Origin: an uncultured Nitrososphaerota archaeon
GTDB lineage: Archaea; Thermoproteota; Nitrososphaeria; Nitrososphaerales; Nitrosopumilaceae
Assembly (NCBI GenBank): GCA_963701075.1
Contig: OY969559.1
Location: 928,001 to 992,000, forward strand
DNA length: 64,000 nt
Reading direction: 5' to 3'
Positions 1-64,000 of this stretch are shown here, one piece after another. Position 1 is the stretch's first letter; each line of letters starts with the position of its first letter. The notes below the pieces were generated by a model. It did no database searches, was not told where the DNA came from, and saw only the letters and a list, made by a program, of their open reading frames with translations. The position numbers were made by a program, and so were the translations under genes.

Positions 1-87
1 CTTTCAATGGGTTCGGACTTGTGAGAACTACCCATTGACTCAAAGTCGTGGTATCTGCAAAGAAACGAGACGTTACTATGTTGTTTT

Positions 88-207
88 TTATTTATCGTTC
101 AAATCTTTGGATTTGCCTTCGGCAATTAGGCAATCATGACACAGTCTTGGTTTTAAGGTAGCCAACTCTTTATGCTTTTTGCAGCGTTTGCAAATTTCTT
201 TCAACAT
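88..207 (-). CDS. 39-aa CxxC...CxxC zinc-finger micro-protein
   Basis: Hand-translated MLKEICKRCKKHKELATLKPRLCHDCLIAEGKSKDLNDK; below the ORF-track cut-off. Confidence 0.55.
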   Translation of the reverse strand: MLKEICKRCKKHKELATLKPRLCHDCLIAEGKSKDLNDK

Positions 208-350
208 GCATCTACCTTGTTCATGATAAACTATTGAGCTTTCAATAAAATAAAGTTATTTGGATTTCTTTTCACTGCGAGTAAGGTCCTTCTTTTCAGA
301 CTTGATAATATCATTTCTACTTTAAATCTTGGCTCAACGTACTAGTCTCT

Positions 351-659
351 ATGAGTTTGCGCATAATAACATCGCTTAAGAGAAATGGCACAGAAATTGT
401 TGGAGTTGGAATAACTGAATTTGGCAAGAATACATATCTTGATTTGAAAGATGTATACGAGAATCAGGTTAGAATTTTTGATGAAATAAAACAGGGTAAA
501 CGGGACAAATCTGAAAAGCCGATTTACGTTCTCTGGATGGACGAAGAATTTGGATATCATCTTATGCATGTGGATAAAAAAGACGGAAAATATGAGCTGC
601 GCTCAAGAACAGGAAACATAGATAAATTATTGAGCGACCTTCCTGATTACAAAGAATAG
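351..659 (+). CDS. hypothetical protein, DUF3892-like
   Basis: 102 aa; C-terminal GKYELRSRTGNIDKLLSDLP resembles the DUF3892 G-x-YLR...N-L-x-LP signature. Confidence 0.5.
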   Translation: MSLRIITSLKRNGTEIVGVGITEFGKNTYLDLKDVYENQVRIFDEIKQGKRDKSEKPIYVLWMDEEFGYHLMHVDKKDGKYELRSRTGNIDKLLSDLPDYKE

Positions 660-671
660 AGGGTATAAAAA

Positions 672-791
672 ATGGCAAAATCCAAAACACAAAGAAATCA
701 AAAATATGCTAACCGAGAGAAAGCCCTGACCAAGAGAAAGTTTTCAAAGCGTTTACTTGGAAGACAAAATAAAAAATCGAGAACCAGATAG
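672..791 (+). CDS. 39-aa very basic (Lys/Arg-rich) micro-protein
   Basis: MAKSKTQRNQKYANREKALTKRKFSKRLLGRQNKKSRTR; tightly packed between neighbouring + strand ORFs. Confidence 0.5.
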   Translation: MAKSKTQRNQKYANREKALTKRKFSKRLLGRQNKKSRTR

Positions 792-794
792 GCC

Positions 795-911
795 ATGACA
801 GAACTATCAAAACTACGGGCTTGCATATTCTGCGGTTTGGTATTTTATCCAGTGGATTCTATAATAACCTGTACTAAATGTGGCAGGTCAACAGAAAAAT
901 TACATAGATAA
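795..911 (+). CDS. 38-aa zinc-ribbon micro-protein
   Basis: MTELSKLRACIFCGLVFYPVDSIITCTKCGRSTEKLHR; two CxxCG knuckles; starts 3 nt after the previous stop. Confidence 0.6.
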   Translation: MTELSKLRACIFCGLVFYPVDSIITCTKCGRSTEKLHR

Positions 912-1006
912 CACCAGAACTCGTACATGATGACAAATTGAGTTTTTACTGCCACTTTAGCTGTCTTAAGTAGTATCGTAACATGTGAATCTCAGAGATA
1001 AAAAGA

Positions 1007-1165
1007 ATGAAGAATTTTTTCAAGGCCCTGTGGAAATCCAAACCAGAGGAATCTAAAGAAAAACGCCAGACAGAGCAGGAAGAAATGAAAGAAGAGGCGC
1101 ACGAGCTAGAGCAAGTCGAGCAAGATGCGCAGGAAGATGTTAGAGAAACAGAAGATGAAGAATGA
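1007..1165 (+). CDS. 52-aa acidic micro-protein
   Basis: MKNFFKALWKSK followed by a Glu/Gln-rich tail. Confidence 0.5.
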   Translation: MKNFFKALWKSKPEESKEKRQTEQEEMKEEAHELEQVEQDAQEDVRETEDEE

Positions 1166-1218
1166 CTATTCTACAATAACATCAAAAAGCTTACCTGATA
1201 TCAGGTGTTAATAATTTC

Positions 1219-1326
1219 ATGGAAAGAGACCATTTTTGGAGGCAAAACATGTGCTCTGATTGTAAAAGAATAAAATGTAAAGAGGGATGCAACTGCGATT
1301 GTCATTTTGACAAGAGTAGATTATGA
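1219..1326 (+). CDS. Cys-rich metallothionein-like micro-protein (copy 1)
   Basis: MERDHFWRQNMCSDCKRIKCKEGCNCDCHFDKSRL; the paralogue at 46080-46184 differs by many synonymous changes. Confidence 0.75.
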   Translation: MERDHFWRQNMCSDCKRIKCKEGCNCDCHFDKSRL

Positions 1327-1390
1327 CATACTTGGCCAGCTCTGGTATAACTTGTTAAATTTTTAAAATAGAATCAATGGTATGGTCTAC

Positions 1391-1633
1391 TCAAGTAACT
1401 TTAGGTATAACAGGTTGCTTCTTGACTTTGTCTATTGCTTCTTTTATGATCCCTTTTAGCTCTTCACGTGTCATACTTTCTACATTTCTGCCTAGACTCT
1501 CCTCGATCTGGCAAGTTAGTTCCTTCTTGATATCACTGAAAATCTTTTGTTGGAGGTTATAATCTACTATCCCAGTCTCTCGGACAGTTTGGCTAAAGAC
1601 TTGCTCTATTACATCCCATGCAATTTCTTCCAT
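1391..1633 (-). CDS. hypothetical protein
   Basis: 80-aa helical ORF directly downstream of the Lrp-domain gene. Confidence 0.6.
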   Translation of the reverse strand: MEEIAWDVIEQVFSQTVRETGIVDYNLQQKIFSDIKKELTCQIEESLGRNVESMTREELKGIIKEAIDKVKKQPVIPKVT

Positions 1634-1648
1634 AACTAATCCTTGTAC

Positions 1649-1948
1649 CTACGCCACACATGCCGATGTCAGGTTCATGACAGAGAGAACCACATTCATA
1701 TGCAATATCTCATTGTTTATCAATTCTCTTAGTTCGGACTCGGTCATATTTTCCAGCTTGACAAGTATGTCATATTTCCCATGTGTTCGCAGGATCTCCT
1801 TTACCGATTTGAGAGTTTGGAGTTTTCTTATTACAAGTGTCTCCTTTCCTGGCTGGCAGCTAATGAATGCAAATGTTGGACAGATTTTATCGTCCTGAAT
1901 TTTTTTATCACGTTTTGCATCAAATTGAGCTTGCATCTCTTGTGTCAT
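1649..1948 (-). CDS. Lrp/AsnC ligand-binding (RAM) domain protein
   Basis: AFISCQPGKE...VKEILRTHGKYDILVKL pattern; no HTH. Confidence 0.8.
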   Translation of the reverse strand: MTQEMQAQFDAKRDKKIQDDKICPTFAFISCQPGKETLVIRKLQTLKSVKEILRTHGKYDILVKLENMTESELRELINNEILHMNVVLSVMNLTSACVA

Positions 1949-2157
1949 GTTATAATTCCTCTGATTCTATTACGTCCTAATCTCTAATAAAGCGGCGTAA
2001 TATGTCATTTGTAGCTGCAAAAAAGTATAACTCTCCTATTTTGGTAGTATTTCCTTAAGTGGTACTATCACATATACTATAGTTGAACAAAATACAAGAA
2101 AGTAAGAATCACTACAAAATTGGAAAACAACTAGTAGGAAAAATTCGATTCTCTCCT

Positions 2158-2307
2158 ATGGTAAATGTACTTGAAGTGATAAAACCATCAGTATGGAAAA
2201 AAGAGGTACATGCTTCATTTAAGAAAGTCATCGCATTTGACCTTCTGTTTATGGTACTTGGTGGATTTATTGGGGCTGGAATCGTCACTGCAGTTCTATT
2301 GAAATAG
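2158..2307 (+). CDS. 49-aa single-TM micro-protein (copy 1)
   Basis: ATG at 2158 gives the same length as the paralogue at 24050-24199; shared SVW...VH.SFKKVIAFDL.F..LG..IGAGI. Confidence 0.7.
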   Translation: MVNVLEVIKPSVWKKEVHASFKKVIAFDLLFMVLGGFIGAGIVTAVLLK

Positions 2308-2336
2308 AACTCTTCTTTTTTGTTGAAATTTGATTT

Positions 2337-2545
2337 AGCGAAATTTACGGGACGGAATTTTTGGATTCAGATCTGCAAGACTCGAACTTTCTCCAAACCT
2401 TGAAATTTAACAGCTATTAACAAATGTACAATAAATTAATACAAAATCAAAAATGGGGTAGACGCGCTAAAACTGTTTTGGTGCAAACCTTATGAATTTA
2501 GTTAAATCTGTTTTAGCAGAATTTACAGGCATCACACAGTCACCT
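2337..2545 (+). pseudogene. possible decayed pentapeptide-repeat gene
   Basis: Fragments SEIYG-TEFLD-SDLQD-SNFLQ and NCFG-ANLMN...AEFTG, interrupted by stops. Confidence 0.3.
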
Positions 2546-2567
2546 TCTAGTAGAAAATCTAAAATCT

Positions 2568-3341
2568 TTGCAAAAGATAGAAAATAGAATGAAAGGAAAA
2601 AAAGGGCTTGTAGTAGGCATTGCAAATGAACATTCCATAGCGTGGGGGTGCGCTCATGCTCTCCATCAAGCGGGAGCGGAGCTGGCCGTTACGTATCTAG
2701 ACGAAAAAACAAAAGACTACGTGGCACCCCTTGCTGAAATCGTAGGTGCCGAGATTTTCGCTCCTTTAGACATCACAAATGAATCTCATCTCGTGGCTCT
2801 AGTAGACGAGATCAAGAGCCGGTGGGGCCATCTTGATTTCCTTTTGCACTCGATCGTTTATGCCCCAAGATTAGATCTTCATGGCCGGGTGGTAGATTCA
2901 TCCCGTGAGGGTTTCTTGAATGCGATGGATATTTCATGTCACTCTCTGATCCGGCTTGCCAAGGCGGCCGAGCCGCTGATGAATGGTGGTGCGATTTTGA
3001 CGATGAGTTATTACGGGTCTGAAAAAGTTATTCCACATTATGGTATCATGGGTCCAGTCAAGGCTGCCCTTGAGGCCACGATGCGTTACCTTGCAGTCGA
3101 GCTGGGACCGAAGAATATCCGCGTCAATGCGCTGTCGCCAGGGCCTGTCAAGACACGTGCTGCCTCCGGTTTGACTGATTTTGACAGGCTGATGGAAATG
3201 GTTGCAAGCGCCTCCCCGTTGCACGATTTTGTGACGCTTGAACAGATCGGTCAAGCATCGGTCTTTCTGATGTCTGACAATGCGAAAAACATTACGGGAC
3301 AAATTATTTACGTTGACAACGGCTACCACGTTAAGGGGTAA
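2568..3341 (+). CDS. fabI: enoyl-ACP reductase (NADH), bacterial FabI family SDR
   Basis: GIANEHSIAWG, YGIMGPVKAALE, VNALSPGPVKTRAA and ITGQIIYVDNG motifs. Confidence 0.93.
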   Translation: MQKIENRMKGKKGLVVGIANEHSIAWGCAHALHQAGAELAVTYLDEKTKDYVAPLAEIVGAEIFAPLDITNESHLVALVDEIKSRWGHLDFLLHSIVYAPRLDLHGRVVDSSREGFLNAMDISCHSLIRLAKAAEPLMNGGAILTMSYYGSEKVIPHYGIMGPVKAALEATMRYLAVELGPKNIRVNALSPGPVKTRAASGLTDFDRLMEMVASASPLHDFVTLEQIGQASVFLMSDNAKNITGQIIYVDNGYHVKG

Positions 3342-3544
3342 AGCAGCCCCATAAACAATTTTGATTACATCTTCCCTTGGGACATCAAATTAAGATTAGA
3401 TTATTATGCAAAAGCGGGCTCACAAATACGACCCAAATGGTACTCTAGTCCACCCAGGCCCGCTTTATCGTGTCATACCCGTAGCGTGCATATCACTGTC
3501 AATAATTAAATACAATTGAAGCCTTCAAAGTATCTAGACTGAAA

Positions 3545-4600
3545 ATGACGATTAAAGTTCATGGATATGCAGCACAGCAAGCAAAAGCATCTCTTGGCCC
3601 GTACTCTTTTGAGAGACGTGAGCCTTCTGATCATGATGTTGTGATTGATATTGGATACTGCGGAATATGCCACACAGACATACACCAAGTAGGTGATGAG
3701 TGGGGAGGATCAAAGTTCCCAATGGTTCCAGGACACGAGATAACAGGTATTGTCTCACAAGTTGGACCTAAAGTGACTCGATACAAGACAGGCGACAGGG
3801 TAGGTGTAGGATGTTTTGTCAACTCTTGCCGCAAATGTGAGCCTTGTCGTAAAAACCTTGAACAGTATTGTACAGAAGGAATGACTACAACTTACAATGG
3901 AACAGAAAAAGATGGCACTCCAACTCAGGGAGGGTATTCTAACAAAATAGTGGTAGATGAAAACTATGTACTCTCAATTCCTGACAATCTTCCTCTAGAC
4001 AAGGCAGCGCCGCTTTTGTGTGCAGGTGTCACGCTTTATTCTCCCCTGATGCATTGGAAGGCAGGCCCTGGAAAAAAAGTTGCCATAATAGGTCTTGGCG
4101 GTATAGGTCACATGGGCGTAAAACTTGCACATGCACTTGGTGCCGAAGTTACTGTGCTCAGTCATTCGCTTAAAAAACAAGAAGACGGCAAAAAACTGGG
4201 AGCAGATTATTTCTATGCCACTTCCGATCCTAAAACCTTTGAGAAACTCAAAGGATATTTTGATCTGATGATAAACACAGTTTCAGCCGAGCTTGACTGG
4301 AACAAATACTTGGATCTTCTTACTCTTGACGGTGCAATGGTCGTGGTTGGAATTCCAGAGAAGGAAACGCCGGTTGGTTCCTACTCTCTAGTTGCTGGTC
4401 GTCGTAGCCTTGCAGGCTCTCTCATAGGAGGCATCAAAGAGACACAAGAGATGCTTGATTTTTGCAGCAAAAACAACATCGCAAGCGAGATCGAAATTGT
4501 CCCGATTCAGAAAGTCAATGACGCCTACAAGCGGATACTCAATAGCGATGTTCGATACAGGTTTGTTATAGATATAAAATCGCTTGAACAAAACAGATAG
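3545..4600 (+). CDS. Zn-dependent NADP(H) alcohol/aldehyde dehydrogenase (CAD/YahK-like)
   Basis: CGICHTD, GHE, structural Zn Cys cluster, [24 protein letters not shown]. Confidence 0.93.
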
Positions 4601-4887
4601 TTCTATAAAATACATTTTTAGTTAGATTAAATTAAAAAAATAATGTCTCTATGGTTATTTGCAAATGATAAACATAGAGGGAGCGATAATATTGTTTAGT
4701 CTATAAAGTTGGGCTAGGATCTGTAATCGCTCGGAGGTAAGCTCTGACACTCGTTTTCTGGTAGTGGTATGATTGGCTTTAAAGATTGGATTCAAATTAT
4801 TATAGCCGCAGATCAATTATAATTTAACATCTTTAACGGTATTTTCTTTCACCAGCTATCTATGTGGTGATATGGTATCTATGATAT

Positions 4888-4919
4888 TACCTAGTATGGT
4901 ATTGCTATGCTACTAGGTA
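4888..4919. promoter_or_regulatory. inverted repeat upstream of pirin, candidate HxlR operator
   Basis: tacctagta-N14-tactaggta; tacctagt recurs upstream of the hxlR-type gene (~6046). Confidence 0.4.
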
Positions 4920-4964
4920 GTAAATTACTACCACATTTAAAAGGGCGGCTGCCTATATGTATTC

Positions 4965-5690
4965 ATGATACAAACAATCAGGGCAAACGAACATCACAAA
5001 AGCGAGATGGATTGGCTCTCTACCTATTACCATTTCTCATTTGCAGATTACTTTGACCCAAAGAAAATGAATTATGGACCGCTTCGTGTCTTCAACGATG
5101 ACACCATACAACCAGGAGAAGGATTCGATCTACACCCACACAGGGATATGGAGATTGTAACATACGTAATTGACGGGGAACTAGAGCACGAAGACAGTCG
5201 CGGCAACCAGGGGGTAATCAAGCCAGGTGAGATTCAGGTAATGACTGCAGGATCTGGTATAATGCATGCAGAACGCAACCATTCAAAAGAAAAACCATTA
5301 CATCTTTTGCAAATGTGGGTTATTCCAGATAAAAAAGAACTAGCCCCATCATGGCAACAAAAGGGATACTCTAAAGAACAGAGACTGGACAAGCTGTTGC
5401 AAGTTGTTTCGCCGCTTGGTTTAAACTCAAATGGCGCACTAACCATGCATCAAAACGTGTCATTTTATGTCTCAAGTCTAACGCCAGGCGCTGAAATTTC
5501 GCATGAAATACAGCCCGGACGAAAGGCATACGTGTTTGTCATAGAGGGAAAAGTCCAGATCAATGGTACCACTATGCAAACAAAAGATGCCGCAAGAGTG
5601 GAAGATGAACGTAAATTAGCAATTAAATCAGAAAAACAAACCGAACTGATATTGATAGATCTGCCAGAAAAATACGCAGTAAAAACTTAG
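4965..5690 (+). CDS. pirin family protein (YhhW-like)
   Basis: LRVFNDD, HPHRDMEIVTY, MTAGSGIMHAE, LLQMW. Confidence 0.93.
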   Translation: MIQTIRANEHHKSEMDWLSTYYHFSFADYFDPKKMNYGPLRVFNDDTIQPGEGFDLHPHRDMEIVTYVIDGELEHEDSRGNQGVIKPGEIQVMTAGSGIMHAERNHSKEKPLHLLQMWVIPDKKELAPSWQQKGYSKEQRLDKLLQVVSPLGLNSNGALTMHQNVSFYVSSLTPGAEISHEIQPGRKAYVFVIEGKVQINGTTMQTKDAARVEDERKLAIKSEKQTELILIDLPEKYAVKT

Positions 5691-6028
5691 GTCTCTTTTT
5701 TTAATTTTGGCTTCCATTTATTTGCCCATTGGCCCAAATCCTCGAGTATTTCTTCTAGTTCCCTTGCTTGTTTTGTCAAGCTATATTCCACTCTAACTGG
5801 TATCTCTTGGTAAATTTTTTTAATCACAAGCCCATGACCCTCTAATTCTGATAGCCTATCTGATAGTACAGTACTGCTTATCCCAGAAACAAGTCTCTTT
5901 AATTCATTGAAACGAATGGTCTCATTCGTACTTAGATTTCTTAGAATTACCAAAGACCATGTCCTGCCAAGAACATGCCAAATGTCAGAAACATCGCACT
6001 GGACCATCTTTTTGCTCTTTGAATCCAA
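5687..6028 (-). CDS. HxlR-family winged-helix regulator
   Basis: RFNELKRLVSGISSTVLSDRLSELE...PVRVEYSLT. Confidence 0.92.
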   Translation of the reverse strand: MDSKSKKMVQCDVSDIWHVLGRTWSLVILRNLSTNETIRFNELKRLVSGISSTVLSDRLSELEGHGLVIKKIYQEIPVRVEYSLTKQARELEEILEDLGQWANKWKPKLKKET

Positions 6029-6152
6029 CTGTGGTATGTTTTACATACCTAGTTTTAAACACTTACCATGTCTTTTTTAAAAATCCATCTTCAATTTTGG
6101 ATTGATAGTGCTTCTGAAACGCAACACAAATTTAATTTTTCTAAATTAGTTC

Positions 6153-6186
6153 TTCACTAACAATGTTCATTCACAATGTTTCATAA
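6153..6186 (+). promoter_or_regulatory. conserved 34-bp motif (copy A)
   Basis: ttcactaacaatgttcattcacaatgtttcataa; 29/34 identical to 14910-14943; followed by TATA-like tttatat. Confidence 0.7.
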
Positions 6187-6372
6187 TTCTTTATATTGTG
6201 TCTAATATATCGAGAGCAACGAATAACACTAAATCAAGTATATTTCAAAAATTGTTTGTAATAATATCTACGGTAGGTTCTATCATAGAAATATCTAATG
6301 ATGAATTTATACAGAGCGTCCAGTACGTGATTAACACTGAACATGGTAAAGATATGATTTCACGTGGTGTTT

Positions 6373-6930
6373 ATGGAAAATAGCAAGTGGGCAACAAGAT
6401 TCATCTGGAGTGCAGTGATCCAGGGAGGATTAGTTACAGCAGCTACGCTAATACTGTTTGTATATGGTTCTGTCTACTTCAAACCTACTCCTGCAACCGT
6501 AATTGCAGCGGGTAGTGCAGGCACATGGCTATTGATTGGATACATGGCATACATTGTCATGATAATAGCTCTTGGCGTAACAGCGCTTTTCTATGACTAT
6601 CTAGAAGTGAGGTTAGGCAGACCGATAACGGGAAAAAAGCGTAGTTTTCTCACCGTGATACATTTGTTGCTAATGAACGTAGGCATAACAGGCTCCACCT
6701 GGTTGCTCATGTATGTGGGATTCGTTGGCGGCGCGGCTATACTGCCTGTCTCTTCAGGTGGTAGAGGCTTGACAGATTTGCAAGCTCACGAGCAAATTCT
6801 TGCTCCATTTCCTCCTGTTATCATAGGATTCATTGTGGCGATCATGATCGGTGTCCTGTCAGGAGGGCTTGCCTACTTGCTGGAGCTAAAGTCCAAGACG
6901 AAATTCTCTGAAAATGATTCAATGAGATAG
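6373..6930 (+). CDS. 4-TM membrane protein of unknown function
   Basis: Four hydrophobic segments; ATG at 6373 preferred over GTG at 6364. Confidence 0.75.
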   Translation: MENSKWATRFIWSAVIQGGLVTAATLILFVYGSVYFKPTPATVIAAGSAGTWLLIGYMAYIVMIIALGVTALFYDYLEVRLGRPITGKKRSFLTVIHLLLMNVGITGSTWLLMYVGFVGGAAILPVSSGGRGLTDLQAHEQILAPFPPVIIGFIVAIMIGVLSGGLAYLLELKSKTKFSENDSMR

Positions 6931-6992
6931 ATATTCAAGATACAAAATTTTTTGATCTCAAAACCAGTACTGTATAACAGAAAGACAATGAA

Positions 6993-7313
6993 TCATTTCT
7001 TCTTTACTAAAAAGAAGCCTATGATAAATAGTGAAGCGCTGATGAGAAATGATGTTAGGTTGAGTACAAGAAAACCCAATCCTAGGGGTATGGGAACATA
7101 CAACGTTGGAATGCATAACCCATGAATGAAAGTATCGCAGGTAGGGAATCGCTTTGGAATTGTGGTTTCAAGCTCTGCTGATTGACGAGTTATGACGCCG
7201 ACAACATATGGGGATAGGAGCAGAACAAGACCTATGATGGCATTCCTGTCAAACTTTCCTGCCTTTCTTACCAAACTTGTAACCAAAAATTTCAATTTTT
7301 TAATCATTAACAT
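6993..7313 (-). CDS. small membrane protein
   Basis: Two hydrophobic segments; start uncertain. Confidence 0.5.
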   Translation of the reverse strand: MLMIKKLKFLVTSLVRKAGKFDRNAIIGLVLLLSPYVVGVITRQSAELETTIPKRFPTCDTFIHGLCIPTLYVPIPLGLGFLVLNLTSFLISASLFIIGFFLVKKK

Positions 7314-7428
7314 AACCCAGGGTTCTTTGCCTTTTTATTGATATGCTCATCTCCAAACACCTTAAATTCTTCATCTTTTTCTAGCGTTACAACAGTTTGC
7401 CTTGATATGCACCTTGTGAATTCTTCAA

Positions 7429-7719
7429 TCAAAAGTTATCGCTAAAGTTTCTTGTATGTTTGTCGACTTCATCCTGAGGGGATGAATGTCCGTCATTGTC
7501 CTTGTGCTCTGTCTTGTGGCTACGTCTTGCCATTTTTTCCTCGTGCTCCTTTCTAGAGTGATGAAGCCTGTCTGTCTCATGAATAAACTCCATTCCGCAT
7601 TCTGTACACTTGACTATGTCATGATGATGGTCGTGGCGAGCATGACTTATCAGATCCTCCTGCTTTGAAAATTCTGATTTGCATTGCTCACACTTGAACT
7701 TCTTTCCAAAAAACTTCAT
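7429..7719 (-). CDS. double C2H2 zinc-finger, His-rich protein
   Basis: CEQC-x12-H-x3-H and CTEC-x12-H...H motifs. Confidence 0.85.
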   Translation of the reverse strand: MKFFGKKFKCEQCKSEFSKQEDLISHARHDHHHDIVKCTECGMEFIHETDRLHHSRKEHEEKMARRSHKTEHKDNDGHSSPQDEVDKHTRNFSDNF

Positions 7720-7818
7720 GTTAAATTAACGTCTCATGATGCCGTAAATAAGACTATTGTTGGGCTCTTCTGATGCCTAAAATGTAAAGACGGGAAAATA
7801 GAAAGTCCTAATTAAAAA

Positions 7819-7852
7819 TTGTGATACACTGTTAAGCAACATTGTTACCGAA
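7819..7852 (-). promoter_or_regulatory. conserved 34-bp motif (copy B)
   Basis: Reverse complement ttcggtaacaatgttgcttaacagtgtatcacaa; 27/34 to copy D; lies between divergent genes. Confidence 0.65.
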
Positions 7853-7939
7853 AGTATTTTAATTTGTATAAAATTCATTGGTATCCCAATCATTGGTACA
7901 CAAATTTTATATCCTATCATCTCCTAGATAAATCAAGAA

Positions 7940-8866
7940 ATGAACCCTGTCAAATCCACAAACGTGCTAAAACCGCTTGCAATGATGGCAAGCATCGTAA
8001 TATTGCTTACAGTAAGTTTAGCCCCTGCCTTTGCAGACAGCGCAAGCCCCCCACTTGCTCCTACAAACCTAAACGCCATGCCAGTATCTGGAAATCAAAT
8101 TGCCTTGACATGGAATTCTCCAATAAATGCTACTCAAAGCGGAGTCATAGGATATCAGATCCAACGAAATGGAACAATTCTTGTTAACAATACCGAAAGC
8201 GCATTAACAAACTATAATGATACTAGTCTACTTCCAGGTAATGTAGGACAATATCAGGTTGCAGCTTGGAATGCAGTTGGTCTTGGTTTGTTCTCAAATA
8301 ATGCCTCTGCAGCTACTGTTCTATATGCTAGCCCAACAACTCCAGGCCCAACACCCACAAACACAACTTCGACAATCATTGGGGGTAACTGGACAAAGTA
8401 TGTAGTAATACCACATCACAGTCAACACGGAATTCTAGACAACCAAACCTTGTCTCATTTTGACAGGGCGCATACTGGTCAATTCATGTATGGCAAAGAC
8501 AATGGGACATCTATCGAGCAGCAAAATGGCACCTTTTACCGAACTGACAAACCAAGTCCTACTGTGAGCGACTCTCAACATGAATGGAACAAACAGATGG
8601 AGCAGTTCAAGCCCAGTATAAAGCAAGATGAAAACCAATACAAAAACTTGCACACTGGTGCACAGATTTGGCCTAATGTCTCGACAGGTGCGGGTGGTCA
8701 TACCCAAGCGACAAAATCAACCTACAGGAATTTGCACTCAAACTGGATTCAATCTAAAAGCCTTGGAACAAATGGAGTCCCGTTTTCAGGACTGACTCAT
8801 GAAAATAAACTTGAGAACTGGCACAAAATACCGCCAACAGACTGGAAAAAAATACCACAAAACTGA
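7940..8866 (+). CDS. secreted fibronectin type III domain protein
   Basis: Signal peptide; APTNLNA...LTWNSP...GYQIQR...YQVAAWNAVG; low-complexity C-terminus. Confidence 0.8.
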   Translation: MNPVKSTNVLKPLAMMASIVILLTVSLAPAFADSASPPLAPTNLNAMPVSGNQIALTWNSPINATQSGVIGYQIQRNGTILVNNTESALTNYNDTSLLPGNVGQYQVAAWNAVGLGLFSNNASAATVLYASPTTPGPTPTNTTSTIIGGNWTKYVVIPHHSQHGILDNQTLSHFDRAHTGQFMYGKDNGTSIEQQNGTFYRTDKPSPTVSDSQHEWNKQMEQFKPSIKQDENQYKNLHTGAQIWPNVSTGAGGHTQATKSTYRNLHSNWIQSKSLGTNGVPFSGLTHENKLENWHKIPPTDWKKIPQN

Positions 8867-8947
8867 GTCAACAAAACACTAATTGGTCTGAAATTGCAAA
8901 GACAATAACATGCTACTATCTCAAATAAATCGGGTTGCATGTGAAAT

Positions 8948-10003
8948 ATGACAGACCTTTATCGTGTACTGCCAGAGGAGATGGACAAGCTTGTAACAAG
9001 CATAGGACAGCCACGTTATCGTGCAGACCAACTGCTGCACATGATGTACCATGAATTCCCAAAAGACATGTCTGATATGCGTCAAATTCCATCAGAGATG
9101 AGAAAAGCACTATCTTCTGCAGGGTATACAATTGGATCTGCAAATGAAATTCATCGCGTAGTAAGCGAGGATGGACAGACAACAAAACTTCTTCTAAAAC
9201 TCGGTGATGGAACTCTAATTGAGACAGTACTAATGCAGTACCGCAAGGGAAACAGTCATCCAAGATCAACTATCTGTGTATCGACACAGGTTGGCTGCCA
9301 GATGGGCTGCACGTTCTGTGCTACAGGGCAGATGGGCTTTGAGAGGAATCTCAAGGCAGAAGAGATCGTTGCACAGGTATTGCATTTTGCTTCAGTCCTC
9401 CAAGAGCGGGAAGAACACGTCACAAACATCGTCTTCATGGGGATGGGAGAGCCTCTGGCAAATTATGCAGAAACCATTCGAGCAGTCAGACTATTGACAC
9501 ACGCACGCGCATTTGGTCTTGGACAGAGACACATCACCATTTCCACAGTTGGTGTAATGAAAGGAATAGACAGTCTTGCAGAGGAAGACTTGCAGATAGG
9601 GCTTGCAATCTCACTTCATGCCCCAAATGACGAACTGCGAAGAAAATTAGTACCAACTGCAGGACCCCATTCGGTCAAAGATTTGATCACGGCTACAAGA
9701 ACTTATTTCAAAAAGACAGGCAGACGTGTTACGCTAGAATACGCCCTGATAGACGGAGTCAACGATTCGCCAGAAATTGCAACAGAGCTTGCCGCATTAT
9801 TGAAAGGTAACGGGGCTCACGTGAATCTAATACCGGTGAATCCAACCGCTGGCGGTTTCAAACGTCCACGATGGAAACGCATAACAGAATTTGAACATGT
9901 ACTGCGAGAGTCTGATGTGAATTGTACCGTAAGAGTAGAGAAGGGATCTGAGATATCAGCTGCGTGCGGTCAGCTAAGAACTGATGTTGCAAAGAATCTC
10001 TAG
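8948..10003 (+). CDS. rlmN: radical SAM rRNA/tRNA adenine C2-methyltransferase, RlmN/Cfr family
   Basis: IETVL, CVSTQVGCQMGCTFCATG, MGMGEP, LAISLHAP, EYALI, AACGQL. Confidence 0.93.
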   Translation: MTDLYRVLPEEMDKLVTSIGQPRYRADQLLHMMYHEFPKDMSDMRQIPSEMRKALSSAGYTIGSANEIHRVVSEDGQTTKLLLKLGDGTLIETVLMQYRKGNSHPRSTICVSTQVGCQMGCTFCATGQMGFERNLKAEEIVAQVLHFASVLQEREEHVTNIVFMGMGEPLANYAETIRAVRLLTHARAFGLGQRHITISTVGVMKGIDSLAEEDLQIGLAISLHAPNDELRRKLVPTAGPHSVKDLITATRTYFKKTGRRVTLEYALIDGVNDSPEIATELAALLKGNGAHVNLIPVNPTAGGFKRPRWKRITEFEHVLRESDVNCTVRVEKGSEISAACGQLRTDVAKNL

Positions 10004-10117
10004 ATTGCCATATGCTTTCAAGACACAAAGACTAGACGATGTAACTGCGCTTTGATTTGTCAAAATTGGTACAAATGACATCAATGGGAATTTATTCTCC
10101 TGCATCCAAAACTATCC

Positions 10118-10393
10118 ATGAACAAAGATAGAGGCGTCTGCAAGGGTCTTTGTAAACCCTACAAGGTTAGAAAACCAAGAGACGGGACCAGCCGCTATTT
10201 GTCGGATCAAGTACGATGCCAGATTTGCGGGATTTTCATGACACGGGAGGGATGCCATGACATTGAAGACAAGCCCGCAACCAACGAGACTGTAGGTCTA
10301 TACTGCAACTGCTGTAACTGCATGGTAAGATCAAAACCAAGAAACAAACCTGGCACAAAAGACCATGAAAAAGATTCAGGTTTTGTACGATGA
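10118..10393 (+). CDS. Cys-rich hypothetical protein
   Basis: CKGLC, CQIC, CNCC..VRSKPR; typical small thaumarchaeal Zn protein. Confidence 0.7.
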   Translation: MNKDRGVCKGLCKPYKVRKPRDGTSRYLSDQVRCQICGIFMTREGCHDIEDKPATNETVGLYCNCCNCMVRSKPRNKPGTKDHEKDSGFVR

Positions 10394-10540
10394 CCAACTA
10401 TTACTATTGTTTGGGGTGTAAGAAAATCATAGTAAGTAAAGACCGTGATTATGGTCCAAGATGTCCAGCTTGTAAAAAACAAGCTAAACAAAGCACAAGT
10501 TAAGGCTGTACTTTACTTAAAATCTCATATTTCACGACTT

Positions 10541-10972
10541 CTATTCTTTCTGTAAAGTTTTTGATTCTTGAAGATTCCAGCAGTTTTTGCAGAGATAGCC
10601 TGTAACACACCATTCTTTTTTTGGACGATGTACAAAAAAACCAAGTTTGGCGTTGCACAGACTGCAATTCTTCTTCAATTCATTGTCTGATTTTTCCCTT
10701 TCATTAAAACAAGATTCACAAAGCCATCCTTTTAGTTCCCATTCTTTTTTTGGCCTCCATAGATTGTATGTTCCAGGCTCTGCCCCGCACAAAACACATT
10801 TGTTGTCATTGGCCTTTTTTTTATCAAAATTTTCTTTCATTAGATCCACATAACAATTTGCACACAGTGGACCTTTGACATTCCAGTCCTTCTTTGGATT
10901 GCTTTTGCGAGAGATGCCCTTTTTACAAACAGTACAAAATTCCTTTTTTTTATTGCTACTGAATAATCCCAC
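10541..10972 (-). CDS. protein with three tandem Zn-finger-like repeats
   Basis: Three copies of CxxC-x9-11-PKK(D/E)W-x3-G-x-LCxxC. Confidence 0.8.
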   Translation of the reverse strand: MGLFSSNKKKEFCTVCKKGISRKSNPKKDWNVKGPLCANCYVDLMKENFDKKKANDNKCVLCGAEPGTYNLWRPKKEWELKGWLCESCFNEREKSDNELKKNCSLCNAKLGFFVHRPKKEWCVTGYLCKNCWNLQESKTLQKE

Positions 10973-11011
10973 GGTATTGCACTGATTCCATCTTAAAAAA
11001 AGTTCCCGGTT

Positions 11012-11641
11012 TTGCGGTATTTTTCCAATATGGCATCACCGGAATACCTAAAAACAAAGGGACAAGGAAAGAACATCTTGACCATTACAAACCAAAGTAT
11101 CCAAGATCATCCCTGCATATCGTGTCATACAAACTGCTGTAAAGAATATACAATATTTGTTAACGCTCATGATGTTTACAGAATTTCGGTTGGACTTGGG
11201 CTAGATCCAGAGAATTTTCTAGAGATTTATGGCGCAAAGGAAGATGCATGGGGTATACAGATTGAAGAGGGCTTGGTGGATCTTGCCTTGAAGCAAAAGG
11301 ATGACACGTGCACATTTCTGATAAAATTTGAAGACAATTTTCGTTGTGGAATACACGATCTCAAACCTGGTGTATGTAAGTCTTATCCATTTCAACTAAA
11401 AGATGGAAAATTAATCCAGATGGATGATAAACTGTGCCCTGTCGACTGGGATGTAGCAAAAGAATTCGAAACCATGATGACCACTCATCTCAAAAAAGAT
11501 GAAAACGAATGGAAATTCTATTATGATCTTATTTTAGAATGGAATGCCACCAACCCTCATAATCTCCAATTATCCAAATTTCTAAGATTTCTAATTGAAA
11601 GAGTGGCATTATCTATAAATGAAAATTCCAAGAAAAAATAG
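11012..11641 (+). CDS. YkgJ-family cysteine-cluster protein
   Basis: CISCHTNCC, CTFL, CGIHDLKPGVCKSYPF; true start may be ATG ~11030. Confidence 0.85.
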   Translation: MRYFSNMASPEYLKTKGQGKNILTITNQSIQDHPCISCHTNCCKEYTIFVNAHDVYRISVGLGLDPENFLEIYGAKEDAWGIQIEEGLVDLALKQKDDTCTFLIKFEDNFRCGIHDLKPGVCKSYPFQLKDGKLIQMDDKLCPVDWDVAKEFETMMTTHLKKDENEWKFYYDLILEWNATNPHNLQLSKFLRFLIERVALSINENSKKK

Positions 11642-11672
11642 GCTATCTGTTCAAACTGTATCTGAAGAATAA

Positions 11673-12632
11673 TTACTGTTGTTTTGTACCGTCATCTTTT
11701 GGTTTTTCTTTTTGGACTGCTCTTTTAGTGCTCTCAAGATATGCTATGGTAGTTCCCAAGTTTCCAAATCCTATGGAATTGAGCGATTCTGAAGGAACCA
11801 TGACTATGGTAGTGCCTTGTACTTTTATTGACTCGTACAACATATTGGACTGTCTTAATGCAAAGGCAACGGGGTTTTCTGCATATACCTGTGCAGCTTC
11901 TTCAAATTTCTTTGCAACTAGAATTTCTGATTCGCCATATATGACACGTGCATTCTTCTCACGCTCTGCCTGAGCCTGCATTGACATTGCAGATTCTAGT
12001 TCTTGAGGTATGATGACTTGACGAATCTCGACGCCTGTTACTTCGACGCCCCAGTTGCTTGCCTCGCTTTCTATTACTGCCTTGATGCGAGAATTGATAT
12101 CTTCCCTTTTTGAGAGTATGTCCTGGAATACTGAAAAACCTATGTTATTACGAAGTGTAGTCTGAGAAACTTGCTGTATCATTTGGTTAAAGTTTTCTAC
12201 ATTTAGTATTGCATCCTTGGCTCGCTGCTCAATTATTCTATAGCGAAGAATCGCGTCAATGGTTACTGGAACATTGTCCTTTGTAAGCATCCTTTCTGCC
12301 TTGAATTCGCTTACTTTTTCCCTAATATCCACTACGAGAATATTGTCTGCAAAAGGCAATCTTGTCTGTACTCCCGGTCCTACCTGCCTATTGTATTTTC
12401 CAAGACGGAGTATTACCGCTCTTTCATATTGTTTGATTATCATTAGAAACGATGAAGCAATAACTGAGACTCCAATGACCATTGCAAGATATGTTATTAC
12501 ATCATTATGATAGAAAAGACCAATCCCAATACCTATGATTAGAATCAATACTCCTATTATGGCATAAGTGCCAGATCCTTTCTGATTTACTAGCTTGTGT
12601 GCAAAATCGTATGGCATATATCCGCTAGACAA
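11673..12632 (-). CDS. SPFH/band-7 (stomatin-like) protein
   Basis: YERAVILRLG, LTKDNVPVTIDA, WGVEVTGVEI, QAQAERE. Confidence 0.92.
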   Translation of the reverse strand: MSSGYMPYDFAHKLVNQKGSGTYAIIGVLILIIGIGIGLFYHNDVITYLAMVIGVSVIASSFLMIIKQYERAVILRLGKYNRQVGPGVQTRLPFADNILVVDIREKVSEFKAERMLTKDNVPVTIDAILRYRIIEQRAKDAILNVENFNQMIQQVSQTTLRNNIGFSVFQDILSKREDINSRIKAVIESEASNWGVEVTGVEIRQVIIPQELESAMSMQAQAEREKNARVIYGESEILVAKKFEEAAQVYAENPVAFALRQSNMLYESIKVQGTTIVMVPSESLNSIGFGNLGTTIAYLESTKRAVQKEKPKDDGTKQQ

Positions 12633-12687
12633 ATCTCTTTTACCTGATAATTGTAGACATTCCGTCTGATTTAAAGTCCATCTATCT

Positions 12688-12879
12688 TTAGTGTTTTGTC
12701 AGATTAGAATTGGCAGCACCTTGCAATGCATTTTTTATGATTGGGTCTGTCGCGTTTTGAACACTATCTCGAATCTGTACTAGTTTGTCAAAAACGGTGC
12801 CAACCTGTGTATAGTTGAAATATGCAACTAAAAAAACCACGACTGCGCATATTATCACTATTTTGACAATCATTCCCAT
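12688..12879 (-). CDS. small membrane-anchored protein
   Basis: N-terminal TM helix, 63 aa. Confidence 0.6.
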   Translation of the reverse strand: MGMIVKIVIICAVVVFLVAYFNYTQVGTVFDKLVQIRDSVQNATDPIIKNALQGAANSNLTKH

Positions 12880-13061
12880 GGTATCACTCCATTGATTGTT
12901 CTTTTTACTTGTGTGGTAAGAAGGATTAAAGTCCTATGTTAAAATTTTAAATGATATTTTCTGCAGTCAACTGAAACTAGCTCATTTTTAGGTAATTGTA
13001 ACGTCTTTCATTATTTTAATGTGGAAATTAGTGTAAAGTCTTTATTGTTTGTTGTACTATA

Positions 13062-13289
13062 TTGAACCAATTGAAGAGTCTAGGCAAGATCTTTGTTATC
13101 ACAGGTTCAGTCCTTAGTGTAGCTAGTGCACTTGGCTTTCTGCATGTGCTCGTACCACGACATCAGCCATACTTCCAGGGTGCCTATTTCATGCTTGGAA
13201 TACTTATGATCATAGTGGGGACGTATGTGTGGACAAGTACGCACAAGTCAGACGCATTTTGGAACTATGTCAAGCACAATAAAGTCTAA
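13062..13289 (+). CDS. small 2-TM protein
   Basis: Two hydrophobic helices, TTG start. Confidence 0.6.
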   Translation: MNQLKSLGKIFVITGSVLSVASALGFLHVLVPRHQPYFQGAYFMLGILMIIVGTYVWTSTHKSDAFWNYVKHNKV

Positions 13290-13409
13290 AACTTCAATGA
13301 TGCTTTTTTAAAACTTGTGGTACAAACCAAAAACAAATTTGTTCTGACTTACAATATTAGTGAACAAGGTTCATCATTTCATAAATACTCTAAACTGGAA
13401 ACTAGTTAC

Positions 13410-13964
13410 ATGATGAAATCGGTCAATGGCTCAAAAAAGACATCGACCATTACATTCAGACTTGACGATGACACAATACACAGACTCCGTGATCTATCCA
13501 AGGTGCAAGAAGTAAGCACAAACACTCTGGTAAATCAAGCATTGAAGAGATTCATTGACTGGGACTTTTATCTTCCAAGATCTGGGTTTGTGATTCTAAG
13601 CAAGCCAGTATTGAAGAAACTATTCGATGGGATGGATGCAAAGTCTGTAGTTGAGATTGCCTCTACGATCGGAAAGGAAGGGATTGAAGACATTGTCTTG
13701 TTTATGCGTGGAAAGGTAGAATTGACTTCATTTATAGCATGGTATGAAATCCTGATGATAAATTCATCAGTACAGATAAGCCATCTTGTTGACAACGGGT
13801 TTCATAACATGGTCCTAAAACATGACTTGGGAAAGAATTGGTCATTATATCAAAAGACCATTCTTGAGCTTATTTTCAAAGAATTGTTCAAAAAGAAGAT
13901 AGAACTAGAGTGCGACAAAAACACCGTAAGGGTAATGTTTACAGATGATGGAATCTCAAGCTGA
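13410..13964 (+). CDS. ribbon-helix-helix regulator with C-terminal ligand-binding-like domain (paralogue 1)
   Basis: TSTITFRLD...STNTLVNQAL..F.DWD and HDLGKNWS; ATG 13410 preferred. Confidence 0.75.
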   Translation: MMKSVNGSKKTSTITFRLDDDTIHRLRDLSKVQEVSTNTLVNQALKRFIDWDFYLPRSGFVILSKPVLKKLFDGMDAKSVVEIASTIGKEGIEDIVLFMRGKVELTSFIAWYEILMINSSVQISHLVDNGFHNMVLKHDLGKNWSLYQKTILELIFKELFKKKIELECDKNTVRVMFTDDGISS

Positions 13965-14514
13965 GTCTCAGCAATACAGTGAACCAACCGGAACAGTGAC
14001 CTTTAGGATAGATGCACAGATATTAACAAAACTAAAAAAACATGCCATCTACGAGAAATCCACCGTTAACGGATTGGTAAATAAATTGCTTCTGCAAGCA
14101 GTGGAATGGGATATTGTAGCAGCCAAATCAAAATGGATTCCAACCGAAAGAGAACTCATCAAATCAATTTTGGATAAACTAGACGATAAAATGATTATGC
14201 AAGTGGCGCAGGCAGAAGGAAAAAGTATCCCGCGTGACCTGTGTCTCTCAATGCGGGGAAATTATAGTGTGAATGACTGGATTGATATCATAAAGATGAG
14301 ATCAGTCGTGGCTGGCTTTGATCTTACCGAGATAAATGCCGGAAAAATGATGATATTTGTAATGCGTCATGATCTGGGCAAAAAATACTCTCTGCACTGT
14401 AAGGCATTTTATGAACAAGCCTTTGAGTCACTTGAATGCCCTGCAACATTTGAGATATCTGAAAATACTCTAGTATTCAAGATACCAAAGAATAGTCTTC
14501 TTGCAGAGCAATAG
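13945..14514 (+). CDS. ribbon-helix-helix regulator (paralogue 2)
   Basis: TGTVTFRID...STVNGLVNKLL...EWD and HDLGKKYS; overlaps paralogue 1. Confidence 0.75.
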   Translation: MMESQAESQQYSEPTGTVTFRIDAQILTKLKKHAIYEKSTVNGLVNKLLLQAVEWDIVAAKSKWIPTERELIKSILDKLDDKMIMQVAQAEGKSIPRDLCLSMRGNYSVNDWIDIIKMRSVVAGFDLTEINAGKMMIFVMRHDLGKKYSLHCKAFYEQAFESLECPATFEISENTLVFKIPKNSLLAEQ

Positions 14515-14529
14515 CTCCTTCTAACCTCA

Positions 14530-14675
14530 TTTCATCTGTTCTGCCCGCATGTTATGATATGCAAGTGCCAAAGGACAGCGCCTCAAGTGATGAATACATG
14601 GAAACTGTAGGGCTAGGAGAGTCTGGGGAAGGGCACATTTCCCAATAAAATTACATGGCACCTACAGTTTCCAAA
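14530..14675 (-). ncRNA. candidate small structured RNA
   Basis: Perfect 13-bp stem tggaaactgtagg/cctacagtttcca (14599-14673) downstream of motif copy C and an AT-rich TATA-like box; no convincing ORF. Confidence 0.3.
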
Positions 14676-14703
14676 CAAAAGTAAGTCCAAAATTAAATAA
14701 TAC

Positions 14704-14737
14704 TTGTGTACTTTTGTTCATGAACAATGTTTTCTAT
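14704..14737 (-). promoter_or_regulatory. conserved 34-bp motif (copy C)
   Basis: Reverse complement atagaaaacattgttcatgaacaaaagtacacaa; core in register with the other copies. Confidence 0.5.
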
Positions 14738-14909
14738 CCCGATCTGATATTTCATAAATTATACAAAACCTAAAACCATCAAATTGTTATCTTGACAAAA
14801 TGATGAGCGTCATCCTGTTCTGTTTTATCTTGTTAGAAAGAATTTTAGAGTAGAACGTCTTTTTATAGAACATTTTTGAAACGAGATCTGTAAACTAACA
14901 GATTATCTT

Positions 14910-14943
14910 TTCACTAACAATGTTCGTTAACAAAGTGTCACAA
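14910..14943 (+). promoter_or_regulatory. conserved 34-bp motif (copy D)
   Basis: ttcactaacaatgttcgttaacaaagtgtcacaa immediately before the TATA-like tttattaa. Confidence 0.7.
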
Positions 14944-14986
14944 CTGTTTATTAATTTCATGCTGTGTTTTGTTTATAATTAATGGC

Positions 14987-15541
14987 ATGAACACAGAAAA
15001 CCAAAAACTGTTTACAATAATGGTAGGAATTGTGTTATTTTCTATCTTAGGTCTGTCTACTGTGTATGCACAGACAGCACCAACGGGTGGTATGGGCGGT
15101 ATGGGTATGTCAGGGTCTGGTTATAGTGGTCAATATGGAAACTCGACATCTCATGGATCGCATAGCGGCTCTTTCTCACATTCGGGTAACTTTACAAGAA
15201 ATGCTGGTGCATATAACATGACTGCACACTCAGGAAATTTCTCCCAAAATGGAGCTGCGTATAACATGACTGGACATAGTAAATATCAAAATATGCCGCC
15301 AGGTACTAATGCTTCTACAGTTCCATCTGGCATTCCTGTGACACCTGTGACTAGTGCTCCTACTGCCAATACTGTGCAGAATGCGCTGCCACCCTTGCAA
15401 CAATTCAGATCAGGCACGCCTGCAAATAAAATATCATGCGAAGAGGGCTTTCAACTAATAATAAAAGCTGAGGATGGTTCTCCAGCATGTGTTAGTTCTG
15501 GAACTTACTCGTTGCTAGTAGAACGTGGCTGGGGCCATTAG
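14987..15541 (+). CDS. secreted Gly/Ser/His/Met-rich protein with thaumarchaeal C-terminal Cys domain
   Basis: Signal peptide; internal GNF...AYNMT.HS repeat; PLQQFRSG...C...LIIKAEDGSPACV...ERGW. Confidence 0.8.
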   Translation: MNTENQKLFTIMVGIVLFSILGLSTVYAQTAPTGGMGGMGMSGSGYSGQYGNSTSHGSHSGSFSHSGNFTRNAGAYNMTAHSGNFSQNGAAYNMTGHSKYQNMPPGTNASTVPSGIPVTPVTSAPTANTVQNALPPLQQFRSGTPANKISCEEGFQLIIKAEDGSPACVSSGTYSLLVERGWGH

Positions 15542-15736
15542 ACTAATTGAACAGTTTGTACTTTTAATCTCAGCCACTTGATCTTCAAAAAGATCTATGA
15601 AAAAATAAACAAGAAAACTTGGAATCTACCAACTTGTATTCATATCATATTTTGGATTTGATATACTAAACAAAGTATTCAATACATCAAGTGTAACAAA
15701 TAAAATAAAAATAAAATAAGAAATGCTTCCTAGATT

Positions 15737-16228
15737 TTACTCTTGGAAGTCAGTTGGGGCAACAGTTGTTGTACTATTGCTTGGTTTCTTCCACATTCCC
15801 ATGTGTCCGTGCATCTTTCCATGTCCACCCATGCCGCCTCCGATAAGAGAAGCCAGCGTTAATGGATGTCCTTGTGATGTCTTGAGCACTGCGCCGTTTC
15901 CTGCATCTACTATGACAGAGTAGACGCTCTTGCCGTCTGTTACCTTAAAGGCATAGACAACAGAACCGTGTATGTCTCTGAGACCTCCTGATAGCACTTG
16001 TCCTCCAGTTACCTGACCTGCAGCAGTTGTTGCAGCAGTTGTAAATGAAGTCTTCACACTAGATAGTATCATCTGTGGAAGGTTGATTGAACCCTGTATT
16101 GGTGTTTGACCTGAACCAGTGCTTGTACTCTGTGCATATGCAAGTGAGCCACCTATTGAGGCAATCACTACAACGCCCACAATCATAGCAAGCAGTTTCT
16201 GATGGGTCTTTAGTTCTTGTATGTTCAT
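15737..16228 (-). CDS. secreted PepSY-domain protein with His/Met tail
   Basis: Signal peptide; VYAFKV...VIVDAGNGAVL; GHGKMHGHMGM. Confidence 0.8.
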   Translation of the reverse strand: MNIQELKTHQKLLAMIVGVVVIASIGGSLAYAQSTSTGSGQTPIQGSINLPQMILSSVKTSFTTAATTAAGQVTGGQVLSGGLRDIHGSVVYAFKVTDGKSVYSVIVDAGNGAVLKTSQGHPLTLASLIGGGMGGHGKMHGHMGMWKKPSNSTTTVAPTDFQE

Positions 16229-16263
16229 TATACCATACCATTGGTCATGCAATTTATAATGGG

Positions 16264-16297
16264 TTGCGATACCTTGTTCGTTAACAAGGTTAGTGAT
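16264..16297 (-). promoter_or_regulatory. conserved 34-bp motif (copy E)
   Basis: Reverse complement atcactaaccttgttaacgaacaaggtatcgcaa, then ttataaa, upstream of the PepSY gene. Confidence 0.65.
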
Positions 16298-16402
16298 CCC
16301 TCTCATGAGAGCAAAAGTGTTCTATTCTCTCTCATGTTCTTGTCTCTCTCATATCTTGAAATCTTCTTGGCGTTAAAATATCCCCACCATATCTACTCCT
16401 CC

Positions 16403-16792
16403 ATGGGTGATGCGGATTCATGGTACAAACAAGGCAATGATCTGATGGTACAGGAAAAAAATGAAGATGCTATCTCTGCATACGACAAGGCAATTGAACT
16501 AGATCCCGCTCACACAAGCGCATGGAATAACAAAGGAATAGCAATGTTTAGACTAAAAAGATATGAAGATGCGATTAGTTGCTATGACAAAACAATTGAG
16601 TCTAATCCTAATCATGCTAATGCATGGTACAACAAGGCAAAGGCACTAAGGGGTCTGGGCCAATCTTATCTTGACAAAGCTAATGAGGATCGTGTGGCCG
16701 CTGCAAAATTGATCAACCAATCACTTGGCATATTTGATTCTGCAGACAAATGTTATGCCAAGGGAGAAGTTCTTTCAGGCGAAAAAAAATGA
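16403..16792 (+). CDS. TPR-repeat protein
   Basis: AWNNKG / AWYNKA TPR repeats; ATG 16403. Confidence 0.88.
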   Translation: MGDADSWYKQGNDLMVQEKNEDAISAYDKAIELDPAHTSAWNNKGIAMFRLKRYEDAISCYDKTIESNPNHANAWYNKAKALRGLGQSYLDKANEDRVAAAKLINQSLGIFDSADKCYAKGEVLSGEKK

Positions 16793-16801
16793 TTTGATAT
16801 T

Positions 16802-17116
16802 TTATTGTCCAACTGCTCTGAAAATAGCATCTCTTATTTCTGTTGATCTCTGAAAAAGTGTCTGTGCTATCTCGTCTATCTCGCCTCCGCTTGGTTTTTT
16901 GCCGGAATGAACTACAAAATAATATGTCTCAAACTTGCCAACTATGGAACCATGTGTGTATCCATAGACGTATTCTGACTCGTCTTTTATCTGAAAAATT
17001 CCGCTAAACTCTGGCAGGCGAAGGTTGGCAATAATACCTGGAATTTTGGCTATTTCTTCGTCTATCATTGTTTTAAGTACAGTTCTGTCTTTTTCTTTGA
17101 GTGCCACATTTGTCAA
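16802..17116 (-). CDS. hypothetical protein
   Basis: 104-aa ORF with TTG start and plausible composition. Confidence 0.65.
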   Translation of the reverse strand: MTNVALKEKDRTVLKTMIDEEIAKIPGIIANLRLPEFSGIFQIKDESEYVYGYTHGSIVGKFETYYFVVHSGKKPSGGEIDEIAQTLFQRSTEIRDAIFRAVGQ

Positions 17117-17235
17117 CTAGGTCAGCTCCATAAAAGCGATAACGTCGGGTACAATCATGCACATGCTGGTTGCAACCGATTGCTCTGGTATGCATCAACT
17201 TTTAAAAGACCATATACAAAATAAAAACAACCAAA

Positions 17236-17853
17236 ATGGAAGCTATAATTCTTGGATTCCTGAATTCCATATATCTACAGATCCCAGGTATGGGTCAAAG
17301 CCAACTTGGTAGTGCTAATCCATGGGTGAAAGGGCTTGTTCCGTCCGCATTTGGAATTATCGGTATCGCAATTATGCTAAACCTATTCAATGCAGCAATA
17401 AGGAAAAAAATGGTGGACCAAGACAAGCTAAAAAGATTGATGAGAGAGACAAGGTCGTGGCAGAAAGATAGAATGGCAGCATTCAGGGCAAAGGATCAAG
17501 AAAAGATTGACCAGATCAACAAAAAATCGGCATACATGAACAAGCTGAACATGGAAATCATGCAGCTAAACATGCGACCTATGGCTTTTACGTTTATTCC
17601 GTTCTTGCTTATCTTTTATTTCCTATTACCTCACATGTTCGCATATACCGTTGTCGAATCCCCCATCCCTCTCAATGTGTTTCCAGGCAACTTTTTCCAC
17701 CTTACATGTTCTGCTGATGATGTAAAAAATGAAGCCAAAAGCCACTGTGTACATGCAAACGACATGTATTTCTGGGGGTGGTATTTCCTCTCGTCTATCT
17801 CTATGAGTGGAATCATAATGCGGGTAACCAAGACAACCTCAAACCTTGACTGA
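17236..17853 (+). CDS. EMC3/TMCO1 (DUF106, Oxa1 superfamily) membrane insertase-like protein
   Basis: TM-coiled coil-TM; MRPMAFTFIP; WGWYFLSS. Confidence 0.85.
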   Translation: MEAIILGFLNSIYLQIPGMGQSQLGSANPWVKGLVPSAFGIIGIAIMLNLFNAAIRKKMVDQDKLKRLMRETRSWQKDRMAAFRAKDQEKIDQINKKSAYMNKLNMEIMQLNMRPMAFTFIPFLLIFYFLLPHMFAYTVVESPIPLNVFPGNFFHLTCSADDVKNEAKSHCVHANDMYFWGWYFLSSISMSGIIMRVTKTTSNLD

Positions 17854-17952
17854 TCGCAATTTTACTGCATGATCTTCAAAATCAGCTAATTTGTTGAATA
17901 CTAATAACAAAAGCTGATGAATATCTATCACTTTGCAATTAAAGATAACGAT

Positions 17953-18090
17953 ATGAGTAAATTAAGATCTAATTTTGGTGAGACCTTCGCCAGAAGAATA
18001 TTGATTCCTCATTGGTTGGAGATAGCATCGGGTATATTTGTAGGACTGAGCTTGGTTTTTATCTTTGCAGCAAAAATACCAGTAAACTAG
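17953..18090 (+). CDS. 45-aa single-TM micro-protein
   Basis: MSKLRSNFGETFARRILIPHWLEIASGIFVGLSLVFIFAAKIPVN. Confidence 0.5.
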   Translation: MSKLRSNFGETFARRILIPHWLEIASGIFVGLSLVFIFAAKIPVN

Positions 18091-18174
18091 AACTGTTCCG
18101 TCTTTACATCTTAGATGACATCTAAGAGATCTACAAGGAATCCATTAAATGTCAGAGTCTGTAACTCTTGATCA

Positions 18175-18690
18175 TTGAGCCAGAGCGCGTTAAAAGACAA
18201 GATAAAAAGATGGCTAGAGACCGAAGATTTTGCAGTATCTGAGAGGGCTGAAGAAGCCTCTGACTTTCATCTTGTTATTTCTAATCTTCATGGTAAGGGG
18301 ACATTTGCAGACATTGTCAAGCTAAAAAACAAAGATTTCGTCATATTGGGAAGCGCGTTGCAGAACCCTAAGGAATTTTTGCAACTACTCTCTACAATGC
18401 CCGAAAAGGAGAGATCTGATTTTTTTAATCATATTCAAAGAGAGTTGCTAAAGTTTAAGGTTGACCATGAGTTCCACCCAAACAAACTCATGCCAGAACG
18501 CATGATAGTTCGAGATACTGTATACGAAGAGGATATCACAAGGACTGCATTTATGCAATGTCTGAAGAGGGTAAAATTTGCCTCCTTATTTTTACTGTGG
18601 TCAATTGGGCACAAGTTCTCACCTGACTCAATGCAGTCTTCTACACCTCATCCGTCATCGACATCAAGCTCTAGAACGCCTTACGGCTGA
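18175..18690 (+). CDS. DUF2299-like archaeal protein
   Basis: KIKRWL..E start and ITRTAFM end resemble DUF2299. Confidence 0.6.
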   Translation: MSQSALKDKIKRWLETEDFAVSERAEEASDFHLVISNLHGKGTFADIVKLKNKDFVILGSALQNPKEFLQLLSTMPEKERSDFFNHIQRELLKFKVDHEFHPNKLMPERMIVRDTVYEEDITRTAFMQCLKRVKFASLFLLWSIGHKFSPDSMQSSTPHPSSTSSSRTPYG

Positions 18691-18697
18691 TCAGGGT

Positions 18698-19015
18698 TTA
18701 TTTTTCATCGATTCCACAAGTATATTCGCCGTATTTTCCTTCAAGACCTGCTGCCCTAGTAATGTCCGAGGCTGATGAAGGATCATTTTGAATTGTTAGA
18801 CGGCAACCAAAATCTGTCTCAGGATAACCCTTGTTAAGTTTGTCAGTCAGGGAAACAGCGGCATTAACAGACGAGCTTGTTGGATGAGGTTTGTCAAAAA
18901 AGGAATGCCCAATGGTCTCTGGTACCACTATGAGAAGAACAATGCATACTGCGAACATATTAATTGATTTTCTTCGCTTTGAGTCCAAATCCATACATTG
19001 AAAATTATTTATCAT
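18698..19015 (-). CDS. membrane-anchored two-Cys protein (paralogue 1)
   Basis: Similar to 23683-23961 (IN.FA...VPE...SSV.AA.SLTDK...RAAG..G.Y..Y.C). Confidence 0.75.
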   Translation of the reverse strand: MINNFQCMDLDSKRRKSINMFAVCIVLLIVVPETIGHSFFDKPHPTSSSVNAAVSLTDKLNKGYPETDFGCRLTIQNDPSSASDITRAAGLEGKYGEYTCGIDEK

Positions 19016-19056
19016 ATATTAACTAAAATTATGATTTTCAATTCTTGATACAATAT

Positions 19057-19395
19057 TCACTCTTCACTTGTTTGTCTCTTGATACACTCCTCGTATCTCT
19101 GGCAAGTTTCGCGGTATGATTCTTCTGCAGCCATCACTGCTGCATCTATCTGAACCTTGCTTTCTGCTGCATCATGGAGCTCAAAAAATCCCTTTTCAGC
19201 ATTGTCTTCTAGCACATTTACTATCTCGCTTGCACTGGCAGTAGCTAGTCTTACCAGTCCTGATGCAATCATGTGGTTTTGTGCGCTTGCAAGAGCATTT
19301 GAGAATGCAAAATCGGCATTTTCTTGTTGGTAATATAGCTCGTGAAGTCTCTCGGTAGATTTGACTAAGGCATTGTATTCATCCTCGCAGTACAT
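19057..19395 (-). CDS. hypothetical helical protein
   Basis: 112-aa ORF. Confidence 0.6.
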   Translation of the reverse strand: MYCEDEYNALVKSTERLHELYYQQENADFAFSNALASAQNHMIASGLVRLATASASEIVNVLEDNAEKGFFELHDAAESKVQIDAAVMAAEESYRETCQRYEECIKRQTSEE

Positions 19396-19687
19396 GCTGA
19401 ACCAATACCAATAAACCGGCTCTTATCTTTTTGATTCTATAATGCTATGGGCTTCATGGTAGCAGGAAGGATATGCCAAATTTGCTTTTTTTGACTTGAT
19501 GGGTACTGATTTATCAATTTTGTTGTTTAAATAGAAAATTTGTAAGACATGTATGAAATGCCATACGAAGAAATCTACTTTCAAAGGCTAAAGGAAGAAG
19601 ACCCTGAAGAATACGTCAACATAACAAATCAATAAATGTAAAGGAGAAATCCAACGTGGGCGGTTCCATATTTTTACACTTCTTTTG

Positions 19688-20750
19688 CTAGATCTTGCTT
19701 AACGTAATTCTTGTAAAAATTACTAGGGATAAAATGGATGCTGTCAGGGCAAGCAAAGTTGTCGCGCCAAATTCTGGTACAGTACTCTTTGCCATGTTTT
19801 CAGTAGAGTTTGAAATTGAAAATTTTTGTATGCTTGGATGATCATACGACGCATCTGAGACATACACATCTCCAGCAGAATCAACCGCAATACCTGACGG
19901 GGCCCCAAACTGTCCATTGCCTGTACCAAAAGATCCAAATTTTGTAATAAACTGACCAGTACTTGTAAATTTCTCTACCCTGTAGTTTCCAGTATCTGCC
20001 ACATACACATCACCAACCGAATCAACAGCTATGCCCTGGGGTGAATTGAACTGTCCATTGTCTGTACCAGTAGAGCCCCATTTGTCGATAAACTGACCAT
20101 CACTTGTAAATTCCTCAATGCGGTCATTGCTTGTATCTGCCACATACACGTTTCCGGCACTGTCAATTGCTATACCCGTTGGAGAATCAAATTGACCACT
20201 ATCATTTCCAAGTGAGCCCCACTTTGCCATGGCCTGACCGTCATTTGAAAATTTTGCTACCACATTTTTTGTCGGATCAGAAAAATAAATATTGCCAGAA
20301 GGATCTATTGCTATGCGAGCTGGATAATACTGTGTAAGATTAAACTGTTGAATGTAATTGCCAGAGCCGTCAAACTCTTCGATCCTGTTATTTGATTGGT
20401 CTGCCACATACACATTTCCCTGACTGTCAATAGCTATGCTTGTGGGCAAGCTGAACTGACCGCTCCCACTCCCATATGTTCCCCACTTTGCAAGGAATTT
20501 GCCATCATTTGAAAACTTTTCAATTCGATTATTGTTAGTGTCTGTAACATACACATTTCCTGTAGAATCAAGAGTCTATGCTTGCAGGCACGTTTAACAT
20601 GCCATCATAATTTCCAAGCGATCCCCACTCTGTCACAAACGAGTACGTTTCATCTGCAAACGCTAGCGGAAAACTGGCAGAACCTGCATACCATAACACT
20701 ATGGCAAAAATACACGAGAATGTGATTATTGCCACTTTCTTGAACTCCAT
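19688..20750 (-). CDS. secreted NHL-repeat beta-propeller with PEFG-CTERM; one apparent +1 frameshift at ~20575
   Basis: Six IA(I/V)DS.G.VYV.D repeats and VPEFG+TM. The signal peptide is in ORF 20568-20792; removing one base restores PASIALDSTGNVYV. Confidence 0.88.
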
Positions 20751-20821
20751 TTTTTCCAAGTTCTGTCTTTTCACTTCCTTATTTAAGATCACCGAGTGAT
20801 CTCAAACATAATTTTGCAGAA

Positions 20822-21310
20822 CTATGGAGTTTTAGTTATTTTACACTGACCTGAGATCCCTTTTATTGCCAGATAGTATGCATAAACCAAAATTGCAATT
20901 GAAACCAGTCTCAGCGGTATCTCATATTGTGTAAGAAACGCGGTGGTGGTATCACCAACTGCTCCAAATGTGGAAGCCATCATAAATCCTATCGAGCCAC
21001 AACTGCATGCCCCGGCACTAGCTCCAATCACAGTTCCAAAAAAACCACTTCCTGATTTTTTCACGCTCTCGCCTAACAAACGAATTCGGTATATGCCAAG
21101 ACTAGTAACAAGACCTGAGAGAGATGCGACTGCAACTATAAGAATAAAGTTTAAAATTTCGCTTTCTGGTACATATAACAAAAATTTTGGCTCAAAGAAA
21201 AGGAACTGTGACATATATGACAAGAAAAGAAACAATCCAACAAAAATACCAATTGCCAGTGTGAGATAGGTACCATTTGAAAAAACTAATCTTAATGCCT
21301 GCTTTTGCAT
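20822..21310 (-). CDS. 4-TM membrane protein with ACSCG motif
   Basis: Hydrophobic helices; intramembrane CxC suggests metal binding. Confidence 0.75.
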   Translation of the reverse strand: MQKQALRLVFSNGTYLTLAIGIFVGLFLFLSYMSQFLFFEPKFLLYVPESEILNFILIVAVASLSGLVTSLGIYRIRLLGESVKKSGSGFFGTVIGASAGACSCGSIGFMMASTFGAVGDTTTAFLTQYEIPLRLVSIAILVYAYYLAIKGISGQCKITKTP

Positions 21311-21478
21311 TAAAGTATAATATATTGAGAATTATTTAATCCAACCCATCAAAGTTAATTCATGCAAATTATGATGGGAGTTCTGAGAAATATCTGCCAA
21401 ATCTTAATTCCTTGATCGTAGTGGTTGTAAATGGGTTAAAATATAGACCATCGTTATAGCGACTAGAGAACCCGTAAG

Positions 21479-22066
21479 ATGGCCAAAAAAATAAACAAAG
21501 ACGGAGGCAAAAAGATACCTGACAACAAGGGATCAAAGAACAAGAACAAACTAATTGCAATAGGAATTATTGCTGCAATAGGTGCAGGTGTAGCATATTA
21601 TCTTCACGAGTCAGACAATACTGTCGACACTAACTATGCGGCAATTGACGGAATTCCTTGTGAGACGCAAGAGTACACCACTTTTCATATACATGCACAT
21701 CTTGACGTCTTTGTTAGCGGACAACACGTTACGGTGCCTCAATATATTGGAATAATGAGTAACGAAGATCCAAATAACCCGCAGTTTGTCTGTCTATACT
21801 GGCTTCATACTCATGACAATACTGGCATAATGCACATCGAGTCTCCACAGCAAACAAACTTTACCTTGGTTCAATTTCTTGATATATGGAAAAAGACAAG
21901 CACAGGTGCGCCTCCAGATGGAGAACCCATAATCTTTGTAAACGGACAAGAGGTATCTACAAATCTAGAAAACACAACACTCAATGCGCATGACGAAATA
22001 GCAATCGTATACGGCACTACACCGCCTAACATACCATCATTCTATCAATTTCCAGAAGGCCTCTGA
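21479..22066 (+). CDS. membrane-anchored His-motif protein
   Basis: TM anchor; HIHAH, HTHD..G.MHIE. Confidence 0.8.
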   Translation: MAKKINKDGGKKIPDNKGSKNKNKLIAIGIIAAIGAGVAYYLHESDNTVDTNYAAIDGIPCETQEYTTFHIHAHLDVFVSGQHVTVPQYIGIMSNEDPNNPQFVCLYWLHTHDNTGIMHIESPQQTNFTLVQFLDIWKKTSTGAPPDGEPIIFVNGQEVSTNLENTTLNAHDEIAIVYGTTPPNIPSFYQFPEGL

Positions 22067-22189
22067 TTTTTAGTTTTATAAAATGGGACTTTAGGAAATC
22101 CTCTCCACTCTATCAAAATAAATTAAATTCAATTTGGGCTTGGTTGAAGAAAATCAAACCTGTTAGATGTTTTTTAATTTTTTCTTGCT

Positions 22190-22285
22190 TTATCTTTTAG
22201 CCAGTTTTTCAAACCCACATCTGGTACATACAAATTTTTTTCCTATGTCAAAAAGAATTCCGCTACATTTTGAACATTTTTTCAT
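22190..22285 (-). CDS. 31-aa zinc-ribbon micro-protein
   Basis: MKKCSKCSGILFDIGKKFVCTRCGFEKLAKR. Confidence 0.55.
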   Translation of the reverse strand: MKKCSKCSGILFDIGKKFVCTRCGFEKLAKR

Positions 22286-22438
22286 TTTATATCGTTTAAA
22301 CAACCAAAATAAAAAGTATAGAGTCAGATACAGAATTTAGTGCCTAAACCCCTGTCCGTGTTGATTTATCGATGATGGATTAAGACAAAAATAAATACAC
22401 TTTGCATGTAAAAATTCAAACTTTTGTTTTAATAAAAA

Positions 22439-23377
22439 TTATGATGCTTTTCTTATTTTTTTCTGCTTTTGTTTCTTCTTGTTCTTGTAATGCCATAAAA
22501 ATATCATAAAACCTATTACACTTGATGCAATGGTTCCAACCCCAACAACGGGAGCAATGAAGAATTGTCCTATCCAAATACCATTTGCGTCTCCGATCTC
22601 AAGCATACCTCTTTGTCTGGCAAAGACGCTAAACGAGTTATCTATGGTGTATGTTTTTCCCCCCTCATCAGAGTATGTTCCATTTACGTGAATAGTTGCC
22701 TGGGTGGGATCGCCCAATTCCTTTTGTGTCTGTACTACAAATTCAAAGTCAGTGGATTTTCCAGCGTCTAGATCAGTGATATCAAGTGATTTTTGTCCCG
22801 CAAGCTGTACCTCTGAGGAGAATACAGAAAGTTCTATGTTGTGGGCATTGGCGCCCTGATTTGTTATTGCACCCTTGATAGAAAAAGGCTCTCCGGCAAA
22901 TACATCGCTTGGAGCTTGAAGGTCAAGTGCTAGAAAAGGCTTTGATGCAGCAAAGAACTGGGTTGTCTGAGTGACAATATGTTTCACAGGTTGAGGATCA
23001 AAGAAACCCTTGACGAAATAATCAACTTCCACATTTGCAACAAAATTCCCATCAGGTACGCCATCCTTTACCGTGACGTTAAAATTATTTCCAAAGGTGG
23101 AATCCTCTGCTAGTTTGTCAAGATGAAAGCTATTTTGTTGGATTTGAAGTTCGGGGCAGGTTATTGTAACTGTGATATTTGATATCTGATCAGCCATGGC
23201 CTTTACTATGGAAGATAATACAAACTCTTTTCCCTGCATCACTATGTCTGGGTAGTTTAGACTCACTTGGAGATTTGAATCAGTTATGTTATTTTGAACA
23301 GCATATGTTGGAATAAATAGAATAGACAAAAAAATAATTAAAAAACAATAGTTTGAAGACTTGTGTGATATTACCAC
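22439..23377 (-). CDS. surface protein with two Ig/CARDB-like domains (COG1361-like) and C-terminal TM
   Basis: Signal peptide; ITNQGANAHNI...LDAGKS; TM plus basic tail. Confidence 0.7.
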   Translation of the reverse strand: MVISHKSSNYCFLIIFLSILFIPTYAVQNNITDSNLQVSLNYPDIVMQGKEFVLSSIVKAMADQISNITVTITCPELQIQQNSFHLDKLAEDSTFGNNFNVTVKDGVPDGNFVANVEVDYFVKGFFDPQPVKHIVTQTTQFFAASKPFLALDLQAPSDVFAGEPFSIKGAITNQGANAHNIELSVFSSEVQLAGQKSLDITDLDAGKSTDFEFVVQTQKELGDPTQATIHVNGTYSDEGGKTYTIDNSFSVFARQRGMLEIGDANGIWIGQFFIAPVVGVGTIASSVIGFMIFLWHYKNKKKQKQKKIRKAS

Positions 23378-23516
23378 CCTTTTGATATTGATTGTACCGT
23401 GTATTCAAAATTCCTATTTGTGACTAGTTTGATAAATCAAAAAGCGAGATTATCCCTGTATTGCATCCATTTCCTATTTTTTCATACTTTATCTACTTGT
23501 ATCGTTTTAGAAGATC

Positions 23517-23648
23517 ATGAAAGCAAAGTTCAAGACAACATGCTCTGAGTGCAAAGCTGAAATCAGTGTAGGTAATGAAATCTCAAAAACTCCATCCGGA
23601 AAATGGGTTCACAAACACTGTGCTCCAGAATCAGACGAATTGCCATGA
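23517..23648 (+). CDS. 43-aa CxxC...HxxC zinc-finger micro-protein
   Basis: MKAKFKTTCSECKAEISVG...GKWVHKHC. Confidence 0.7.
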   Translation: MKAKFKTTCSECKAEISVGNEISKTPSGKWVHKHCAPESDELP

Positions 23649-23682
23649 GACTATAGTACGCCGATTTGGATCCCGGTAGTTC

Positions 23683-23961
23683 CTAGGTGCAGGAATATAC
23701 TGCATACTGTCCCTGGATTCCAGCTGCCCTACTTACATTTACAGCAGTTGTATCGTTTTTGAGAACCAAATGGCATCGCATATCGTCGTTCACATACATA
23801 CTATGTTGTTTATCAGTTAGTGAAAGAGCGGCATCAACAGAAGAAGTAGGTGAGTGTCTCTGCGTGTCAAAATAAAAATGAGCGACAAGTTCTGGCACCG
23901 CTATCATTAACACAACCAAGATGGCAAACACGTTTATCTGTTTTTTCTGTCTAGTATCCAA
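23683..23961 (-). CDS. membrane-anchored two-Cys protein (paralogue 2)
   Basis: Paralogue of 18698-19015. Confidence 0.75.
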   Translation of the reverse strand: MDTRQKKQINVFAILVVLMIAVPELVAHFYFDTQRHSPTSSVDAALSLTDKQHSMYVNDDMRCHLVLKNDTTAVNVSRAAGIQGQYAVYSCT

Positions 23962-24049
23962 TCGGTCTCTGATCTAAAATGAACATTATATTAAGATACA
24001 AGATGATTGCGCCTGTTTGTTAATTGTATAGAGAAAAAATTGGTCAATC

Positions 24050-24199
24050 CTACACGTGTAGGATTGCGGCCAGGATTCCTGCTCCGATCATTGCTCCAAG
24101 ACCCAAGAATACTAGGTCAAAAGCAATCACTTTCTTAAACGAGGAATGAACTTGCATTTCCCATACGCTGTGTTTTTTTGATTCAAGTGTATTTTTCAT
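24050..24199 (-). CDS. 49-aa single-TM micro-protein (copy 2)
   Basis: MKNTLESKKHSVWEMQVHSSFKKVIAFDLVFLGLGAMIGAGILAAILHV. Confidence 0.7.
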   Translation of the reverse strand: MKNTLESKKHSVWEMQVHSSFKKVIAFDLVFLGLGAMIGAGILAAILHV

Positions 24200-24302
24200 G
24201 CGTTACAATATGGGATACATTAGATAGACTGTAGTCAGCTAGATCTCTTATTTCTAAGCTAGAGTGTTGAAAACATCTCATATGTGCAGGATGGGCATCT
24301 TC

Positions 24303-24416
24303 ATGAGCGTAGAATGCAATGCCTGTGGTTTTCAGAAAGCTTCCGTACACCGCCAAATACAAGAAATTTAGGGGTTCTTGCCCTAACTGTGGAACAGATT
24401 GGCCGAATTGTGATTA
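24303..24416 (+). pseudogene. zinc-ribbon micro-protein with apparent frameshift
   Basis: CNACG in one frame continues as KLPYTAKYKKFRGSCPNCG in the +1 frame; junction at gaaagctt (~24338). Confidence 0.5.
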
Positions 24417-25007
24417 TTATTTTATTCTCTCAAACTCATTCCAAATCGAGTCTATCCTGTCTCTTAGTATCTTGACATCAATTTTTTCCATAAAATCCCT
24501 TTCAACTCTATATCCTATTGCTTCATTTGTACTATAAGATGGGTCTATGAGGCCGCCCTCAACATGTGGTATGGCACCTGATTTCCACTCTCTCATCTCA
24601 AACAACCATACTGGGTCACCCAAATTTGAAAAATCAATATCGTCATGACCTATGAATAACACATGACATTTGGGAAGATTCTCGTATATCTTTTCATAAG
24701 CAATCATTTGTGCCTTTGAGATGACCATTCTATCATCATGAAATATTTTGAGCTCAAAAATCATAAATCCCCCATGATGTTCAATCAACCAATCAACATC
24801 TGTTCCGCCTGATGTTTTCATACGCCTCGATATCAAATTTCCAAGAATTTCTCTTGTTTTTGCAAACAGGAGGGGATTTGCTATCTTGTGCTTTGGTTCA
24901 TCTAGTTCATCCTTGATATAATTTGTCCTCTGAGAGCTCGGTTCACTGGTCGTCTCTTTGGAATTACACATGATATCTGCAAGACCCGATCTGACATCAG
25001 AAACCAT
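24417..25007 (-). CDS. PD-(D/E)XK nuclease-fold protein
   Basis: TDVDWLIEHHGGFMIFELK fits D-x(n)-E-x-K. Confidence 0.6.
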   Translation of the reverse strand: MVSDVRSGLADIMCNSKETTSEPSSQRTNYIKDELDEPKHKIANPLLFAKTREILGNLISRRMKTSGGTDVDWLIEHHGGFMIFELKIFHDDRMVISKAQMIAYEKIYENLPKCHVLFIGHDDIDFSNLGDPVWLFEMREWKSGAIPHVEGGLIDPSYSTNEAIGYRVERDFMEKIDVKILRDRIDSIWNEFERIK

Positions 25008-25194
25008 ATTGGAAATTAAATCCGTCTACCTTATAGATCCACGAAATCAATTTTTGGAAACAAACAGCTGGTAATCAGCATACTTGAGAAAATGAAGGCA
25101 TGTGTTTTGCCTTGATCTCTACACATATTCTAAAAATTTAATGTAGTGCAGTGTATACTTACCAAGATTTATGCTAAATTGACCTAGGATACAC

Positions 25195-25653
25195 GTGGTC
25201 GAAATTAAGGTAAGGTTGCAGATTAACACATCACAAGAAAGAGTATGGGGTATAATATCTAACATTGATAACGACTCATATTTTTGGCGAGGAATTACAT
25301 CTGTCAAAAACATCTCCAGAGATGGAAATGTAATCACTCGTGAAATAGTATTGGGCACAACCAACAAATGCATTCAGAAGTTAGTTATTTATCCAAAAGA
25401 AGAAATTAGCATAAGATGGGTTAAAGGAGTAATAACGGGAACAAAAGCAATCCTACTAACTCCAATAGGACACGCAACACTTCTTGAAGTTCAAATGAAT
25501 TATAAATTTTCAGGCGTAGGTAATCTCGCCTCTAAAAGATTAGCAACTCTTTTTCAAAATGAAGCCGAACTTGCAGTTGAACTGATAAAAGAAAAATCAG
25601 AATGGCATGAGCGTCACATTCCTATGAAGACAAAAAAATCCTGGGCGGTGTAA
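25195..25653 (+). CDS. SRPBCC/START-like (cyclase) protein
   Basis: INTSQERVWGIISNID..FW; paralogue of 44232-44648. Confidence 0.85.
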   Translation: MVEIKVRLQINTSQERVWGIISNIDNDSYFWRGITSVKNISRDGNVITREIVLGTTNKCIQKLVIYPKEEISIRWVKGVITGTKAILLTPIGHATLLEVQMNYKFSGVGNLASKRLATLFQNEAELAVELIKEKSEWHERHIPMKTKKSWAV

Positions 25654-25655
25654 TT

Positions 25656-26668
25656 ATGGCAAAAACAAACAAAACTAAACAAGTCTTTCTTGATGATTCC
25701 TATCATGAAAATATGTTGTCCGAAAAAATGGATGAAGTTTTAGATGCAACATCGCCAAAATGTCCCATCTCAGGATGTACAGGGGAACCAATAATCACCG
25801 ATACTTCATCTGGGGAGATAATTTGCGGTTCTTGTGGACGTGTTCTTCTTGAAAAATCCATAGATCCAAATCCTGAGCATATCTCTGATGCATCAGAGTT
25901 TGTCTCAAAGACAAGAACTGGACCGGAACAATCGCTTACCATGTATGATATGGGAATGATGACAGTTATTTCCAATAAAGACGCAATGGGTAATTCGTTG
26001 TCTCAGCTATATGAAAAACACTTTTGGCAGATTGAAGATACTTAACAGCAGAAGTAGGACCGCATCATCTAACAGGACATTGAGATCAGACTCTGCTGCT
26101 TCTTTATTCTCTCAAAACAAAATTGGGGCTTCCTGACTCGACAGCTGAGAATGCTGCATATCTTTACCGTAAAGCTATGCAGAAGAGAATTACAGTAGGG
26201 CGTAGTGCAAAAGGTCTAATGTGTGCCTCTCTTTATCTGGCATGTCGACAGACTACAATCCCTCGTTCTCTTTCTGATGTGTCTCACGCCGCAAATGTAA
26301 GCAAGAAGGAGGTCAGTCGGGCTTGTAGAAATCTAATTGAAAATCTTGAAATGTCTTTGGATCCATGTAATGCCTCCGAATTTGTTACCAAAATAGCAAA
26401 TGAGGCAAATATCAGCGAAAAGACACGAAGGGACGCGTTAAGGACTCTTGCACAGTTGGCTCAAAAAGGAACTTCTGCAGGTAAGAATCCAATGGCACTG
26501 GCTGCTGCAACACTTTACTTGGCATGTCTTCTAAACGGAGAGAAAAAAACACAATCTGAGGTAGCAAAAGCTTCGGGTATAACTGCCGTGACTATAAGAA
26601 ACCGATATTCAGCATTAAAAAAAGAGCTTGGACTTGAGACTAATGAAGACCTAGAAAGCCTAAACTAG
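25656..26668 (+). CDS. tfb: transcription factor TFB (TFIIB) paralogue with two apparent +1 frameshifts (~26004, ~26090)
   Basis: Zn ribbon GEIICGSCG, SKTRTG, cyclin repeats, GKNPMALAAA, VTIRNR; a middle frame YMKNTFGRLKILNSRS links the two ORFs. Confidence 0.88.
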
Positions 26669-26746
26669 GAAAAATTTAGTTTTTGATACTATACCTTGAG
26701 TCTAATGCCAAAAGTATTTTGTAGAATTACTTGTTAAATATTTAAT

Positions 26747-27325
26747 TTAACCAAGAGTTCTGGAGTGTTTCTGAGTATGGGGTCGTTCTCCTGGATATTT
26801 TCTTCTCATGTGCCCAGAAGGTCTTCCGTACAATAATTCAAGAAACCATGCCTCGTGCTCTATCTCTTCTCTTAGTATATCTTTTGCAACATCGTATGTT
26901 GCAGGGTCTTTACCATGTGTCATCTTGCATACTTTGTTCCAGTTTACAATTGCTCCTTGTTCTGCCTTTAGACATTTTTCAAGTATTGCCTTGGTGTCAG
27001 TTGGGTTTGTCGGCAGTTGCAAAAACTCGCATCCTGACATCTTGATAAAGTCTTGAGCATTAATTGGTAAAGTTCCTCCCAATTCATAAATTCTCGAAAG
27101 GCATGATTCAAAGTGACTTAGATCTTCTAACCTTGCATCCTCTATTACTCCTTTCAATCCCTCCCCTTCCATTCCTGTACAGTGAGCTCTGAGATTTGTA
27201 AAATAGTAATAAGCAGTAAACTCAACTGACGCGTTGTAGACTAGTGCGTTGATCAACTCCTTTGTGTTTATGCCATTCTGTTCTAGTATTTTGACACCGA
27301 CAACGTTTAATTCTTTTTTCGTCAC
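26747..27325 (-). CDS. dps: DPS-like (DPSL) ferritin-family protein
   Basis: EFTAYYYF, EDARLEDLSHFE, EEIEHEAWF, PSGHMRR. Confidence 0.9.
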   Translation of the reverse strand: MTKKELNVVGVKILEQNGINTKELINALVYNASVEFTAYYYFTNLRAHCTGMEGEGLKGVIEDARLEDLSHFESCLSRIYELGGTLPINAQDFIKMSGCEFLQLPTNPTDTKAILEKCLKAEQGAIVNWNKVCKMTHGKDPATYDVAKDILREEIEHEAWFLELLYGRPSGHMRRKYPGERPHTQKHSRTLG

Positions 27326-27385
27326 AGATACGATTCAGGCTTGCTGGAAAATATAAAGAGATCGCTTGGGCTTAAGTTTATAATA

Positions 27386-27397
27386 GTTAGATGACTA
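27386..27397. promoter_or_regulatory. candidate MarR operator
   Basis: ttag-N4-ctaa palindrome just after the TATA box tttataa. Confidence 0.3.
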
Positions 27398-27417
27398 ATC
27401 ATTAGGTATCTATTGAT

Positions 27418-27894
27418 ATGACAAAATATGATTTTGAATCTAGTGTGGGATTTGTAGTAAACAATACAGCAAAGGCATTTCAAAAAACACTAGATTTCGA
27501 ACTTAGAAGAAACGTGGGAGTAACACTTAGTCAGTGGCGCGTAGTCGCATCCCTAGTACAACAACCAGGTCTGACTCAGAAGGAAATTGCAGACAAAGTG
27601 GGAGTTGAAGGTGCTACACTTGTGCCAATAATTGACAAAATGGAAAAAGAAGGACTACTCAAAAGAAAACCAGACTCAAAGGACAGGCGAGTAAACAGAA
27701 TCTACCTGACCCAAAAAGCAGATTCTTTATGGAATTCAATGACAGAGTGTGCCATTTACATCCGAAAAGTTTCTGCCAAGGATATATCTGAAGACAAACT
27801 TGAAACCACATTGGAGACACTGCGCAAGATATCAAAAAATCTGTCAACATATTTTGAGGCTAACATATCTATGGAAGTTTCAAGGAAAAAATAG
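27418..27894 (+). CDS. MarR-family regulator
   Basis: LTQKEIAD, DKMEKEGL, DSKDRRVNRIYLT. Confidence 0.93.
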   Translation: MTKYDFESSVGFVVNNTAKAFQKTLDFELRRNVGVTLSQWRVVASLVQQPGLTQKEIADKVGVEGATLVPIIDKMEKEGLLKRKPDSKDRRVNRIYLTQKADSLWNSMTECAIYIRKVSAKDISEDKLETTLETLRKISKNLSTYFEANISMEVSRKK

Positions 27895-27907
27895 AGGATA
27901 AAATAAA

Positions 27908-29392
27908 ATGGTAATGTCAAAGAATCCGAAAGACGTTTCTTCTGATAAGATATCCTCGCGAGCATGGAAGACTCTCATAATTCTAAGCTTGCTTGCAACA
28001 ATGGCCATGTATGCCGAAACAATGCTTGTACCAGCAATTCCAGACCTGATAAAAGATTTTCATATTTCTTATGGTACATCATCGTGGATCCTAACAACAT
28101 ATCTTCTAGCTGGAGCAATCATGACTCCCATTGCAGGCAAGATGTCCGACATCTATGGAAAGAAAAAGATGCTGCTTGTTATCGTGGTAATTTATACAAT
28201 AGGTGTTTCACTGGGAGGTTTTGTTACAAATATCTATGAGATGCTAACAGTCCGAATAATACAGGGAATTGGAATGTCCATGTTCCCAATAGCTTTTGGA
28301 ATGATCAGGGAACAATTTCCTATAAAAAAACTTGCAATAGGACAGGGAATAATAACTTCAATGTTTGCCGGAGGAGCAGTAATAGGACTAGTTGCAGGAG
28401 GACATTTGATTCAAAACTATGGTTGGCAATCTACTTTCTTCTCAATAATTCCAATTGCGCTTGCACTGATAGTAGTAATCAAGAGGTTCATACATGTAGA
28501 CGAGGTTCATCCTCAATGGAAGATTGAGAACTCCACAGAGCCTAACATCATGCCAAAAAATGGTATTGACATTCAGGGCGCTGTGACTCTGGCTGTATCT
28601 GTAACTGCATTTTTGATGGCCCTAACCTTTGTCGAGACAGGTGACTCGGCAGGATCTTCGACCACTATAGGTCTTGCTGTGATTGGAATTGTTTACATGG
28701 TTCTCTTTGCAATAATTGAAAAGAGATCAAAATACCCGCTAGTAGATCTCAAAATACTTCTCAACAAGACAATACTTCCGTCAAACATACTGATAATGAT
28801 TGTAGGCATGTCGATGTTCATGGTTTTTCAGACTATACCTGTACTGATTCGAAGCCCAGTACCGCTGGGGTTTGGGGCAGATCCAGTGGCTACCACAAAT
28901 GTACAACTCCCATTTGCTCTTGTTCTGCTAATCTTTGGCCCAACTTCTGGTTTTATCATATCAAAGATGGGTTCTACAAAGCCGATAATAGTTGGTAGCA
29001 TAATCAGTGCTGCAGGATTTGCCAGTCTTTTCATGTATCATTCAACAGAGTTTATGATCTCGACAAGTCTTGCAATACTATCTACAGGCCTGTCACTTAC
29101 CAATGTAGGTGCAATGAATGTAATCATGGTTGCAACACCAAAACAAAACGTAGGGGTATCGTTGGGGATGAGCACCTTGATTAGAATAATTGGTGCATCA
29201 GTGGGACCTGCAATGGCTGGAATGTTCATGCAAACTCACAAGACTTCGCTTCCAGGCATAGTTGGCACGTTTCCAACTCCGGATTCTTACAACCTGATAT
29301 TTCTTATTGCTACAATTGTTGCCATAGCATCAATCGGGCTTGCCATATTTTTGAGCAGATCTGTCTCGAAAACTGCAATTCATATCAAATGA
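27908..29392 (+). CDS. MFS transporter (DHA2/14-TM type)
   Basis: GKMSDIYGKK, RIIQGIG, multiple TM helices. Confidence 0.92.
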   Translation: MVMSKNPKDVSSDKISSRAWKTLIILSLLATMAMYAETMLVPAIPDLIKDFHISYGTSSWILTTYLLAGAIMTPIAGKMSDIYGKKKMLLVIVVIYTIGVSLGGFVTNIYEMLTVRIIQGIGMSMFPIAFGMIREQFPIKKLAIGQGIITSMFAGGAVIGLVAGGHLIQNYGWQSTFFSIIPIALALIVVIKRFIHVDEVHPQWKIENSTEPNIMPKNGIDIQGAVTLAVSVTAFLMALTFVETGDSAGSSTTIGLAVIGIVYMVLFAIIEKRSKYPLVDLKILLNKTILPSNILIMIVGMSMFMVFQTIPVLIRSPVPLGFGADPVATTNVQLPFALVLLIFGPTSGFIISKMGSTKPIIVGSIISAAGFASLFMYHSTEFMISTSLAILSTGLSLTNVGAMNVIMVATPKQNVGVSLGMSTLIRIIGASVGPAMAGMFMQTHKTSLPGIVGTFPTPDSYNLIFLIATIVAIASIGLAIFLSRSVSKTAIHIK

Positions 29393-29398
29393 AAAGTT

Positions 29399-30220
29399 TT
29401 AGGACTGGCTTGTAACGCCTTGACTCTCAGACTTGGCTTTAAGTAGGCCTAGTTCGTTTTTGACCGTCTCATATTCTACTCTTGTTCGAGCCAGCGCAGT
29501 CTTTACTACTTCCAACTCTTTTTTTGCAGCTTCATACTTTGAATTTAGCGCAGCTGCTACAGCGCCAGCCGCTTCTACAATTTTCCTAGAATCATCCTTT
29601 TTGCCAACTGTGGCAAGTTCTTTTTCTATGAATTCTAATTCATTTTTGGTTATCAGAATCTCTTTTTTCTTTAATTCTTGTTGGGCTTTCAAAGAATCAA
29701 GTTCTGTTTTTGCTTTTTGCACGGCAGTATGTATCTCGCTCATCTCTTTCTTGGCATCATCTATTTCTGACTGGGTTTTTTCAAGTTCTATAGTCTTGCT
29801 TTCTTTTTGAGAATCAATTGAAGCCAACTCGTCCTTTACTTGTTGAATTTGTTGTTTGATCACGTCAACATCCTTTTGATTGTACTGAGATTTTACCATC
29901 TCAAGATCAGATTTAGCTTTTTTAATCTGTTCCATGTATGATTCTCGCTCTGTCCTGTTTGAAGTAATTTCTACTCTTAAGGAATCAAGCTCTTCTTTTA
30001 CAGTCTTGCTTTCTTTTATAATGGCATCAAGTTCTGTTTTTGCATGTTCGATCTCTCTAGCATGTGATTCCAACACGAGAGCATTTTCCTGAATCTCTTT
30101 TTCCAATTGGTTTATCTCATTCTGTAATTGTTCTTTTTGAATCTGCTCTGTGGTCTTTACTTGGATAGTTTCTTTTGCAACTTCTTCTGATTCCTTCTTC
30201 GAGCGACCAAAAAGTCCCAT
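29399..30220 (-). CDS. long coiled-coil protein
   Basis: Heptad-rich; MGLFG N-terminus; IVEAAGAVAAAL motif. Confidence 0.8.
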   Translation of the reverse strand: MGLFGRSKKESEEVAKETIQVKTTEQIQKEQLQNEINQLEKEIQENALVLESHAREIEHAKTELDAIIKESKTVKEELDSLRVEITSNRTERESYMEQIKKAKSDLEMVKSQYNQKDVDVIKQQIQQVKDELASIDSQKESKTIELEKTQSEIDDAKKEMSEIHTAVQKAKTELDSLKAQQELKKKEILITKNELEFIEKELATVGKKDDSRKIVEAAGAVAAALNSKYEAAKKELEVVKTALARTRVEYETVKNELGLLKAKSESQGVTSQS

Positions 30221-30289
30221 TAATAGGACTTGTTGTGTATGGTAAGAAAAGTATTCCTCTTTTGCAGTACGACACGACTTGGATAAATG

Positions 30290-30478
30290 CTACTTTTTCT
30301 TCTTCAGGAAGCTTATGTAAAACCCAAATCCGCCAACCACAAATCCAAGTATGATTATGGCCAGACCGCCAATTATGTCGTTTTTGAAATAGTTTGGAGC
30401 AAATATGAAAATGAATATTCCAATTACGATTAGGATCATGCCACTTCCTTTAGGTCTATTGTGTTCGCTGTGTGCCAT
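30290..30478 (-). CDS. small 2-TM protein
   Basis: Co-oriented after lysS. Confidence 0.7.
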   Translation of the reverse strand: MAHSEHNRPKGSGMILIVIGIFIFIFAPNYFKNDIIGGLAIIILGFVVGGFGFYISFLKKKK

Positions 30479-30480
30479 GA

Positions 30481-32067
30481 CTATATGTGATCAGAGATTG
30501 CAAGGGCAGCTTTTTCTCTTCCGATATCTAGTATGAATGGGCCTAGCTTTGGTCCTCTGTCCGAAGCCAATATTATTTGATATAAAATCTTGAAAAAGTC
30601 TTTAGGTTGAACTCCGTTGCTTTTTGCAATATTGTATATAGCATTTTGTAGATCTTCAGGCTTGCTTTCTACAGACAAGACATTTGTCAGTTCTACCAAA
30701 GCTTTCTTTGACATGTCGTCTATCTGAATTTCAACTTTTGTTGGCTTGTCAAAGTCATCTGCATAATTTGCTGCCAATGTTATCAACTCATCAATTTCTG
30801 GCGATGATTCTTTTATGGTTCCATATTCCATAAGCTTCTTTGTTACTTTGGAAACTCTGTCCTCTCTGAATATAGTACACAATTGAACCAACAATCTGTA
30901 ATTTACATGTGGTGTAGGATTTTTTGGGGGGTTTAGCAGGTTCACGTATTCATACAGACCTTTTGTCCTGGTTGTCTTGTTCTCATTGTCAAGTTTTATT
31001 TTTTCGAAGTAAATGTTTTCAAGTTCGTGATATTCGTCCATTAATACAGGAATATCATCAAATCCTACTTCACGTGTTCCAGTTATTCGTTTGTACAAAA
31101 GCAAGAGGATTGACTTGGGTGTTCCGTATCTCAACCAAGCCTGTGATGTTACAACATTTCCAAGTGACTTTGATATCTTTTTTCCACCCTTGTCCAAAAA
31201 CATCTCATATCTAACATGGGTAGGATGTTGGAAATTTAGTATCTCGTCTGCCACCCAGTCATTGACCTTGACAGAATCCATGATGTCTTTTCCATACGCT
31301 TCAAATCTGATGTCAAATGCTTGCCATCTTGCTGCAAATTCTACTTTCCATGCAAGCTTTCCCAAATCTTTTGTAATATCTGCGATGCCATCATGCCCGC
31401 ATCCTTCAAGAATTTTGGAACCAATTGTGGTTCCGCTACACTTGTATTTGATCTTCTTTTCATCTGGAAGATATTCATAAGCAATCGCAGTATACAGTCT
31501 TCCACAGTTTGTACAAACAGGAAAATATGGTAGAGTTTCCTGGTATTTTTCTTGTCCTACCAACTCTGCAATTTTTTCTCCAATTTTTTTGCTATTTGTC
31601 AGAATGGTATGGATTTGATCTTTTAGCAAGCCATTTCTGTAAGTGTCAACTCCCCGCTGGAACTTGTACTTGATTCCAAGTTTGTCAAGTCCATCTAAGA
31701 GTAGACTACTCATGTGCAACCCATAAGAATCGTGACATCCAAACGGATCGGGAATAAACGAAACAGGTTTTGCAATGTGCTCTTTTAACCATTCTGGAAA
31801 CCCTTCAGGAATTTTTCTCAGTCCGTCAAGATCATCTGAATAGGCAACAAGCTCTGACTTGAACCCAAAGTTTTCAAGTGCAAGCTTTACACCATATGCC
31901 CTAACTGCATCTCCTAGACTTCCAATGTGAGGAATTCCAGATGCGCCAAGACCGCTCTCGACTCTTATCATGTCAGTGCTTCTTCCAAGAGACCTTTCTC
32001 TCTCTAGAAGTTCATCTGCAAGCTTGTCTATCCAAGTTCCTTTTCCTATTATTTTTTGTTCTTCCAT
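30481..32067 (-). CDS. lysS: lysine--tRNA ligase, class I
   Basis: SGIPHIGS, KLAWKVEF, KISKSLGN, GPKLG. Confidence 0.96.
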   Translation of the reverse strand: MEEQKIIGKGTWIDKLADELLERERSLGRSTDMIRVESGLGASGIPHIGSLGDAVRAYGVKLALENFGFKSELVAYSDDLDGLRKIPEGFPEWLKEHIAKPVSFIPDPFGCHDSYGLHMSSLLLDGLDKLGIKYKFQRGVDTYRNGLLKDQIHTILTNSKKIGEKIAELVGQEKYQETLPYFPVCTNCGRLYTAIAYEYLPDEKKIKYKCSGTTIGSKILEGCGHDGIADITKDLGKLAWKVEFAARWQAFDIRFEAYGKDIMDSVKVNDWVADEILNFQHPTHVRYEMFLDKGGKKISKSLGNVVTSQAWLRYGTPKSILLLLYKRITGTREVGFDDIPVLMDEYHELENIYFEKIKLDNENKTTRTKGLYEYVNLLNPPKNPTPHVNYRLLVQLCTIFREDRVSKVTKKLMEYGTIKESSPEIDELITLAANYADDFDKPTKVEIQIDDMSKKALVELTNVLSVESKPEDLQNAIYNIAKSNGVQPKDFFKILYQIILASDRGPKLGPFILDIGREKAALAISDHI

Positions 32068-33653
32068 TATGACAATTCCTTTGACATGTATGGACCGTCA
32101 ATCAAGTAACCTAACTTTCTATAGTATTCTCTTGTACCAACCGCGCTTATGACTAGTAATCTCTTTGCGTCAAACTCTTCTCTTGAAATTCTCTCTGCTT
32201 CTCCCATCAGGTTCTTTCCAAGCCCTAGGTGTTGAACGCTGTCTTTATCGCGCTCTCCAAGCTTGAGCGATTTGCCATACACATGCAATTCTCTTACTAT
32301 GCATGTGTTACTGGTAACTTCGCTCCTGTGTGCCATGTTGCTTGGTTTTCGCAGTCTCAAAAATCCAAATATCCTGTCTTTTGAATCGTCATACGACAGA
32401 AACACTTCCTGTCCACTTGAGGATTCATAGCTATCTTGATTCAACTTAATGTCATCAATGTTAATTGTATTCTCAGACAAGCCAGCTTCTCTGCACCTGA
32501 TGCATTTGCAAGAGAGATTTTGCTTTTTGAGATTGTGTTGGACCATCTGGCGCAGGTTGCCAAGATTGGGGCCTGCAATAATTTGATCAGATGAGATCTC
32601 CCTCTGCATCCTCATTATTCGTGCCCATCTTGGTATGATCTTTTTCATCTCGGTTAATACTGTCATCATGTCATCTTGGGAATATGGTGTGAACTTGCCT
32701 TCTTTGTATGACTGGTATAATGCAGTATTTTCAAGAACCAGTGTTGGATAGATCTTTAGCATGTCTGGTTTGAGAGCAGGATCAGAAAATAGTCTTTTGA
32801 AATCCTCAATATCTTCTTCTGGAGTCATGGTTGGCAGACCGGGCATCATGTGTGCCACAATCTTGTAACCTGCATCTTTTGACATCTGAAATGATTCTAC
32901 TACGTCTTCAAACGTATGACCTCTGTTGACTATTTGATAAACTCTTTCATGAAGGCTCTGAACGCCAATCTCAACTCTTGTTATTCCGTAGTCAAGCATC
33001 CAGTCCACATGCTGTGTCTTGCAATAATCTGGCTTTGTCTCTATGGTAAAACCAACATTTCTTATGTTTGCCTTTTCATTATTTTTTTTGGCTGATTCCA
33101 AGTCTGGTGAATCAAACCCATTCAATGCATCAAAACACGACTTGATAAAAGATATTTGGTAATCACGAGGCATGAAAAGAAATGTTCCTCCAACAATTAC
33201 TATCTCAATCTTGGTACTGTCATGTCCATATCCAATCAGATGATTAAGTTTGTCAAGAACCTGTTTCTTTGGATCATAACTGTTTGCTATGGCATTTTGT
33301 GTGGATGGCTCTCGTCCTGTATAGCTATTGGGCGTGTTGAATTCAATCCCGCCAGGACAGTATGTGCATCTCCCATGAGGGCAGGCATATGGTTTTGGCA
33401 TGAGTGCAATCACGGCTACTCCCGAAGCGGTCTTTACAGGCTTTCTGATCAAAGCCTTTTGGAGCTTTACAAAGTCTTGCCCACTAACTGATGCAAGAAT
33501 CTCATAATTTCTTGGTATTCGTTCTAGCGAATATCTCACGCAAACGCGCTTGATCTCACGCTTTACATCTTTGTTTGTAGGTTCTGATATGGCAAGTAGA
33601 TTGTGAGAAATTTCTCTACATGCATCTTCAAAGCTTATCCCTATCTGTTGCAC
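32067..33653 (-). CDS. elp3: Elp3 tRNA U34 carboxymethyltransferase (radical SAM + GNAT)
   Basis: CPHGRCTYCPGG, LKIYPT, CIRCRE, VRELHVYG, QHLGLG. Confidence 0.96.
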   Translation of the reverse strand: MQQIGISFEDACREISHNLLAISEPTNKDVKREIKRVCVRYSLERIPRNYEILASVSGQDFVKLQKALIRKPVKTASGVAVIALMPKPYACPHGRCTYCPGGIEFNTPNSYTGREPSTQNAIANSYDPKKQVLDKLNHLIGYGHDSTKIEIVIVGGTFLFMPRDYQISFIKSCFDALNGFDSPDLESAKKNNEKANIRNVGFTIETKPDYCKTQHVDWMLDYGITRVEIGVQSLHERVYQIVNRGHTFEDVVESFQMSKDAGYKIVAHMMPGLPTMTPEEDIEDFKRLFSDPALKPDMLKIYPTLVLENTALYQSYKEGKFTPYSQDDMMTVLTEMKKIIPRWARIMRMQREISSDQIIAGPNLGNLRQMVQHNLKKQNLSCKCIRCREAGLSENTINIDDIKLNQDSYESSSGQEVFLSYDDSKDRIFGFLRLRKPSNMAHRSEVTSNTCIVRELHVYGKSLKLGERDKDSVQHLGLGKNLMGEAERISREEFDAKRLLVISAVGTREYYRKLGYLIDGPYMSKELS

Positions 33654-33755
33654 ATCTTGTCTGAATGAGTTTGGGTATTAAATCCTAATCTGGATATGTC
33701 AAAACACAACCCTTTTTGGCAATCATGATGATCTTAACATTGAGAGCATGATGAA

Positions 33756-33980
33756 ATGACGATTGGATATGTGGCTATACACTGCGATACAGGCAGAGAA
33801 GTATACGTCTACGAGCGTATTGTGGACATATCTCATGTAAAGGAAGCAAGCATTGTGATGGGGCTCTATGATGTCATGTGCAAAATAGAAGTAAGCAGTA
33901 CAAAAGAATTAGAAGATACAGTTATGAAGATAAGGAAAATTTCTCACGTGCAGACCACCATGACGCTGCTTGTACTCTGA
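33756..33980 (+). CDS. Lrp/AsnC ligand-binding domain protein
   Basis: VMGLYDVMCKIE...KIRKISHVQTTMTL. Confidence 0.85.
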   Translation: MTIGYVAIHCDTGREVYVYERIVDISHVKEASIVMGLYDVMCKIEVSSTKELEDTVMKIRKISHVQTTMTLLVL

Positions 33981-33984
33981 CAAT

Positions 33985-35007
33985 TCATGCTATCTTCAGG
34001 GAATCAACAAATACACCCTTTTTATCTCTGATCTCACCAATCTGCCTGCTTTGTAGTCCGTATTTTTTGAATATTTTATCAATTCTCTCCTCTTCTTCTT
34101 CTGGTGCAATCAAGCAAAAACCAATTCCCATGTTGAATGTCTTGTACATTTCTTCTTTTTCTACATCTTGGTTTTCTATCAACTGGAATATTTCTGGAGG
34201 CTCTGGAAGATTATCGATCACATATCCTGTTTTTTTGAGGCGCAAAAGTTTGGTAAAAGAACCACCTGTTATGTGTGCAAGTCCGTGAACATCGCATTCT
34301 TTTATGGCTTCAAGTACTGGCTGAACATATACCTCAGTTGGTTCCAAAAGTGCCTCCCCTAATACACCTAATCCCTTTATCTTGTCACGCAAAGAATATT
34401 TTGAAAGTAAAACTTTTCTGGCAAGAGAGTATCCATTAGAATGCAATCCGCTACTTTTTACACCAATTATTATGTCTCCAGGATTAATCATATCTCCAAG
34501 AATCATGTTTTGTTTATTCAGTATTCCTACTACCATTCCTGCTAAATCAAATGAAAAGTTTTTTCCTGCTATTAGATCTGGTAGTATGGCCGTTTCGCCA
34601 CCTACTATTGGCACTTTGGCTTTCTTGGCTCCCCTTACAAGGCCACGGACAATTTCTTTGAAGATCTCTTGGTCATTTCTGTTTGCCGCAATATAATCAA
34701 CAAAGGAGATTGGAACGGCTCCAGTGCATATGATGTCATTCACATTCATTGCTATGCAGTCTATGCCAATAGTGTCATATTTTTTCATCATCTGTGCGAT
34801 TATTACCTTTGTACCGACACCGTCTGTGTGCGTAGCCAATAACTTTCCGCCTGGAATCTCTACAATCCCTGCGTAGTGCCCAAATCCAGACATTATCTTT
34901 ATTCCTTTTTGCAATTTATGAGTTGATGAAATTAGCCTGCCAATGCTATCTTGACTTTGTTTTATTTTCCTAATGTCAATTCCGGCATCTTTGTATGTGA
35001 CTCCCAA
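33985..35007 (-). CDS. purM: phosphoribosylformylglycinamidine cyclo-ligase
   Basis: TYKDAGID, TDGVGTK, GGETA, SSGLHSNGYSL, HITGG, FNMGIG. Confidence 0.97.
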   Translation of the reverse strand: MGVTYKDAGIDIRKIKQSQDSIGRLISSTHKLQKGIKIMSGFGHYAGIVEIPGGKLLATHTDGVGTKVIIAQMMKKYDTIGIDCIAMNVNDIICTGAVPISFVDYIAANRNDQEIFKEIVRGLVRGAKKAKVPIVGGETAILPDLIAGKNFSFDLAGMVVGILNKQNMILGDMINPGDIIIGVKSSGLHSNGYSLARKVLLSKYSLRDKIKGLGVLGEALLEPTEVYVQPVLEAIKECDVHGLAHITGGSFTKLLRLKKTGYVIDNLPEPPEIFQLIENQDVEKEEMYKTFNMGIGFCLIAPEEEEERIDKIFKKYGLQSRQIGEIRDKKGVFVDSLKIA

Positions 35008-35073
35008 TGAATCTGCTCCAGTTGCTCAGAATAAAAGAATTTTGTATCGCGTTATGTTTATACAGTCAACAGA

Positions 35074-35418
35074 CTAGTTGGTTTTTTGCGTAAACAGGTT
35101 CAACATAGTTCTTCCTTTGTCTGTTATAAAATAAACCATGTTTGATCCAATCGGTTCTTTTCGTATGAAATTGTATGCCATACAAAGATGGAGATAGTTC
35201 AGAAAGGATCTTTTCATTCTAATGTTTGATTTTACATAAAGATCTGAAAATGTTATTGGCTCGCACCTTAGTTGGTATAATAGTTTAAGGATGGAAATTG
35301 TACTAAAATCTCGAGTCCTAGCCTTGACCGCATCCAATATTTGCTCATCCCTTTTTATTATAAACTCCGAAAACTGATCGGCTACTTCCACTGGTATGTA
35401 AGTCATTCTAGTTCGCAT
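35074..35418 (-). CDS. winged-helix domain protein
   Basis: C-terminal YFITDKGR wing. Confidence 0.7.
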   Translation of the reverse strand: MRTRMTYIPVEVADQFSEFIIKRDEQILDAVKARTRDFSTISILKLLYQLRCEPITFSDLYVKSNIRMKRSFLNYLHLCMAYNFIRKEPIGSNMVYFITDKGRTMLNLFTQKTN

Positions 35419-35634
35419 ATTACAGTATAGGTACGGTAATATACCTTATTAAATTAGCTTGTGGAATTTTTGAGCTAATCAGTATCTTTTTTGAACGTGT
35501 ATGCACCATACCAAATAAACTAAGACGTACCAAATACGAAAATTTTTAATTTATGAAGAAAAAATGGCGTAGAATGCATATAGTTAGTTTGGAAGATGCA
35601 ATTTGTTTTTATTCAAGGCATGTTGAAACCCAAC

Positions 35635-35871
35635 ATGCCTAGTGCATTTGTTCTTATGAATGCTGAACTTGGAAAGGAAAATCATATTGTCAATGAGATT
35701 AAAAAAATTGCTAATGTTAAGGAGGTCTATCCAGTTTATGGTGTTTATGATGTTTTAATGATAATAGAGTCAGACTCTATGGAAGTCTTGCGTGAAACAA
35801 TAACTTCTAAGATAAGAAAATTGGATGGCATAAAATCAACCCTCACTATGATAATTGTTAAAGATCAATAA
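35635..35871 (+). CDS. Lrp/AsnC ligand-binding domain protein
   Basis: AFVLMNAELGKE...VYGVYD...KIRKLDGIKSTLTMI. Confidence 0.9.
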   Translation: MPSAFVLMNAELGKENHIVNEIKKIANVKEVYPVYGVYDVLMIIESDSMEVLRETITSKIRKLDGIKSTLTMIIVKDQ

Positions 35872-35924
35872 CGCGCACTTGTTTTCTATCATTTAATAGA
35901 AGTTATTTCAACAGGATATGGTAA

Positions 35925-36929
35925 TTGACTAACAATTTTATCATGCTTCTAGCATGGTTAGGAGAACTACTCGTGTCAAGCTGGCTGCTCTCAGAAGGAG
36001 CAGAACATCTGTCAGGACGATGGGGAGGAAGATTTGTTGGCAGAACGCTACTTAGTGTTGCGACTACCTTGCCTGAAATTGGCATTGTTGTGGCTGCCGC
36101 AAGGAATGGATCCTACGATGTGGCACTGGGTTCAGCCCTTGGAAGCAACCTGTTCATGATGACATTGGGTTTGTCAGTTATGTTGATAATCGCAACCACA
36201 CGTCTCTCAAAATCGCCGCAGAAATTTATTGATGTCAAGGAGTTTAAGATGGATAAAATACTTCTTGTGGTAACAGCGATTATCGGTGCCATTGCATTTG
36301 TAAATGGATATGACATAACAGATGGAATATTATTTTCTGGACTGTTTGGAACATATCTATATCTTGCTTATCGCGAAATGAAAAAAGAGAAAGAACAAGA
36401 GAGATTTGAGACTGACCTTCATGATCTTGACCGAAAAACGTCGAAAAAGCATTTCAGTCGTTCCATGATTTTCTTTGTTATTGGTACAATTGGAATCTTT
36501 GTTGGAGCTGAGCCTTTTGTTCATACTTTACAAGGATCAGCATCCGACTTTGGGGTATCAGCTGTAATACTTGCTGTAATTATAAGTCCAATCGCAGGGG
36601 AGATGCCTGAGAAGATATCTATGATTCTCTTGGCAAGAAAGGGAAACAAAGGTGCATCGATTGCAGTTGCAAACGTACTTGGCTCCAAGATAGTCAATAA
36701 CACATTGTTGTTATCCGTAGCTATTTTTGCAGCAATAAGTTACAAAGGATTGAGTGCAAAGATCCCAAACACATCGCTTTTAGAAAACCAGATGATACTT
36801 GTCACTGTCATAACAATTATTGCGTTGATACCGATGTTCCGAAACAAGTTAGGTCTGCGTTCAGGTCTGCTGTTGTTGGCGCTCTATGCAGTTGGCATTG
36901 GGTTCCAATTTGTACTTTCTGGCCATTAA
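35925..36929 (+). CDS. Na+/Ca2+ (CaCA) exchanger family protein
   Basis: ATTLPE, ALGSALGSN, GEMPE, ANVLGS. Confidence 0.9.
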   Translation: MTNNFIMLLAWLGELLVSSWLLSEGAEHLSGRWGGRFVGRTLLSVATTLPEIGIVVAAARNGSYDVALGSALGSNLFMMTLGLSVMLIIATTRLSKSPQKFIDVKEFKMDKILLVVTAIIGAIAFVNGYDITDGILFSGLFGTYLYLAYREMKKEKEQERFETDLHDLDRKTSKKHFSRSMIFFVIGTIGIFVGAEPFVHTLQGSASDFGVSAVILAVIISPIAGEMPEKISMILLARKGNKGASIAVANVLGSKIVNNTLLLSVAIFAAISYKGLSAKIPNTSLLENQMILVTVITIIALIPMFRNKLGLRSGLLLLALYAVGIGFQFVLSGH

Positions 36930-38281
36930 ATAGGAATCACTTTGATTTCATCTACCTTGACAGAAGGTGTAACGCAGGGAAGGGCACTCCACTGAAGTAC
37001 ATTTTGAGAATCATTTCCTATATCTGATATGTTCTGGAGCAGTGTGGGTAAACTATGTACTATTCTTACAGACTTGCCAGAACTTACTATTTTACCGTCT
37101 TCTATTATCCTAACACCACTTCTAGCAGTACATGAAAAATCCCCACGTTCTGGATTGACTGCATATGTGTACCAGAGCCTTCCTACAAGCAAGCCCTTTC
37201 TAGTCTCTTTTATCATCTCATCTCTGCCTGTATTGCCTTCTTTTATTCTCAGATTATGCGGAATTGGGCTTGGTATGGGGGTTGCAGCTCTTCCCATTGG
37301 AGATCCCATTCTACCTGCATTGCCTGTTGTTTGAAGATTTTCTTTGAAGGCATGGTAAGAATCTGAATATATGTCTGAAAAAATTCCCGACTCTATTAGG
37401 TACCTTGTTTTTGTTGGGGTACCTTCGTCATCAAAGGGCTTACTTCCTATGCCGTCTGGAAAGTGAGGATCGTCAATCAAGCTAAATTTCTCTACTGCGA
37501 TTTCCTTGCCAAGTTTTTCAGCAAAACAACTTCTCTTTTCAGAATATGTCTTTAGATTGAAATTTGAGGCAAAAACAAATGCAAGCATCTCTCCAATCGC
37601 ATATGGTTCAAAAATTACAGAATATGTTTCTGGATTGCAACCTTGTGGATTAATTGAATTGATGCACATCTCTCTTGCATCGCTTCCAACTCGCTGCGGA
37701 AAAAATGAATTCATGGTTCTTGAAGATAATGCACCAATCCCGCTTACTGGAGTATTTCCATAATCTGAATCAGCATTGATGGTTCCAGCTATGTATGTAG
37801 CCTTGTCTGAACATCTCAAGCCATTGGTATTTTCAATCTCGAATTCTTCCGATACAATATTCAACGATCCAGAAATTCTTGTTATTTTTTCATGTGATGC
37901 AGAATTTATCATAATATTTGCTATCTCTATTGCTTCAAGCCCTGTTATGCTCTCTAGTTTTTCATCAAAGGTTTTTTCGACTTTTGTAAACTTTGCAGGA
38001 TGGGCAAGTGACTTCCAGAAACTTTTAGGCTGCATGAAAGATTTTGTCTGCAGAGCTCTTTCAACCAAACATGTATCTTCTATATCGTTGGTAACAGCAG
38101 ATAGAATCTTTTTTTCATGTATTATTCTTATTCCTAATCCTTGTTCATCGTTTTGTTTTATCTCTGCTATTTCAGAGTCAGTTATTCTGACAGTAATGAT
38201 CTTTTTTCTGACATATACTGCTTCGCATTCATCAATATGCAATCTTGTTGCTTTGCGAAGGATAGATTCGCAATTTGACAA
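36926..38281 (-). CDS. TldD/PmbA family protein (PmbA-like)
   Basis: PFDDEGTP, TTGNA, GDFS. Confidence 0.9.
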   Translation of the reverse strand: MSNCESILRKATRLHIDECEAVYVRKKIITVRITDSEIAEIKQNDEQGLGIRIIHEKKILSAVTNDIEDTCLVERALQTKSFMQPKSFWKSLAHPAKFTKVEKTFDEKLESITGLEAIEIANIMINSASHEKITRISGSLNIVSEEFEIENTNGLRCSDKATYIAGTINADSDYGNTPVSGIGALSSRTMNSFFPQRVGSDAREMCINSINPQGCNPETYSVIFEPYAIGEMLAFVFASNFNLKTYSEKRSCFAEKLGKEIAVEKFSLIDDPHFPDGIGSKPFDDEGTPTKTRYLIESGIFSDIYSDSYHAFKENLQTTGNAGRMGSPMGRAATPIPSPIPHNLRIKEGNTGRDEMIKETRKGLLVGRLWYTYAVNPERGDFSCTARSGVRIIEDGKIVSSGKSVRIVHSLPTLLQNISDIGNDSQNVLQWSALPCVTPSVKVDEIKVIPI

Positions 38282-39547
38282 CTAATTTCGCCTGTTATTT
38301 TTGTACCTGTATCTATCTAGTTTTATTAATTCTTGATAAGAGCCAAATCGGTTGACATCTTCCACTTTGTCAAGCATATCTTCTTCTTCGCCTGAATTGA
38401 ACCTCTTGATTATCTTATATCTTGTTGTTCTCTGGGCAGGGATCCTTCCTATCTCTCTTACAAGATGCCTTATTTCACGTGGTCTTATGATCTGACCGTG
38501 ACCTGCTCCTGCGGCAGTTGAGATGCTCTCATTGATGAGGGTTCCTCCAAAATCATTGGCGCCACATGTTAGCAATAGCTGTGACATGTTGGTGCCTTCT
38601 TTGACCCATGATGTCTGAATGTTATTGATGCAGTTGTTTAACATGATGCGTGAAATGGCATGCGTCAATATGACATCTCTTCCATCAGCTCCGCTCTTTA
38701 TTCCGTCATGCAGTTTTTCCTTAAACATGGGAGCTTCAGTATGAATGAAATTCAATGGAACAAATTCAGTAAAGCCACCAGTTTCCTTTTGTATGTCTCG
38801 AAGGATACCGATGTGCTTTGCTCTATCTTCCGGTGTTTCAAGGTGCCCAAACATCATGGTAGATGTAGATGGAATTCCCATCTTGTGAGCTGTCTTTATT
38901 ACCTCAATCCATTTTTTCACACTGATTCTTCCAGGTGAAATTTTATCGCGCAGTGATTGATCCAAGATCTCTGCAGCAGTACCAGGGAGTGAGTTTACTC
39001 CAGCATCCTTTAACCTTTGTAAATATTCCTGAATCGAAAGACTTGATCTAGTCGCACCATAGAGAACTTCTTCTGGTGAAAAACCATGTATGTGAATGTC
39101 TCTAATCTCTTTTTTTATTGACTTGCAGATATTCTCATAAGTACCTCCATCCATATCGGGGGGAAGCCCTGCTTGTACACATACCTCGGTTGCACCAAGT
39201 GCGCTTGCCTCCTTTGCTCTCTTTACTATTTCCTCTATTGGTAAAAAATATCCCTCCTCTTCACGAAAGTCTCTACTAAATGCACAAAAGCCGCACTGTT
39301 TGATACAGACATTGGTAAAGTTGATGTTTCTATTCACAACATAAGTGACTATCTCTCCTACACGTCTCTTGCGAAGCTCATCTGCTACCATGACCACAAG
39401 ATGAAAGTCTATTCCATTTGCAGAAAATAATCTTGTAGCTTCCGGTATAGTTACTTCTTTTTCTCCTAGGGCTCTGTCTAACGTCTCTGCAATAAAAGGA
39501 TCAGCATGCCTGAGAAGAGAATCAAAAAGGGCCGTCTGTATTTTCAT
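38282..39547 (-). CDS. cofH: FO synthase subunit 2
   Basis: NRNINFTNVCIKQCGFCAF, PGTAAEIL, GANDFGGTL. Confidence 0.95.
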   Translation of the reverse strand: MKIQTALFDSLLRHADPFIAETLDRALGEKEVTIPEATRLFSANGIDFHLVVMVADELRKRRVGEIVTYVVNRNINFTNVCIKQCGFCAFSRDFREEEGYFLPIEEIVKRAKEASALGATEVCVQAGLPPDMDGGTYENICKSIKKEIRDIHIHGFSPEEVLYGATRSSLSIQEYLQRLKDAGVNSLPGTAAEILDQSLRDKISPGRISVKKWIEVIKTAHKMGIPSTSTMMFGHLETPEDRAKHIGILRDIQKETGGFTEFVPLNFIHTEAPMFKEKLHDGIKSGADGRDVILTHAISRIMLNNCINNIQTSWVKEGTNMSQLLLTCGANDFGGTLINESISTAAGAGHGQIIRPREIRHLVREIGRIPAQRTTRYKIIKRFNSGEEEDMLDKVEDVNRFGSYQELIKLDRYRYKNNRRN

Positions 39548-40713
39548 TTCAGGTACTCCTTATTTACAAGACAACTAGAGTCAGCAATCTCTAGCATCTT
39601 AGATCTCAAACTAGAATTCACCATGGGGAAGAACTCGGGATAGACTGGAAATCGTGCCCTAAGCTCAAATCCTGCATTTTCACAATTTTTCTGCACAGTA
39701 TCAATTGAAGGCCAAGAAAACTCAGGATTTACATAATCTGGAGTTATTGGAGATATTCCTCCCCAGTCATTTATGCCAGTTTGAAGAAAATCTTGGTAAG
39801 AACTAGGAGATAGATTTGGCGGAATTTGTATATTCATTTCTGGCATAATTAATCTAGTCAAAGCAACAATAGTCTTGAAATATCTTTCTTCTGGTCCAGG
39901 TACGTTTTGCATCATAGTATTGGGCTTTGGTTGAAAGTTTTGCAATATTATTTCTTGAATGTGACCATATTTTTGATGAATCGATTTTATGGCAAAGATG
40001 GAGTCAATTATCTCAAAGGGGCTCTCACCAATTCCTATCAAGAGTCCAGTTGTCATTGGTATGGACAGCTCACCGGCGTTCTCTAATACGTGAATTCTGG
40101 CTCTTGGCTTCTTGCTTGGTGCAAATTCGTGAGGCATGTCTTTTTTTCCAAGTCTCTCGCTTGAGTTTTCAAGCATCACTCCAAGGCTTGGATTAGTCTT
40201 TCTGAGTTGGCTCATCTCAGATTTTGTTAGATTTCCAGCATTGGTGTGTGGAAACAGTCCTGCATTCAACGCTATTTCTGATGCATGAATGAGATATTCT
40301 GCAGTACTTGCAAAGCCATTTTCTTTAAGCCACATTCTGGCTTCGTCATATTTCTGCTCTGGTCTTTCGCCTGTGACAAATAATGCCTCTGTACACTTGT
40401 GATTACTTCCTACGGACGCAAGATTTGAGATATCTTGCTTTGACATCATGGATGTTTTGGATTCCCGTGGTTCTGACTTGTAAGTACAATAAGAACAAGT
40501 ATCTCGGCAGAGATTGATCAAATTAAAAAAAACTTTTCTTGAGTACGTGACAATTCTTCCCTTGTTTTTATCTCTGAGAATCTGTGATGCTTTATAAATC
40601 TCAAATGTACTGCTTTCTGATTCCTGATAAATCTGATATGCGTCAGTATTTGTAATTTCTTTCCCGTCGAATACTTTGTTTAATAATTCAGAATTTAGAA
40701 CTATCTCGCTCAA
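39544..40713 (-). CDS. cofG: FO synthase subunit 1
   Basis: LCRDTCSYCTY, IQIPPNL, GINDWGGISP. Confidence 0.95.
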   Translation of the reverse strand: MSEIVLNSELLNKVFDGKEITNTDAYQIYQESESSTFEIYKASQILRDKNKGRIVTYSRKVFFNLINLCRDTCSYCTYKSEPRESKTSMMSKQDISNLASVGSNHKCTEALFVTGERPEQKYDEARMWLKENGFASTAEYLIHASEIALNAGLFPHTNAGNLTKSEMSQLRKTNPSLGVMLENSSERLGKKDMPHEFAPSKKPRARIHVLENAGELSIPMTTGLLIGIGESPFEIIDSIFAIKSIHQKYGHIQEIILQNFQPKPNTMMQNVPGPEERYFKTIVALTRLIMPEMNIQIPPNLSPSSYQDFLQTGINDWGGISPITPDYVNPEFSWPSIDTVQKNCENAGFELRARFPVYPEFFPMVNSSLRSKMLEIADSSCLVNKEYLK

Positions 40714-40753
40714 CTAGTTTTGTAGCTTAGGGGGGGTTGTATTTATTCTTGTA

Positions 40754-41878
40754 CTAGAACTGACTTGGTCTTTCCTGAAGAGTAAGAGTAATCTGCATGG
40801 TTTTACCATCGCGAATTATTGTCAGAGTCATATTGTCGCCCACTGCCTTTTGATCCTGCAGATAGTTGAGCAAATCTTCTATTTTTTGAATAGGGTGACC
40901 ATCAGCTGCTATTATGATGTCTCCGCCTATTTGATACTGTGTACCGTTGATGGTTTTTGTTTCCTTGTATCCGTGAACCCCTGCCTTTGCAGCTGAACTA
41001 TTTGGAACTACCGTATTAACCATGAAACCAGACGAGACTGGCAATTGTAAAGTACTGGATAAGTCTGGGTCTACACTTATCCCAGTTATGCCAAGCCATG
41101 GATGTTCATAGTGGCCAGTTTGTATGAGAACGGGAACTATTTTTTTCATGGTATTTGATGGAATCGAAAAACCTATGCCAGAAAATTCTCCCGTCTCAGA
41201 CTGGATTGCGGTATTTATGCCAATTACTTCTCCTTGCATATTAAGAAGAGGACCTCCAGAATTGCCTGGATTTATTGGTGTGTCTGTCTGAATAACATTT
41301 GGTATAGAAAAGGAACTATTTGGAGGATCAAGAAGTCTACCTAACTGACTTACTATTCCAGATGTTATTGAACCACTAAGGCCGAAAGGATTTCCAATTG
41401 CAGCTACTTGGTCTCCAATTCTAAGATCAGACGAATTTCCAAGTGGCAAAGGGTGTAAAACATATGTATCGGGTACTACTTTGACAACTGCAAGATCAGC
41501 ATATGGATCTGTGCCAACTATTGTAGCTGGTAATGACTCTCCATCATGAAAAACAACTCGAATCTTGGTGCTATCTTGTACCACGTGATTGTTTGTTATG
41601 ATGTGACCGCTTGTATCGTAAACAATTCCTGAACCAAGATCTCTTTCAGGTAAAGAACCGTTTGATTTGTCAACTATTATTTGAACCACGCCTTGATCAG
41701 ACTGGGCAAAAAGATCAGCCAAGCTCAGTTGGGAATCTTTCACGGTTTGATCGAATGGGTTACTCTGAACTATCTGATGTGAACCATCAAGTTTGAATGG
41801 AGATGCAACAAAAATGGATATCAAAGCTAATACTACTACGCAATACATTCCACCTAAAACGGCACTAGTCTTATCCAA
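40754..41878 (-). CDS. HtrA/DegP-type serine protease with PDZ domain
   Basis: TNNHVV, DLAVV, INPGNSGGPL. Confidence 0.95.
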   Translation of the reverse strand: MDKTSAVLGGMYCVVVLALISIFVASPFKLDGSHQIVQSNPFDQTVKDSQLSLADLFAQSDQGVVQIIVDKSNGSLPERDLGSGIVYDTSGHIITNNHVVQDSTKIRVVFHDGESLPATIVGTDPYADLAVVKVVPDTYVLHPLPLGNSSDLRIGDQVAAIGNPFGLSGSITSGIVSQLGRLLDPPNSSFSIPNVIQTDTPINPGNSGGPLLNMQGEVIGINTAIQSETGEFSGIGFSIPSNTMKKIVPVLIQTGHYEHPWLGITGISVDPDLSSTLQLPVSSGFMVNTVVPNSSAAKAGVHGYKETKTINGTQYQIGGDIIIAADGHPIQKIEDLLNYLQDQKAVGDNMTLTIIRDGKTMQITLTLQERPSQF

Positions 41879-42006
41879 GGATGTGGATTATAGTTGGTAG
41901 TCATATAATATTTTGTTTCGCGCAATAAAACTCGAAAAATGTTGGAATTGCTGGGTTTTATCAGATTGTGATGATTACAGTTTAACTGAAGACATTTAAT
42001 TAATTG

Positions 42007-42918
42007 CTAATTTTGATGAACTTTTTCAACATTCTTACTTTCTTTTGTGACAAGATAGATACCTGTTAACATTAACGCAATAGCCAAAATCTGATACCAC
42101 CCAATTTTTTCATGTAAAAATATCGATGCAAACAGCAAACCAAATACCGTACCAGTAGAATAAATTAACATGGTTTTTACAGTCCCTATTCTTCTAAGGC
42201 TGTGTAAAAATAGGTAGAGCGAGATACCGAAACCTACCATTCCGACTAGAAGTATATTTGGAATTTCCATGAGTGTGATATTCACTGGAATCTTGATAGC
42301 TAGCGCAAAAACAAAGAGTATACTGCCTCCAATGAGACCCTTGAGCTGTACTAGTCTTGAAATATCAACGCGTTGCGCTGCTATCTTGCTTATATTATTA
42401 TCCAATGCCCACAGTGACATTGACAATATTATCAGCACGTTACCTTCATTTTTTAGGTTTGAAAGAAAGCCTGAAAACTGAAGATTTGTTGTAACAATAA
42501 CCACGCCAGTCAGAACCAACGCTACAGCTAGATAACCACGTGGCCTGAGTTTCTCTTTGAAAAATATCAACGCAAAAAGAACTGTAAATATGGTCTCTGA
42601 ATTGGACAAGATTGCAGTATCTGAGGCAGTTGTTTGTTCAAGTCCTATGAAAAATAAACTTGGCGCCAATACTGCGCCTGATATAGTTATTGCAAGTATG
42701 AGTGGCCAATCATTTGATCTAACCTGAAATCCTTTTACCTTGTAGGATAAAGGAACAGAAACAAGTGAAGCCAGCAAGTATACTAATGCAGCATACATCA
42801 AAGGATTTGTATTTACTAGTACAGGCTTGGAAGCAGTAGAGATCGACCCCACCAGAACAGCACACAGAACAGCTGACGCATATCCTATCCTTGTAGACTT
42901 GATGTTTGATTGGGCCAA
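42007..42918 (-). CDS. EamA/DMT transporter
   Basis: 10 TM, two EamA repeats. Confidence 0.9.
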   Translation of the reverse strand: MAQSNIKSTRIGYASAVLCAVLVGSISTASKPVLVNTNPLMYAALVYLLASLVSVPLSYKVKGFQVRSNDWPLILAITISGAVLAPSLFFIGLEQTTASDTAILSNSETIFTVLFALIFFKEKLRPRGYLAVALVLTGVVIVTTNLQFSGFLSNLKNEGNVLIILSMSLWALDNNISKIAAQRVDISRLVQLKGLIGGSILFVFALAIKIPVNITLMEIPNILLVGMVGFGISLYLFLHSLRRIGTVKTMLIYSTGTVFGLLFASIFLHEKIGWYQILAIALMLTGIYLVTKESKNVEKVHQN

Positions 42919-43015
42919 TGTGGTTTAAGAAATCTGAGGGTATCTAAACTTCTTTCTTATTTGTCAAGACAAAACTAAATTATTTCTCAACTCTTATTTC
43001 CTTACACTGGTTCAC

Positions 43016-44224
43016 TTACAAACTAATAGAGTTTTGAGTAGTGTCTATCATTGAATATGTCCTGCCTCTCCAAGTTACAGCCTTGTTACTTTTTGCATTT
43101 AAAATCCCACTTGCAAATCCTCCGACAATTATGGAACTTCCAAGAGGTGAACATAAGGCATACTTGGCAGAAAGTCCCAATCCCTTTGTGGCGTCCATAG
43201 TGCTTGCAAGATAAACAAGACCTACTGTAATCAATGACACTACAAACAGTATTGTAAATGACAAGGACAGGGGTTCGAAGATTGCAGAATAAGCAAGAAT
43301 CGGGAACGGCATAAACAACAAAAACAGTATTGCAATAAAGATTCCAATAGCAATACCGCTTGTTTGAAGATACAATGGGGTCATCAGTCGTTTTAATGCA
43401 TGCCATAGTGTTGACCAGTCTCTTGCCCAAACCGCCTCGACTAGATGCTCACCGCGAACCATCTTCATCTTAAACCCTGCTTCCTTTACTTTTCTGCCAA
43501 GTGCCCCGTCTTCAACTATCTCACTTTTTACACCTTCATGTGTACCAACTTTTTCATACGTATCTCTTCTCATGATGAAAAAACTACCAAAAAAATAACC
43601 TGTCTTTTTTGACGAATCGTTTACACGAAGAGCAGAAAATCTTGTATGCAAAAATGTTGATAGTACAGGCAAGGTGATCTTTGTCCATATGTCAAGACAG
43701 AGCATCTTTGGAATTACAGTCAAGGCATCCAAACCATAGCTTAGAAGATGTGACACAGAAAGAGAAATGGTACTTCGTGAATGTATCGTATCTGCATCTG
43801 TGAAAAGCAACAGTTCACCTGTAACTCTCTTGAAACCCTCTACACATGCCCAATTTTTTCCCATCCACTTCTCAGGCTTGGGTGCTGCAAGAACATACTT
43901 TATTTTTGGATTGCTCTGAGAAATCTTCTTAATTATTTCGCCTGTTTTATCGTCTGATCTGTCATCGATCGCAATTATCTCATAATTTTCATAGTCTTGA
44001 TCAATTAGCGAGTTTAGGCATTTATCGATGAAACCTTCTTCATTTCTTGCGGGTAAAATAACAGAAACTTTTGGGGTACCGTGTGGCTTTGGGTCAAACT
44101 TGTCTAAGAATGGAGAGTCGCGAAAGGTAATCCACATAGATCTGATTAAAAGAATCCACGTCAGTGAAACCCCTGACAGTATTGCAGCTAGAGTATAATT
44201 GAGCACATCTATGGCAATATTCAT
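43016..44224 (-). CDS. glycosyltransferase family 2, membrane-bound
   Basis: PARNEE, DDRSDD, WMGKNWAC, FTDAD, VEDGALG, WRGR. Confidence 0.92.
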   Translation of the reverse strand: MNIAIDVLNYTLAAILSGVSLTWILLIRSMWITFRDSPFLDKFDPKPHGTPKVSVILPARNEEGFIDKCLNSLIDQDYENYEIIAIDDRSDDKTGEIIKKISQSNPKIKYVLAAPKPEKWMGKNWACVEGFKRVTGELLLFTDADTIHSRSTISLSVSHLLSYGLDALTVIPKMLCLDIWTKITLPVLSTFLHTRFSALRVNDSSKKTGYFFGSFFIMRRDTYEKVGTHEGVKSEIVEDGALGRKVKEAGFKMKMVRGEHLVEAVWARDWSTLWHALKRLMTPLYLQTSGIAIGIFIAILFLLFMPFPILAYSAIFEPLSLSFTILFVVSLITVGLVYLASTMDATKGLGLSAKYALCSPLGSSIIVGGFASGILNAKSNKAVTWRGRTYSMIDTTQNSISL

Positions 44225-44231
44225 CGGGGGG

Positions 44232-44648
44232 TTATCTCTCGATTTCTTCTTTGATACTTTGAAGAGCCTGTTCGGTTCCACTCTGAATGTGTTTTTTGAT
44301 CATGCCGGTAAACATTCCCATCATACCTGAAAGTTTGATGTCCCAAACAGCCTCGACCTTCGTTTTCTCTCCCTGTGGAGATATCAGCACTGTTTTTGTT
44401 CCTTGAATGATTCCCTTTGTAAATTGAACATGGATCTTTTCCTTGGGATAAATGGTAACAGTCTGCATGCATTTTGAATCCTTAAAGGCAATAGTAACCT
44501 CTCGATTTACTGTATTGCCTTCTTTTGATATGTTTCGTATCTCCTTGGTTCCCTTCCAGAATTTTGGCTCTGAATCGAGATCTGATACAGTATTCCAGAC
44601 TTTATCAAGTGGGGCGTTGATCTCAATTGAAGCTTGAATCTCAGCCAT
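44232..44648 (-). CDS. SRPBCC/START-like protein
   Basis: IEINAPLDKVW...PKFW. Confidence 0.9.
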   Translation of the reverse strand: MAEIQASIEINAPLDKVWNTVSDLDSEPKFWKGTKEIRNISKEGNTVNREVTIAFKDSKCMQTVTIYPKEKIHVQFTKGIIQGTKTVLISPQGEKTKVEAVWDIKLSGMMGMFTGMIKKHIQSGTEQALQSIKEEIER

Positions 44649-44808
44649 GTCTTGAGGGGTGCTGTCTTCCTATTTATTATATTTTATATCTCATCTGACT
44701 CTGCTGTCAGAGACATCGTGCTATCACGCATTCATTTTCATCATGAGTGTCGTATACATCAAATCCGATGGGAGAAAATGTAATTGAAAAGAGTTTAAGC
44801 ATTATAAC

Positions 44809-45825
44809 TTAGGTTTCTTCAGATTGAGAACTATTGGGTATTATCATTTGGATCGCTGAATTCATAGATTTTTCGGGACAACTCATCTTTAAATTCAATT
44901 TATCTGGCATTTTTATGTCTAACAATTCTCGTAATCCCTTACATCTGTTTCTTATTGTAACTTCTGTAACTCCAGCTGCTAAAGCGATAACCTTTTGTGT
45001 TGTATCTTCTTTGTTTATGACACATGAAAGATACAATGCGGCTGCAGCTAGCCCCATAGGATCCTTTCCTGCTGTAATCTCCATCTTATTTGCATCTTCT
45101 AAAATTGTAAGAGCTCGTCGTTTTACTTTTTCACTTAGACCTGCCTGGCTTGATATTCGTGACATACATTTTATGGGATCTAATACGGGCATTTTCAGAT
45201 CGAGTTCTTTTAAGAGTAGCCTGTAACATCTTGACACATCTTTTCTTTTTATGTTGATTTGGCGTGCCACCTCATTCAATGTTCTTGGAGTACCAGTGTC
45301 TCTGCATGCCAAGTACATTGCTGCAGCAATCAGTCCCGGAATCGATCTACCTCTTGCAAGATTTTTCTCTAATGCTTTTCTGTAAATGTATGCGGTCTTT
45401 TCAACCACAGAATCCGATAATGCAAGTTTGTCTTTCATTCTGCTAAGCTCGCTGAATGCCTGCCTAAAGTTTCTCTCTTGTGATTCATGGACTTGACTCC
45501 TGCTGTCCCATGTTCTAAGACGTGTTATAGTGCTCTTCATTGATATTGAAAGCGGTTTTCCAGTTGCGTCCTTATTATCATGTCCTATCATTGTTGCAAG
45601 ACCCATGTCGTGGATTGCAAGAGACGATGGCCCGCCTGTTCTCGATCTATCTTCATGTTCATCTTTTGAGAATGAACGTCTCTCAGGACCAGAATCTTCT
45701 ATTTGTTCATCAATGACAAAACCGCATACTCCACAAAACCTCTCTCCGGTGGAACCATCCGTTACCATGGCACTCTTTCCACAGCGAGCACATTTCATAT
45801 GCGAGTCAGAATCAAGAGAAAGCAT
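44809..45825 (-). CDS. tfb: transcription factor TFB (TFIIB) paralogue
   Basis: CARCG..GERFCGVCG, RSRTG, HDMGLAT, GKDPMGLAAA, VTEVTIRNR. Confidence 0.95.
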   Translation of the reverse strand: MLSLDSDSHMKCARCGKSAMVTDGSTGERFCGVCGFVIDEQIEDSGPERRSFSKDEHEDRSRTGGPSSLAIHDMGLATMIGHDNKDATGKPLSISMKSTITRLRTWDSRSQVHESQERNFRQAFSELSRMKDKLALSDSVVEKTAYIYRKALEKNLARGRSIPGLIAAAMYLACRDTGTPRTLNEVARQINIKRKDVSRCYRLLLKELDLKMPVLDPIKCMSRISSQAGLSEKVKRRALTILEDANKMEITAGKDPMGLAAAALYLSCVINKEDTTQKVIALAAGVTEVTIRNRCKGLRELLDIKMPDKLNLKMSCPEKSMNSAIQMIIPNSSQSEET

Positions 45826-46079
45826 CAGTTTATCACGATATTATACGTCTGTCAAGCAATAAGAACGATGGTATTGCACGTTTTTTATTTTCATAAGTTA
45901 TAATCAAATTTCAACAAAAATGAAGAGTTCTATTTTGATAGAACTGCAGTGACGATTCCGACTCCAATAATTTCTGGACCATTTCTCTTAAGTGATGTTA
46001 CTAGCGTAAACTCATAGCAACTAGATCGTTGAACTAAGATTTAAACGGAGGTCACTAGTTTTGATAACTGGTCCATAGC

Positions 46080-46184
46080 TCATCGGCTCTTGTCCCAATG
46101 ACAATCACAATTACATCCTTCCTTGCATTTTACTCTTTTACAATCCGAACACAAGTCTTGCCTCGAAAAATGGCTTCTTTCCAT
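46080..46184 (-). CDS. Cys-rich metallothionein-like micro-protein (copy 2)
   Basis: MERSHFSRQDLCSDCKRVKCKEGCNCDCHWDKSR. Confidence 0.75.
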   Translation of the reverse strand: MERSHFSRQDLCSDCKRVKCKEGCNCDCHWDKSR

Positions 46185-46235
46185 GAAATTATTAGCACGT
46201 GACGCTACTTAAGACAGCTGAACTGGCAGTAAAAC

Positions 46236-47036
46236 TCAATTTATTATCCTTGACATTACATCAGATGGGTGTTCAACAGTCAGGCCTCTTTTAGCAAAGA
46301 ATCTTGAAATATTTGTGATATCTCTTTGAAGAAATTCTTTTGCATTTCTGTGTCGTATATCAACGGCTGATCCTAGATCAAAAAGAATCAACCCATTTTC
46401 TGTTTTGAAAATATTGTATTCTGAGAAATCAGCATGTACAAGTTCGGCTTTTTTGTAAAGCTGAGAAATAATTGAAATTGCATCTCTGTAATCATTTTCA
46501 TCAATTTCTGATTCTACAAGAGTTTTTGCTGGAACGCCATTTTTTCCTACAAATTCTAACACCAAGACATTTTTTAGAACGCGAATTGGTTTGATTGAGG
46601 GAATGCCACTTTTAACACATTGGGTTAGGTTACGAAATTCTTTTTGTGCCCAAAGCTCTACCATATTCCTTGTCCCTTTTTTAATGCGAGAAAATCTTGG
46701 GTCATCCACAAGGTATGGCTTTCTTTTTTTAAAAGTTGAAGCTGTTACTAGATATATCTTGAGAGCAACATCCTTCCCATCATTGTCCACAGCCCAATAC
46801 ATCTTGGCTTCCTTGCCAGAGCCAACTACCCCATTGACATATGATATGGTGCCTGAATTTATCAACTTGGACAGAGTCATTATTGAGGTCTTGTCCAGAA
46901 CGTCGTCCATGACCTTTTTTTTATCAAAGACGCCTTTCTCTGATACTCCGCGTCTTTCATTTTTTAAAAGTTGATTATCAACACGTCTTGCTAATTTTTT
47001 TCCAAGATCATCTGATGATAGTGTGATTTCTGACAT
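46236..47036 (-). CDS. rio1: RIO1 serine/threonine kinase
   Basis: GSGKEA, ALKIY, WAQKEFRNL, LVHADFSEYNI. Confidence 0.95.
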   Translation of the reverse strand: MSEITLSSDDLGKKLARRVDNQLLKNERRGVSEKGVFDKKKVMDDVLDKTSIMTLSKLINSGTISYVNGVVGSGKEAKMYWAVDNDGKDVALKIYLVTASTFKKRKPYLVDDPRFSRIKKGTRNMVELWAQKEFRNLTQCVKSGIPSIKPIRVLKNVLVLEFVGKNGVPAKTLVESEIDENDYRDAISIISQLYKKAELVHADFSEYNIFKTENGLILFDLGSAVDIRHRNAKEFLQRDITNISRFFAKRGLTVEHPSDVMSRIIN

Positions 47037-47098
47037 CTATTGTATACGGGTTCAGCACTAATAACAGTATGTAAAGAACATCATTCGTGGTGCCGTAA

Positions 47099-47323
47099 TT
47101 AGAGAATCTTCTCATGTCGATACCTGTTTTTGATGTATCTGGTATGATATTGTCCATGGGATAAAACGGATTTCATCAACCCATCGTAGATCTTTTTTGG
47201 CACACCAAAGTACTGATAGACTCCACCATGATGAAATTCTATTTCCAATATTTGCATTGATTCATCATAGCCAACTGACTTTAGATCATTGGACTTGATT
47301 CGCATTCTGTCCACACTTGTCAT
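47099..47323 (-). CDS. KTSC domain protein
   Basis: SVGYD...LEIEF..GGVYQY.GVP. Confidence 0.9.
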   Translation of the reverse strand: MTSVDRMRIKSNDLKSVGYDESMQILEIEFHHGGVYQYFGVPKKIYDGLMKSVLSHGQYHTRYIKNRYRHEKIL

Positions 47324-47496
47324 ATGTCATGGAATCATCTAAATCATTGGTTCAAATCATATGACACCCACCTACTATTTTGGATCATCGCATCCTCATG
47401 TTATGGATCTGGAATGAAGACTACAAATCATGTGCAAACTAGTAGGTTTGATGTATGCTTCGAAATCAATTTTAATGAGGCAGAAAAAGACTTTCT

Positions 47497-47823
47497 GTGG
47501 ATACTGCAACTTATGATGATTTTGCTAAATTAGACATTCGTGTGGCAAAAATAATTGAAGTAGAAAGGATCCCTGGCAAGTCCAAAATCATAAAGGGCAC
47601 TATAGATTTAGGTGAAGAAAAAAGGCAAGTAATAATCGGCGGTGCAGAATATTATCAACCCGAAGAACTGATAAACAAAAAAGTCATAGTAATATCGAAT
47701 TTGGAACCACGAAAAATTGCCGGCGTAGAGTCTAACGCAATGCTTTTGGCTGCAGACCTAAACGACAGACCTTTTTGGCTTACTGTGAATGAAGACGTCC
47801 CACTTGGCACGAAGATAAAGTAG
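47497..47823 (+). CDS. tRNA-binding OB-fold protein (Trbp111/CsaA/MetRS C-terminal-like)
   Basis: FAKLDIRVAKI, NLEPRKIAGVESNAMLLAA. Confidence 0.92.
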   Translation: MDTATYDDFAKLDIRVAKIIEVERIPGKSKIIKGTIDLGEEKRQVIIGGAEYYQPEELINKKVIVISNLEPRKIAGVESNAMLLAADLNDRPFWLTVNEDVPLGTKIK

Positions 47824-47842
47824 ATGCCTAATTCCTAGTATT

Positions 47843-49264
47843 CTATTGGATGACTTTCTTACCTGGGTTGAGAGTATTGGTAGGGTCAAAGAACTGCTTT
47901 ATTTTTTTAAAAACTGAATAGGTGTCACTTCCATATTGTAGTTTTACAAACTCTGATCTTGCAAGGCCATCTCCGTGTTCCCCTGTTATGGTGCCACCTA
48001 TGCTTATAACGCCCGAGAAAAATTCTAGTGCAATTTTCTTGATTAGACCCTTGTCTTTCTTCTTTAAAATTGGTCTAATGTGTAAATTGCCATTGCCGGC
48101 ATGACCATAGATGATCACTCTCATGGGGTATTGAGATATTAAATATTTGACTAAATCAAGTAGGAGAGGCAGTCTATGTACTGGTACTGTAGCATCTTCT
48201 ATTATGGAAGAGACTATTTCCTGTTTTGAAATGCTCTTCAAACTGTATGATAATGCAGAGTTTCTATAATTCCACCATTGGGCTATCTGATTGTATCTTG
48301 TGGTAGACAAAATTGTTTTACCAGATGATATTTGTTGAACCGCGATTCTCTTTTTTGATACTCTATTATCAAACTCTACAAAGAGAAGACATTTTGTATT
48401 GTTTGGCATCTTGTGTTCGATATGTTGAATGATATTGTAATCGATTATCTCTACTGCGGACGGCCCAAGTTTTAGAATTTTTGGCACGTCAATGACTGCT
48501 TCCTTTAGTGTCTTGTATGCAATTATTATGAGAACAGCTTGTTTTGGAAGCAAGAAAGTTTTGAGCTTGGCCGATGTGATTATTCCAAGAGTTCCCTCAG
48601 AACCCGCCATGATTTTTTGCACATCTGAATATGACGTAACTTTGTCAATTCTGTAACCACAAGAATTCTTTGATACGCACGGAAATCGCTTTTGGGTTTG
48701 CAGTCTTGTCATTCCGAGAATTTTTTTTGTTATGTGACCTTTCTTGGGAAGAACCACGATATTTCCCTTGGATGTAACCATTCTTGTCTGAATCAAGTTA
48801 TCTATGGTGCTACCGTACTTTAATGAGTGACTCCCACTTGCGTTGGTTCCTATCATTCCACCTATGGTGCAGAATGGTCCAATTGATGGATTTGGACCAA
48901 AAAATTTTCCATGTTTTCTCAGTATATTATCTAGTTCTCCCTTGAAAACTCCGCTTCCAGTTTGTACAAATCCTCGTCCAATCTTGATTTTATCAAAATG
49001 TTTCATGTCTAAAATGATTCCAGTTCCAAGATCTCCCCCAACAAGTCCAGTACCAGCACCTCTTGGCGTAACGGAAATTTTATGGCGAGAAGCAAATCTA
49101 AGAATTCTAATAACATCTTTTTCATTCTTGGGAAACGCTATTGCAGACGGTCTTACGATGTAAGAACTGGCATCTACTGAATAAAGATCTAATGTTTGTT
49201 TATCAAACGATATCCTGCAGGTTACTGTTTTTGTAAGTTTTTTACCTATCTGGCTTGACAGCAT
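47843..49264 (-). CDS. FAD-linked oxidoreductase (GlcD/D-lactate dehydrogenase family)
   Basis: PRGAGTGL, GSEGTLGII, GHAGNGNLH, GEHGDG, LNPGK. Confidence 0.93.
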   Translation of the reverse strand: MLSSQIGKKLTKTVTCRISFDKQTLDLYSVDASSYIVRPSAIAFPKNEKDVIRILRFASRHKISVTPRGAGTGLVGGDLGTGIILDMKHFDKIKIGRGFVQTGSGVFKGELDNILRKHGKFFGPNPSIGPFCTIGGMIGTNASGSHSLKYGSTIDNLIQTRMVTSKGNIVVLPKKGHITKKILGMTRLQTQKRFPCVSKNSCGYRIDKVTSYSDVQKIMAGSEGTLGIITSAKLKTFLLPKQAVLIIIAYKTLKEAVIDVPKILKLGPSAVEIIDYNIIQHIEHKMPNNTKCLLFVEFDNRVSKKRIAVQQISSGKTILSTTRYNQIAQWWNYRNSALSYSLKSISKQEIVSSIIEDATVPVHRLPLLLDLVKYLISQYPMRVIIYGHAGNGNLHIRPILKKKDKGLIKKIALEFFSGVISIGGTITGEHGDGLARSEFVKLQYGSDTYSVFKKIKQFFDPTNTLNPGKKVIQ

Positions 49265-49342
49265 GTTCTTTCTTGATATCTTGAGTTAAAAACAATTTCA
49301 ATTTCTCACAAAGATTTAATTTAGATTGTATAAGCTTTTTCC

Positions 49343-50467
49343 ATGTTGGATTTTCTAGGAATTAACGCAAGTAATCTTCTCAATACTAATGATAATTCCA
49401 ATCCATTAATGTGGTTGGTGTGGATTGTTCCAATCTTTGTCTTTATGCTTTATGGGCAAAAGATCCAATTGCAGGTTACCTCCTCAGAAATTAACAAATC
49501 GCTTGAAAAGTTGAAAATGTATAGGGATGATACTAGGAAAGAATTGATAGATTATATCAAAACTACGCTGAAACCAAATTGGGATGTCTCGCCTAGGCTT
49601 GACAGGTATCTTGAGTACTTTACAATAATGCCAGTTGATATGGATCCAAACGGAATTGTTTCTAAAATTAGACATATCATGAGGACTCGTGAAGACTTTA
49701 CAAGAGAACAGGTCAAGACACTAGCCACAGAATTGAATTCACTTGAAGCAAGTAAGATAGCAAATATCCTTGAAGTGGTTACAACCATACACTTACTTTA
49801 CAAGAGTGTACGACATCTTTTTCTAACTGCAAAAAAACAAAACAACTTTCCTTTGATTTTACCTTTGCAAATGATGATACCATTTATCATGGAAGAAGCT
49901 GAAGCTCTCAGAACTGCTGTACCTGCATTCAAACAAGGCCAACCAATCGGTGATGGTATAGGTCCCATGATCGTAGGAAAGATGATGATTGATACCAAGA
50001 AGATGGAAGTTGCATATGAGACAGTTTGGAGTGAAAAGGAGTTCGAGGGACGAAAACTCTTACTAATGAAGGCGGAAGGCCCATCTGGCACTGTAGGAAG
50101 ACCCGGAGAGGCAACTGAAAAAATCATCTCTACGATAAAGCCTGATATCATTATAATGGTAGATGCGGCCCTAAAGCTAGAAGGGGAAACAACCGGATCT
50201 ATATCTCAGGGATTTGGAGCTGCAATTGGAGGTATTGGTACAGAAAAATTCCAAATTGAGGAGGCAGCTACCAAACATAACATTCCAATCTATGCAGTTG
50301 TGATAAAACAGTCAATCAAAGAAGCTATCACATTGATGAAAAAAGAGATTGCAGATGCATCCGAGGAAGCAACATCTCAAATTTATGATATGATAAAAGA
50401 GAACACAAAAACAGGTCAGGCTGTTTTGATAATTGGCGTTGGAAATACAATAGGCGTGTCACAATGA
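49343..50467 (+). CDS. DUF1512 family protein
   Basis: PIGDGIGP, VDAALKLEGE, GVGNTIGV. Confidence 0.88.
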   Translation: MLDFLGINASNLLNTNDNSNPLMWLVWIVPIFVFMLYGQKIQLQVTSSEINKSLEKLKMYRDDTRKELIDYIKTTLKPNWDVSPRLDRYLEYFTIMPVDMDPNGIVSKIRHIMRTREDFTREQVKTLATELNSLEASKIANILEVVTTIHLLYKSVRHLFLTAKKQNNFPLILPLQMMIPFIMEEAEALRTAVPAFKQGQPIGDGIGPMIVGKMMIDTKKMEVAYETVWSEKEFEGRKLLLMKAEGPSGTVGRPGEATEKIISTIKPDIIIMVDAALKLEGETTGSISQGFGAAIGGIGTEKFQIEEAATKHNIPIYAVVIKQSIKEAITLMKKEIADASEEATSQIYDMIKENTKTGQAVLIIGVGNTIGVSQ

Positions 50468-50652
50468 TATTCTCTAGGAAAAAGCAAGAGATCATAGATC
50501 CATATACTGTTGAACAATGTACCTCATGCAATATGACTAAAAAAAGAAAATTTGTAGAGGGTGATTACATCTTTAAGACAATTGGCAAATGTTCATCTTG
50601 TAACAATGGGCAGATATCTATATCCAAAATCTTCGGCGAAGTCATCAAATAG
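50464..50652 (+). CDS. small Zn-ribbon protein
   Basis: CTSC...KRKF.EGDYIFK...CSSC. Confidence 0.8.
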   Translation: MIFSRKKQEIIDPYTVEQCTSCNMTKKRKFVEGDYIFKTIGKCSSCNNGQISISKIFGEVIK

Positions 50653-51535
50653 TTGTCACAGTAACCCCGTTTTCTTGAGGTATGAAGGTATGCTCTGCTT
50701 GAGCCACTCTTTGGTTATTTGCTTCTACTAAAACAGGATATGATCTGACAATTTTATTCTGGATCAATTTGTCTAAAAGTGTCCTAGCAGTTTTTTCATC
50801 CCATTCTGGCATGAACCATCTTAATGCAAATGGCAACATGTTGAATTTTTGCCAGATAAAATCAATGAACTTGTTTGCATCATCATCTTTTGCACGCTTT
50901 CTTGTGGCTAGTGAAAAAATATTTCTTGTCTTGCCCTCTCGAACAAACCCTAGACCATCTCGTGTTGTAACAAATGGTTCACATGCGTATGCTTCTGTTG
51001 ACTGGAAAGAAAATGATCCAATAGACCATATGTTTGGCACAGATTTTCCTGCATGTATGGTGAATCGTTCAAGAGAATGGCCACTGAGGTTTGCAATTGG
51101 TATGCCTCCCATTTGTTTTGCTGTATTTTCTATAATTTTTCCAACATCACTTGATTTTGTACCGACACGTATGATGGAGATTGCCTCTCTTAGGGCAGCT
51201 TCTGCAGCTTGGACAAGATAATCGTAATTTGGATCATAGCATACTGTTACTGCAGTATCTGCAATGTATCCGTTTATCTGCACACCCAAATCGATTTTAA
51301 GAAGATCAGTTTCTTTGACAACTATGCTGTCATTTGGTTCTGCAGTATAATGCGCTGCGATCTCATTTAAGCTGGCATTTACAGGAAAAGCACATTTGCC
51401 TCCTTTTCGCTCTATCTCCTTTTCAATTGATTCACAAACTTCTAACAGCGTTGAGCCAACATGATATTTTTTCCTAGCATTTTCTCTAACCTCAGCTGCG
51501 ATTTTACCTGCACTAATGTAGTCTTGAACCTGCAT
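50645..51535 (-). CDS. map: methionine aminopeptidase type II
   Basis: AAHYT, KIDLGV..GYIADTA, NLSGH, EPF, QAEHT. Confidence 0.96.
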   Translation of the reverse strand: MQVQDYISAGKIAAEVRENARKKYHVGSTLLEVCESIEKEIERKGGKCAFPVNASLNEIAAHYTAEPNDSIVVKETDLLKIDLGVQINGYIADTAVTVCYDPNYDYLVQAAEAALREAISIIRVGTKSSDVGKIIENTAKQMGGIPIANLSGHSLERFTIHAGKSVPNIWSIGSFSFQSTEAYACEPFVTTRDGLGFVREGKTRNIFSLATRKRAKDDDANKFIDFIWQKFNMLPFALRWFMPEWDEKTARTLLDKLIQNKIVRSYPVLVEANNQRVAQAEHTFIPQENGVTVTTI

Positions 51536-51622
51536 TAGTTTAACATTGAATAGATTTGTTATTTAAAATCATCATCTCATATGGGAAGCTTAAATTGGGG
51601 ACTTTTTTGTGCATTCAACATC

Positions 51623-51696
51623 GGGATCGTGGTCTAGCTTGGTATGATGCGGGTTTTGGGTACCTGAGGTCGTCGGTTCAAATCCGGCCGATCCCA
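51623..51696 (+). tRNA. tRNA-Pro(TGG), intronless
   Basis: Acceptor GGGATCG/CGATCCC, anticodon arm CGGGT-TTTGGGT-ACCTG, T-arm GTCGG-TTCAAAT-CCGGC. Confidence 0.93.
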
Positions 51697-51906
51697 TCTT
51701 TTGTATTTTATATTACTAAAATCATCACATGTCATTTCAATTAGTTATTATCTGACTTTCACACAATCTGATGAGTCAGGCGATGAAGAAGAGTTAGAGA
51801 CATGATAAAAAGATGAATGTGAATTCAGTGACTCGGAGCCTGGCGTATCTCATAGGTCACATTGAACAAAATTTACGCCTTAAATTGTGTTGGTGTATGA
51901 TATCAT

Positions 51907-53151
51907 ATGAGTGAATTCCAGAGAATAGCAAACAATGACATACATAATTCTGTTAGAGACGTTGAGCGATATAAAAATATCTTACAGAAATTCAAGAACG
52001 GTTCTGACTGTATAAAATTTTTGGATGCGTTACTTTTGTCAGGCAGAAGCTGGATTCGAATTGCAACTTATGCTTATTCATGTCAGAAGATTCTTCAGCT
52101 CAAAGACGATAAACCAATAATCTCATGGACTCGCGAGGATTGCGAAGAGATTGTAAAAAAGTTTGTAATTGCAAACATATCAAACGCTACAAAGGAGGGC
52201 CACTTGCGTACCCTCAAACGTTTGGTACACAGGTGCAAGACAAAGAAACTGATTCAAAAGGGTAGGGAAGACTATTGCGAAGAAGTTGCCTGGATTACGC
52301 CCGGATCTTTCTACGACAAATACGAAAAAATCCAGTCAAAAGACTTGATAAAAGACAATGAAATTCTTGCCATGATAAACGCTGTCAAGAAAATGGGAGG
52401 AAAATATGTAAAGAGAAACATTCTTGTCTTGTTTCTTCTACTTGATGGAAGCTTCAGGCCTGCAGAGCTTCTCAATATCACCATTGGTGGCATCGAATTT
52501 GGTACTGATTTTGTGAGGGTTCATACAACTGGCAAGACAGGCCCAAAAAGGCTCACCTTGGTAACAAGCTTCGTACCAATGAAAGAATGGATACAGGAGC
52601 ACCCCGATGCTGAAAATCCAGAAGCATATCTTCTATGGGAAGACAAGGAGGAAGGCAGGATGTCATACTGGCAGTTATGGCGTCTTGTAAAACGTTCGGC
52701 TCAAAAGGCTGGTATTAAGAAAAGAATCTGGCTCTACCTTTTCAGGCATACCAGTATTACAGAACATGTTAAGCGTCTTGGTCGTGTAGCTGCGGTTTAT
52801 GGAAATTGGAGTCCACGAAGTAAAATGTTGCAAAAGTACACGCACCTGGCAGATTCCGACCAGGAGGATGCTATCCTGAAGCTGCATGGCCTAAAAAAAG
52901 AGGACAACACTGATTCTATATTATTTGCAAAGATGTGTCCCCAATGCCACAAGGGAAACAGTGCAGATAAATCTCATTGCAGCAATTGTGGTACAATTCT
53001 TTCCAAGAAACTAGCCCAGATTCGCGAATCTAGAAATATGACTGATGTACTGAGGTTTGAAAGAAAATTCTCTTCAGAAATAAAGAGTCTACGGAAAACT
53101 ATAGAAGAACAACAAAAAATGTTTGAAGTCTTGCTAAAAAGTAAAAATTAA
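51907..53151 (+). CDS. tyrosine recombinase/integrase with C-terminal Zn ribbon
   Basis: FRPAEL, GKTG, LFRH, GNW, KYTHL catalytic pattern; CPQC...CSNCG. Confidence 0.92.
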   Translation: MSEFQRIANNDIHNSVRDVERYKNILQKFKNGSDCIKFLDALLLSGRSWIRIATYAYSCQKILQLKDDKPIISWTREDCEEIVKKFVIANISNATKEGHLRTLKRLVHRCKTKKLIQKGREDYCEEVAWITPGSFYDKYEKIQSKDLIKDNEILAMINAVKKMGGKYVKRNILVLFLLLDGSFRPAELLNITIGGIEFGTDFVRVHTTGKTGPKRLTLVTSFVPMKEWIQEHPDAENPEAYLLWEDKEEGRMSYWQLWRLVKRSAQKAGIKKRIWLYLFRHTSITEHVKRLGRVAAVYGNWSPRSKMLQKYTHLADSDQEDAILKLHGLKKEDNTDSILFAKMCPQCHKGNSADKSHCSNCGTILSKKLAQIRESRNMTDVLRFERKFSSEIKSLRKTIEEQQKMFEVLLKSKN

Positions 53152-53267
53152 TATTGTTTTCCTTTTAATTTTTTTTCAAGCTTTGTTACTTGCTCAAGCA
53201 TTTTTTCATTCTCTTCTTTGAGCCTGAGAATTAATTCTTTTGGTACATCTATTGTTTTTTCATTCAT
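53148..53267 (-). CDS. 39-aa coiled-coil micro-protein
   Basis: MNEKTIDVPKELILRLKEENEKMLEQVTKLEKKLKGKQY, convergent with the integrase. Confidence 0.5.
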   Translation of the reverse strand: MNEKTIDVPKELILRLKEENEKMLEQVTKLEKKLKGKQY

Positions 53268-53354
53268 AGTACATTCTACAGCAATTTTAGTTTTTAAAGT
53301 CAACACAAAGTTGATCAGAATATCCATCCAATAAATCTAATAAATGACCTTGTC

Positions 53355-53392
53355 TAGTACACCCCCGTGTACTTAGTACACCCACATGTACT
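53355..53392. repeat. tandem pair of 19-bp palindromes
   Basis: tagtacacccccgtgtact + tagtacacccacatgtact. Confidence 0.85.
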
Positions 53393-53490
53393 TGCATTCA
53401 TAAATGGTTGTAGACGCTCGAATGGTGCTTAATGCCAAACATTGCACAATCTTGCAACACGAGAGAAATTTCTACCTCCTGATGCAGGAC

Positions 53491-53527
53491 TCCTTGTAAA
53501 GTTTACAAGTTGTAAACTTTACAAGGA
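53491..53527. repeat. perfect 18-bp inverted repeat, each arm itself palindromic
   Basis: tccttgtaaagtttacaa-g-ttgtaaactttacaagga. Confidence 0.92.
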
Positions 53528-53545
53528 ATAGGCATATTGCTTATA

Positions 53546-53587
53546 ATGTAGACATTGTAGACAATATTTGTCGACATTGTCTACAAT
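53546..53587 (+). repeat. 42-bp four-box palindromic site, left copy (overlaps ATPase start)
   Basis: atgtagacattgtagacaatatttgtcgacattgtctacaat. Confidence 0.92.
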
Positions 53588-54764
53588 GAACAATCCATTC
53601 AACCCAGGCTCGGGAGTGCCTCCTCCTTATCTTGCTGGAAGGCAAGAGCATTTGGCAAGGTTTGAACAAATGTTAAAGAGCATTAATGACGGCCATGTTG
53701 AGAATCTGATAGTATATGGTTTACGAGGGACTGGAAAAACGGTCCTCATGGAAGAATTTAGTAAGTTGTGCATAAGTCACAGGTTCATTCCTATCAAGAG
53801 AGCACAGTTTAGTAAGAAATACTGTGACCCAGATGAGTTTACCAAGGCATTAAAATATGACATAAAGACTGCAATAGGTACATTTTCCAGGGTCAAGCGA
53901 ATAAAAGACAAGTTTACTTCAATTCTCTCTTATGTTAGACCAAAACATGTGGGAATCCCAGATGTTTTCTATTATGAACCGTCTTACAGTTCAGCTTCCG
54001 GCGTACCATTTGAGGATCATCTGAAGGAATATCTTACCAAGAATTGGAAAATCTTTGAAAACAGTAATTACAAAGGGGTTATCTTTCTCTTTGATGAATT
54101 TCATTCAATCTATGACGTACCATACAAAAAGTGGTTTGTTCTTTCTGATTTTATGGGGGTACTAAATGAAGTACAAAAGACTGGCTGTAGATATTTTGCA
54201 GTTTTTTCTGGCCTGCCAAACCTTCATCTCAATATTAAAGAAGCAAGATCGTATTCTGAACGCATGTACAAATCATTGGAAGTTGGAAATCTAAGTGAAG
54301 AAGAGGCAACATCTGCAATTACAAATCCGTTAGTTAAAAGTGAGTACAAGTTTGAAAAATCTCTTGTTGAAAAGATTGTAGTCGAAACTGGTCAGTATCC
54401 ATATTTTATTCAATTCTATTGTAAAGAGTTAATCAATATGAGTGATAAGAAGAAAATTTCTCTAAGTGAATACGAGAGAATCAGTCCTATGATTACAAAA
54501 CAACTCGATGATGACTTTTTTGATCCCAGACTGGAGATATTGAGTGATGATGAACAAAAAGTGATTGTTTCCATGGCACGTGCAACTGATACTGACATAC
54601 CGTTTGATTTTATCAAGAAAAAGACAAGAATGGAACGAACTACATTATCAAAATATATGAAAAGGCTCGAGGAGAAGGGTCTGGTTTATAACTACAAACG
54701 TGGAATTTACCGTTTCTCTGTCCCATTGCTAAAGCAGTATCTTGTACGAAAGTCGACAATGTAG
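53568..54764 (+). CDS. AAA/STAND-like P-loop ATPase with C-terminal winged helix
   Basis: NPFNPGSGVPPPYLAGR, GLRGTGKT, FLFDEFH, TGQYPYFIQ, LSKYMKRLEEKGLV...GIYRF. Confidence 0.9.
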   Translation: MSTLSTMNNPFNPGSGVPPPYLAGRQEHLARFEQMLKSINDGHVENLIVYGLRGTGKTVLMEEFSKLCISHRFIPIKRAQFSKKYCDPDEFTKALKYDIKTAIGTFSRVKRIKDKFTSILSYVRPKHVGIPDVFYYEPSYSSASGVPFEDHLKEYLTKNWKIFENSNYKGVIFLFDEFHSIYDVPYKKWFVLSDFMGVLNEVQKTGCRYFAVFSGLPNLHLNIKEARSYSERMYKSLEVGNLSEEEATSAITNPLVKSEYKFEKSLVEKIVVETGQYPYFIQFYCKELINMSDKKKISLSEYERISPMITKQLDDDFFDPRLEILSDDEQKVIVSMARATDTDIPFDFIKKKTRMERTTLSKYMKRLEEKGLVYNYKRGIYRFSVPLLKQYLVRKSTM

Positions 54765-54791
54765 ACATTATTTGTCTACATCGTCTACAAT
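54750..54791 (+). repeat. 42-bp four-box palindromic site, right copy (overlaps ATPase stop)
   Basis: aagtcgacaatgtagacattatttgtctacatcgtctacaat; 36/42 identical to the left copy in direct orientation. Confidence 0.92.
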
Positions 54792-54929
54792 TTGGCGCTT
54801 GTTATAGGAATTGGTACGGATAGTGCGCCAAACTATTTGATAAAGTAAAATCTGGAATCTGGACTTTATAACAAATGAGTTCCTTAAATGGCACATGATA
54901 TCTTGTAGATCATATATGCATTTTGTATC

Positions 54930-54965
54930 GTATGCAAAATTGCATACGTATGCAAAAATGCATAC
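54930..54965. repeat. tandem pair of 18-bp palindromes
   Basis: gtatgcaaaattgcatac + gtatgcaaaaatgcatac. Confidence 0.9.
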
Positions 54966-54983
54966 GGGATACTTGATTCAGCT

Positions 54984-55018
54984 ATTACGCCATTTAGCGT
55001 AACGCCTTTTGGCGTAAT
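54984..55018. repeat. overlapping pair of palindromes
   Basis: ttacgccatttagcgtaa / taacgccttttggcgtaa; outer arms attacgcca...tggcgtaat. Confidence 0.85.
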
Positions 55019-55505
55019 GGATTCAAACTTGATACTTTCATGTCCATCATCCCTAGGGTCGTTATAGAACCTGGATTCTATCCCGGAATAGAGGCGGCTG
55101 GCAAAAACATCCTGCATTATAGGACCAAATTCTGATCCTATAACGCAAGATGAAGTCAACACAAGCTCGCTAATGCAAGTTTACTTACTTTATAAGGTAA
55201 ATCTGGAATCAGAACTTTATAACAAATGGAATTACTGATCGTCTGATTCCACGGATCAGGGAAGCTGCATCTTAAGATCAAAGTTTCAAGCGACTTTACA
55301 TTCGTAATGGGGACGAAAATCTAGTCATATCGACTCCTTTACTTGATGATGAGGGCGTCATTATAGCTAAAAAAATTTTTAGCTGAGTTGTTATACCATA
55401 TCTCAAACCGGGAAGTATATGGCCTGTAACGAACTAGTCATAAGTTGATGGTCTGCCTTCTGGAATGCTCTTTGGTAATAATATTATCACCATTTTTTAA
55501 AAGAC

Positions 55506-56274
55506 ATGCAACGATCTCCTATCTTATTGATAAAAAGATCACCTGGTATGATAAATAGTGCACCTAACAAAAAATATGGTTTGCCATCTATAACATACGG
55601 ATCAAAAGAGGCTCTGGAGTCTCAAGATGCTACTGATGATAGTGTTTCAGGGTTGATTCCGTCAAGCGTATACAGAGCAAAAATGCGAGAATACAACCAT
55701 TGGAACCTGAAGCTTAGAGTCAGGCTCACTCTCATGCTTGGTGCTTGACACACTTTATGATGCAATCAAGATGACACTACAGGAACTGCATCAGGCCACA
55801 AATGGTGACGTGAGGATGACTATTCACAGGCTCAGAAAAAAGGAGATGGTGACACAAAACGACGACAAAACATACTCACTGACAGAGCTTGGAAGATGGT
55901 TTACTATCTCAACCAGACTGAAACTCTCCTTTCTTGAGCTCTGCCTGCTCGCATGCGCTTGCTGTGTTCAGGCTAGGTATGCAAGGGATTCGAAGATCGG
56001 TTTTTACATGCGGCCAGCGTTTGATCGCATCTTTGGCAGGTTTTATACCAAAAAATACATCTCTGTCGTATTTTCTACACTGAAGAAGAAGGGTTATGCA
56101 GTAAAATTTTCCTACAAGACCATACGCGTGTACCCAAAGACATGCGAGGGTCTCATGTCGATGTATGGGGAGGACTTTAAGGGACTGGAGAGGTGGCTTG
56201 ACAGTGTAGAGGAAAACCAGCTGTACATTGCATGTGAGGTAACTGAAGGCTTGTTGAAGAATCATGCTGACTAG
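55506..56274 (+). CDS. winged-helix-type DNA-binding protein; probably one gene with a +1 frameshift at ~55710
   Basis: The frame of ORF 55738 is open back to 55711 (agc tta gag...), inside ORF 55506; HRLRKKEMV...YSLTELG wHTH pattern. Confidence 0.6.
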
Positions 56275-56824
56275 ATCGGAGAGAAGGCTTGTTCAGAATC
56301 CCAACGGGCTTCCATAAAGCTAGGTGTGGGTTAACAGATGCAGGATAAACAAGAAGATAAGAAGATTCGTATCAGACCTCAAGGTTATCAGTGAAAAAAA
56401 AAAACGATGAGCTTCACTTGAATCGTCATGTACTTGATGAGCTTTTAGGGGCAAAAAAGGCATTACAGAATTCTGTAAGGTCTAGTCAAAAAACCATATC
56501 TGATTCTGAAAATACCAGAAGTTCAGTTTTAGACAGACTAGAGAACTGGTAGTTCGTAACTCCTTAAAAAGAAAACCAATTTTGTGCCTGAGTAATACCA
56601 ACTCAAAAACAAAACAACACGAATCCGACATGCACATGCAAACTGGTAACATCACCACCAACCATACAGTCTAGAATTTTTTCACATTTCCAAAACACAA
56701 AAGCTCCAAAATTACAAACCAATTTACACCAAAACATTTCAAAATACTGTAATGTCTGTATGGCTCTTTTTTGGGCAATTCGTAAAACAAAACTCTCTCC
56801 TTAAATCCAACACCATACTAGCAT

Positions 56825-57004
56825 GTGTTGAAAATCGTACTGCAAAAGCAAAGGTCAAGGAACTACAACGGTGCCAACTACTACAAGTACCGTGTTACCA
56901 TACCCATACAAATTGTAGGGCAACTCAAACTAGAAGGAGGAGAAGAGCTTGAGATCTCTGTTGTGGAAGATGCAATCGTAATCAGGGAAACCCTTAACAT
57001 ATAA
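56825..57004 (+). CDS. AbrB/MazE/SpoVT-family DNA-binding protein (59 aa)
   Basis: YRVTIPIQIVGQLKLEGGEELEISVVEDAIVIR; GTG start; missed by the ORF track. Confidence 0.8.
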   Translation: MLKIVLQKQRSRNYNGANYYKYRVTIPIQIVGQLKLEGGEELEISVVEDAIVIRETLNI

Positions 57005-57219
57005 AAAATCACATCAAAAATCTATCTAGTCCTCAGGTTCCTTGTTCCCCATATCTTTTATAACTTCTTTCTTTTTTTCTTTAATAATTTTTTTAGACTG
57101 TCTAACGACATTTTCTTTTTACAAACTTTATGATCTTTGTTATTTTTCCAGTGTTACTATCATTCTTAGCTATCTTGTGACTATTCCAACTGAATGAAGT
57201 GTCTTTTCGACCTCGCTCA

Positions 57220-57612
57220 TTATCCTTTTCTTATTTCACTAAGATCTTTTTCCACTGTTGACAGACTACTTCCTATTTTTTGTGCAATTTCCTTTTGCTT
57301 GTAACCTTCCAAGAATAGTTTCCTCACCTGATTTCTCCTGCCACTCACTTTGTCCTGCACCACCAGTTCCTTTTTCTCAGTCAGCAACTTGACTATGCCG
57401 CTGTTGAACTGTATCTGGATCTCCTTTGTTTTTTTGATCATTGTAACTAGGCCTAGGAATATCTCTTGCATCTTTTTTGTGAGATCACTGAGTGGAGGAT
57501 CTGTCTTGTTTGATTCCTCATATTTTTTTAGAATCTCGTTGTAAAGTTCGATGTCTTCTAGATGATGTCTGTTGTTTTGCTCGATTAGTTCGATGGCTTT
57601 CTTGACCGTCAT
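57220..57612 (-). CDS. protein with C-terminal HTH
   Basis: RRNQVRKLFLEGYKQKEIAQKIGSSLSTVEKDL. Confidence 0.8.
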   Translation of the reverse strand: MTVKKAIELIEQNNRHHLEDIELYNEILKKYEESNKTDPPLSDLTKKMQEIFLGLVTMIKKTKEIQIQFNSGIVKLLTEKKELVVQDKVSGRRNQVRKLFLEGYKQKEIAQKIGSSLSTVEKDLSEIRKG

Positions 57613-57970
57613 ACGCCATATTCAAAACAGTTCTACACAAATTGCTGGTAACTCTATAATCTTCCTTTTCTTGCATACTACATTACATCAATCCTCTCAA
57701 ACTTTTTTTATTGATAGAATTAAAGTCATGTCTTAATCATAGGCTTTTAACAGAATATCATTCTAGGATAATTTTTTTTATGCTACAATGATACTGTCAA
57801 AAGAGGAACTCCAGGCAATAGTTCCAAAGTTACGAAGAAACTAGAAATGTTTAGGAAGATGTTTGGAGCTGTTTTGAGCCTTTTATGACCCACAACCAAG
57901 GAAATCTGTTCAAACATTGATTGATTGTTATGGACAGCCTGGCATAAAAATCTGCATGTCCTCGTAAACA

Positions 57971-59533
57971 CTATTTTGATTTAAGACGTAACAGAATTAG
58001 ATTAGTTTCCATTCTGCCATATTTTGTAGGATATTTGTCCTTCAGTTCTGTGATTAAAAGAGTAGCAGCAACGTTTGCTCCACCTTCACCATAATAATTA
58101 TCAAGATTTTCAATAATTTGTTTATCAAACACCTTACTTAGATCCTGAAAAAAGATCTCTTTAGATACGTTCATTTTTTGCGCCTGCATGTTTCGTTGAA
58201 GTAGATTAACTAATCTAAACAGAACACTAATTCCTCTGTTATGACCAAAATATGTTCCTGCCTTAAATGAATAATCTGGCATGTATTGCTGCATGTAAGT
58301 AAAAATCTCCTTCAACTTTTTGTTAGTAGTAGAAACTGTTTCTTGTACCAGATTGTTGCTAATCATTGCAGAAACAAGCGTAGTTAGAGTAATTTTGTCA
58401 CCTTTTTGTTCATCTGCCATTCCAAAATAGATCCTATTTTTGAAAAATGAATGATTTAGCTCGTCTGCGACTCCGACTGATATTTTTTCTTTAAACTCTC
58501 TTGTTCCTTCCTTCCAATCTAAATCAGCCTTTAGCAGTAGTATTAGGTTACCGTCTATTCTTTGTTGTTTTGAATTAATATCAACAAATGTCTTGATCTC
58601 CTTTTTTCTATCATAATCTTGTAATGCAATAACTGGCATAGAGTACATCTTCTGAATTTCCGATGATACTACTGAAAAACCCAAAAGCCTGTGCTGTCCG
58701 TCAATTATTCTACAAGTATTGTAACTTAATGGAAATTGTATTTTTACAACTTTTGGGCAATCCTCTGGTGGGAGTATTTTATTCGTCATATCAGGCACAT
58801 TTATCAAAATAGAATTTGGAAAGGAAAGTCCTTCTCCTTTTTTGATATTATTAGATATGTTGATCATTCTGTGTTCTTTCAAGGTCCTCTGATAACCCAC
58901 GTCTTTGGTTCTTCGTCTTGAAACATAACATGTGTGTAGTAAATTAAAGACTCTTTCTACAAAACAAAATACTGGTATGTCACCAATATAATATTGAATT
59001 GCATCAATCTGTTTTGATGTTTTCTCATCTTCAAATTCCAACCAATCAAGCAAGTCATTTTTAGCCCAAAGTCCAATTTTCTTGTAACAGTTTAAAAAAT
59101 ATTCATAATCATCTAGATATGCAACTTTGTTTAGTTTACCACTTTGTGTCATACGCTGAACTTCATGAGATGGATTTTCTGGAGTTTTAGTAGATAGATC
59201 AAAATATACTCTAATTACTTTTCTTGGTCTTAATTGGTATAGTTTGTTGACAATTGCCAAATTGTCACGATCTTCCCATTTAATAAAAAACGCATTTTTC
59301 TTATTACTAGAGTGTTTATCCTTACTCACCTCTACAAGAAACAAATAATCTTTGAAGGTGAAAATTAGATCAATTTCACCTATCCTTTGAGTTGATGAAT
59401 TTGTAATTATGGAATTTGCATCTACAAAAGTAAATCCTAATTTGAAAAGTAGATCTGCTACTTCACGCTCATTTTTATTTTCAATTTTAGCGATCTTTTG
59501 CTCTGTTTCTAAAATTTGGTCTTTTTCCATCAT
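57971..59533 (-). CDS. DGQHR (DndB/ParB-like) domain protein with N-terminal PD-(D/E)XK-like domain
   Basis: GYQR, FPNSILI, IIDGQHRLLG, FVDINSKQ; N-terminal E...GEIDLIF...LVEV. Confidence 0.88.
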   Translation of the reverse strand: MMEKDQILETEQKIAKIENKNEREVADLLFKLGFTFVDANSIITNSSTQRIGEIDLIFTFKDYLFLVEVSKDKHSSNKKNAFFIKWEDRDNLAIVNKLYQLRPRKVIRVYFDLSTKTPENPSHEVQRMTQSGKLNKVAYLDDYEYFLNCYKKIGLWAKNDLLDWLEFEDEKTSKQIDAIQYYIGDIPVFCFVERVFNLLHTCYVSRRRTKDVGYQRTLKEHRMINISNNIKKGEGLSFPNSILINVPDMTNKILPPEDCPKVVKIQFPLSYNTCRIIDGQHRLLGFSVVSSEIQKMYSMPVIALQDYDRKKEIKTFVDINSKQQRIDGNLILLLKADLDWKEGTREFKEKISVGVADELNHSFFKNRIYFGMADEQKGDKITLTTLVSAMISNNLVQETVSTTNKKLKEIFTYMQQYMPDYSFKAGTYFGHNRGISVLFRLVNLLQRNMQAQKMNVSKEIFFQDLSKVFDKQIIENLDNYYGEGGANVAATLLITELKDKYPTKYGRMETNLILLRLKSK

Positions 59534-59615
59534 TTTTGTTATAATTAATCAGTTATTACAAATTGTGTTTTTTAAAACCGAATAATGTCTATAAAGACCA
59601 AATCCTTCTCGTTTT

Positions 59616-61106
59616 ATGTTGTCTGATAAAGTAACTTTCGAATTTCTCAAGAATCATCTCTGGAAAGCAGCTGATATTCTAAGAGGTTCTTTAGACGCAG
59701 GTGAATATCGTCAGCCAGTCATGACTCTGCTTTTTCTAAAAAGACTAAATGACACATTTGAAGAAAATGCAGAAAAATTGCTCAAAGCAGGAAAGAGTCA
59801 GAAAGAAGCATATGAAAATCCTGCAAGACATAATTTTTTTATTCCAAAACAAGCACGCTGGAAAATATTATCAGAAACAACTGAAAAGGTTGGCGAAACA
59901 ATAGATCATGTCTGCAAATTAATAGAAAGAGAAAATCCAGATCTAGATGGTGTGATGACAAATACAAAGTATAGCGATAGAAGAAAATATCCTGACGATA
60001 AATTACGACAATTAATTTCTCACTTTAATTATCCATCATTAAAAAATTCTGATTTAGAAAAAGAAGACATTTTTGGTGATGCATATGAATATCTTTTAGC
60101 AGAATTTGCTGATGAAACAAAGAAGAAAGGTGGTGAGTTCTTTACTCCAAGAGAAATTGTTCGTCTTTTAGTTAGTTTAGTAGAGCCAAAAGAAGGTATG
60201 AAGATCTGTGATCCTACTTGTGGTTCTGGTGGAATGTTGATTGAATCAAGAAAATATGTGGAGCGTTCTGGTGGCAATCCACGAAATTTGATTTTAGAAG
60301 GGCAGGAAAGCAACTATGGAAATTTAGCCATGTGCAAGATGAACATGGTACTGCATGATATTATTGATTTTAAGATAGAATATGGAGATGTGTTATCAAA
60401 TCCAAAACTAGTAGAAGGTGGAAGGCTCAAAACCTACGACCGAGTTCTTGCTAATTTTCCTTTTAGTATGAATTGGGATAGTAAAATCGCTGCAAAAGAC
60501 TCATACAATAGATTCCGATTTGGTGTGCCGCCTGCAAAAGATAAGGCTGATTTTGCCTTTATTCAACACATGTTTTCTTGCTTAAATGGAAAAGGACAGG
60601 CTGCCATAATTTGTTCTCAGGGAGTATTGTTTAGGGGTGGTGAAGAGGTAAAGATTCGTGAGGGAATGATAAAAGAAGATGTAATAGAAGGAATTGTTGC
60701 ACTACCTTCCAATCTGTTTTATGGTACCGGAATACCTGCGTGTGTTTTGATATTAGATAGAAATAAACCTGCAAACCGTAAAAATAAAATAATTTTCATT
60801 CATGGCGCAAAAGACTATCAAGAGGGCAAAACTCGTAATACATTACGAGATTCTGATATAAAGAAAATTGTATCTGCTTTTAAGAATTACAAAGACATTG
60901 ACGGATATTGCCACATTGCGAATCTTGAAGAACTGCAAGAAAATGAGTTTAATCTTAATGTGCCAAGATATGTTGACATTTCAGAACATGAAGAAGAGAT
61001 TGATATTCAAAAAACAATTGATGAATTAAAAAAACTAGAGAAGGAAAAACAAGAACTTGAAGTTAGAGTAATTTCTAATCTAAAAGAATTGGGTTTTAAG
61101 GTTTAG
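59616..61106 (+). CDS. hsdM: type I R-M methyltransferase subunit
   Basis: LWKAADILRG, GEFFTP, DPTCGSGG, ANFPF (motif IV variant of NPPF), LFYGTGIP. Confidence 0.96.
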   Translation: MLSDKVTFEFLKNHLWKAADILRGSLDAGEYRQPVMTLLFLKRLNDTFEENAEKLLKAGKSQKEAYENPARHNFFIPKQARWKILSETTEKVGETIDHVCKLIERENPDLDGVMTNTKYSDRRKYPDDKLRQLISHFNYPSLKNSDLEKEDIFGDAYEYLLAEFADETKKKGGEFFTPREIVRLLVSLVEPKEGMKICDPTCGSGGMLIESRKYVERSGGNPRNLILEGQESNYGNLAMCKMNMVLHDIIDFKIEYGDVLSNPKLVEGGRLKTYDRVLANFPFSMNWDSKIAAKDSYNRFRFGVPPAKDKADFAFIQHMFSCLNGKGQAAIICSQGVLFRGGEEVKIREGMIKEDVIEGIVALPSNLFYGTGIPACVLILDRNKPANRKNKIIFIHGAKDYQEGKTRNTLRDSDIKKIVSAFKNYKDIDGYCHIANLEELQENEFNLNVPRYVDISEHEEEIDIQKTIDELKKLEKEKQELEVRVISNLKELGFKV

Positions 61107-61109
61107 AAA

Positions 61110-62402
61110 ATGCAAATTGAAAAACAAAGACAAGGTTACAAACTAATTCAGATTCAATCTAGAAGATATGAAGAGATTCCAAATGATTGGAATGTTGTTA
61201 CATTAAAAAACTTGATAACTGACATAAAATCTGGTTTTGCATCTGGTGCGCGTGATGAAAATGGAGTAATTCAACTAAGAATGAATAACATTACTGATTA
61301 TGGAACACTAGATTTTAGTAAAATTCTGAAAGTTCCAATACCTGAGGATATTGATCAGTATGATCTGAAAAAAGACGATGTGCTTTTCAATAATACTAAC
61401 AGTCTTGATCTAATAGGAAAAACCACGATTGTTGATAACCTCATAGATCATACCTTCTCAAATCACATAACAAGAATAAGGACAGACAAGACAAAACTTG
61501 TTCCTTATTTCTTGATGTTGCTATTCTTAAAATACAAAGAACAAGCAATATTCCGTTCCATATGTAATACTCATGTGGGTCAATCTGGCATAAGCAAGAA
61601 TGAATTACTTAGGCTCAAAATCATCTGCCCACCATTAATAGAACAACAAAAAATTGCTTCAATTCTTTCATATGTTGATTATCTAATCAATCAAACACAA
61701 AAAATCGTTGAACAAACTCAGAGACTCAAGAAAGGAATATTGGAAAAGTTATTAACAAAAGGAATTGGACACACAAGATTCAATAAAACAAAACTTGGTG
61801 AAATTCCAGAAGAATGGAAAATTGAAAAACTTGAAAACATTTGTAAAATAACAGATACTCCGCATTATACATCGCCTTTGTTTAAAGACGGAATACCAGT
61901 TATTACTACCGCCGATTGTGATGAAAGTGGTAGAATAGATTATACACATGTAAATTTTACAACTAGAGAAGAATATCAAAAAAGACGGGAAACAATAAAT
62001 CCAGAAAAAGATGATGTGTTGTTTACTAGAGAAGCTCCATTAGGTATTGCAGTTGTAGTTGATAGAGACGAAATTGCGGTTGGTCAGAGAATTATTTTAT
62101 TAAAATTAGATAAAAAATTGATCAACAATATGTTCCTTATAACATTTCTAAATTCAGCAAGAGGTATTTATCAATCTAATTCTTTTGCCATAAAAACCAC
62201 AGTTGAACGAGTTAACATATCGGACATAAAGAAATTTGTAATTCCACTTCCTTCAATTTTAGAACAACAAAAAATTTCCAATATTTTATCAAATGTTGAT
62301 TTACAAATTCAAAAAGAACAAGAATACAAATCCAATCTTGAAACTCTCAAAAAAGGATTAATGCAAAAACTTCTCACAGGACAAATCAGGGTAAAAGTTT
62401 GA
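61110..62402 (+). CDS. hsdS: type I R-M specificity subunit
   Basis: Two TRDs with IP..W and P.L.EQQKI..IL...LKKG...KLLT conserved repeats. Confidence 0.95.
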   Translation: MQIEKQRQGYKLIQIQSRRYEEIPNDWNVVTLKNLITDIKSGFASGARDENGVIQLRMNNITDYGTLDFSKILKVPIPEDIDQYDLKKDDVLFNNTNSLDLIGKTTIVDNLIDHTFSNHITRIRTDKTKLVPYFLMLLFLKYKEQAIFRSICNTHVGQSGISKNELLRLKIICPPLIEQQKIASILSYVDYLINQTQKIVEQTQRLKKGILEKLLTKGIGHTRFNKTKLGEIPEEWKIEKLENICKITDTPHYTSPLFKDGIPVITTADCDESGRIDYTHVNFTTREEYQKRRETINPEKDDVLFTREAPLGIAVVVDRDEIAVGQRIILLKLDKKLINNMFLITFLNSARGIYQSNSFAIKTTVERVNISDIKKFVIPLPSILEQQKISNILSNVDLQIQKEQEYKSNLETLKKGLMQKLLTGQIRVKV

Positions 62403-64000
62403 ACTTTGACGTAGCAGATAACGACGAAGGAAACAAGTCAGAGCGACCAGCCTTAGAGCAACTATACGCTATGGGATATGATTATCTAAGCCAAAATGAC
62501 CTAAACAAAACACGAAGAGATTACCGTGAAGTTTTGCTTTATGACAGGCTAGAAAAGGCAATCAGAAAACTCAATCCCGAATTTGATGATGACGGTGTAA
62601 GAGACGCACTCACACAAATCAGTGAATTATCATATCCGTATACACTAGATCCAATGGATACAAACGAAAAGATTAGAGCAAAACTTGTTGAACTATCAAG
62701 ATCAAATGGATTAGAACCAATAATTGTAACTCAAAACTTTGGAGAAGGTCCTGAAGAAAAAACTGTAAAACTATTCGATTTTGATAATCCTGAAAATAAT
62801 GACTTTCTAGCAACTAACCAATTTCAGCTAGATGGTTTTAAAAATCCAATATATCCAGACATTGTAATTTTTGTAAATGGTATACCATTAGTTATAATAG
62901 AATGTAAATCGCCTTCAATTCCAGATCCTATAGGAGAAGCAATAGAAAGAAAAAACTTTGCACATTATCAAACAAGGGGATTAGGATTTGAAAGATTGCT
63001 TTTCTATAATCACTTTCTTGTTGCAACATGTGGAACACTTGCAAGACACGGAACTCTTGGTTCTAGCATAAATCATTATGCAAGATGGTCAGAAGCATAT
63101 CCGCTAACTATAGAAGAGATTGAAAAAATATGTAAAAGAAAACCACGAGAGCAAGAAATTCTTATTGCAGGCATGTTATCAAAGTCACATCTTTTAGATC
63201 TACTCAAAAACTATGTCCTATACGAAGATGTAAACAACAAAAAAATAAAAAAGATTGCAAAACACCAACAGTATAGGGTAGTTACAAAAGCAGTCAACAG
63301 ATTACATCTTGAAGGAAACATTGCAGACAAAGGTGGAGTTATCTGGCACACTCAGGGATCAGGAAAATCACTTTCAATGCTCTGGTTTGCAACGCAATTA
63401 ATGTTCAAGTTCAAAAACCCAGCCATAATTATCGTTACAGACAGAAAGCAACTAGACAGGCAGATTCATGACACCTTTAGAGCATGTGGCTTTGCAGAAC
63501 CTGAAAAAGCCAAGAGTTCAAGACATTTGGCAGAACTATTCCAAAATGCAAAAGGTAAGACCATAATGACAACCATTCAAAAGTTTGCTACGGAAGGTGC
63601 TCAAATCCACACAGATGAGAAGGCAATCGTACTAGTAGATGAGGCACATCGAACTCAATACAAGTTTAATGCGGAAGATATGCGAGCAGCCATTCCAAAT
63701 GGCGTATTTTTTGCATTTTCAGGTACTCCAATTGACAAGAAAAACAAGAGCACTTACAGAGTCTTTGGTCCAATGCTTGACAAGTATTCCTTTGAAGAAT
63801 CTAAAGCAGATGGTGCAACTTTGTCAATATTATACGAAGGTCGTATGCCTCATCTTTTTGTTGAAGGAGAAGATACAATAGACAAAATATTTGAAAGAGT
63901 ATTTTCTGATCTTGACAAAGAAACTAAAGCCAAGCTAAAATCACAATATGTAACAAAAGGAAAAATCGCAGAAGCACCTGCAAGAATTAGAAAGATATGC
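62399..64000 (+). CDS. hsdR: type I R-M restriction subunit (truncated by window end)
   Basis: TTG start overlapping the hsdS stop; PDIVIFVNGIPLVIIECK, WHTQGSGKS, DEAHR, FSGTP in one frame. Confidence 0.95.
   Translation, partial: MNFDVADNDEGNKSERPALEQLYAMGYDYLSQNDLNKTRRDYREVLLYDRLEKAIRKLNPEFDDDGVRDALTQISELSYPYTLDPMDTNEKIRAKLVELSRSNGLEPIIVTQNFGEGPEEKTVKLFDFDNPENNDFLATNQFQLDGFKNPIYPDIVIFVNGIPLVIIECKSPSIPDPIGEAIERKNFAHYQTRGLGFERLLFYNHFLVATCGTLARHGTLGSSINHYARWSEAYPLTIEEIEKICKRKPREQEILIAGMLSKSHLLDLLKNYVLYEDVNNKKIKKIAKHQQYRVVTKAVNRLHLEGNIADKGGVIWHTQGSGKSLSMLWFATQLMFKFKNPAIIIVTDRKQLDRQIHDTFRACGFAEPEKAKSSRHLAELFQNAKGKTIMTTIQKFATEGAQIHTDEKAIVLVDEAHRTQYKFNAEDMRAAIPNGVFFAFSGTPIDKKNKSTYRVFGPMLDKYSFEESKADGATLSILYEGRMPHLFVEGEDTIDKIFERVFSDLDKETKAKLKSQYVTKGKIAEAPARIRKIC

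Follow-up and report, generated by a model that had tools for sequence, protein, structure and literature searches.

Integron cassettes are the size of a single open reading frame (ORF), have an imperfect palindrome where the stop codon falls, and lie beside a tyrosine recombinase gene. Insertion sequences and prophage morons are likewise single self-contained units, with terminal (inverted) repeats in the case of insertion sequences, and in the P1 and F plasmids the rep genes are flanked by iterons. To our knowledge, no member of the AAA_16 or PF01637 ATPases with a C-terminal winged helix has an assigned function. Two published systems are also close. In the bipartite oriC of H. pylori, dnaA is reported to lie between two clusters of DnaA boxes (PMC3479198), and in the Orf8 module of the pleolipovirus SNJ2 a virus-borne Orc1/Cdc6 homologue beside an integrase is a transcription switch (PMC10123103). 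Within the limited literature that our search covered, we found no description of self-flanked genes for ATPases with a wHTH (winged helix-turn-helix) domain.

The gene considered here lies in a 64,000-nucleotide (nt) stretch of DNA (the window) from an uncultured archaeon of the Nitrosopumilaceae. With integron cassettes its unit shares ORF size, a palindrome at the stop codon, and a tyrosine recombinase neighbor. Like insertion sequences and morons, it is a single gene with bounding repeats, and members of its family stand between unrelated genes, including in operons and in the accessory slots of prophages. It resembles the P1 and F replicons and the bipartite oriC in that a gene for a presumptive DNA-binding protein lies between clusters of short boxes. 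In those systems the upstream cluster overlaps the promoter, giving autoregulation, and the clusters, once bound, pair so that the gene is looped out, much as is proposed here; on the other side, the window protein matches no Rep or DnaA family, no unwinding element is seen beside its sites, and its contexts are accessory. SNJ2 Orf8, like the window gene product, is an AAA+ ATPase with a winged helix, encoded in an integrated archaeal element near an integrase, and its circuit acts on transcription rather than replication and includes palindromic operators. However, Orf8 is a true Orc1/Cdc6 homologue in a three-gene module, whereas the window protein does not match the Orc1/Cdc6 model and stands alone, and the window gene, unlike Orf8 as described there, has its own sites at both ends.

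The preliminary description of this DNA had noted the same palindromic site at both ends of the ORF, and a repeat search of the window bore this out: a 43-nt repeat pair (53545 to 53587 and 54749 to 54791) is identical at 37 of 43 positions (86%), with the copies 1204 bp apart. Both sites, to which no strand was assigned, are palindromic. In the 5' site (53547 to 53585) the arms at 53547 to 53564 and 53568 to 53585 are 89% complementary, and the four boxes, starting at 53547, 53556, 53569, and 53578, read TGTAGACA and TGTAGACA, then the center, then TGTCGACA and TGTCTACA. In the 3' site (54751 to 54789) the arms at 54752 to 54767 and 54773 to 54788 are 88% complementary, the boxes read AGTCGACA and TGTAGACA, the center, and TGTCTACA and CGTCTACA, and the stop codon of the ORF, TAG (54762 to 54764), falls within box 2. 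GTMKAC is present in all eight boxes, as the preliminary description had said, and the box spacing is 9/13/9 in both sites.

The recurrence of this four-box pattern at gene ends is not due to chance. A search of the 1.916-Mb genome for GTNNAC-N3-GTNNAC-N7-GTNNAC-N3-GTNNAC gave four matches, and each of them lies at an end of the ATPase gene or of a paralog. Among 63 genomes of the genus, the 9/13/9 pattern is restricted to the ends of the window gene, its paralog, and one ortholog, and the reversed four-box pattern, which served as a control, gave no matches in any of the 63. TGTMKACA was counted 9 times in the window, where 3.8 ± 2.0 would be expected, and the two sites account for 6 of the 9. 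The TATA-like sequence TTATAA (53541 to 53546, forward strand), which had been correctly placed just outside, abuts the 5' site and is the outermost element kept in the paralog's upstream region; it is a candidate promoter element.

The ATPase-wHTH ORF (53586 to 54764, forward strand) encodes 392 amino acids (aa), with the Walker A motif GLRGTGKT and the Walker B motif FLFDEF. Its start codon is likely the ATG at 53586, two codons ahead of a family-conserved NPF motif, and therefore the 5' site would abut the start rather than encode it, as had been proposed. The TTG at 53568, which gives the 1197-nt ORF (53568 to 54764, including the stop codon) originally described, is a possible alternative start because the paralog has CCA where the window gene has ATG.

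The protein belongs to Pfam AAA_16 (PF13191; 40.2 bits against a cutoff of 32.6, residues 16 to 98), and weak matches to the MarR and HTH_36 Pfam families cover residues 319 to 370. Its score for ATPase_2 (PF01637), 19.9 bits, is below the cutoff of 33.2, and hhalign detected full-length distant homology to a PF01637 member (probability 92%, E of 6e-7). An AF2 model (pLDDT 84.7) consists of an AAA+ base, a lid, and a C-terminal winged helix, the architecture of the Orc1/Cdc6 initiators. The nearest folds found with Foldseek were 2fna, 2qby_A (Orc1/Cdc6 on origin DNA), 2qen, and subunits of ORC; E values for the top matches, which included 2qby_A, 2v1u_A, 1fnn_A, and ORC subunits, were about 1e-9 to 1e-8, with TM scores of 0.4 to 0.56. 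The archaeal ATPase_2 proteins among these top neighbors, 2fna (SSO1545) and 2qen (PAB2304), have the same three-domain architecture, and several PF01637 genes of this genus are likewise self-flanked by palindromes. Searches of PADLOC, NCBIfam, and PDB sequences returned no family above threshold; among the PADLOC-DB 2.0 defense models none was convincing, the best match being SoFic (E of 7e-4), in the wHTH region only.

If the encoded winged helix recognizes the sites, protein and site would be expected to diverge together, and the relatives of the gene conform to this. The paralog in the same genome, 80% identical to the window gene, has its own four-box site at each end. Clade 1, to which these genes belong, has GTAGAC boxes with 9-bp spacing, and clade 2, a second Nitrosotalea clade with 40% aa identity, has GTAAAC boxes with 10-bp spacing, in both cases at both ends. 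The four boxes of clade 2 are spaced 10/14/10, a pattern that in the 63 genomes is restricted to clade-2 genes or their remnants. When the copies in G039 and G058 were compared, the differences lay at the same box positions in the 5' and 3' sites, which indicates that the two sites change in concert. In 15 further loci of the Nitrosopumilaceae the boxes are of a AAGTNNACA type particular to them, and the sequence of the recognition helix tracks the box type, although relatives such as all of these are not independent samples. In other Nitrosopumilaceae, arrays of 9-bp AAGTNNACA iterons lie 3' of the stop codon: the top 7-mer was present at least 4 times after the stop in 18 of 30 loci, versus 2 of 30 within the gene and 2 of 25 far upstream. 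The largest such array has 57 copies of GTAGGCAAA.

The relative orientation of the two sites differs between the clades. In the window copy they agree at 32 of 37 positions when read as direct repeats and at 29 of 37 when read as inverted repeats; both readings are possible, since each site is itself palindromic, and the orientation is thus ambiguous. In clade 2 one site is clearly inverted with respect to the other (39/40 and 37/40 when read as inverted repeats versus 30/40 and 27/40 as direct repeats). The shared tatt center in direct orientation that was noted earlier holds for the window copy only.

The family is large. A search with the window ATPase gave 592 matches at E ≤ 1e-10, and there were matches in 89 plasmid records and 65 viral-contig loci. 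Among distant homologues (25 to 36% identity), of which bacterial members have four-box palindromes upstream, 13 of 151 loci had a strict four-box palindrome at -38 to -71 (1.4 expected), and 7 of 151 had one with at most one mismatch (0.19 expected). The strict detector replaced a test for a 6-mer present at least three times upstream, which did not differ significantly from control windows (0.42 versus 0.37). At the stop codon of the same 151 loci the four-box site was not enriched (2 versus 1.4 expected), and boxes there were confined to a clade with TGATAAG boxes; an ungapped comparison of 5' and 3' flanks at 80 distant loci gave background-level matches, a test that is underpowered for boxes of 7 to 8 nt. 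Distant PF01637 homologues are flanked by palindromes of their own, unrelated in sequence, or by 84-bp inverted repeats, and their 5'/3' repeat score exceeded the own-locus control in 10 of 22 places, representing 4 lineages; a frameshifted PF01637-type copy in this genome likewise scored above its own control. From archaea to bacteria, then, relatives appear to repeat the self-flanked design with matching changes in protein and site. The proposal that homologues would have flanking palindromes that covary with the wHTH holds for both ends in clades 1 and 2, but the 3' site is not universal.

The unit of site, ORF, and second site was found in at least four contexts, with homology stopping at the outer edges of the sites. 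Neighbors of family members include ApeA-HEPN/SIR2, TIR, ParE, and AbiEii genes. Copies in prophages occupy moron-like positions, next to genes for CI-like repressors or to Sie-like or tail-fiber genes; in 3 of 3 plasmid records inspected, the copy lies in an accessory or defense region, and these plasmids are large and possess replicon types of their own; and other copies lie between housekeeping genes, e.g., trpE/trpD and thiC/thiD. We found no conserved partner genes beside family members. This genomic company suggests a role in conflict or defense, or in regulating the element. To call the ~1.25-kb unit a single-gene cassette, as the preliminary description did, is right in the evolutionary sense; the excision by a tyrosine recombinase that it attached to the term does not agree with an orientation that is not conserved, with lineage-specific sites, or with the remnants. 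In all seven remnant loci a stub of the ORF is kept, never a clean single site: the remnants G036, G033, G014, G034, G006, and G042/G016 retain 25 to 145 nt of the ORF, and the breakpoints thus lie outside the sites. Neither an empty allele nor a circle was recovered: no skipping or circle junctions were present in the Logan contigs of four runs, a search of low power because it covered contigs only, and contig breaks near the 3' site were uninformative.

Our preferred explanation, to which we give a probability of roughly 0.55, is that the encoded winged helix has its cognate DNA sites in the two four-box palindromes, the whole being a self-regulated module. A protein with an ORC/Cdc6-like fold (AAA+ ATPase, lid, and winged-helix domain) would bind the 5' site, which takes up the interval from the TATA-like element to the start codon, and would thereby repress its own promoter. 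It would also bind the matching site that overlaps the stop codon, the partner of the 5' operator, and the gene would be looped or insulated as the two bound complexes associate with each other in an ATP-dependent manner. In this view the promoter-operator, the ORF, and the 3' site make up a compact, context-independent module of ~1.25 kb, residing in integrase-proximal, defense, or accessory islands, that may be gained, lost, replaced, or inverted as a unit at its palindromic ends over evolution. The gene thus looks like a self-recognizing, cassette-like module and not an integron-type cassette. Of the two options in the preliminary description, a cassette that excises at its own site and a wHTH that binds both ends, the second is the better supported, judging from the sequence comparisons: boxes and spacing change with the protein lineage, the TATA-like element and the putative start enclose the 5' site, and both sites change in concert. 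Several points weigh against this explanation. The arrays of up to 57 iterons exceed the needs of autoregulation, and autoregulation gives no account of the protein's role in the cell or the element. Not all members of the family have the 3' site. Last, sites are well preserved beside deleted genes in genomes that have no intact copy, a state that one would not expect of pure operators except after recent losses.

It is also possible, but in our judgment unlikely, that the unit is an autonomous or ATPase-dependent single-gene mobile element, in which the ATPase-wHTH recognizes the ends, synapses them, and drives, or recruits enzymes for, insertion, inversion, or spread of its own gene. The near-perfect inverted repeats of clade 2 (39/40), the variety of contexts with boundaries at site edges, and the insertions into the trp and thi gene pairs favor this idea. 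So does a 392-aa PF01637 lineage with 84-bp terminal inverted repeats, of which the first 50 nt are identical. In seven species genomes its 1341-bp unit is 98.2 to 98.5% identical and its ORF 98.2 to 99.3%; the immediate flanks in G014 and G004 are 75 to 90% identical to each other. The cross-species identity of the unit hints at active mobility, for which operator function offers no explanation. In two of the seven genomes the unit is inverted in place, so that both orientations occur in one slot, with ATAT at both junctions. The window itself has an unoccupied version of this slot: the tandem palindrome P3 (54929 to 54966, no strand; TATGCAAAATTGCATA, twice), 19 bp, and the tandem palindrome P5 (54983 to 55020, no strand; TTACGCC-N4-GGCGTAA, twice). 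In G014 and G004, P3 is one side of the slot filled by the ATPase_2 cassette bounded by inverted repeats. Loose contig ends at 54983 in two metagenome runs (X3 and X5) read into the end sequence of the inverted repeat, and therefore occupied alleles exist in those metagenomes. On the other hand, searches of Pfam, NCBIfam, PADLOC, and PHROGs found only AAA+ and wHTH domains in the ORF, and no nuclease, transposase, or recombinase domain. Unlike insertion sequences, the genes are not present in multiple near-identical copies per genome (80% identity for the pair here), and no target-site duplication was found around the window or paralog copy. In the sister lineage, ATAT is itself palindromic and may be part of the repeat, homologous recombination between 50-nt perfect inverted repeats suffices for inversion, and the whole island may be what travels, because the flanks among G003, G038, G025, and G046 are 94 to 99% identical. 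For the broader proposition, that self-bracketed ORC-like ATPase-wHTH genes are an unrecognized class of mobile element that enters palindrome-framed archaeal slots and bacterial prophages and plasmids without a conventional transposase, the odds are similarly low.

We regard as quite improbable a maintenance module, in which an ORC-like replication initiator or centromere-binding protein acts on boxes and arrays that serve as iterons, origin, or centromere. In fold the protein comes closest to Orc1/Cdc6 and subunits of ORC, and there is weak sequence similarity to the Orc1/Cdc6 N terminus, but the score against the Orc1/Cdc6 model TIGR02928 is 22.2 bits versus 181.3, over the N-terminal 48 residues only, and the genome has two canonical Orc1/Cdc6 genes at other loci. 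The gene lies between its own sites, with higher-order iteron arrays directly following it in relatives, and the H. pylori oriC (PMC3479198) provides a precedent; however, no AT-rich unwinding element was found beside the four-box sites. It adjoins the integrase of an integrated element, and a ParM-like gene, identified by eye, is in the G006 island. Against this, the plasmid copies are in accessory or defense regions of plasmids with replicon types of their own, the prophage copies are placed like morons, and many copies lie among housekeeping genes without other element genes.

The surroundings of the gene raise a further alternative. The tRNA-Pro (TGG) gene (51623 to 51696, forward strand; ARAGORN) marks the edge of a variable island; a search of the following 150 kb for a candidate attR turned up no repeat of at least 11 nt from the 3' half of this gene. 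A ~1.25-kb insert after this tRNA in other genomes proved to be an EamA-like membrane gene and was rejected as a cassette. Next comes a tyrosine recombinase (integrase) gene with a C-terminal zinc ribbon (51907 to 53151, forward strand; Pfam Phage_integrase, 47 bits, cutoff 27.1), and the region 3' of it is a mosaic of cassettes and solo palindromes. P1 (53355 to 53392, no strand) consists of AGTACAC-N5-GTGTACT, twice. In G006, which shares the integrase context and is 95% identical up to window position 53393, a PF01637 ATPase-wHTH gene follows with P1 at both ends. P2 (53491 to 53527, no strand) is CTTGTAAAnTTTACAAG, twice, with 18/18 complementarity; it is again solo in G006, G053, and G011 and is similar to the CTGTAAAG boxes found toward the inside of the inverted repeats that bound the 392-aa ATPase_2 lineage. 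Separately, a direct GTAGAC array elsewhere in the genome (1648476 to 1648527) resembles the operator of a small ribbon-helix-helix gene and was not counted as an ATPase target.

Such a setting would suit an integron-like cassette that the neighboring integrase excises as a 1204-bp circle and reinserts at a cognate site, a scheme we consider very unlikely. In its favor are the ORF-sized units with a 3' site over the stop codon, the mosaic itself, and the integrase directly upstream; integrases also lie upstream of the G036 remnant and the frameshifted copy in this genome, and in G006 and G053. Yet we found no integrase near the paralog and most homologues, and the integrase here is not of the integron type (68.5 bits against a cutoff of 220 for the NCBIfam XerA/integron-integrase model). 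Each ATPase lineage has its own site, which covaries with the DNA-binding domain of the cargo, and no site type is shared on which a single integrase could act; the sites are inverted repeats in clade 2 and of ambiguous orientation in clade 1. All cargo is of one family: in the 63 genomes no other cargo lies between intact sites except in G042/G016, where the interior has been replaced but a 3' stub of the ATPase gene is kept. The ORF stubs of the remnants and the lack of junctions in the contigs of four runs (at low power) also speak against it. The last alternative, that the palindromes act as transcript hairpins (a 5' leader and a 3' terminator or stabilizer) and not as protein-binding DNA, can be dismissed almost entirely, for although the two sites have predicted folding energies of -18.3 and -17.6 kcal/mol (z-scores of -4.6 and -4.4), their equivalents in other genera are direct 9-bp repeats unable to form hairpins, the TATA position implies that only boxes 3 and 4 of the 5' site are transcribed, and the 9- to 10-bp box periodicity and wHTH covariation point to recognition of duplex DNA.

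Integrase-proximal hot spots in Nitrosotalea prove to be mosaics of cassettes of this kind, solo sites, and stubs. If it is true that the ATPase drives movement of the cassette, it would be a new type of mobile element. The lineages also form a natural set of orthogonal protein/operator pairs, which may be of use as tools. Because AAA_16 and PF01637 ATPases with a C-terminal wHTH abound in archaea, soil bacteria, plasmids, and prophages, the self-flanked design provides a lead to the function of such proteins: the ends of each gene carry its presumptive recognition sequence, giving a DNA motif for each member and predictions about binding, autoregulation, and looping.

The two palindromic sites that the preliminary description placed at the ends of the ATPase-wHTH gene are real. 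Located at 53545-53587 and 54749-54791, they lie at a spacing of 1204 bp and agree at 37 of 43 positions; both are imperfect palindromes built from four GTMKAC boxes, whose starts follow one another at intervals of 9, 13, and 9 bp. The 5' site occupies the 40 bp from a TATA-like TTATAA (53541-53546) to the start codon, which is likely the ATG at 53586, and box 2 of the 3' site contains the stop codon. In the source genome (G000), the pattern GTNNAC-N3-GTNNAC-N7-GTNNAC-N3-GTNNAC occurs four times, at both ends of this gene and both ends of its paralog (C1:1228794-1229987; 80% identical at the protein and DNA levels alike); the two copies align across 53541-54789 only. The reversed pattern, used as a control, gave 0 matches in all 63 genomes of the genus. 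The paralog lacks an ATG corresponding to 53586 and may start at a TTG within its 5' site. Elsewhere in G000, five direct GGTAGAC boxes with 10- to 14-bp spacing (C1:1648476-1648527; locus L347, 2176-2228) overlap the start of a small minus-strand ORF resembling a ribbon-helix-helix protein. They are probably the operator of that ORF itself, and their core happens to equal that of the cassette boxes.

The product of the window gene (392 aa) scores above the cutoff for AAA_16 and below it for PF01637, with weak MarR/HTH matches at residues 319-370. Its AF2 model (pLDDT 84.7) has an AAA+ base, a lid, and a winged helix; the nearest solved folds are the archaeal PF01637 ATPases 2fna and 2qen, Orc1/Cdc6 on origin DNA (2qby_A), and ORC subunits, with STAND proteins next. 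It falls below the Orc1/Cdc6 model threshold (22 versus 181 bits), and G000 has two canonical Orc1/Cdc6 genes at other loci. Defence-system models gave no match to the protein, and its best database relative is named "AAA family ATPase [Nitrosotalea sp.]."

The window spans C1:928001-992000 of the archaeal source genome, which is 1.916 Mb with 38.6% G+C. Upstream of the gene are a methionine aminopeptidase gene, tRNA-Pro (51623-51696), and a tyrosine recombinase gene (51907-53151); downstream are small ORFs, a DGQHR/DndB-like gene, and a type I restriction-modification system. The gene is therefore within a variable, integrase-proximal island, for which a search found no attR. The DGQHR/DndB-like gene (TIGR03187, 81 bits; N-terminal UPF0102-like region) adjoins hsdM, hsdS, and hsdR, which marks 57971-64000 as a defence island. 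Closer to the cassette, a 35-nt direct repeat (54843-54877 and 55194-55228; 89% identical) ends in CTTTATAACAAATG, has similar copies in G011 and G006, and looks like a duplicated promoter or start region. At 55108-55152, an inverted repeat with 20-nt arms and a loop of 5 nt precedes a minus-strand T-run and is terminator-like.

Homologues also carry flanking repeats. The 94% ortholog in G011 keeps both GTAGAC sites. The second Nitrosotalea clade (clade 2; 40-41% protein identity to the window protein; G039, G058, G355, G016 in part, and G034) has a four-box palindrome at each end, of GTAAAC/GTTTAC boxes spaced 10/14/10. The two sites of one clade-2 cassette resemble each other more closely than either resembles its orthologous counterpart in another species, so both ends follow one specificity.

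Outside the genus, a homologue at E ≤ 1e-40 was present in 22/401 genomes of the class, often multicopy or broken. Other Nitrosopumilaceae have direct iteron arrays of type AAGTNNACA with a 9-bp period, directly 3' of the stop codon or overlapping it. Their variable positions differ by lineage, and they are organised as higher-order tandem repeats, for example GTAGGCAAA in 57 copies, 9.1 copies of a 38-bp unit, and 5.7 copies, 100% identical, of a 48-bp unit whose array begins inside the ORF end. At 18/30 loci the commonest 7-mer was present four or more times in the 320-bp region around and after the stop, versus 2/30 in-gene and 2/25 far upstream. Recognition-helix variants of the winged helix go with box types in a descriptive comparison among related loci. 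The arrays at L092, L090, L089, L097, and L106 stand right after the gene, have units of up to about 110 bp, sometimes with 100% copy identity, and in some cases take in the last codons of the ORF. The size of the long arrays is not accounted for by autoregulation.

A search of genome and metagenome collections gave 160 loci, nearly all bacterial, with identities of 25-41%, and 151 of them had flanks suitable for analysis. When these were scanned with a strict detector (two direct and two inverted copies of a 6-mer with symmetric spacing), a four-box palindrome was present upstream, at -38 to -71, in 13 of the 151 versus 1.4 expected; allowing ≤1 mismatch, the upstream count was 7/151 versus 0.19 expected. 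At the 3' end of the 151 loci the strict detector showed no enrichment (2 versus 1.4 expected). In one clade, TGATAAG/CTTATCA boxes stand in the promoter, and one box is built around the TGA stop codon. Earlier, cruder repeat tests on distant loci were underpowered or not significant.

The best-supported step of the interpretation is that the boxes would be recognition sites of the encoded winged helix. Their exclusivity, their co-variation with the protein, the concerted change of both ends, the helical periodicity, and the four-box plan at distant promoters all argue for it, and they favour the earlier suggestion that the wHTH recognises both ends.

PF01637 ATPase-wHTH genes, which are distant full-length homologues (hhalign probability 92%), have the same self-flanked design with unrelated palindromes. 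The integrase context of G006 matches the window at 95% identity as far as 53393 and then continues into a gene of this kind (PF01637, 64.8 bits; MCM_C-like wH, 50.3 bits). Tandem palindromes (P1) directly precede its ATG and overlap its TAG stop; at the corresponding position, the window carries a single, solo P1. In G000, a frameshifted PF01637-wHTH gene (C1:6229-5107) is flanked by ACTAGT palindromes, adjoins an integrase C terminus, and is followed by half-site remnants. Among the 22 PF01637 places of the genus whose flanks were usable, 10 (four lineages) had a 5'/3' shared repeat clearly above their own internal control and 12 did not. A 384-aa lineage (L323, L340, L327, and L341, in G047, G016, G004, and G042) has GCATATATTCT...AGAATATATGC-type tandem palindromes directly 5' of the ATG and no matching 3' site; thus, the two-sided design is not universal in the genus. 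The surroundings of the frameshifted gene (G000 C1:4300-7700) form a second integrase-proximal mosaic that includes P3- and P5-like palindromes and ends in the half-remnants, a clade-2 3' site and a clade-1 (window-type) 5' site. Downstream of the G006 island, an ORF that is actin/ParM-like by eye only (L231, G006:C78:1-830; N terminus ...GLDIGTAFVK...) hints at a plasmid-like origin.

In G058, G355, and G034, the clade-2 units share 84-86% identity over 1248-1252 bp, a stretch that runs exactly from site to site, and the adjoining 1.5 kb on either side is unrelated. Synteny is seen between G058 and G039 (82% over 3.4 kb). In evolutionary terms the unit is clearly cassette-like in its behaviour, and to that extent the proposed single-gene cassette stands. 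Remnants are frequent, each consisting of one or both sites and a short ORF stub: the 5' site with 25-38 nt of ORF in G036 (integrase 77 bp upstream) and G033, with 145 nt in G014, and with 75 nt in G034, and the last ~25 nt with the 3' site in G006. In G042 and G016 (L320, G042:C317; L321, G016:C203), clade-2 remnants keep both sites and a 3' stub, the interior being replaced by two other genes. Their 5' site is degenerate, about 60 nt of the ATPase 3' end remains with the 3' site, and one replacement gene has an N-terminal wHTH, the other being HEPN-like by eye. With both site patterns, no other cargo framed by intact sites was found in the 63 genomes, and the contigs of four runs, a low-power sample, contained no skipping junctions.

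The unit may move by ordinary recombination at its palindromic ends, by the adjacent integrase, or, as the most novel possibility, through the ATPase itself. The strongest sign of mobility comes from a 392-aa PF01637 gene of a sister lineage, which lies between 84-bp inverted repeats; their first 50 nt are identical, and their inner part has CTGTAAAG boxes resembling the solo P2 of the window. Across seven species genomes the ORF of this lineage shows 98.2-99.3% identity, and the unit occupies one slot, framed by P5 and P3 palindromes, oriented one way in G014, G003, G038, G025, and G046 and the opposite way in G004 and G005. The flanks are only 75-90% identical between G014 and G004, and 94-99% among G003, G038, G025, and G046. 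The window holds this slot unoccupied (P3, 54929-54966; 19 bp; P5 from 54983), and at 54983 metagenome contigs have loose ends that carry the inverted-repeat end sequence. Four different tandem palindromes surround the window cassette (P1, 53355-53392; P2, 53491-53527; P3; and P5, to 55020); P2 and P3 do not recur in G000, P1 is the end-site of the G006 PF01637 cassette, and P3 and P5 frame the slot occupied in other species. Least supported is attC-like movement by the adjacent integrase, since every remnant examined keeps an ORF stub, none being the clean single-site scar (the proposed empty allele) expected of site-by-site recombination, and since the excision model rests on an asymmetric centre in direct repeat that the window copy slightly favours (32/37 direct versus 29/37 inverted, nearly equal) but that is not conserved, G011 and clade 2 (39/40 in G058, 37/40 in G039) matching better inverted.

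All of the evidence is comparative, and the relatives are non-independent samples. The unpublished genomes G011, G034, and G019 supply the 94% ortholog, one clade-2 copy, one remnant, and one CTGTAAAG example; the main argument is independent of them and stands on G000, G039, G058, G355, G016, G006, G036, G033, G014, G042, G053, G004, G005, G003, G025, G038, and G046. The literature searched yielded no published description of a self-flanked ATPase-wHTH architecture.

Archaeal repressors are known to bind between the TATA box and the start, and from the similar position of the 5' site the protein may repress its own promoter. Because it is an ORC/STAND-type oligomerising ATPase, and because clusters of binding sites around a gene pair in P1/F and reportedly in bipartite oriC, the 5' and 3' complexes might likewise pair, which would loop or insulate the gene. 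Among the contexts inspected, ATPase-wHTH genes had no conserved neighbour. Their company in Nitrosotalea is ApeA-HEPN and SIR2 (at the paralog), a divergent TIR gene, ParE/Zot, or integrases; elsewhere it is HEPN, AbiEii, transposases, or plain housekeeping genes (thiC/thiD, trpE/trpD). Plasmids gave 89 records, and the three copies inspected were in accessory/defence regions, away from replicon genes. At viral-contig loci (18 of 65 found), the positions were moron-like and the neighbours included CI-like repressors and Sie-like, tail-fibre, and lysis genes. Given this company, and the precedent for an element-regulatory ATPase-wHTH in the SNJ2 module (PMC10123103), we would favour a role in conflict, defence, or element regulation rather than in replication.
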